A model generated the notes under the pieces. The model was not told the origin of the DNA. It was given only the letters and a program-made list of their open reading frames with translations, and made no database searches. DNA of 38,099 nucleotides. Origin: Vezdaea acicularis (lineage: Eukaryota). The translations under genes were made by a program, and so were the position numbers. Shown here in pieces: positions 1 to 38,099 of this stretch (position 1 is its first letter; each line of letters begins with the position of its first letter). The stretch spans positions 1 to 38,099 of the forward strand of contig JAPEUI010000142.1 of the NCBI GenBank assembly GCA_026025075.1, given 5' to 3'.

Positions 1-1037
1 TGTGCCTACCCGGCTCCAAGCGCTGTTTGAATAAGGGTAGGCACCAGGACGGGTAACTTTCTAACTTCACCGTTGCCCCAATTATAACTATTTGGGGCCA
101 TGGTGGTATAAGTTTTAACAGCTTTGCGGAGTCGATTCCTTGGCCAGGGCTTAATCGGCCCCTTCATGGGTCATACGCTTCTACAGCTTCTCTTGAGTTT
201 TCGTAGCCACAAATGTGATCTTCGTCCAAAACGATAGGTTGTTTCGAGAGAATCCCACAGGTGGGATGATCTGCAAGGATTGAAGTTCAGAAGTCTGCAA
301 CAGTCAGCATCAATATTGGTAGCCTTTATTATGGTGATACACTATATGGATTTAACGTACATCCTCTCCAGTGTTCTTCTTTATTTTCCCCAGAAAGAGG
401 AATCGGCGCCTTTGCAGAAGCAGATAGGCAGATTTTGATTGCACGAACCCCAATTCTAGGTTTGAGAGATGGTCCCAGAGAGAAATTTCACGCTACCAGG
501 CTGTTATCATATTGTGGTGCCTTCTCCCGACGTTATCCTCAAGTCAAGCCATGACTCCTTATCGTGGAGACGATAAGAAGTTAAGCCGAGGACTCCATCC
601 CATTTCTTCGACCAAGCAAACGCTGGCGGGTTTGCACTCATCATAAAGACAATCAACCTGCCATCTCCCATCCCTGCATATATTTGAAGAAGTTCGCGAT
701 ATTAGTGCAAATACTCGACTTTTAGATAACCTAAAGATTGCCAGGCCGTCGAACAGCAACTCAGATATCATACTTGCACGTTTGTTGGGTCAACCTAGCA
801 ATCGGTTCTTCTATACTGACGATGCTAATTGCAGGTTTGCGCAAACCCAACAGGCGGAAGCGCGCAGATCGTAGTGCCACAGCAAAGCTTATGTAAGTTC
901 AAACAGAACCTTTGAAGCCTCTATATAGACCAAAGACCATGTTAGCTTGCATGTCTTTTCGTCGTGCCTAACGCAGGATTATTGGCAAGGCTTTCAACCT
1001 TGAAGTGATCTTCGCAGAAAATCTGCGGCCTCCGACA

Positions 1038-1604
1038 ATGCCTTCTCGGCGTCGAGGCGCGTTTAAGCAGCCAGTCGATTCTGATAGAGGTCACACTTTC
1101 CTAGGTAGATTGAGTGATTGCTTGACTGGAAAGGGACCCGATATGTTCATTGGCAGTTACTATGGTTACAAAGGGCCAAGGCCAGAGGTATGGGCTAGAT
1201 ATCCAGACTTATTATATCCAAGGGATTTGACGCTGTACGGTGATCCAACCATTGACAATCCTGTTCTTGGATTGGATGCGACTGGATGGAGAAAGACAAT
1301 GCCATGGGCGCGTCGGACAAGAAAGCGCTACAATCCAACAACCAGACGATACGAAGAATTTTCGTATGTTCCACTATGCGATGAGTATGGAAGACTTGAG
1401 CGGAACGTGTTCGACGAGCCATGGGGGTGGAAAGCGGCTCCTCGAGGAATCCTGCATGGCAAGCGGTCGACAAATGAGTGGAACGTTGATGTGAATAAAC
1501 CTTGGAAAAGATTTGAAGCTTCCTGGGCCACAGGTGCTCAAGATTCAAGTCTTCATCGAGGTGGCCTTGGAATAGAGCCTCGTCCATTCACTTATTATTA
1601 CTGA
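1038..1604 (+). CDS. Hypothetical protein (~188 aa, Trp/Tyr/Arg-rich); may have upstream exons
   Basis: ATG at 1038 lies in the 1005..1604 ORF and the composition is protein-like. An intron-like segment lies upstream (GTAAGT 893 ... CTAAC-GCAG 976); splicing it would create an in-frame AT|G. No family recognised. Confidence 0.55.
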   Translation: MPSRRRGAFKQPVDSDRGHTFLGRLSDCLTGKGPDMFIGSYYGYKGPRPEVWARYPDLLYPRDLTLYGDPTIDNPVLGLDATGWRKTMPWARRTRKRYNPTTRRYEEFSYVPLCDEYGRLERNVFDEPWGWKAAPRGILHGKRSTNEWNVDVNKPWKRFEASWATGAQDSSLHRGGLGIEPRPFTYYY

Positions 1605-1704
1605 TGCGCATTCCCTACTGGGCACGTGCACACCAACCTATCTTGGCTTGGAGCTCTGATAATCGATATTCGGGCATACTATTACAATGAAATGTTTGGG
1701 TGTG

Positions 1705-2781
1705 CTAGGACTTCGCTTGGACACATTCTTCGTGTAGCGCAAGCCAGTCTTGTCCGGCGCCAGAGTCAACGTTAACTCCATCCAATAACCTCCGCGCGGA
1801 AGGAAACTGCGCAGTCTCGCTCAGAACCTTGCCACATCTGGCGCAAGGCTTTGACATTATATCTTTATACGATGCAAGCATTTCCTTCTCTAGGTTAGAA
1901 CCATGTAGTAGAAATGGAACAGGGATAGAATTACTAAAAGTAACCTCAAGTCGTTTGGTTGGAGTCTGCTGGCAACACATCTCAAAATTGATGCCTTGAG
2001 TTGTGATGTGCCACCCATATCAACTGATAGCCTAGTATTGACATCGTCATCCGCTGCGATCCTGATTGTAAACAATATGCGGGTTCCTGTCAAGATACGA
2101 AGCTATAACCATTTTAGAAAGGTGTCTGACCAAGAGGTCAGAATTCTTCTTACCTTAATTACCTTAGTCTCGCTATCATAGTGAAGCTTTACGTCACCAT
2201 GAGCTTTCTGGAAATCTTTCACGATATCATCTACATCCCCTAGAACGAAACTTTTCTCGCCTTTGGTCGTAATGGTTTTATCTTCTTCGTTGGCAAGGTC
2301 GACATGGACGGTGTCAACCTTTAGTGGTTCATGAGAATACCAGTCGCTGTGGTCCACAAGGCAATAAGGAGGGACCGCCTTGGAACGAGATCTGCTCTTC
2401 GCGGTATAGTCGAGTACTTTGCGAGTCTCTTCGCTCTTCATATCTGATTGAAAACTCCTAACGTCCTCTACTGCTTTTGTTGCTGCGTTCTTGAAAGTAT
2501 TGAAGAAATCCTCAGCTGTCACATGTTAGTTGGTAGCCGTTAAGACTTCATGCCTCGGACAGAAAGACATACGAGTTCTCTCTTCTTGCACTAGGAATGG
2601 CTGTATCATTCTAGGGATTGTTGCACGCAGCTCACGAGCCTAATTGTATTAGTTCGATATAACTAGTGACATATTAATGTAAAACAAGACTCACTTTGAC
2701 GAACAACTCATTCATGTGGGCTAGCCCTTCGACCAGGTGCGCTTCGTCCCATTCGGGAGTGAGTTTAGAAGTGTTGGACAT
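1705..2781 (-). CDS. MED27: Mediator complex subunit Med27-like, 5 exons
   Basis: Spliced model: MSNTSKLTPEWDEAHLVEGLAHMNELFVK|ARELRATIPRMIQPF...|EDFFNTF...|LRILTG...ILRCVASRLQPNDLRLLL|EMLASYKDIMSKPCARCGK...WLALHEEC. The C-terminal CxxC...HxxC matches fungal Med27. Introns 2694-2640, 2572-2516, 2153-2103 and ~1931-1886 have canonical signals. Confidence 0.75.
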
Positions 2782-3331
2782 ATGGGTAATTATAAGCTAA
2801 ATAAGTAAGATGTGTAGTAGATTGTGAACAAAATTTCTGGTCATAAATGTAGTGATATTGCTGAGGAAAGCTTAAAAAGTTTCGCGGCAGTGAACTGTAG
2901 AGCCGCAGCTGCAGGGTATGAATTAAGCTTTCAACTTTAGCGAGACCGCTAAAGGCACTAAAAGTCGTGACGGCCAGGGGCAAGGCATGAGGCAAGCCAC
3001 ACTTGTACGGGTCATAATTCCTTACAAACTATTAGTCTATGAGTTCAAAACCATAGGCCTATAATTCAGAGGAGATATCTATCAAATCTACCACGCTATG
3101 CACTAGTACATCTCCAAGTCCGCACAAGAAGAATGCCCCTAAATCCATTTGGACCTCCCGGAATCCTTACGCCACGACTCCTTGGCAAGCGGAATACAAA
3201 AGCTAGCCTTCTAGGCCTTGTGCCACAAGAGCTTATGCCATGGGCAAAGCATACAAGTCCAGATGCAAATAAGAGACGACAGAGGTACGTTTCCATAAGA
3301 TATTATCAGGAGATAGGAGGTACCTGCTCCG

Positions 3332-4444
3332 CTACCGTCGGCCACGATTGCTGGGAACCATCTCATCACTGTAGAGCCTTCGCTCATCATTATACCGGCC
3401 TCTGCCGCGCGATGAATCTCTCTCAAAGCCATATGATCCATCTTGATATTCCACGTTCGCTCGCCTTTGTTCAGGGCTTCTCGATTCTCGCGGTACCCAA
3501 TAGTCGTTTGGTTCGTTAAGGGTGCTCCTAGTCGGCTCAGAATGAACTTTGGGACCAGTGGGGATAGCGTTGATTGTAGGTCGCTTGGAACTTATATAGA
3601 CGTTGAGCTTCCGGCCATCTGCCTACATAGTGGTGATATAATCAGCATTGGCACAACTCATATTGCCAGAGATGCTCAATATCTTACTAGAGCATTATGA
3701 AACGTATCGACCAATCTTTCCGCTGCTTGTCGCCCAGGCACCTCGATTTCAGCGATTCCTCCGGTTGTATATTCCCTCAACTCTATTACACGAAGTCCGT
3801 CCCCAACGTGTGGACTCATTGCCTCAGCAATGTCTCCTGCAGTGGTTCTAGGTGCAAAGCCTTCCGCAATGACAACCGTAGGGCTCGCAGTGCCGCGGAT
3901 GCTAAACGCGCTTGGTGTTTGCACAGACTTTCCATTGGAGCCATTTTCCAACTCTTCAGGCTGCAAAGCTGCATATAGCTGCTTACCGCTGGCAAAATGA
4001 TTCAAGTTATGACGAGTTGGAAGCTTAGAGACACGAGAGACTTTTGGGTTGTTGACGTGGTGTAGATCGTGAACCCACTGGGTGCCAATATTGGATCTCG
4101 GTTTGGGGGTTGTGGATGCTGATCGTTGGAAGGGCTATTCATGCCAGAAGATCGGTCAGATTCCTAAGTCTCTGAGAAAAGGGAGAGGTGGTGTAACCTT
4201 CTTTGCACCCATCCTGCTAGCAAGACTGCCTCCTACTCCAGATTTTCGCGCACCCAAGGTTGCACTAGGGGCACTTGCCCGACGTCCTTTTCCAAAAATC
4301 TCCGAGGCCAGGGCTTCATTCTTCTTTTTCTGGCGATCTGGGAAGGCCCTCATGAGTATTGGCAGGAGCAAAGGAGAGTGAGCTTGTGAGCTAACCTGCA
4401 TTTATCATGTCCTCGAATGAGGGAATATCCTTCTCGGCCGCCAT
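3332..4444 (-). CDS. RRM-domain RNA-binding protein with N-terminal UBM-like helix, WxHD motif and RG-rich tail, 4 exons
   Basis: Spliced: MAAEKDIPSFEDMINA|DRQKKKNEALASEIFG...|...QWVHDLHHVNNP...VVIAEGFAPRTTAGDIAEAM...IAEIEV...AAERLVDTFHNAL|ADGRKLNVYI...SRGRGRYNDERRLYSDEMVPSNRGRR*. The region shows an RRM-like beta-alpha-beta pattern ending in ADGRxLxV. Confidence 0.75.
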
Positions 4445-5245
4445 CAGTGAGGTTGACAATTATAAGCGGTCTTCGAACTAGATTCCTAAAGTCTAAGGCC
4501 CCAAATGAAGGTTATAAGGAATGTGCACAAAAGAAAAAAACAGGGTGAAGGTGTAGCGCGTGAGTGGATATAGGGTCCGTAAGGTTAGTTGCTCGTTCGC
4601 GAAAGCGCCTAAGCGTGTTCTTTCTTTCCAGAGCGTGGCTTTCGGAAGTTTCGCATATAAAATTTCCGCCTTAGTCTCCTCAATAGCGAGTGTAATCTTC
4701 CTTGAAGCCTTCCTCTTCTATGTTATCTAGTAACTGTATTTACCCTAGCGTATATATCTTCTCTTTAGTGTACTTTCTATGCCTAGACACACACCCTCTG
4801 GTGCTGTACTGGCCTCACTGGTGCAAAGCCAGAAAAGGCCCAGCAATGCACGAAGGGACGATTCATTAAGCAGGAAAGCGGCGACGCCGCAAGTCTGTCT
4901 TGTGTTGTCAAGCCAACTCGAATACTCCTTCTCCTAGTTCTTCTGTAATCTCCATTGGATATTCCATTCCTCATAGAACACCAAGTTCAATGAGAGTCTG
5001 AATCGTTGGCTTTCTCATGTATGGCTTCTCTCGGTAGACGAATCTTTGGTCAAAAGAGAGACCTGGAAACTGCCTCCACACATAACAATGGATCTTTGTC
5101 TCAGCTTTCTGGTCAATTGGATCATACCCAGGGCTCATTGAAGGAAAAGTGGTGAGCTGCTTGTAGAGAAAGAATAGGATTTGTTCTGACACAGGTACTG
5201 TCAAACCTTAGCTCACAAGCGAAGCGTAGCTCCCGGGCGTCATTA

Positions 5246-6674
5246 ATGGCTTCAATCTCCCAAGCTCGGAATACAATTTGTCGATGCGCGACCTCCCCAA
5301 GAAAGTCAATCTTAATGGCCGTTTCTAACGGACTGCGGTCTGCGGCCTCTTCGATGTACGAAAGGCCTTCAAGTGATACCTTAACTAGCCATACCACCAG
5401 CAACATCACCTCGAAATCCAAACATAGCATTCATGAGTCTCTTAGAAAGGTTTCGCCTCTAAACTGGAACCCTAATAATCTTCATGAGGAGACCTTGCCA
5501 TTCTCTCCAGAGCAGTGTCGACATAACACCTCTCATGCGTCAATGAATCTCCCAGTGCTTGATTTCGATGCCGACACCCTTGGAATGGAGTCGACTAGAT
5601 TAAAACTCGAAGACATACCCTGGAATGAGAACTTTGTGAGTCAGGCGTTGCAGACTTCACCCAAAGGGCCGTCCGCGCTACCCAACGTTCACTCTCACTC
5701 TCTTGCGAATGAGGCAGAGTCTACGTACGGCAGGCCGTGTCTAGATCTTCCAAAATATGAACACCGCCTGAAGGATATGAGCAACAGCTTGGATCAAGAT
5801 AGTACGACGGGGATTGATTTGAGCACAGATTGCATAAGCTCAACTCCTGTAGCTGTAGCCAGCTCTACACTACATCCGAGAACGGGCACTTCTTTGGATA
5901 TTCCTGATTTAGACCCTGGATATCATCCGCTTGCAAAAGAGCGTCGAAGTTCTGACGTTTCCTTAATGGACTTAGAGGTCCCAGTTCTCAATATGCTTCT
6001 GTCAGCAGGCTCTAGTGTCGATCTCGATATGGAAGACAATATATTATCGATCGATCGGATGGAAGATGGAACAGATTTCAAAGCTTTAAAGCGTCAAGCA
6101 GTTCCATGTGATGAAATCTCCGTTGAATCAAGAATGCTACATGTCTTTGATCAATGCTCAGAAAGCAATGGAAGGGTACCATTTGGTACACCAAACGGCG
6201 TACGTATCTCAAGACTCCGTCTTTCCGATTTTTCAAGCCACTCAGTCGGTTGGAATTCACTTTTTCCTGCGATTATCAAAGGTCGCTAAGGTAGTTGTTC
6301 AATTACAGGCTCATCGACCGTCAGACAGTGACGATCAAACAGAGGAACTGTTATGTGAAGGATCTATGATTAGCTTGATATCTCGTGGGCAGGATCGCAA
6401 TCTTGGATCCAGCTCGAGTGGCGTCTCGGTCAACTACGATGGTACACAAGACCAGATTGAATTTGAAGTCTGGGTGCGATATAACGACACCCACCCAAGC
6501 CCTCAGCGGCTAACGCCTAGGCGCCCATCTGACAGCGTCTCTCGCTCTTCTGATAGGCCCAGCTTGCCAAAGCCCCCTGCATCGGATGAATATAATCCGG
6601 GGCGGGCTTTCAATGCCGCTAGGATGCCAGTTATGGGCTCAAGTATTAGCATTCCTACAATCCTTCCACTCTGA
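5246..6674 (+). CDS. Hypothetical Ser/Pro/Asp-rich protein; exon structure unresolved
   Basis: A 347-aa ORF overlaps a 188-aa ORF in another frame, implying an intron or frameshift near 6100-6300. No recognisable domain. Confidence 0.35.
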
Positions 6675-7698
6675 ATAAGAGATCTCGGCGTATTCAATTC
6701 AATTCTTTCGGAGGTCTGCCGCTTTCCTTCTCACACTACCGTATAGAACCGGGCTAAACTACTAAATCACTCAGCATTGCTTTCTTTGCGTTTGCACTTC
6801 ATCTTCCTAGTATTTGATGCTACTACCTCGGCATGAATGGAAAATACGCATGCGAGACTCAGATATTGGGGAATAAGGAGGAAGCTATACCTAGGGTTTT
6901 CTGCTGTTGTACTCGTCTAGCGGAAAGGCGGCACAAGTCGTTTTATTATCTCGATTACTTATATTTCCTTCCTCGAACATAGCTCTTGTGTAATCCTGCA
7001 TTTGAGCTACAAATTCTGCTAAGGAAGGGTGAGCAATTATTATGAAAGTAATGAAAGTATTGGATAATAAACCTTCACTTTCTCCTGTCCCATTGCGGGT
7101 GATAAGCGTCACCATTTTGCACAGGCCCTAAACCATCCATTCATTCTCAGATCACTCGCCTCATGCTCACGTTCATTAAGGAGGAATAGATTATGAAAAC
7201 CTTGTGTTTCATGTCCTGACTTTGCCTAGCGTTGACCGAATATCACAACGAAGACTCCGCTGACTGTCCAACTCGAACCTGACAGCTCTTGGGCTCTGGA
7301 TACTGCTTCATAGGCTACTTGCTCCTCCGGTCGACTCTCCTACTAGGTTGTGATAGATGATAGAGCGTGAATCTTTCAAGTTTGAGCCTGTGTCTGGAAA
7401 TACAGCGAAATATCTGTTGGTCTGACTATCGAGGTGTTATTCATATCGGTGACTGCTTTAATAAGCGCATGTCAAAAGAACTCGATAAAGGGCCCATGAA
7501 TATACTTGATACCGCAAATATTCACTGTGCTAGTTTACTCGTCGCTACAGCATTGAGATATAACCAAAGCTAAAACTAATGCTTTTCCATACACTACTAT
7601 CCATGCTAGACTCGTTACTAAATCTATACTTCACTGAGTTACGCCGCGATTTATCCATGTGACCGTATCAAGAAGCCCATAATGATGCCTAAAGAAAC

Positions 7699-10143
7699 CT
7701 ACCAAACCCAAATAGTCTTATACGCCAGAACGCGGCTCCCCAGCCTATCCCACTCTATTTGATTGATCCATGTATCGTTTGTCTGAGTCAACTTCCCAAA
7801 CACACTTCCGCCTTTCCACATCACAACTTGCCCATCAAGCTCTCTTGGAGGTGACCCAATCATAATATCTTTTGCATAGCCAGGCCGGAGTTCTCGAAGC
7901 CTCTCCTCTAGGAAGGAATGGAATGACGGAGTAAGTGAACCACCGCCTGTTAACATGACTCCACCCAGGAAGTCTCGAGTCTTTTTATCGTCGCCTCTAG
8001 CGCCATGCATAATTGAGAGCAATACGGCCTCATCGAGTGACATGATAGGGAGGGGCTCGTTACGAACAACTTTGCTAGATTGAGACAAGGCACCATTCAA
8101 CTCCTCTGCGTTGAGCGCAGGAGTTCCCGAATCCCCACCCGCGAGAGGTGTACCGACGGTCTCTGGAGAGCGAGATCCGGCCTTGGATGAACGGGGCGTG
8201 GCATCTAGGTTATCGCCAAACCTATTCATGAGATTAAAAGCTTGCTGTGGCCTCTCTTTGCTTGGCGTACCCGCACTTGTCTCGCCATTAGTCGCCAAGA
8301 GCATACTTGACTCATCGTGTTCAAATGGAGCAACCTTTTGATAGACTTCGTTCTGTGCCGTTGACACTGGGTCATTTGGGGAATTATCGTATAGATCGTA
8401 TGAGCGGTCAATCAGCTTTCGCCTTCCGTTGAGCTTAGATGAGTTCTCGAACATGCTAGGATTGAAAAATCCCTGATGTACTAAGAATCAGTATTGAGAT
8501 CTATGTTTACTAGCAGTATTGACTCACCATCGCTGCGAGCATCACCTCGTCATACGTTTTGAACGTATATTTCCTTGTATCCTGACCCGAAACTCTTAAA
8601 TGAAAGTCGTAATGTTGTACGCTCATTTCCGCTTCGTTCATCGTACAGCACTTTTGCTTCAGCTCTTCCGCAAGCAAGAAATCGTATCTTCGTCTTAAGT
8701 TTATTTCCGCATAAGGAAAGTGATCATAAAGCATCATTTTGATAAAGAGCTCCGTGACATCTGCGCCACCGTATTTGAGGTTGATTCGGGAATCTTCAAC
8801 ACACATGCCATCTTCAACGCAGCAGATAGAAGTCTTCTGAGCTCCAACATCGACTACACATGCACTAGTATACCCAGCTCCGAAGGTTGCCGCCAAACTT
8901 TCCTGGATAAAGCACACCCGCTTGAATCTCAATTCTCGCATCAGAATCTCAAGCATTGCGGTCACGTACGCCCGTTCGTACAAGTCGGGTATGACGAAGA
9001 CACAATCATACTGGCGCCATTCTTTCTTTCGCCGAAGACCAAGCTGGGACTTGATAGCTTCCTCAAGGATAATTACAGTATCTTCATAAAGCAGTCTTTT
9101 AGTAGCATAGTCTTTTTCATTGGGCCATCCCTGTCGCAGTGGCCAGAATAGTTTGTATCGTGGTCTCGAATTGTCCGGTATTCTAAGCGCAGCATGGCCG
9201 GTGATATAATCAGGGGCATTCTTCTCGCCAGGTGGTATCTCGGTCCATTCGATACGATGAGGATCGTTATGCTCAGGAATGGTCTCGGCCTCCACCTTTT
9301 TGTTGTAGCTGAGAACGAGTTCCTTCGGAGCAGGCAGCACGCGGCGTTTGTTGTTCCTCATCCTTGATTTGAGCTCTGCAGATGCCGCCATAAATTGCTT
9401 GGCAAACTTCATACCCATCACTTAGCAAGATATCTAGTGTTGAGGCTTTCTGGGGCTTACCTCTTCTCCAAGAAGCTTTTCCGGCTCCTCAAAGCTGTCT
9501 TCCTCAGACTTTATTCTTTTTGGTCTTGGCTCTCCTCCATCTTCTTCTGACTCGCTTTCTTTCCATTTTCTGGCAACGACCATAGGTAATGACTTTGGCA
9601 GAGCATCGCCACCTAACCCTATTCGTAGATTTTGGCTACCTGGGTGGATGACCACTGTTTTGGAACCGAATCCTGGCTGATTTAATGTATCTGGGTCTTC
9701 CATTTCGCCTTCTTCATCCTCCATCTCAACTTCAGGAGCTGGCGATGGAGGGGCTTCCCCTGAATTCTCTTGTGCAAGGGCTCTGTCCCTATTTTTGTGG
9801 TCTCGCACCTTCCCGCTGAGGCGTTGCTCATTCTGAAGCCTCAACGCTAGTATCTGATCATCGCGCTTAAGGTATTCCCTACAGCCTCAACACAGCACCG
9901 TCAACGTTCCGCCCATTGACGAGTAACACTCGCTCGCGGCTCATTGAGGAGTCACTAACGTGTAATAATTTTTCTGATTGATGGGTGAAATTTGAGGCCA
10001 TGAAGTAAGGCCAAGATTATTGTCTGTTCGTTCGAGGCCTCCAATGCCATTTCTTGTCAGCAAGATCGGTTGATTATTCGATCAATGAATGCATACCAAC
10101 CTTCTTCCCTCTTCAGGGCTTTCCCCGACTTCTTGCCCACCAT
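7699..10143 (-). CDS. ARP8: Actin-related protein 8, INO80 chromatin-remodelling complex, 5 exons
   Basis: N-terminus MVGKKSGKALKREEG|LERTDNN...WPQISPINQKNYYT|EYLKRDDQ. Actin-fold motifs VIHPGSQNLRIG, QESLAATFGAG, VVDVGAQKTSICCVEDG, LTGGGS and WKGGSV are present. Canonical introns join the ORF pieces. Confidence 0.93.
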
Positions 10144-10643
10144 TGCGTCAAAGCAAGAGCGTTGCCAGACAGTGAGTGAAGTTGAAGATACCAATAAGAC
10201 CAAAGCATGGACGAGCCTGCCTACTGAGATTCTATCAAAGATCGTGGAACTTGGCGCCAATAACCTAAATTCATGGGAACAGCGATAGTGTACAGGAGAT
10301 TGACGGAGACCAACAGGTGAGCCCGGTCATGATATGGTCCTCGAATCTACCTCGAAGAGCCTCATACATGTCCATGCAATTCTCCGCATGGATCAATCTG
10401 TTGCCGCATCGTGCATCGGTGAATAGTTTATCCGCTTGCTAGGCGGTGAATTCAAGCTACGCCAAATTTTTTGATAATCCGCCTTCCCTTACATGAATTT
10501 TCTTCTATAGACCCATGTGAAAAGACGTTTTCGCCATTGTTTATTTTCTGTCCTCTAATTTCAAACCTATCTTTTGGCCTGTGGGCCTCTTACTACTCTA
10601 TTCTCTCCCCTGTTCCGTGGCCACAAGGTTGAAGAAGTGAAGC

Positions 10644-11466
10644 ATGGGGGGTTCCATATCAAAGCTTCTTGCTGGCTTGTGGAGCAAAAAGGAGATACGT
10701 ATTCTGATACTAGGCCTCGTAAGTCCCTGAGATCATTTCCTTGGGAGAAAAAAAATCACCGTTCGAAGGGGAATCAGCCATTAACTAGACGGCCACCCAG
10801 GACAACGCGGGCAAGACGACATTGCTTTATAGGCTAAAGGTACATACCCCCTTGACTATTCATTCGTCTTGGAGCTATCTAGCTGCCATTTGTCGTTGGT
10901 GCGGTCCTCACATCGAAGCCCACAGATTGGGGAAGTAGTAACAACCATCCCAACGATAGGATTCAACGTGGAATCCGTTACATATGGGAATCTCAACTTC
11001 AATGTTTGGGTATGTCAAAACACTATCCTCGCTATCATCGTGCCATAATAACCTCCTGTGCTCTAGGACTTGGGTGGGCAAACGAGCATACGGCCATATT
11101 GGCGATGTTATTACGCAAATACTGCAGCAGTAATCTTCGTGATTGACTCCACAGATATTGAACGGTTAGGAACTGCATCTGAAGAGCTGGCAGCAATGCT
11201 TAACGAAGAAGAGCTAAAAGAAGCGGCACTCCTGGTGTTTGCGAACAAGCAGGACCAGCCTGGTGCTAAAGGGGCAGGAGACATCTCGGAAGCGTTGAGG
11301 CTGGGAGAGCTTAGAGACCGTAACTGGAGCATTGTGGCATGTTCAGCGATAGACGGGAGTGGAATTAAGGAGGGCATGGATTGGCTAGTTGTAGGGTTCC
11401 CCTCCAGCGTACGTGACAAGGGATGCTGACACCTAGGAGCAAACGGTACAACAAGAGTCGTCATAA
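10644..11466 (+). CDS. ARL1: ADP-ribosylation factor-like GTPase Arl1, 5 exons
   Basis: MGGSISK (myristoylation Gly2), [36 protein letters not shown] (Arl1-type), NKQD and CSA motifs. Introns start at 10719, 10840, ~11010 and 11391. Divergent from ARP8 across ~500 bp. Confidence 0.95.
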
Positions 11467-12191
11467 GACTACCGGATTCTGTATATACCCCCAGCAACTC
11501 TTCGCATTTACAATATTACGGGAACAATAGTGGCTCGCAGCCTGTTGATCACCTGTCACGCGACGTGGCATTTCTGCACAATCTTCTCTCCTTATGTTGA
11601 GCCAACCTTTGCCTGATAATGCACTCTTTCTTGAGGCCGGCGTGAGGACTCCGGGTGGCGGAGATGTCCATTAGACGATTATTACCTGAACGAAAAGAAA
11701 AGTCTTCGGAAAGCGGCGCGGCAGAACGACGAGATTGCCGATAGCGCGTCTCTTAGGAACTCGGCACATAAAGCCGACGGGGTCTGAAGACCGCAAAGGT
11801 ACCATATTCGAAACCAGAATAACTAGTGGCGTCCCGTAAGGAAATGCGTAGGGTCGATTTTCTAGCGTGGGAATCTTCGAGATGTCTTCTGCTTTCGTTT
11901 AGCGTATTACAACTGCCGGTCGCTAATTGGTGGCTTTTGTGCGCTGGTGTTCGCCACAACCAATTGGGGAGCAGAATGTGACCTCATATTCACCCCACCT
12001 TTTACCCACATGCTTCCGAATGCTACTTTCTAGCTTTGGCTCTTACACCACCTATATCAATCGCGATCCTCCCCCTCGTTGTCGCCACATGAGAAGCCGA
12101 TTGCCTACCACTTTCATCTTCTCAAGTACCTAAAGCATTGGCTTTAAGTCCCAACTTTCTCTTGACTCGTTCTATCTTCTAAACTGCGATC

Positions 12192-13824
12192 ATGGTTTCT
12201 AACGATTCCCCTGTGGGTACTCTCCGCTACTCGGAGAAACCTACATATACTGCGTCCAATGGCTGTCCAGTAATGGACCCCGAGGCAGCACAACGAATAG
12301 GAACTAATGGTCCTCTTCTGCTGCAAGACTTCCATTTGATCGACCTGCTTGCACACTTCGACCGCGAGAGGATTCCTGAAAGAGTCGTGCACGCGAAAGG
12401 GGCAGGCGCCTATGGCGAATTCGAGGTCACCGATGACATATCCGATCTTGTCAGTATCTGAAATACCTCTGGCTTCTCTCACTAACGACCTTAGACTTCA
12501 GTGGACATGCTCAGCAAGGTTGGAAAGAAGACCAAGTGTGTTGCACGATTCTCCACTGTTGGTGGCGAAAAGGGGTCGCCCGATACCGCCCGCGACCCTA
12601 GGGGCTTTTCTGTCAAGTTTTACACTGAAGAGGGCAATTGGGACTGGGTTTTCAACAACACCCCCGTCTTCTTCCTCCGAGACCCCACGAAATTTCCAAT
12701 TTTCATTCACACACAGAAGCGGAACCCACAGACGAATCTGAAGGACGCGACCATGTTCTGGGACTACCTGTCCACACATCAAGAGTCAGTCCACCAAGTC
12801 ATGCAGCTGTTCAGCGACCGCGGTACTCCATACTCTTACCGGCACCTGAACGGGTATTCTGGCCATACATATAAGTTCACGAAGGAAGACGGGACCTTCA
12901 AGTACATTCAGATCCATTGCAAAACGGACCAGGGCATCAAAAACTTTACGCATGAAGAAGCCGTCAAAATGGCCGCGGAGAACCCAGATTGGAACACCCA
13001 GGATCTCTTCGACGCGATTGCGCGGGGCGAGCATCCTTCTTGGACGGTCTACGTCCAAGTCCTAGACCCTGCAGACGCTGAGAAGTTCCGATGGAACATC
13101 TTCGACCTCACCAAGGTCTGGCCACACAAGGAGGTACCTCTCCGACGATTCGGAAAGTTGACCTTGAACAAGAACGTAAGATGATATTCTTCACCCTTGA
13201 GCTATGCATCAACCAACTGACGCGTATCAGGCTGAGAACTACTTTGCCGAAATCGAACAAGTAGCCTTCTCGCCCTCGCATCTTGTGCCTGGCGTCGAGC
13301 CCTCCGCCGATCCCGTCCTCCAGTCTCGCCTCTTCTCCTACCCAGACACCCACCGCCATCGCTTGGGCGTGAACTACCAGCAAATCCCCGTGAACTGCCC
13401 TCTTCACGCTTTCAACCCGTATCAACGCGATGGCATCATGGCCGTCAACGGCAACTACGGCGCGAACCCGAACTATCCTTCTACGTTCCGTAACATGACG
13501 TACAAGCCCGTCAAGCCAAGCCAGGAGCACGAGAAGTGGGCCGGAGCGGCAGTCAACTTCCAGAGCGAGGTCAACGACGATGATTACGTACAGGCAAGAG
13601 GCTTGTGGCACGTGCTAGGGAAGCAGCCCGGGCAGCAGGATAACTTTGTTAACAACGTCGCTGGGCATCTTTCGGCAGCAAAGCAGAGTGTCAGGCAGCG
13701 GACATACGGGATGTTCGGCAAGGTTGACAAGGAACTGGGGGCGCGTATCGAGAAAGCGACGGAAGAGGCGGCGCCTCATCCCGAGGGATGGGCCAGTGGC
13801 GCGGCTGAGCCGACGGTGGGTTGA
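12192..13824 (+). CDS. catC: Small-subunit monofunctional heme catalase (CatC-like), 3 exons
   Basis: [15 protein letters not shown] (distal His), [21 protein letters not shown] and RLFSYPDTH (proximal Tyr). Introns 12450-12494 and 13176-13230. No large-subunit C-terminal domain. Catalase identity is secure; orthology to catC is inferred. Confidence 0.93.
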
Positions 13825-16490
13825 GAGAATCAGGGTGTCAATTTGCTACAAGCTCTTCCCTTTTTTGGAGCAAGGCTACTAGTTACTTCAAATTGGATCT
13901 AAGTCTGAGCAGCCAGTCTGATCATTAAATAACCAAAAACTGTATAAACATTCGATGCTCCATTGTGTCCAAGTGTCTGCCGATCTCGTGACGGGGTTGA
14001 AGCGGGCACTGCGCTGTGGAACGATCATCTCAGCAGCCACGTGAGGCTAAATTGTAACTACTGATAAATTAGATAGAAAAAATTTCATGGTTTTATTGGG
14101 ATTTTCAAAATTTATTGCGAAGCTGCAAGCTGATGTTGTGAATTTGTACATCATCGTTGCTTCTGGACATGAACCTGAGTACCGAAAACCGTCTTGGGCT
14201 AACGCGGGCAGTTGCCCCAAGCCCGAAAAAAGTTCAGTCTCATCTTTTCAGACACCCATCCCTAAGCGAACTAAGATTCCGAGGAGCAGTCAATGAATAC
14301 TCGATCTCCTTCTTGACCTCTACCAGTCTCCGACGTCACGAATATCTTTCGAAAGTGCCACCGCAGCCCCCGCCCATACCATTGGCCAACTACGCGAGGG
14401 GAGGCGAACCTTGGCGCACCCTTTCACATGCGAAAAAAGGGGGAAGAGAAAAAGATTTCCCGAAGCCTGTCCTTTGACTTTTCTTTGTGAGTGTCGCTCT
14501 GATTGGATGGAAGAAGCCTGGATCTGGAAAAAAACTACGGCGTCTCACTCCGGTGGTCGTGAGTGGTGGACAGTTGCTTTGGGCTCGCTTTCGTGGGGGG
14601 AAGGGTTAAGGGGAAGAACAATCGTTGGGTTTGGGGGAGCATGATAGGGCAAAGGAAGGTCGTATCAGAGCGTAGGGCAGGTTTCAGCAGCAGTTATCAC
14701 GTCCTGGGTCTGACCGTAACGGGGGGCAAAACGGATTTTGGTAGTGAGGCAAAAGGCATTTCTACACTATCGCAGCTCACTCGACGACATTCGGCCTTCG
14801 TTTGTCCCCCTGCTTCTACTATTTGAGACGCACCTCCACTGATTGGGTCGTCGGCGTAGAACACGGCGCCGACGCCGCTGCCGGCAGCTGCGAATGAGAG
14901 CCACCGACGTGCGATGCATGGCAAGGCAGCCAAACGCATACGCAGACGCAGAGAGGGCGATGTAGAGAGTTCTCACGACACGACGTCTAAGTGATGCGGG
15001 TGGGCGTGGGGCGAGCCACTGCAGCCTTGCGGAACGGCGGGTCTGCGAGATCCAGCGCCGGTCGGGCTCGGGCTGCCGCTATCTTTAGGGAAGCGTGCAA
15101 GGGCCGAGAGAGCCACTTGGATGCCCGCCCAACCGACAGATTCTGGTCGAGTGAGAGTACGCAATATGACTGATGCGAGTTGTCTGTGCTCTGGAGAACG
15201 GGGAGTAGTCTGTGAGTGAGGGTGGTGTCTCCGTTCACCAGGTTGGCGAATGTCTCTGCTGCGGCCGACGTTTGGGTGGACGGGGCAGGAGGTGAGCAGG
15301 GCGCGGGAAGAAAAAACGTGGAGGATTGACGGGGGTATTCTCTGCGCTCGTCGAGAAGAGCAACTGTCATATCCTAGACAAAACTCTCACAATACGAAAC
15401 CATGGTTTGAGTCCGCCGCTGCTGGGTGATATCTGGGGTCAGTAGCTGAGACCAGAGGAGAGGGTGGAAACGGCTCCGGCGGGGCATTTCCTCGACCTGT
15501 GGTTGTGTGCTCCCTGCGAGGTTTTGCGACGCGAGAGGTACTTTGAAACGCCGCGCCCGAGGGGGAGAAGATTCGGCGCAGAGGGGATTTCTTTGAGCAC
15601 GTACTGTAATCTATGCGGCCCTTGTGCCCTGATATTCGGAGCCGTATCACTAGAAGCTGGTGAGTTGGGAGAAGGCATTAACCCTATCAAGCCGGAGCGT
15701 GTGGCATCGGGCAGCCACGCCTGGATGAGATCGTACACTCTATCACAAGGAGCTCTGATGCGGTTGGTCGTCTGTGCAGCGGGAAGAGGTACACGGCACT
15801 TGTATGCTCTGCAAGCAGAGCTATATGTTGATTTCCTGGCGGGAGTTGCGGCACAGTCCCCATCTTAGAGGAGAGGGCCCTCTCTGCTTGGGGTCGTCGC
15901 CTTCACCACGCGAAGAAGGAGGGCGTTTCGTTGGCGGAGAGTGCTCGGATTGAAGTGGCCTCGATGAATCATATCGTGGTCAGCGAATGCTGTCGGACAT
16001 GCAGTCGCAAAATCGCGGCGCGATCACGACAGGGCTGAAGATGACGGTGACTGTGCGCCGCCGTGACTGCGTTTGTCTGGTGCGGCATCGTCGTGAATCC
16101 CTCCCTGCTTGCCGGCATACCCCTTGCCCTCCATCCCCGTTCACGATGGGGCCCTGAGCCACAAGCCAGAGGAGCGTGAGACTTTCTTTTCCGGGCAGCC
16201 CTTGAGGCGTTGGCCCTTTGGCCCTAAGTCGACGGCGGCGATGGCAGCGACGGCCGCGAGAGGAGATGAGTGGTGGAGCCAGCCGAGCAGGCCCAGAGCT
16301 GGTGGCCGTTTGTTTGCACGACGAGGAACTTCGGTGGCAGATAGCGCGCCCCAATGGCCTGCGAGCGCGGCGATCCCTCGCCTGCCGTAATCCCTATCCT
16401 CCAGCAATATTTTCCCTCTCGCCTCTCGCTCTCTCCTCTCCCCTTCCTTCTCCTCACCCACAAATCGAACCTCAACACAACTCCCCCCTC

Positions 16491-16514
16491 ATGTCCAGCG
16501 GGTCCTTCTTCTAA
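16491..16514 (+). promoter_or_regulatory. Candidate uORF (MSSGSFF*) in the CT-rich leader of eIF4G
   Basis: This is the only ATG seen between ~16380 and the eIF4G start at 16934. It follows a pyrimidine tract typical of fungal transcription start regions. Whether it is transcribed is unknown. Confidence 0.35.
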
Positions 16515-16933
16515 CAAAAGAGGACGATCGCGGATTCATACGGTGCATCTCCCGGCGACAACACTTAACACAGTCCTTCGCCTCAACACCAACACTTGCG
16601 GAGCATTCACTCATTTAAGAGAGTGGCCGGCTCTTGCCAGGCTTGGTCTACTTTTTTTTCACTCCACTCACCTCTTTTCACACGGAACACTCTTTCTTCC
16701 ACCTCCACACTCTTCACACGCACCACGATTCACAAACATTTCGTAATACACCGTTTTACGACTCGTAAAACTTTCTTTCGCCGACCGGCAGTTTCTTTCT
16801 CTGCATTCGCTCGTGATTTTGACAATCGCGACGGCTCAGATAAGACTGTTCGTCTCTAGAAATTTTTGCGTCCCCCTCGCATTCTCACAGAAAAACCCAC
16901 ACTCAGCTCTCAACATCATCTAAATCGGATTTA

Positions 16934-19900
16934 ATGACAAGCATCCCGACTCCAGTTCAACTCCCGTCCCCACCAGCTGTCACTGAAAGAGCTCTTCAGT
17001 CCGTCGAGGTAGCGCAGTCGACCACAAAACCCGTCACAGGCGGCACCGTGTCGTCGCTTGCCTCAGGGCCGGCCCCTTCCACCGCTCGTTCGTACGCCAA
17101 CGCCACCGGCGTGGCCGCCAGGAAGCCACAGATCGTGTCAGGCTCGAATAGTCAAGCTCCCGGTGCGACTGCCGGAGGCTCAATACTGCACCATGGAAAA
17201 TCAGACTCGATCTTGAACGGGAAGCCGGCTATTCCTCCCGCCGTCCCCACTGTCGGTGCCTCTGCGAGTGGAAATAACACCTCAGGGCCAAACGGTGCAT
17301 CTGGAACAGATCACAGCAGAAAACCCTCGGTCACCATCACGGCTGCCGGATCAAGTGGCACGATCTCCAACGGTGGTCCCGTCACTGCGCAGTCAGGCAA
17401 TCGCGGTAGCATAGTCTTTGGTTCAATTGAGGGGTCGCCCGCTGCCACCTACAGTCAGCCCCAGGTCAGTCAGGCGAAAGCTCCAGCTGCAACACCGAAT
17501 CAGCAGTATTCTGTTCCGCAGCCATCACCGTCCCCAATACCGCAACCTCGTGCGAGTGGAGGCGACGCCCCACCTCTCCACGGCTCAGGGAACAGCTTAA
17601 GCTTTGGTAGTTTTGGGAACGAGGCCTCTGACAACCCAGTGAGTCCGGGTATTTGCTTTCCCATTGACTATGTTTGGGAACTAATCCTTGTGCGTCCCTT
17701 TTAGCGTGCTATGCGCCCGACATCTATGCCACCCCAAAGTCTTGGGCCGCAATCTGCACATCTTCGAAGAGAATCTTCTCAATCAGCTCATGGCGAGATG
17801 GGTGGACCAGGTATGAGCCCCAGTCGAGGTGGCTATCCACAGACGGGTCGAGGGCGAGGCTATCAGCAGCCATATCAACAGCCGCAGGTATATCAGTCTG
17901 GTCAAAACTATAGACAGATTCCAAACCAACCACGTGGAGGCCAGAACGTGGGGACACCGTATCAGCAGCGCCAGCAAATGAACGCATACCCACACTCACC
18001 CCACCAGGCTGCGCGAAGCCCCGCTTTGACCAATTCAATACCCGGCACGCCGATGATGCATCAACCTCCCATGTCGGGAAATCCCCAGATGGGAGCTCAG
18101 TACGGCTACCCGCAAGCGGGCTACCAAGTAAACTCACAATTTCCTCTTTCTGCACCTCACATCCACTACTATAACCGTGAGAGACATGAAGAATATCTCT
18201 CACAGACATTTTCTTTGCCAGGGCAGGCTTTAAGGACTGCCGATTTACTTGATCCTCAGAAACCCTATTTTAGTACTCTTCTAACCGCATATAACCAACA
18301 GGGATACGGTGGAATGCCTCAATTCGATCAAGGCTACCAGAACTACCAGGCTGCGCCGTACGGCATGTATCCGGGCATGCAGCAGTACGTCAACGCTGGC
18401 CCTCCGCCAAGCTCTCCCGGCCCAAGATATCAACAGCAGATACCTGGTGGCCAACCGCAGTATTACGGACATCAGCCTTCTCAGTCCATGTCACGTACTC
18501 CTTCTGGCGTCTCTGATCCCCGACCACCTTCAGCCGTAGGTCAGCGCCACGCTTCAGGAACCCCGGTTGCAAACCATGTACATCGTCTAAGCCAAGGAGC
18601 CAATAGCCCTGCCCCCACCCAGGGGTCCACATTTCAGAAGCCTACCAGAAAGAGTGCTGCCATCATCATCAAAGACCCGAATACCAATCAAGTCGTCACA
18701 AATTTCGAGAAATCCGCATCACCAGCGCCTATTTCCAAGTCGCCCGCTATTGTCTCTTCTACACCAACACCGCCTCCAAAATCAGACGATTCGCTTCATG
18801 CTCGGACAGAAAGTAGAAATGCCAAATCTGATGCGGAGAAGAAGAACAGTATGAAGGAGCAAGTTGCAAAGGCAAAAGCTGAAGCCGAACAAGCTGAGAA
18901 GGCCAAGGTTGAAGCAGCCGAGAAGAAGGCAGCCCAGGAAAAAGAAGATGCTGAGAAGGCCGCAAAGCTCGCCGAAGAAAAGGAACAGCGAGAGAAAGAA
19001 GAAGCAGAGGCGGCGAAGAAGGCCGCTGAAGAGAAGGCTCGACAAGAAGAAGAAGACCGGATAGCGAAGGCCAAAGCTGACGAGGACGCTCGAAAAGCAG
19101 CTGAAGCAAAGGCACAGGCTGAGGAACTAGAAAACGAGAAGGCTAAGGCCGAGGAGGAAGCTGCAAAGGAAGCTGCAGCGAAAGCTGCGGCAGAGGCGTC
19201 AGTCAAAGCTGCAGAATCTGATCTTGCTAAGGAAGCCGAACTTGCAAAGGACAAGGGTAGCGATTCTGGTGAGAAGGAGCTCCCAGGAACCCCGTCTGGC
19301 CTTGCTGCGAGTGTAGCCAAACTCTCGCTGGCTAGTGGAACATCGACACCTGCTTCTGATGACTCGATGGGACCACCAACGAAAGCAGCCAGTGCCAGCA
19401 AGCGTGGTCCGCCAGCAGCGCTCGACCTTCGGGTAAACACAAAACCTGTAGAGCCTGCACAACCAACCCCCGGCATGCTTGCTTTACGGTCTGCTCGCTT
19501 CATCGACCGCATCAAGGACATCTCATATCCTCCAGCGATCGCTTCTCCCAACCCTGCACTGAACGCCGCAACCACGACCAAGGGCAAATTCAAGTATGAC
19601 AAAGACTTTTTGCTTCAATTCCAGCGCGTCTTCAAGGAAAAGCCTCAGGTTGATTGGGATAGTCGTTTGAAGGAAACCGTCGGAGATCCTAGCGATTCTG
19701 GCCGCCCACAGTCTGCACGAACACCTCAACTGGGTCCACGCGGATCATCCAACCGCGCTGGAGGAACTGTATCGTACAGCGGCGGTATGGGCAGCTTCGT
19801 CAGCTCATTTCCAGCCCCCAGAACGCTACCCCCCAATACAACGTCTGAGCAGCGCATGCAAATGTCTAACAATGCAAGGGATCGACCTATGGCCAATCCT

Positions 19901-21753
19901 CTAGCTCAGTTTGGTAATCAGCGGCCATTCCCTAGTGTCGGATCCTCCAACATGATGCGAACCAACTCTTCGACGGCTTTGGGTCTTCAAGGTGGTGTAC
20001 CACAGTCACCTCGGAGCAACAACCGCTCTCAACGTGGCAATAACAGTAATCGCGGCAAGGATAATAAGCAATCCGCGAAGCAGGAGGAACAAGCTGCAAA
20101 GACGATGCCACTAACGGCCAACATCGAGGTTGCCCCTCTGCTACCTTCGACAACGGGCTGGAAGCCAACAAGAGCAAAGCAAGCAGAAAGCGCCACTGGC
20201 GCCGCTGGCCCGGCTCCAGGAGCGGTTGGTAGCACGCATCTCTCACCCGAGATGGTACAGCGAAAGGTCAAGTCCAACTTGAATAAGATGACACCTGAAA
20301 AATTCGAGAAGATATCTGATCAGATCTTGGAAATTGTTGCTCAGTCAAAGGACGAAACTGATGGTCGAACTCTGAGACAGGTCATCCAATTGACCTTCGA
20401 AAAGGCTACGGACGAAGCTCATTGGGCACCTATGTATGCCAAATTCTGCAAGAGAATGCTTGAGTCCATGAATCCTGAAATCAAGGATGAGGGCATTCTG
20501 GACAAGAATGGTCACGTAGTGGCTGGAGGCAATCTCTTCCGGAAGTATCTGCTTAATCGCTGCCAGGAGGAATTTGAGCGCGGTTGGAAGATGAACTTGC
20601 CTGATAAGCCAGAAGGTGAGAGTGAGGCTGCAGCCATGCTTTCTGAAGAGTATTATATTGCCGCTGCAGCTAAGAGACGTGGCTTGGGTCTCGTGAAGTT
20701 CATTGGTGAGCTCTACAAGCTTTCCATGCTCACAGAGCGTATCATGCACGAGTGTGTAAAGAAGCTTGTCGACTATGAGGGGATTCCGGATGAAGCTGAG
20801 GTCGAAAGCTTGACTAGTCTCCTAAGAACGATTGGGAGGAACCTTGATATGACTGAGCGAGGACCAGGTCTCATGAATGCTTACTTCCAGAAGATTACTG
20901 AGATGATGAATACTGAAGGGCTCGCTAGTCGTTTACGATTCATGCTTATGGTAAGAAATCCCTTGATCTTACGGCTAACACCAAATTTCTAACAATGAAA
21001 TAGGATATCGTTGACCTTCGGAAGAAAGGATGGGATTCTAAGGAAGAAGAAAAGGGCCCAAAGACCATCCAGGAAATCCGCGAAGCTGTAAGTTTTGACA
21101 CCCTTACTATTATCAATCTATACATGTACTCACATTTCTTAGGCCCAACAGGCAGAGTTCGAAAAGCAGCAGGAGAGGGCACGACAAGACAGCAATCGCC
21201 GTGGTGGTGGCAGCCGTATGCCCATGGGTCGCGGGGACGCTCGACAATTTTCTGGTGGTCACCAGTATGGCATGCAGCCGCCTCCCGACTACCACAAGAA
21301 CACCGTTGCTTCCGAAGATCTTAAAAACTTGACTAAAAAGTCTGCGGCCCGACAGAATAGTCAAGGTGGTACGGCGTTTGGACCGACTTCATTCTTCAGC
21401 TCTCGCCAGAACAGCAATAGCAGAAGAGGATTCGGCAGCGCCGGTGTTGCCAAAGGTGGCGAAGAGTCTGGTGCTTCGTCCAGAACTGGGACCCCTCCAG
21501 CGCAAAAGGAGAAGGAGCCTGCCTCGGCCAATGCATTCAGGTATGATAATGGAAACTTTTCTACTCTGCCAATAAAGGCACTAATATGATATGCAGTGCG
21601 CTCGCAGGGCTCGACGCTTCAGGTGAACCAGAGCACGCAACTTCTCCTCCCTCGGCACCGTCCTCCCCGCCGACCACCAAGTCGGCATCTCCAGAGGCAA
21701 GGGCCAAGTCACCAGTCAAGAGCGACAAGGGAGAGAAGCCGGCAGATTCCTGA
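16934..21753 (+). CDS. TIF4631: Translation initiation factor eIF4G
   Basis: eIF4E-binding motif YDKDFLL (YxxxxL-phi), MIF4G domain (VQRKVKSNLNKMTPEKF...FRKYLLNRCQEEFE...GLVKFIGELYKL), and an E/K/A-rich coiled coil. Introns ~17639-17704, 18128-18301, 20951-21003, 21088-21142 and 21541-21596; stop TGA 21751-21753. Confidence 0.95.
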
Positions 21754-22405
21754 TCGGTATATGGGCTGGGAAACGCTTTCGATTCGTGAAGTGTCTGATC
21801 ACTTACCCAAAATGCATAGACGGGGGTCCTGGCGTTCTGCACTTTTACCATACACTAATTGCATGCGCGCTGGTTGAGCTGGAATATTATACTTCAGATT
21901 CCCCCACCATTTGTTTAAGTATGCACTTGCTCCTCTTTTTTTCCTTCTCGGGCTGGGAACTGCTGCATCTGTGTGCCTTCTCTTCTCTATGGGCCCATGC
22001 GGGTCATCTCTTCAGATCGGCTCAGCCGTCTTTGACGCGGGGCTCAGCACGAGCGGCTTTGATAAAAAGAATGTGTTTAATACTAGATATCCTAGAGCAG
22101 AAGAATACTCGTGCAAACGGACTTTAGCTGGTTTTTCCCCCGAAACCGCCTTTTTGATGTGTGAAAGTAGAAGCCACGCCCCCACTTTGACCAACTTGAT
22201 TCTCTTTGCTGCAAGTGAGGTGTTTCGTTTTGTAGTCTGAATAATTCTTGGTGGGCAGTTACATGGAAGGTCAGGACAGCTACTCCAATCATATGATGCT
22301 TGAATAGGCCCCGGGTCTGACCTCCTAACCCCCCAATAATTTCAATTCTTAAACGAAAGAATGGCGTATAAAGACGAGTTCTACGGCAGAGTTACGACTC
22401 TTGCT

Positions 22406-22429
22406 CTGGTCCTGGTCCTGGTCCTGGTC
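22406..22429. repeat. (CTGGTC)4 microsatellite
   Basis: Four perfect hexamer copies lie between the convergent eIF4G and ATG15 3' ends. Confidence 0.85.
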
Positions 22430-22617
22430 CAAACGTAGAGGAGCAGGCGGACACAAAAGGCTCAAGTATACGAGAAAAAGATGCATGTGTGTGAAAATTT
22501 CATGTTCTCAAATGCCCAAAGCAATCTCTAGTGAAGGGTTGCAAAAAAACAGAAGAAACGCCTAGTGGAGCCACAACATATATACAAAAAGGACCGGCTT
22601 CGCGCCACGGCAATGCC

Positions 22618-24631
22618 CTATAAATCATTCTTCCATCGCTCGTTCGCTCCTGTAGCGTCCTCTGACGGATCAAGGCACACGAGACCGAACCACGCTTTGG
22701 ACGTACAAGTATGTGTTAAAGACGAGCGGGAGGTTGAGACGGGCGTGGTGGGCGCCGTTGGGGCTGTTGTGATGGAGTGGGCTAGGCTCGTCGTGGACGA
22801 ATCAAGACATCCCCCGAACCAGCCTTTTGAGTGGCAACTCGAAGTCGCTGGGGCGTCGGTCCAGGTCGATGTGGGAGATACCGTCCCGGCGGGCTTCGAG
22901 GTTTTGATTGTTGGGGTAGGGTCGTTGCATCCGAACCAGCCAGGTGTTTTGCAAGTCGTCGTCGATGTCGTACTGGCCGTACTTGACGTGGTGGTCGTAC
23001 TAGTTGCGGTAGTCGTTGTACTTTCATCTAGGCATCCCCACCAGCCTGGAGTCTTGCACGTGGTAGTCCGAGTCCGAGTTGTAGACGTGGTGCTACTCGT
23101 AGATGAGGTGGAGTCTGAGCTGTGACTCTCGAAGAACTTCCAGTTGAAACAATCGACGCATTCTGTGTCTCTCGTGCATTCCGGAAGGTCGTCGTAAGCA
23201 CGGATCACGTCGTGAATCACTGATTGGATTCGGTGCGTACCCACACCAACGCGCCATCCTTTGTCTTCAACCGTGTCATATATGCATACATTGCCAGTGT
23301 GGCACTGTGTCTCCATTGCATAACCACCCAACGAACAAGCAGATGTGACGCCGTTGCATGTGCCCATGAATATAGGATCCGCTGTGTGACCAAAGTGGTG
23401 AATTCCTGTATCATTTCTCTTCTGAGGAAACATGGGATCGGATCCTGGCGGCGAGAAAAGCCCAAGTCGAGTAGCTGCGAGCGCTTCGGCAGGTGCTTGA
23501 AAGGCGATGACGGGCAGGCCGTAAGTCAGCCCTAGGAGACTACTGACTGAGCCACCGAGCGAATGACCCGCTAGCCAGATAGTAGAGTTTGGGTATCGCT
23601 CTGTGACGTTCGAATAAAGCTCTTTTGCGGCATGATAATATCGGTTTTCATCTCGAAGAGACTGGCCTAAGCAGGTTGAATTACAGGTGTATGTTGTCGA
23701 ATAGCAGTCGCAGACTTGTTTCCACGTGTAGTGACCCTGTTGAGCACAGCAACAGCTGAAAAACAGGTTATCGTTGACTTTGTCATTTGTTGTGGTTTCG
23801 GCGCCATCCCATACAGCTGGAAATGCCAAGTAGTTAGACTCTGTAACGAATAGCAATGGAGAGGGGGCATACCTGGTGAGGTTCCCTTCAACGCCATGAG
23901 GACTGTGGTGTTATCTTTGTCCACAAATATGTGGCCCCGAAGCCCGTCGCCTTCCCACCCAAAGCTCTCCGAGTAGTTGAGCCCTCCTCCCACATCATCC
24001 CATTCCCCTGTGCCTGGCTCCATGACGTACGCATTACCAGCTGCTATCGCGAATGTGAGGACGGTCTCCTTGTCCGAGGCGTTAGGCCCAGCCACTTCAT
24101 CTATTGTCCATGCCGGAGGTGATAAAGAATAGACCTCACCCTGGCGACGCGCGGCCATGAGGGGTTCAATATAAGAAGGACGCCTATCCACAAGCCTCTC
24201 TATGGAAGTACGGCGAGAGCGTGCTCTTAGTACCGAGGGTGCCTTCTCCTCAACCCCATCATCCACCGAAACCCTTAGAACTGTGTCTGGCTGCACATCT
24301 AAACGTTTGTGAAGGTTTGGATGTCGGTAGGTGCCGTGATGGAAGATATGTCGAAGGGTCTGAATTGAGGTTAGTTAGCAGCTGGGCTAGACTTATGGCC
24401 GGGATGTGTGCATACAAATTCATGCTCTCTAGCGAAGGGATCTGAGCTTTCGCCGCTTGGAATAACAGCTTCTGTAGATATCCTGGGTATTTGGGGATCT
24501 TCGATTCCAGGTGTGCTATGCTTTGAAGCGACTGTCGATGATGACGACAAAGCTAGGAATGAAAGCAAGAGCCGCGCAGTAACTTTTCCTGGAGATGAGC
24601 ATAGTGACGAAAGCGCTTTGTGCCGCGACAT
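22618..24631 (-). CDS. ATG15: Autophagy-related vacuolar lipase Atg15, 3 exons
   Basis: Hydrophobic N-terminal anchor, [41 protein letters not shown], lipase nucleophile [18 protein letters not shown] and a Thr-rich tail. Two GTATGC...CAG introns. Confidence 0.93.
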
Positions 24632-24926
24632 GTTGAGATCGCAGTGTGGTAAGAATAAAAGGGAGAGTCTACAATTACGATGCGCGATGAGGAAGATTGG
24701 TACGATGCCCAAAGGGCGGCGATCGCTATTGATATGGAAGTCCGTTGATCAAATTTAGCGCATGTCGAGTGCACGCGGTCGGGTCGGGTTCTGGCGTGTA
24801 ACGAAATCACTTTTCTATTGGCTCTCTTCGCTATCGAACAAAAACTATACAATTGACCCCGACACTTCTATGTCTGATGCATATTCTACAAAGTTCTTGC
24901 CCACCATGCCATAAGATCCAATTCAC

Positions 24927-27191
24927 TTAAAATGCATCCCGCTCCTTCAACGCCGTTGCTAATCGTCGATAATCCCGGAGAAGCTGCAAAACCTCACTGA
25001 TCTTCAAATCGCCGGGGTTCTTGATTTCCATGAACCTTCTGATGGGTGGATCTACCTTGGGATACTCTTTGGGCGGAAGGGAGTCCGCCAAGTCTGGAAA
25101 TGCTGTTGCGAGATCTGCAACTCCTCCAAGGTCGTTTTCAGAGGCTGCCTTTCCTACAGAGCCAGCCTTTTTCGCTGGTCCAGCTGGCATTTCTCTGCGC
25201 CCAAAGCCTCGCATAACGCTCATTCCAGCCAAGTGATTCAACGGGTTGAGCGTATTGCCCAGAGTTCGCATTGACTCAACGGCCGGGTTCGACGAGGACG
25301 ATGCTCTCGGAGCGCTTGTAACAGAAGCCGTCGGCCTTTCACTTGGGATAAGATTTCCATTTGTTGAATCCAGACCTTCAGCAAAAGCAACACGTTTACC
25401 GCTCCCACCACTGGTTGTACTATCCACGCTGCGGTCTCTTGAGGATCGCTCAGGGGTGGCTGACAAGAACTTTTCGTCTGCTTTTTCGGTCGTGCTTTCG
25501 CTTTGGACATCAGTTTGATCCTGCGTGTTCGAACTTGCGACGCTAATAGAGTCATCATCCTTCAGATGCGGTGCGCCCACAAGTCGGCGAGCTTCATCGA
25601 GTGTCTTTGGCACTACCAGGTCACCGCTTCCTTCGATCCCAGAACTGCTTACTTGGCGCTCCTTGAGACGTCCGAACAGGAACTTGTAGCTATTTTCCAA
25701 TGTGTCGCCAACACTCTTGATACCATGATCTGCTGTCGCTTTACCAGCATCAATTGCTGCACCTAAGGCATTTGCCGGAGGCTGTAACAGATAGCTCAGT
25801 CGCCGTTGATGAGTTGGTGTGAATGGTTTACTCGGTGATGGTGTCCCCAAGGACGTTGATGTCGCACTCACAGAAGTTACAGCAGGAGAGGCCGGCCCAA
25901 TTGATGATATTGAAGTGTGCGAAAGCGGTAAACTACTTTCAGGGCTGGGCGTGGTTGGGCGACTGGCTGATTTGGGAGGTCCCTCAGGGACTTCATCTGC
26001 CTTTAAGCTTGCAAGGTCTACCGTCTCCAAGAATGTTACTGCAGCTTCTAAGTTTGTCAAGCAGTATTCCGCTTCGCCGTCAAGTTTTCCAAGGCATCGA
26101 AAGCGCTGTATGAAATATAAATTACTGACAACATTGATCCCTTCAGAAGGCGTTGTAATGAGTGTATATATTAAGGCGGGTAGAATCTCATCCGCGGATG
26201 AGGAGGATGATCGAAATCGAGACAGTGCATCGACAATACCCTTATGGGCTAGTTCTAGTTGGAGAAGCTTTCCCAGAGGGTATTTGTCGTCATTCATACG
26301 CATCAGCCCCTCTCTTGCGCCTGACAGCCACGCTTTGACTTGTTGCTCCCTCTGCGCCTTAGTTTCTTCGGAATCCGCGTTCAGCTCTATTCCTAGCTCT
26401 TCTAAGCCGACGCCTACTACAGCCAAAGCTGCTGTCTTTGAGCGCAACTTCTCATCTCTCTCTTCATCGTCGGTACTCCGATGCCTCCAAATTCGCTCGT
26501 ATATCTTCTCGCAAGCACGCCTTTCAACAGCCTCCTCTAATGCAATACGCTTCAGTTCAAGAGCTCTCCGTGCTTTCTTTCTCTCTGCAATCTCCGCAGA
26601 CGTGAGTAGCTGCTGTTCAGAGGGTGTTCTTTCGACAGATGGTCGGGCTAGATCCCGCGCATTTGAGCTTGATCGGCTAGCTCGGGATATAATAGAGGAG
26701 CTGCGGGAAGAACTGGTTTCGGTGGATGATGCATCCCGATGTTGGCGCGAAGACAACGCAGAGATATGTGTAGACACTGGGCCTGCAGCTCTTATATAGA
26801 AATCTTGAAAAAGAGTAGATAACCGATCAATAGAAGGAGGTGCACTGTGAACTTTTGCAGTAAGAGATTCGATAAACCTGAGTGAATGTTATTCCTTGTG
26901 CTGCTATGGGATACGCTGGCTTCAAAGGCTCTCACCGATCTGTGAAGCTCTTTAGCTCGATGGGTAGTTCATCCGCTGCAGGCTGAGCAATTTCTGGGCT
27001 GCCCGCCTGCTCGACCTTCTCACTTTCATCGTTGGAATGTGCACTGCATCTGTCGGAAGGATAGTTTGTTAGCTTCCTGATCGGACCATGCTTATAATAA
27101 AGGGTCGAACGTTTCGGATTTCGCGTTCTTAGATGATGAAGCTGCAACGCGCGTACGTTCTGGGGAGGCCATACATTGATGAGGCGCTCAT
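24927..27191 (-). CDS. VPS9-domain Rab5 GEF (Muk1-like); start codon uncertain
   Basis: VPS9 motifs ADEILPALIYTLI...SNLYFIQRFR...GEAEYCLTNLEAAVTFLETVDL. The upstream exon ELPIELKSFTDR|FIESLTAKVH is joined by an intron at ~26936-26879. The first exon has two plausible ATG/donor choices (27191 or ~27172). Confidence 0.85.
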
Positions 27192-27873
27192 TGCCTCGAC
27201 CTGTCTGAGTAATGAAAATGCAAGAAGCACTCGGCAATTGGCGATCTAATTATGCTTGAACTTGTGTGCAGGCATCCGCTGGGGAGATTGATTGCGGTTA
27301 GCATCTGAAAAATACTTGACACCACTAAGATGATGACCATTAGGCACCCAAGGCGCTGAGAATTGAATGGGTATCATTCGTCGTAATGGCTATATATTTT
27401 CAGCCAAACTATTGCCTATGCCCCATTCTGTATGGTACAGAGAGCATCTTCTGATGGTCGAAAAGGAACTTTACAACTATGCATTCAGAAACAGGAGCCG
27501 GCTCTGGATTGGTTCGTTTGCGAGCACTGGGGATCGGGATTAACGTTTGTACGAGCACGTCTCCAGACACATGTTGAGACACGACTCAACGTGCAAAGCG
27601 CCCGATAACACAGCTTATCTACTTCTATTCAGCAACAGATAAGCACAGGCTTGCTTCGCCTGCTTTCTATAGTAGATTGCATTCATTCTTACGAAGGAAA
27701 TGTACGTAGTATAGTAAATAACTTGTCTTAAGATCACACACCCTTTATATTATTACGTTGATAGCCAGCTACCTACAAGAGCTTAATCATGCTGTGCCGG
27801 ATATCTTCAGTACGCCCTCCATCCTGCTCTATTTCGCGAACAAACCATAAGCCGAACATCAACGCAAGAACCA

Positions 27874-29362
27874 TCAATTCCCTAGATTTCCCTTCCTGGG
27901 CAACGCTAGCCAAGAAAGGACAATACAGCCAAGCAGTCCGAGCACAAATGGGGGCAGAACCTCCACCCCCCTTTTGTCCGCAATAGCCCCAACGGCGAAC
28001 GGAAGTACCGCCGCGCCCGCACTACCCAGCGTGCTGATCAAGCCTATAGCCACAACGTGTAGATGTCTTGGCAGTAGCTGGGTCGCAACGACGATAGCCG
28101 TTGGGAACACTGGACCTAGGAAAAAGCCAACGAAAGCAACCGTCACCGCCGAAGAGATGAAGTTGGGGATGAGCCAGAAGACAAGCTCGAGGGAAATGGC
28201 AAGCAGGAGGTAGAGCAAAACGGCACGGCGCTCGCCGATGTGCGAGGTTACGAATCCGAGCACGACCGTTCCGATCGTGATACCAAGCCAGAAGCCGACG
28301 AGGGACATGCCGGCCGCGAATGGAGTGGCGGAGCGGAGAGACATCAGGTAGACCACTAGCCAGCCGCCAAGGGCGACTTCGGCGCCGAGATAGAGGAGGC
28401 CGAGAAGTGCAATGATCCAGGTCGTGCGCTTGGAGAGTGATTCGCGAAGGCGGCCTTGGGTAGAGTTGCTTGAGGATGGCGGGGTGAAGGTGGTAAATTG
28501 GTGGCCGGTAGATTTCCAGAATGCAGTAGTGCAGAGGAGGAGTTCGAGAACGACAGCAGCAATCTGGTGGGAGTCAGCGAGTGACATGAACCGGTTGGAC
28601 AGGAGGAAGATACCATCACATAGTAGAAGTAGTACCATTGGAGATGGCCTTTATTGATCATAGTTGTTGCAACCAGTGGACTGACGGTTGCGCCCAGTCC
28701 ATAAAAGCCGTGCAGGAAGCCCATTAACTCATTTGTACTCTCCATTTTGGCTATCCAGGCGTTCCATGCTGCATCGAGGACTCCATTACCAAAACCAGCA
28801 AAGACGCACACAACTGCTACGACGGGATAGGGTGGGTGCAGAGCCAGTACAATGAACGCCATGAGATGGCATACCGGTCCGATGATAGCAATGCCCCGCT
28901 GTCCAAACTTCATATGGATGGGGTTGTTAAGGAGTGCAGATAGAACATATCCCACGACAGGGGAGAGAAAGACCAGAGAGACAAGGGTATAGCTGAGGCT
29001 ATAATAGGACTCGAGATAGGGTATCAGCGCCTGTCTTCAAAGTCAGACTTTGGCCAAAGGTAGCGAACCGTGATACTTACACCGTATGAAGCATCCGTTG
29101 CACCCAAGATTAGAAAGCTATAAAAACTGGCGAGGACCCGGCATATATTGGATGGAGATTTGTTCCATTGTAGAATTGATAATCGTCTCGTGACAGGACC
29201 TGGAAGACCACCTTCGGAGTTGTGATTCTCGATTTGTAGAGAGGCGTGCCATCCTGATGGCGTACAAGATTCCTTCAAGTCTTCTTTATCTCGAGGAGAC
29301 CAGTGCGAAAGTACTGTTCCAAAAGTTGAGCACGAACTACTGTCATTGATATTGAGTGCCAT
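27874..29362 (-). CDS. MFS transporter, BSC6/TsgA-like family, 3 exons
   Basis: WNKSPSNICRVLASFYSFLILGATDASYG|ALIPYLE, GFGNGVLDAAWNAW, MGFLHGFYGLGATVSP, YLGAEVALGGW, GFWLGITIG and GFFLGPVFP; about 12 hydrophobic segments. Confidence 0.88.
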
Positions 29363-30162
29363 GCCATCTCTGTACGACAGACACCCAGCATACACATACG
29401 ATATCTTGTGGAATTAATGAAAGCGGTTGCAACCAGAGTATATCCGGTCGCACCCTTGTGGTGATCATATGGAGATCAGCCATAGTCCATGAAAATTTGA
29501 TAGTTAGTGACTATCTCCTGAGTCTTAGTCCGGGAGCGATCTGGCAGGTGCACCCCTGGCTGCGATCTGGCGTTGGGATCGACAATCGGCATTGTGCCCC
29601 GTTGCGGAGTTGCCGGCGAAGAAACGGAGCCCGACTAGTGGCGCCCTAAGGGCCTTTAAGGCGTTCAAAAGTCGTTACCTCGGCCAATGGGGTAGCCATA
29701 TACATGAGAGAAGAAGCTCACTGGTGATGGCTTCTCAAATGCATTTTAGATCGTAGGCCCGATAATGTGCTGGTCAGTGATCGAGGGCCGAGCCCAAAAA
29801 TCTGGAACTCGAGGTGAAAAAAAGTCGTGACATATGCCAATTACCTCCGACTAAGAGATCGCCTTTAGAGTGTTGAACCCATGGCGAGAAATAGGCTAGT
29901 TGCATGCCCTTGCCAACTCGTTTCTGTCGGTCTCGGACTTGGTCTATAGGAGGCAGTGAGTCCGTCGTTTTTAGTCAGGCCCAGACCAGCAGGCTTTACA
30001 GGCATAAACATGTAGACCCTGCACTATCCCAGCCTGTCATGGGTTTCTCCACGCAGGACATGAGGACATTAAAGCATAGACAGGGTAAAAAGGTGGACGT
30101 CGCCCATGAAGAGTTTAACTTCTTCCCCAATTTTCAGAGTACAAGTTTCATAGCTCAGCAAC

Positions 30163-31347
30163 ATGCCCACCGTCAAAGCCGATATTGAATACCTCGCGAA
30201 CATTCCTCTATATGAGGTCGAAAAGCCATACCTGGCTCTACTACCTCCGAGTGAAGGTTACGACCCGGATGAGCATCGCACGGATAATCTCGAATATGAG
30301 ACCGCTCATGGCATGTCAATTACCGATATCCGCGGCAGCGATGAATTCAAGCTTGAGAAGTGCGGGTTTCAAGTCATGAAGCACACGAGTAACATCAAGA
30401 GCGTGAGCTCTATCGAGGATATTGAGGCATATAAGCGCGAGACAGAGAAGTTGTTGACCAAACAGCTTGGTGCTACTCACGTTCACTGTTACGATGTCAA
30501 AGTAGGCCACCTGAATGTGACAGGAGGCCAGTTGCTGATGATTTTCTAGGCGCGGAAGAACATGCTGTTTAACAGGAAGCAATTCGATGCCAATGATCCT
30601 CTGCTCGTAGAAGGTCCCGCAAAAGCAGCCCACAATGGTGAGTATCCCGAGAGGAGTGCTTTTCCGGCGAGGCTGACGCAACTAGACGTCACAATCGATT
30701 CTGGTCCTGTCATCATCGACCGGTATCTGAGTGACGAGGAGAAGCACCGATTCCTGAAGCCCGGCTATCGCTTTCGGATCGTGAAGTAAGCATACGACGC
30801 TCTCATGATTATGAAAATCCAAGCAAGTCTGACGATATCGTAGCACCTGGAGAAGCCTGGTGCCGGAACTGGAGGATAGGCCCCTTGCCCTGTGTGACGC
30901 TCGCAGCGTCGATCCAGATGATCTTGTGGCAGCGGATCGGATTCTCCCAGATCGGGCAGGAGAGGTATACTATCTGAGGCACAATAGTCGCCATCGCTGG
31001 TAAGCCTTCACGTAACGTTTCACCTATCGTTGGAGTTGTTGCCTTTCTTTAACATTAATGGTTCAAGGACTCCAAATCAAATGTGAGAAAGAAAGAGAAG
31101 AAAGTTAACATATAATATAGGTGCTGGCTTGAGAAGCAAACCCCTGAAGAGCCTTTTGTTTTCGTGCTTTACGATACAAAAGCAGGGGATCATGCCCGAA
31201 GTACGTAGTCCTGCTGCTTGTTCTTGCGTGGCATACTGACGGGGCAAAGTCTGTCCGCACGTCTCTTTCGACAATCCTCGAGCACCACCAGATGCGCCCA
31301 TGCGTCAGAGCGTAGAGACACGCTCGGTTGTGATCACGGAAGAGTAG
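30163..31347 (+). CDS. AsaB/CmcJ/CTB9-family putative Fe(II)/2-oxoglutarate hydroxylase-desaturase, 6 exons
   Basis: Spliced protein: YEVEKPY...ITDIRG..F.LEKCGFQ...AH(N)D...IVNTWRSL...DRPLALCD...HRWCWLEKQTPEE...YDT...CPHVSF...RQSVETR. The H-x-D...H triad and RxS motif are present. All five introns (starting 30502, 30638, 30786, 31000, 31201) keep frame. Confidence 0.85.
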
Positions 31348-33216
31348 GAAAACCCAGATTGAGAAGGATAGATCGTTAAGGGGGCGCGGAAAGCGGGATG
31401 GACTTGCATGATGCTTCTGCATTCTTGTCACATACCATTTGGAACATCGTCCCGTAGGAACAGCGTATCGCGAGGCGACACTCTGGTCGTTTCCCAAATC
31501 CTCCACGCGCATATCCACTGCCACAACTGTCCGATTGACTGCATGGATCTCGTGCGTGGATGGGCCTTGATGTCAGTCCTCTTTGCCTTCCCTGCATCGA
31601 GCGGCTGGATTCTTGAAGCCCATCGATAATGCCGGGCACTTTGTGTGGAAAATTTATCGATACGGCAGATGGAGCGTTGAGATCGAACCCGAAGACCAAG
31701 ATCGCTCCCCTATCGATCTGCCGATCTTTAACCTCGTGCATGACAGCCGTCGTCAATGCTTGAGATACCCCGGACGCACGGACCAGGCATCCAGCAGAGA
31801 GGGTCGGGTCTAAGCCTATACTGGCGATTGTGGCAACCGCGGAGAATGCAACTCCTCAGCAAAGGAAAGTCTGGAAGGCTGGGGGCTTAATTAGCGTGCT
31901 GTCCTTGGGACTATCGCCTTAGCAGGACAGCTTGACCACTCAGCGTTTTGGAGCTGGAGCGAGAAGGCGACCGCCTAAACAGACAAACCTAGCTTCATTC
32001 TGGGTGTCGTAAGTCAACTAGTAGTCCCTGTGGTTGGTCGAGACCGCCCAGAATTTTCATTATCTAAGGCGTGGATTGAATGGGATACAAGATCTAACAG
32101 GCACACCAACGAAAACGGTCCAGATGTTTGAGCCATCAGTCTGAGGTTTGATTTTGGTAGCTGGACATTGGTTGAAAGTTGACGGTCGAAGAGCGGTAGA
32201 CCGCGAGTGCGGCGTTGAAAGGGGCAGGATGTGAACTCGATCTCGATTGCGATAGCGATATTCGCAGAGATCAACCCCAATAGCGATTGAGCCATGCTGC
32301 ACGTCACGGCAGGAACTGACCACGGCACAGACCCCATAGGGCAGAAGTCTGCTTCTGATTTGTCCCACATCATACGGCGGCTGGGGAAGGGTGCAGCGGT
32401 TTCTGCAACGGGTGAACTTCCACGGCATGCCGTTGAGGAGAGGGGCCTGAGACACAGCATTAGCGCAGCCCGATTTGGTTCTAGAGTGACAGTAGAGCCA
32501 GCCCCACCTTTGCTGCAGGTTGCATCACAACCAGGAAACGGTTACACAGCGAGAACGGCGGCGATGTTCCAAACTCAATTCCCTCCACTGTCAGACGTCG
32601 CCCTGATATTCACATCTGAATTGCCGTAACACAAAGCGCAGAACACATGGCGACACCATCGTACGTAATTAGTCTCGAGCGCTCGCCTATTCTGAAGATC
32701 GATCGTCCCGCCCACTAGCGTGCGGAGCCGCGGAAGTGACAGTTAGCGCCGCTGTAGCCCCGGTTTCTGGGTGAGGGGCTTGTACGAGCTAGACTAGCGT
32801 CTGACTGCTGTCGGCGATTCATGTGACGACAATTGCCGGCGCATTATACTATCCCGTTCATACCTTAGCAAACACCACCGGCCCCTTCGCTGGCGCTACA
32901 TACGAGAGTTGGTCGCCTGCCGTGGAATGAGCGTCCGCGGACTTGTGGCCGGGCTGAGTGAAGCAATAGACAGAAATCAATGTGCCTAGATTTTCCAGAA
33001 GGCAGTTGATCGACTGCGCTAGAGGGAGATGTGACCCCAGATCTCGATCGAACGAGGAGATGTCCGGCGGTTGACTCGGCGTTGTTGTATGATCTAGATG
33101 TCGCCACGGCGCACATGTGCCCAGTAGACGATCTAGATCCTGTTCAGCTCGACGCCATGCCATCTTTCTCCGCGCCCTAGGCCTCCTCCAGTGCGATTGA
33201 CTGCTCTGTCCTCGAA

Positions 33217-33365
33217 TATTTAAAGGTCCTGAAATCCCGCTCGATATCAGATTTCTTTTCTGCATCACCATCAATCAGCTTCAATCAAACAATCAATTCA
33301 ACCAAACAATCAATCAATTACCTTCAAATCCTTCTCGCTTTACTCAACCAACCCACCCAATCAAA
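33217..33365 (+). promoter_or_regulatory. TATA box and CAA/CAAT-rich leader of the microprotein gene
   Basis: TATTTAAA at 33217-33224, then a pyrimidine tract, then an A/C-rich, G-poor leader (TCAATCAAACAATCAATTCAACCAAACAATCAATC) ending TCAAAATG. Confidence 0.6.
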
Positions 33366-33545
33366 ATGACTCAACCAACTGCCACCACTGTCCTCTCCAC
33401 CGTCTCCCGCGCTGGGTTCCCCGCCAGCAGCGGCCAGCAGCAGCCATGGAAGAAGTTCATCACTCCCTCCACCTCCACCAACGCCGAGATGACCGTTGCC
33501 TGCCCCCTCAAGACCCGCGGCTTTGAGCGTCTCGGTGGATACTAG
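33366..33545 (+). CDS. 59-aa microprotein MTQPTATTVLSTVSRAGFPASSGQQQPWKKFITPSTSTNAEMTVACPLKTRGFERLGGY
   Basis: Strong start context (CAAAATG), strong C-ending codon bias (ACC, GCC, TCC, CTC, AAG), and a TATA box and leader upstream. One codon below the ORF-track cutoff. Confidence 0.7.
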   Translation: MTQPTATTVLSTVSRAGFPASSGQQQPWKKFITPSTSTNAEMTVACPLKTRGFERLGGY

Positions 33546-33905
33546 AACCCCAACTAGGGCTGAATTTGCAGCCGGTAAGCTCTTCTTTGATCCATCTATA
33601 ATTTCCCGAACCCTTTGCTGAGTTTTCATCTTTAGATTTGTTCTTCCACCTTCAATCGCCAAGTACCAGAAGGTCGCTGTGAAGAGATCACCATTGGGAG
33701 TTGTTGCAATGGGAAGGTGGAGGTGTTGGGGTAGTTGGAGGTGGTGCCAGATCAATAGTGTACGCGATTAGTGATCAATACACACACTATGAAACCTCAA
33801 ACCTTTCCAGCCAATGTCTTTGATGTTATGATATCCGATCTTCGTTCGTCTTTTTGTATCACACTAGTCTTGACATCTTTTCCACCTTCTGCACCGCAGT
33901 AAAGC

Positions 33906-35449
33906 CTACGTTTGCTTCGTGAAGACCGTCGCGACCTTTCCTCCCATGTCGACTAAAGTACTCTTATTCCTAATCCACGCTTCAATGCCTCGCCTTCCAT
34001 TCTCGACACCTACACCGCTCATCTTCCAGCCGCCAACGCTCATCTCTGCTGGGCTTTCGCCCCATGTATTGATCCAAGTGATCCCTGCTTGCAGCCGTGC
34101 TACGATCTTGTGTGCCGCATTGATATCTTTTGTGAATACTCCAGCAGCTAGGCCAAGCGGTGTAGTATTTGCGCGGGCAATGGCCTCCTCAACATCATCA
34201 TAAGGGAGTATGCACAGAACGGGCCCGAAGATCTCTTCTTGCGTGATTTTCATCGAATCGGTGCAATCGGTAAAAACAGTTGGCTTGATCCAATAGCCAT
34301 ACTTGTAGGCACTAGGAATGTCAGCTGGCTTTTCCAAGCCGCCGTAGAGGAGTTTTGCCCGGTCTGTTTCAATTCCGTGTTTGATGTAGCTAAGCACCTT
34401 CTTGTGGTGCACCTCTGAGACAAGAGGCCCGAAATTTGTCGTCTGGTCCTCCAACTTTCCAAGACGGACGTTTTCCACCTTCCTCAATAGTGTCTCCTCA
34501 AATGCGCTTTTCATTTGCTTTGGTACGAAAACCCTAGTTCCGTTCGTGCATACCTGGCCACTGCTGTAGAAGTTTGCCATCATCGCTCCATCCACCGCGT
34601 TCTCGAGGTCGGCATCTGGGCAGACGATGAACGGGCTCTTTCCTCCAAGCTCCATTGTCACGTACTTCATGCCCTCTGCTGCGCTAGCTGCGACCTTCCG
34701 ACCTGTAGAAACTTGTCCTGTAAATGATACCTTTGCAATACTTGGATGTTTTGTCAAGTAGGCACCTATTTCACCCGGACCATTGATTACATTGAAAACT
34801 CCGGGAGGAAGACCAGCAGATGTGAGGAGCTTAGCGAGCTTAGGGCCATGTAATGGCGTTACCTCGGAGGGTTTGTACACCATGGTATTACCTGCTGCTA
34901 GACAAGGCGCGGCCTTCCAGAGAGCTATCTGGAGAGGGTAGTTCCTGCAACCTTCATCAGCTCTGCTGGAATAAGCTCATAAAATCGAACGTACCAAGCC
35001 CCGATCCCTGCACACACACCAAGAGGTTCTTTCTTGGTATATACCCATGCATCGTTTCTTAATTGCGTCGTCTCGCCGTTCAGACCACCACTACCGACTA
35101 GATTCGCATAGTACTCAAGTACATCTGCTCCGTAGGGCACATCTACGTATTGGGTCTCCGAAAGAGGCTTTCCAGTGTCAAGTGTCTCAGTTTCCGCAAA
35201 CTCGTCATTCCTCTCTCGTAACTCTTGAACCGCCTTCAGAAGAATACGAGATCGTTGGATTGGGGGAGTGGCTGCCCATGGTAGGAACGCTTTTTCTGCC
35301 GACTTTATCGCCGCATCAACGTCATCCGGAGATGCACACTGTATGGTAGCAACTTCTCTGCCGGTGGCAGGAGAGATTGACGAAAACAATTTGCCTGATG
35401 TGGCTTTCTGAGCCTGCCCGCCGTAGTAGAGCTCAATAGTTGTTGCCAT
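33906..35449 (-). CDS. badA: Betaine aldehyde dehydrogenase (BetB/BadA-like ALDH), 2 exons
   Basis: [69 protein letters not shown] (catalytic Cys), EEIFGPV and [18 protein letters not shown], all BetB-type signatures. Intron 34994-34945. Confidence 0.88.
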
Positions 35450-36128
35450 TGAGACCAAGGATGTCAAGAAGCCGCTTTCGGAATTCACAAGAAAGCGATG
35501 TCAATGGTTAAGACACACGAGTTGGGTGATGATAGACAACTCGTTGTGAAAGTAATTTGAGTTCAAACAGAAGTCTCTTGAAACCCTTGCAAGCTCAGCA
35601 CGGCCATTTCTGAGAGCTTGTTTGGCCTTTAGAGCTTTGCTTTATCGAATTACTTGGATCTGCCAGAGAATCCTTAACCCAGCCTCGGCCCTTTCATGCA
35701 GATATATCCAGATATTGGCAACGATCCCTTTGTCTGGTGGATTTAGTTTTTCAATGGACGTGTTAGGTCGCCGCTGCGATGGAAATTGTTCGGTGGCTTT
35801 TGACTAGTGGACTCGGCTCGAGGAAAGTGTCCGCGCTAATATTACAACCAATAAATGTCGCCGGAATTATTTTTAGTGAGAAGCTGTCCATGTCGAACGT
35901 GCTCCAATTACGAGCCTTACATACAACAGCGGCATTGTCTCACGATGAGGTTTCTCTCTTACCATGCTCATGAAGTGAGACCCTAGCAGCCCTGCGAACC
36001 TGCATGATTGTGAGCATGCTGTAGCTCCGTCTCCAACAGCGCGACTGCCCTCCAGATAATTTGCATACTTGTTTAATCTGCTTCGGATTATCTACTCGTG
36101 CCTACCAACCACCTTGCGCGTTCGTTTA

Positions 36129-36169
36129 GGTGGTGGACATACCAACGGGACAGACACACCAACGGGACA
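36129..36169. repeat. Candidate terminal inverted repeat with two 17-bp internal direct repeats
   Basis: GACATACCAACGGGACA (36136-36152) and GACACACCAACGGGACA (36153-36169), 7 bp inside a TA. Fot1/Tan1-type TIRs typically contain two direct repeats. Confidence 0.6.
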
Positions 36170-36301
36170 AATTGCATAAGGACAGCAAGGAGGAGAAGCA
36201 GCGGCGTCTCCTTGCTAGGACAGAAGGGACAACTGTATCTGGATAATCTTGTCTATCAGAGAAGCATTGATCCATATATGACTGTTTCCGGAAAAGCATT
36301 A

Positions 36302-36769
36302 TTTGTCCAAATAAATAGCGTCATTCAGGTAAGCAGCGTTGTCCCAATAAGTTGCATTGTCCTGATAAGTAGCATTGTTCTACTAAATAGCGTTGTCCAG
36401 ATAGAAAGCATTGTCTTGATAGACAATGTTGTCTTGATAAGCAATGCTATTTTGGTAGATAGCGTTGTTCTGACAAGTAGCGTTGTCCTGACAGGTAGCG
36501 TTATCCTAACGGATAGCTTTGTCCTGACAGATAGCATTGTTCAAATAGGTAGCGTTATTCTGACAGGTAGCGTTATCCTAATAGACAGCATTATTCTGAC
36601 AAATAGCGATGTCCTCACAGATAGTGTTGTCCTGACAGATAGTATTGTCTGGACAAATAGCGTTGTCCTGACAGATAGTAGTGTCCAAACAGGTAGTATT
36701 GTCCGGACAGGTAGTATTGTCCTGACAGGTAGCGTTGTCCTGACAGGTAGCATTGTCCTGACGGGTAGT
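36302..36769. repeat. Tandem array, 26 x 18 bp, consensus GTTGTCCTGACAGGTAGC
   Basis: Units were counted from the in-register hexapeptides FVQINS...IVLTGS. No indels; differences are mostly C>T/G>A transitions. Confidence 0.95.
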
Positions 36770-36793
36770 ATTAAATGTCCTGCTATCCATTTT

Positions 36794-38099
36794 CTATTGT
36801 CTCAATCCTTTTCTAATATCTATAAATACAACTTTCATTAAACGCATCCATCGTGTCCGGGCTTTCAATTTAGCCCTAGCAGCAGCAGCTGCTGCCTTAA
36901 AGACAGCCCGACGCTTATTGTAATCTTTAGTCCGTGCCCTTTTAAGCTGCCCTTCTAGCTGTTTAACATCGTCTTCCTGGCGCTTCTTGACTGATAGTCG
37001 AGCTTGTCCCACTGAGATGACTCCACCTTGCTGGACTACTCTATTAGTTAAGCCTTTTCTAGTTGCCCGGGCAAGGGCATCTGATTGATTGCGATGCAGA
37101 TCTTCTTCTATACGTTCTTTTGTATAAAATGCTGATAGACTGCCTTTGACAAAACGTTCCAGGTCATCCTTAAAAGGCGATGAAAGCAATTTGTCCTGGA
37201 CACGCTGAATAATGTATTCTGCCAATTGATCTGCCTGGGCAACTGTTGTGGGTGTCATGTCCAGAGAAGGGCTTTCAAGCCTTGGGGGCGTTATGAAAGC
37301 GTTAGGACGAGATGGTTGTCCCGTCTTTGGTAGTGCATTGAGTACCAGGTCAGGATTATAAGGATACAATCCTGATCTGCGCCATGCAGAAGATATATTT
37401 GTTGGTTTAAAAGTTTGTTTCCGGACGATTGAAAGAGCAGCTAGGAAATCTAATTTGTTGAAGTCTAAGTTGCTCCGCAAGGCAGCTTCATCCAGGACAA
37501 CAGATTGATAGTGTTTATAAGGTTGGAAGCATCCCACATCTAATGGTTGTAATATATGGGTCGTATGAAGGGGCAGTAAGAATAGATGGATGCTTTGTTC
37601 TTCGCAGTATTGAACAAACTCCATGCTCAGGTGTGTTGTGTGTCCATCTAGGACAAGCATCCGGACAGCGCCAACCTGACGCCTAGCGCTGAGCTTATCA
37701 AATTGTTTTATCCAAGCAAGAGCTATATCATCGTTGATATAACCTGTATTGCTGACAGCTAGAAGTGTTCCGTTACCCAAGTCATTGCTGACCCAAGGCG
37801 CCCGAATCTGTTTGGCTGCAAATATGACCAATGGGGCAAAGACAACTCCATCTGCACTGATGCACTCAACAACAGTTAGACTCTCTCGATTTGCAGAATT
37901 GGATATAGTGTCCTTGTTTTGTCCTGATTTCAACAGTTTATTCAGGATAACTTTCTGTGCCCGTCCCATGCTCAACTGAAAACCTGATTCATCAACGTTA
38001 TATAAATCTGCTGTCTGGACGCCGTGATTTATGATTGCTTCATTGAAGGCAACAAAGTGTCTGGATATAGCGTTGAAATCCATTGCCCCTCTACGCTCT
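36794..38099 (-). CDS. pogo/Fot1-like DDE transposase, N-terminally truncated by window edge
   Basis: YNVDESGF, ESLTVVECISADG, MLVLDGHTTH and LPLHTTHILQPLDVGCFQPYK. The frame stays open to the window end (ERRGAM...). Confidence 0.93.
   Translation of the reverse strand, partial: ERRGAMDFNAISRHFVAFNEAIINHGVQTADLYNVDESGFQLSMGRAQKVILNKLLKSGQNKDTISNSANRESLTVVECISADGVVFAPLVIFAAKQIRAPWVSNDLGNGTLLAVSNTGYINDDIALAWIKQFDKLSARRQVGAVRMLVLDGHTTHLSMEFVQYCEEQSIHLFLLPLHTTHILQPLDVGCFQPYKHYQSVVLDEAALRSNLDFNKLDFLAALSIVRKQTFKPTNISSAWRRSGLYPYNPDLVLNALPKTGQPSRPNAFITPPRLESPSLDMTPTTVAQADQLAEYIIQRVQDKLLSSPFKDDLERFVKGSLSAFYTKERIEEDLHRNQSDALARATRKGLTNRVVQQGGVISVGQARLSVKKRQEDDVKQLEGQLKRARTKDYNKRRAVFKAAAAAARAKLKARTRWMRLMKVVFIDIRKGLRQ

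What the first reader, a model, noticed from the sequence alone, without database searches (positions are those of the whole stretch)
33217..33545. Hidden 59-aa microprotein gene with hallmarks of high expression
Seen: an intronless ATG(33366)-TAG(33545) ORF with TATA box, CAA-rich G-poor leader, strong CAAAATG context and strong C-ending codon bias. It is preceded by ~2 kb of apparently gene-free DNA and is missed by a 60-aa cutoff. The peptide is Thr/Ser-rich with a PWKKFITP core and a CPLKTRGFERLGGY tail. It has no signal peptide and I recognise no family. Inference: an unannotated, strongly regulated small protein, either stress/development type or a peptide precursor.
Basis: partly seen in the sequence, partly recalled or inferred. 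Interest (0 to 1): 0.7.

Follow-up and report, generated by a model that had tools for sequence, protein, structure and literature searches.

The report
Real, lineage-restricted 59-residue fungal microprotein
A moss-dwelling fungus carries a tiny gene of no known family that looks built for very strong expression and may be switched on by light or development; it is real and has one known relative family member, but it is already in the public protein catalogue and its job is still a guess.

Summary
The ORF is real. ATG 33366-TAG 33545 encodes 59 aa. Among 1,891 ATG ORFs of 40-80 aa in 638 kb of this genome it has the most G-poor leader and the second-highest high-expression codon score, above histone H3 and GAPDH. 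A homologue (P0002, 59 aa, 35 of 60 columns identical, E 3.6e-12) keeps start, length and stop, and its cluster mate P0005 shows a matching TATA position and leader. It is not hidden: the exact sequence is in NCBI nr. No Pfam, NCBIfam, PDB, Atlas or literature match. It is basic (pI 10), has no signal peptide, transmembrane helix or CAAX box, and the cysteine is not conserved. New here: six GATC sites (0.9 expected) and a perfect SUB1/NsdD-type bipartite motif lie just upstream of the TATA box, the genome encodes WC-1, and its con-6 gene has a similar cluster; controls were mixed. Best reading: a light- or development-induced, abundant intracellular microprotein of the con-6/ccg-1 kind, acting through short conserved motifs. 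A peptide-precursor role is unlikely (no UstYa or prolyl oligopeptidase found). No expression data exist.

The parts
33366..33545 (+). Coding sequence of the 59-aa microprotein P0001 (6.3 kDa, pI 10.0); conserved blocks VSRAG.PA, GQQQ.WKK..TP, M.VA.P..TRG.ERL.GY
33265..33365 (+). CAA-rich, G-poor 5' leader ending in CAAA before the ATG (transcription start inferred, not mapped)
   Evidence: aligns to the N-terminal extension of P0005
33217..33224 (+). TATA-like box TATTTAAA; the matching stretch of P0005 sits 153 nt before its Met against 152 here (distance counted by eye)
   Evidence: tblastn E 0.036 in 900 bases
33008..33143 (.). Cluster of six GATC sites (33008, 33040, 33046, 33091, 33130, 33136) including a SUB1-type bipartite motif at 33129-33143; candidate WCC or NsdD/SUB1 element (inferred)
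33575..33635 (+). Possible 61-nt intron in the 3' UTR (GTAAGC, CTGAG branch-like site, TTTAG); unproven
   Evidence: signature in 55 of 1,904 genome tiles and 136 of 5,000 shuffles
31350..33216 (.). Upstream intergenic region without coding signal; 17 GATC against 7.7 expected; STRE not enriched (6 against 4.4)
30163..31330 (+). Context: upstream intron-containing CmcJ/NvfI-family oxidoreductase gene (end approximate); no evidence of linkage
   Evidence: NF041278, two exons 39.5 and 58.5 bits
33906..35449 (-). Context: convergent betaine-aldehyde-dehydrogenase-like gene
27874..29362 (-). Context: MFS transporter gene, divergent from the CmcJ/NvfI gene

Best explanation
An ordinary protein-coding gene for a small, basic, unsecreted, largely unfolded protein made in bulk when induced. 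Shown: intact ORF, frame-specific optimal codons, a homologue with the same start, length and stop. Inferred: (1) GATC-binding GATA factors, the White Collar complex and/or NsdD/SUB1, bind the cluster 75-210 nt upstream of the TATA box and switch the gene on in light or during fruiting and spore formation, as for con-6; (2) the G-poor leader and optimal codons give rapid, abundant translation; (3) the protein stays inside the cell and acts through its three short conserved motifs, which bind a larger partner or a polyanion and tune stress or dormancy physiology of an exposed, moss-surface fungus. It works like CON-6/CCG-1 in regulation but is not a member of those families.
For: Coding. Conservation: P0002 35 of 60 columns, two compensating one-codon gaps, same stop; against P0005 the upstream leader aligns in two different frames while the ORF aligns in one; neutral drift to 60% identity leaves an intact ORF in about 0.10 of simulations even without indels. 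Location: no hydrophobic segment, no CAAX, no PTS1; AlphaFold gave no fold. Regulation: 6 GATC in 217 nt against 0.9 expected; six within 130 nt occurs at 4 places in 638 kb, two of them one tandem repeat; exact SUB1 bipartite motif, 0.039 expected in 217 nt; WCC binds tandem GATC and SUB1 that motif (PMC4378982); NsdD binds GATCT (PMC12345274), 5 overlapping matches here against 0.52; WC-1 orthologue with LOV, PAS and GATA finger in this genome; the con-6 gene here has four GATC in 41 nt upstream and con-6 is light-induced in Neurospora (PMC4169166).
Against: The GATC motif was picked after looking at the sequence; a first-order Markov null trained on the same stretch gives P 0.064. Controls are mixed: tandem-pair count is 3 here, 5 for con-6, but 3 for histone H3, 2 for GAPDH and only 0 and 1 for two photolyase/cryptochrome loci; 25 of 578 random kilobases reach 3. 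Two of the three pairs are spaced 2 bp, not the 10-30 bp preferred by WCC. Conserved blocks are not significantly clustered (P 0.24 and 0.11). The translated non-coding leader is also about half identical to P0005, so protein identity alone is weak proof of selection, and P0002 was found because it is an ORF. The charge-hydropathy point lies slightly on the folded side, so disorder is not shown. No partner is identified.
Confidence: 0.42

Rival explanations
1. Real abundant microprotein, but regulated by something else (nutrient, osmotic or symbiotic cue) or constitutive; the GATC cluster is incidental.
For: All coding evidence; mixed promoter controls and Markov P 0.064.
Against: Six GATC plus an exact SUB1 motif directly before the TATA box; STRE sites not enriched.
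Confidence: 0.25
2. Small mitochondrial matrix protein: residues 1-20 are a targeting presequence and the mature part regulates a respiratory complex.
For: No acidic residue before position 40-41, Ser/Thr-rich start, strongest helical hydrophobic moment at residues 6-16 (0.55) in both P0001 and P0002.
Against: Only one Arg in the first 28 residues; the N-terminal block is as conserved in sequence as the rest, unlike typical presequences (recalled); no match to any family of small mitochondrial subunits. No targeting predictor was available.
Confidence: 0.12
3. Cytosolic precursor of a ribosomal peptide natural product, modified by the neighbouring CmcJ/NvfI oxygenase and exported by the MFS transporter.
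For: Neighbours are an oxygenase, a transporter and an aldehyde dehydrogenase; conserved prolines flank a variable middle; high-expression design.
Against: No signal peptide or repeated cores; no UstYa or Peptidase_S9_N match in G000, with the caveat that the assembly may be incomplete and one search had no positive control; neighbour genes lack the codon bias (CmcJ exon score 0.00, ALDH -0.16) and 1.9 kb separate the genes; no synteny data.
Confidence: 0.08
4. Ubiquitin/SUMO-tail mimic: the C-terminal RLGG-Y is trimmed to a diglycine and the peptide acts as a decoy or modifier.
For: The last six residues are identical in P0001 and P0002; the resemblance to ubiquitin-like tails is recalled, not tested.
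Against: P0005 has Ser in place of the first Gly; no ubiquitin-fold match or model.
Confidence: 0.04
5. Non-coding RNA or chance ORF in C-rich DNA.
For: Weak Rfam Afu_254 match, 23.2 bits against a cut-off of 60; region is C-rich.
Against: Bias is frame-specific, Lys/Gln/Glu codons end in G 8 of 9 times in a G-poor region; frame-conserved homologue; the Rfam match is carried by the leader and start context.
Confidence: 0.05

Closest known systems
CON-6 / CON-10 (ConF/ConJ) of Neurospora and Aspergillus
   Same: Small fungal proteins, strongly light- and conidiation-induced, linked to desiccation and germination (PMC4169166, passages). The con-6 gene of this genome has the same layout: TATA-like box, CAA-rich leader, C-ending codons, upstream GATC cluster.
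   Different: No sequence match; the genome's own Con-6 lies elsewhere; P0001 is only mildly hydrophilic and keeps hydrophobic and aromatic residues.
CCG-1/GRG-1 (PF11034)
   Same: Small protein of unknown function regulated by light, clock, oxidative stress and glucose starvation (PMC4169166).
   Different: No Pfam match for P0001; no Grg1 match in G000 (no positive control rang).
Rfam RF01504 Afu_254 and the A. fumigatus afu-254 transcript
   Same: The Rfam consensus has a near-identical CAA-rich leader end and start context. The afu-254 paper reports a highly expressed 854-nt RNA with a 60-nt intron and a putative 32-aa ORF (PMC13317194).
   Different: Score far below cut-off; what follows the AUG in the consensus is Cys-rich and unrelated to P0001. 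Homology with the chromosome 7 afu-254 locus could not be tested: its sequence is not in the text or readable supplement.
Fungal RiPP precursors (dikaritin/UstA type; MSDIN type)
   Same: Short, highly expressed ORFs near tailoring and transport genes (recalled).
   Different: No signal peptide, no repeated Kex2-flanked cores, no UstYa or S9 prolyl oligopeptidase match.
Nitroreductase N-terminal motif (PDB 7tmf)
   Same: Best PDB sequence match, residues 10-34, E 0.082.
   Different: Not significant, 25 of 191 residues; the Pro of the matched QPW is Arg in P0005.

Membership tests
CON-6 (PF10346) | Con-6 repeat domain | tested here: not met
   No Pfam hit for P0001 or P0002 at E up to 10; the family hits C283 instead
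CON-6/CCG-1 functional class | Light- or development-induced transcript | not testable with these tools
   No RNA run to lay; only promoter motifs available
CON-6/CCG-1 functional class | Tandem GATC elements in the promoter and a WC-1 in the genome | tested here: inconclusive
   3 tandem pairs, top 33 of 2,106 tiles; WC-1 present; controls mixed
GRG-1 (PF11034) | Grg1 domain | tested here: not met
Hydrophilins (definition recalled) | Gly above 6% | tested here: met
   8.5%
Hydrophilins (definition recalled) | Mean hydrophilicity above 1 | tested here: not met
   GRAVY -0.36
Dikaritin precursors | Signal peptide and repeated dibasic-flanked cores | tested here: not met
   Best 19-residue hydropathy 0.39; one KK, no repeats
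Dikaritin precursors | UstYa (PF11807) gene in cluster or genome | tested here: inconclusive
   0 matches in G000 but no control genome rang and the assembly may be incomplete
MSDIN-type cyclic peptide precursors | Prolyl oligopeptidase S9A in the genome | tested here: not met
   PF02897: 0 matches in G000, 4 of 14 control genomes rang; absence from an incomplete assembly is not proof
Lipopeptide pheromone precursors | C-terminal CAAX box | tested here: not met
Ubiquitin-like modifiers | Beta-grasp fold ending in an invariant diglycine | tested here: not met
   No family or PDB match, no fold, Ser for Gly in P0005
Mitochondrial presequence proteins | Basic amphipathic N-terminal helix without acidic residues | tested here: inconclusive
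   Moment 0.55 and no acid before residue 41, but a single Arg
Rfam RF01504 Afu_254 | Score of 60 bits or more | tested here: not met
   23.2 bits

The most novel reading that the evidence does not exclude
The protein is the precursor of a new class of fungal ribosomal peptide: cytosolic, without signal peptide or UstYa, cut at its conserved prolines, oxidised by the adjacent CmcJ/NvfI-type enzyme and exported by the MFS transporter, under light control, as a chemical signal or defence on the moss host.
Probability: 0.06. Interest if true: 0.8.

Novelty: new member of a known kind. Interest (0 to 1): 0.38.

Why it matters
A genome of only 18.9 Mb keeps a tiny gene with stronger translational optimisation than histone H3, which implies a product needed in bulk at some stage. 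It defines a new, so far three-sequence family with a clear promoter hypothesis, a handle on how little-studied moss-associated ascomycetes respond to light and drying. It is not surprising in kind: fungi have many small induced proteins of unknown function. The side observation that the Rfam Afu_254 consensus itself reads as a small-protein mRNA may matter more to Aspergillus workers.

Tried and rejected
Word-index search with P0001 found only itself (1 candidate); with alignment A1, 2 of 2 candidates, no new member; the 'longer' search covered only 218-2000 aa (606 candidates, none scored), so 105-217 aa forms were not searched that way. phmmer rows P0003 and P0004 are long repetitive sequences and were dropped as chance. 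Metagenome contig scans: 596 and 591 pattern hits, none confirmed; prokaryote genomes 93, none; viral contigs 43, one hit that lies inside an unrelated 315-aa oxidoreductase-like ORF. Own genome: single copy with P0001 and P0002. Pfam, NCBIfam, PDB: nothing significant. Atlas: best 0.81 for P0001, none for P0002, uninformative. AlphaFold on 2 sequences: pLDDT 57, pTM 0.13, so no fold search was run. Sequencing runs: no RNA holder listed. Laying four DNA runs: X2 covers the ORF without gaps and X5 spans 29500-34412 with 318 other letters and 33 gaps, but 522 difference rows were cut, so no dN/dS. Reading through the stop or into a second exon: the three frames after the possible intron score -0.06 to -0.27, rejected. 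STRE, CreA and HSE sites not convincingly enriched. Six peptide fragments gave 0 papers; a general microprotein search named nothing like it. Earlier scan notes: nothing in five look-ups. No complex prediction was run: no candidate partner.

Full report
Setting. The window is the whole of contig C49 of an 18.9-Mb, 315-contig fungal assembly. A catalase record that clusters with a window exon and lies on a contig of the same length (P0007) is labelled Vezdaea acicularis, a Pezizomycotina species of uncertain class in NCBI taxonomy. The runs that hold most of the stretch are moss metagenomes of one study (4 of 7 rows).

Observation. ATG 33366-TAG 33545 gives the quoted 59 residues. The leader 33265-33365 has 2 G in 101 nt, there is no upstream ATG after the TATA-like TATTTAAA at 33217, and 34 of 56 synonymous codons end in C. 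With a codon model trained on GAPDH, three histone exons and catalase against five weakly biased genes, the ORF scores 0.34 per codon, above H3 (0.25) and GAPDH (0.10), which were in the training set; its five other frames score -0.08 to 0.08 and 0 of 20,000 composition-matched shuffles reach it. In 638 kb, among 1,891 ATG ORFs of 40-80 aa, it is second for codon score, among the top four for C3s and alone in having 2 or fewer leader G. Six longer ORFs in the 1.9 kb upstream score negative and have no Pfam match. The claim that it is unannotated fails: the exact sequence is held from NCBI nr.

Relatives. phmmer over 1.84 billion representatives gave four rows: itself, P0002 (59 aa, E 3.6e-12) and two long repetitive sequences that I dropped. 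P0002 shares 35 of 60 columns, the first Met and the terminal Tyr, with two compensating one-residue gaps. Its cluster mate P0005 is the same protein (3 differences) called with a 65-residue extension. That extension aligns to our upstream DNA in two frames, one covering the TATA region and one the leader, whereas the ORF aligns in a single frame; so promoter, leader and ORF are homologous, with a frameshift upstream but none in the ORF. Cautions: the translated leader is itself about half identical, substitution-only drift to 60% identity leaves an intact ORF in about one case in ten, the identical blocks are not significantly clustered, and no DNA of the homologues was available for dN/dS. 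No further member appeared in word-index, metagenome, viral or prokaryote searches; the 105-217 aa range was not covered by the word index, and short fungal genes are often uncalled, so the true range is unknown. The gene is single-copy in G000.

Protein. 6.3 kDa, pI 10.0, GRAVY -0.36, 27% Ser+Thr, no transmembrane or signal segment, no CAAX or PTS1. Cys46 is Val in the homologues, which have a Cys at another position; Pro27 and Gly57 vary in P0005. No match in Pfam, NCBIfam or PDB beyond E 0.082, none in the Atlas, and AlphaFold gives no confident fold from two sequences. Six peptide fragments returned no paper in the searchable library; subscription journals and supplements were not covered.

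Promoter. The 217 nt before the TATA box hold six GATC (0.9 expected). Six within 130 nt occur at 4 places in 638 kb, two in one tandem repeat. An exact SUB1 bipartite motif lies at 33129-33143 (0.039 expected per 217 nt). In Neurospora the White Collar complex binds tandem GATC and SUB1 binds that motif (PMC4378982, passages; PMC7493669, passages); Aspergillus NsdD binds GATCT (PMC12345274, passages); that SUB1 and NsdD are orthologues is recalled. The genome encodes a WC-1 with LOV, PAS and GATA domains and further GATA factors. Its con-6 gene has four GATC within 41 nt about 810-845 nt upstream. Against this: the motif was chosen after inspection, a local Markov null gives 0.064, histone H3 has as many tandem pairs, two photolyase/cryptochrome loci have 0 and 1, and 25 of 578 random kilobases reach the same count. 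I treat this as a fair lead, not a result.

3' end. A 61-nt intron-like stretch starts 30 nt after the stop; such a signature arises in about 3 of 100 tiles or shuffles. The frames behind it are non-coding by codon score, so it would be a 3' UTR intron, and the conserved stop marks the true end.

Neighbours. A CmcJ/NvfI oxidoreductase and an MFS transporter lie upstream, an aldehyde dehydrogenase downstream. They lack comparable codon bias in the exons scored (the MFS exon is intermediate, C3s 0.43), and neither UstYa nor an S9 prolyl oligopeptidase was found in G000, so known fungal peptide pathways are not indicated. Synteny could not be tested.

Mechanism. Most likely (0.42) a light- or development-induced, abundant intracellular microprotein that acts through short conserved motifs, comparable in regulation to CON-6 and CCG-1, whose light induction and, for the conF conJ double mutant, desiccation phenotype are described in PMC4169166 (passages). 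That the gene is real and translated I put at about 0.92; the regulatory and motif-binding steps are inferred. Rivals: other regulation (0.25), mitochondrial import (0.12), peptide precursor (0.08), non-coding (0.05), ubiquitin-tail mimic (0.04).

Rfam match. The only Rfam hit, Afu_254 at 23.2 bits, is carried by the leader and start context. Read by eye across, the consensus continues from its AUG as 23 codons with 9 Cys and a stop, like a metallothionein, unrelated to P0001. Afu-254 was mapped to chromosome 7 (PMC2377427, passages), the metallothionein cmtA is Afu4g04318 (PMC6514546, passages), and a 2026 paper treats the chromosome 7 transcript as a lncRNA (PMC13317194: abstract, passages, first parts of Results and Discussion, supplement text; the figure with its sequence is a picture and could not be read). 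I could not resolve this.

Verdict. A real, previously called but uncharacterised microprotein that founds a small new family; new member of a known kind; interest 0.38. A review passage confirms that fungal microproteins are numerous and mostly unstudied (PMC11413187, passages).

Noticed in passing
Rfam RF01504 consensus, seen via window 33295-33460 and L023:1501-1555: The consensus of 'sRNA Afu_254' reads as a CAA-rich leader, AUG in strong context, 23 codons with 9 Cys and a stop (by eye): probably a metallothionein-like mRNA rather than a non-coding RNA. How it relates to the chromosome 7 afu-254 lncRNA of PMC13317194 is unresolved.
   Followed up: partly
window 33575-33635 (+): Intron-like stretch 30 nt after the stop codon; 3' UTR introns would be unusual for such a gene and could affect mRNA turnover.
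   Followed up: partly
L099:1827-1867 (G000 C283, upstream of con-6): Four GATC spaced 10-15 nt apart, a textbook-looking light response element upstream of the Con-6 gene.
   Followed up: partly
L041 (G000 C259) and G000 C7:23014-23985: WC-1 orthologue, and a PAS plus GATA frame that looks like WC-2; three photolyase/cryptochrome loci also present. No Grg1, UstYa or Peptidase_S9_N match in the assembly.
   Followed up: partly
window 22618-23433 (-): Frame with Thr-rich spacers and repeated C-x-(T/S)-x-GW-(W/F)-G-x-C-like cysteine motifs, next to a lipase-like exon at 23667-24158; no Pfam match.
   Followed up: no
window 36278-36841 (+) and 36794-38083 (-): DDE_1 transposase at the contig end, beside a hexapeptide-like repeat frame (weak LbH hit, E 0.0016) that is probably the antisense of a tandem repeat.
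   Followed up: no
window 1038-1604 (+): 188-aa ORF rich in Trp, Tyr, Arg and Pro with no Pfam match.
   Followed up: no
L007:937-1600 (G000 C4): GATC-rich tandem repeat of roughly 220-230 nt units in AT-rich DNA.
   Followed up: no
run X5, window 29500-34412: One 6.5-kb contig of a related organism keeps the whole CmcJ-microprotein-ALDH arrangement at about 93% identity; the best available material for dN/dS.
   Followed up: partly
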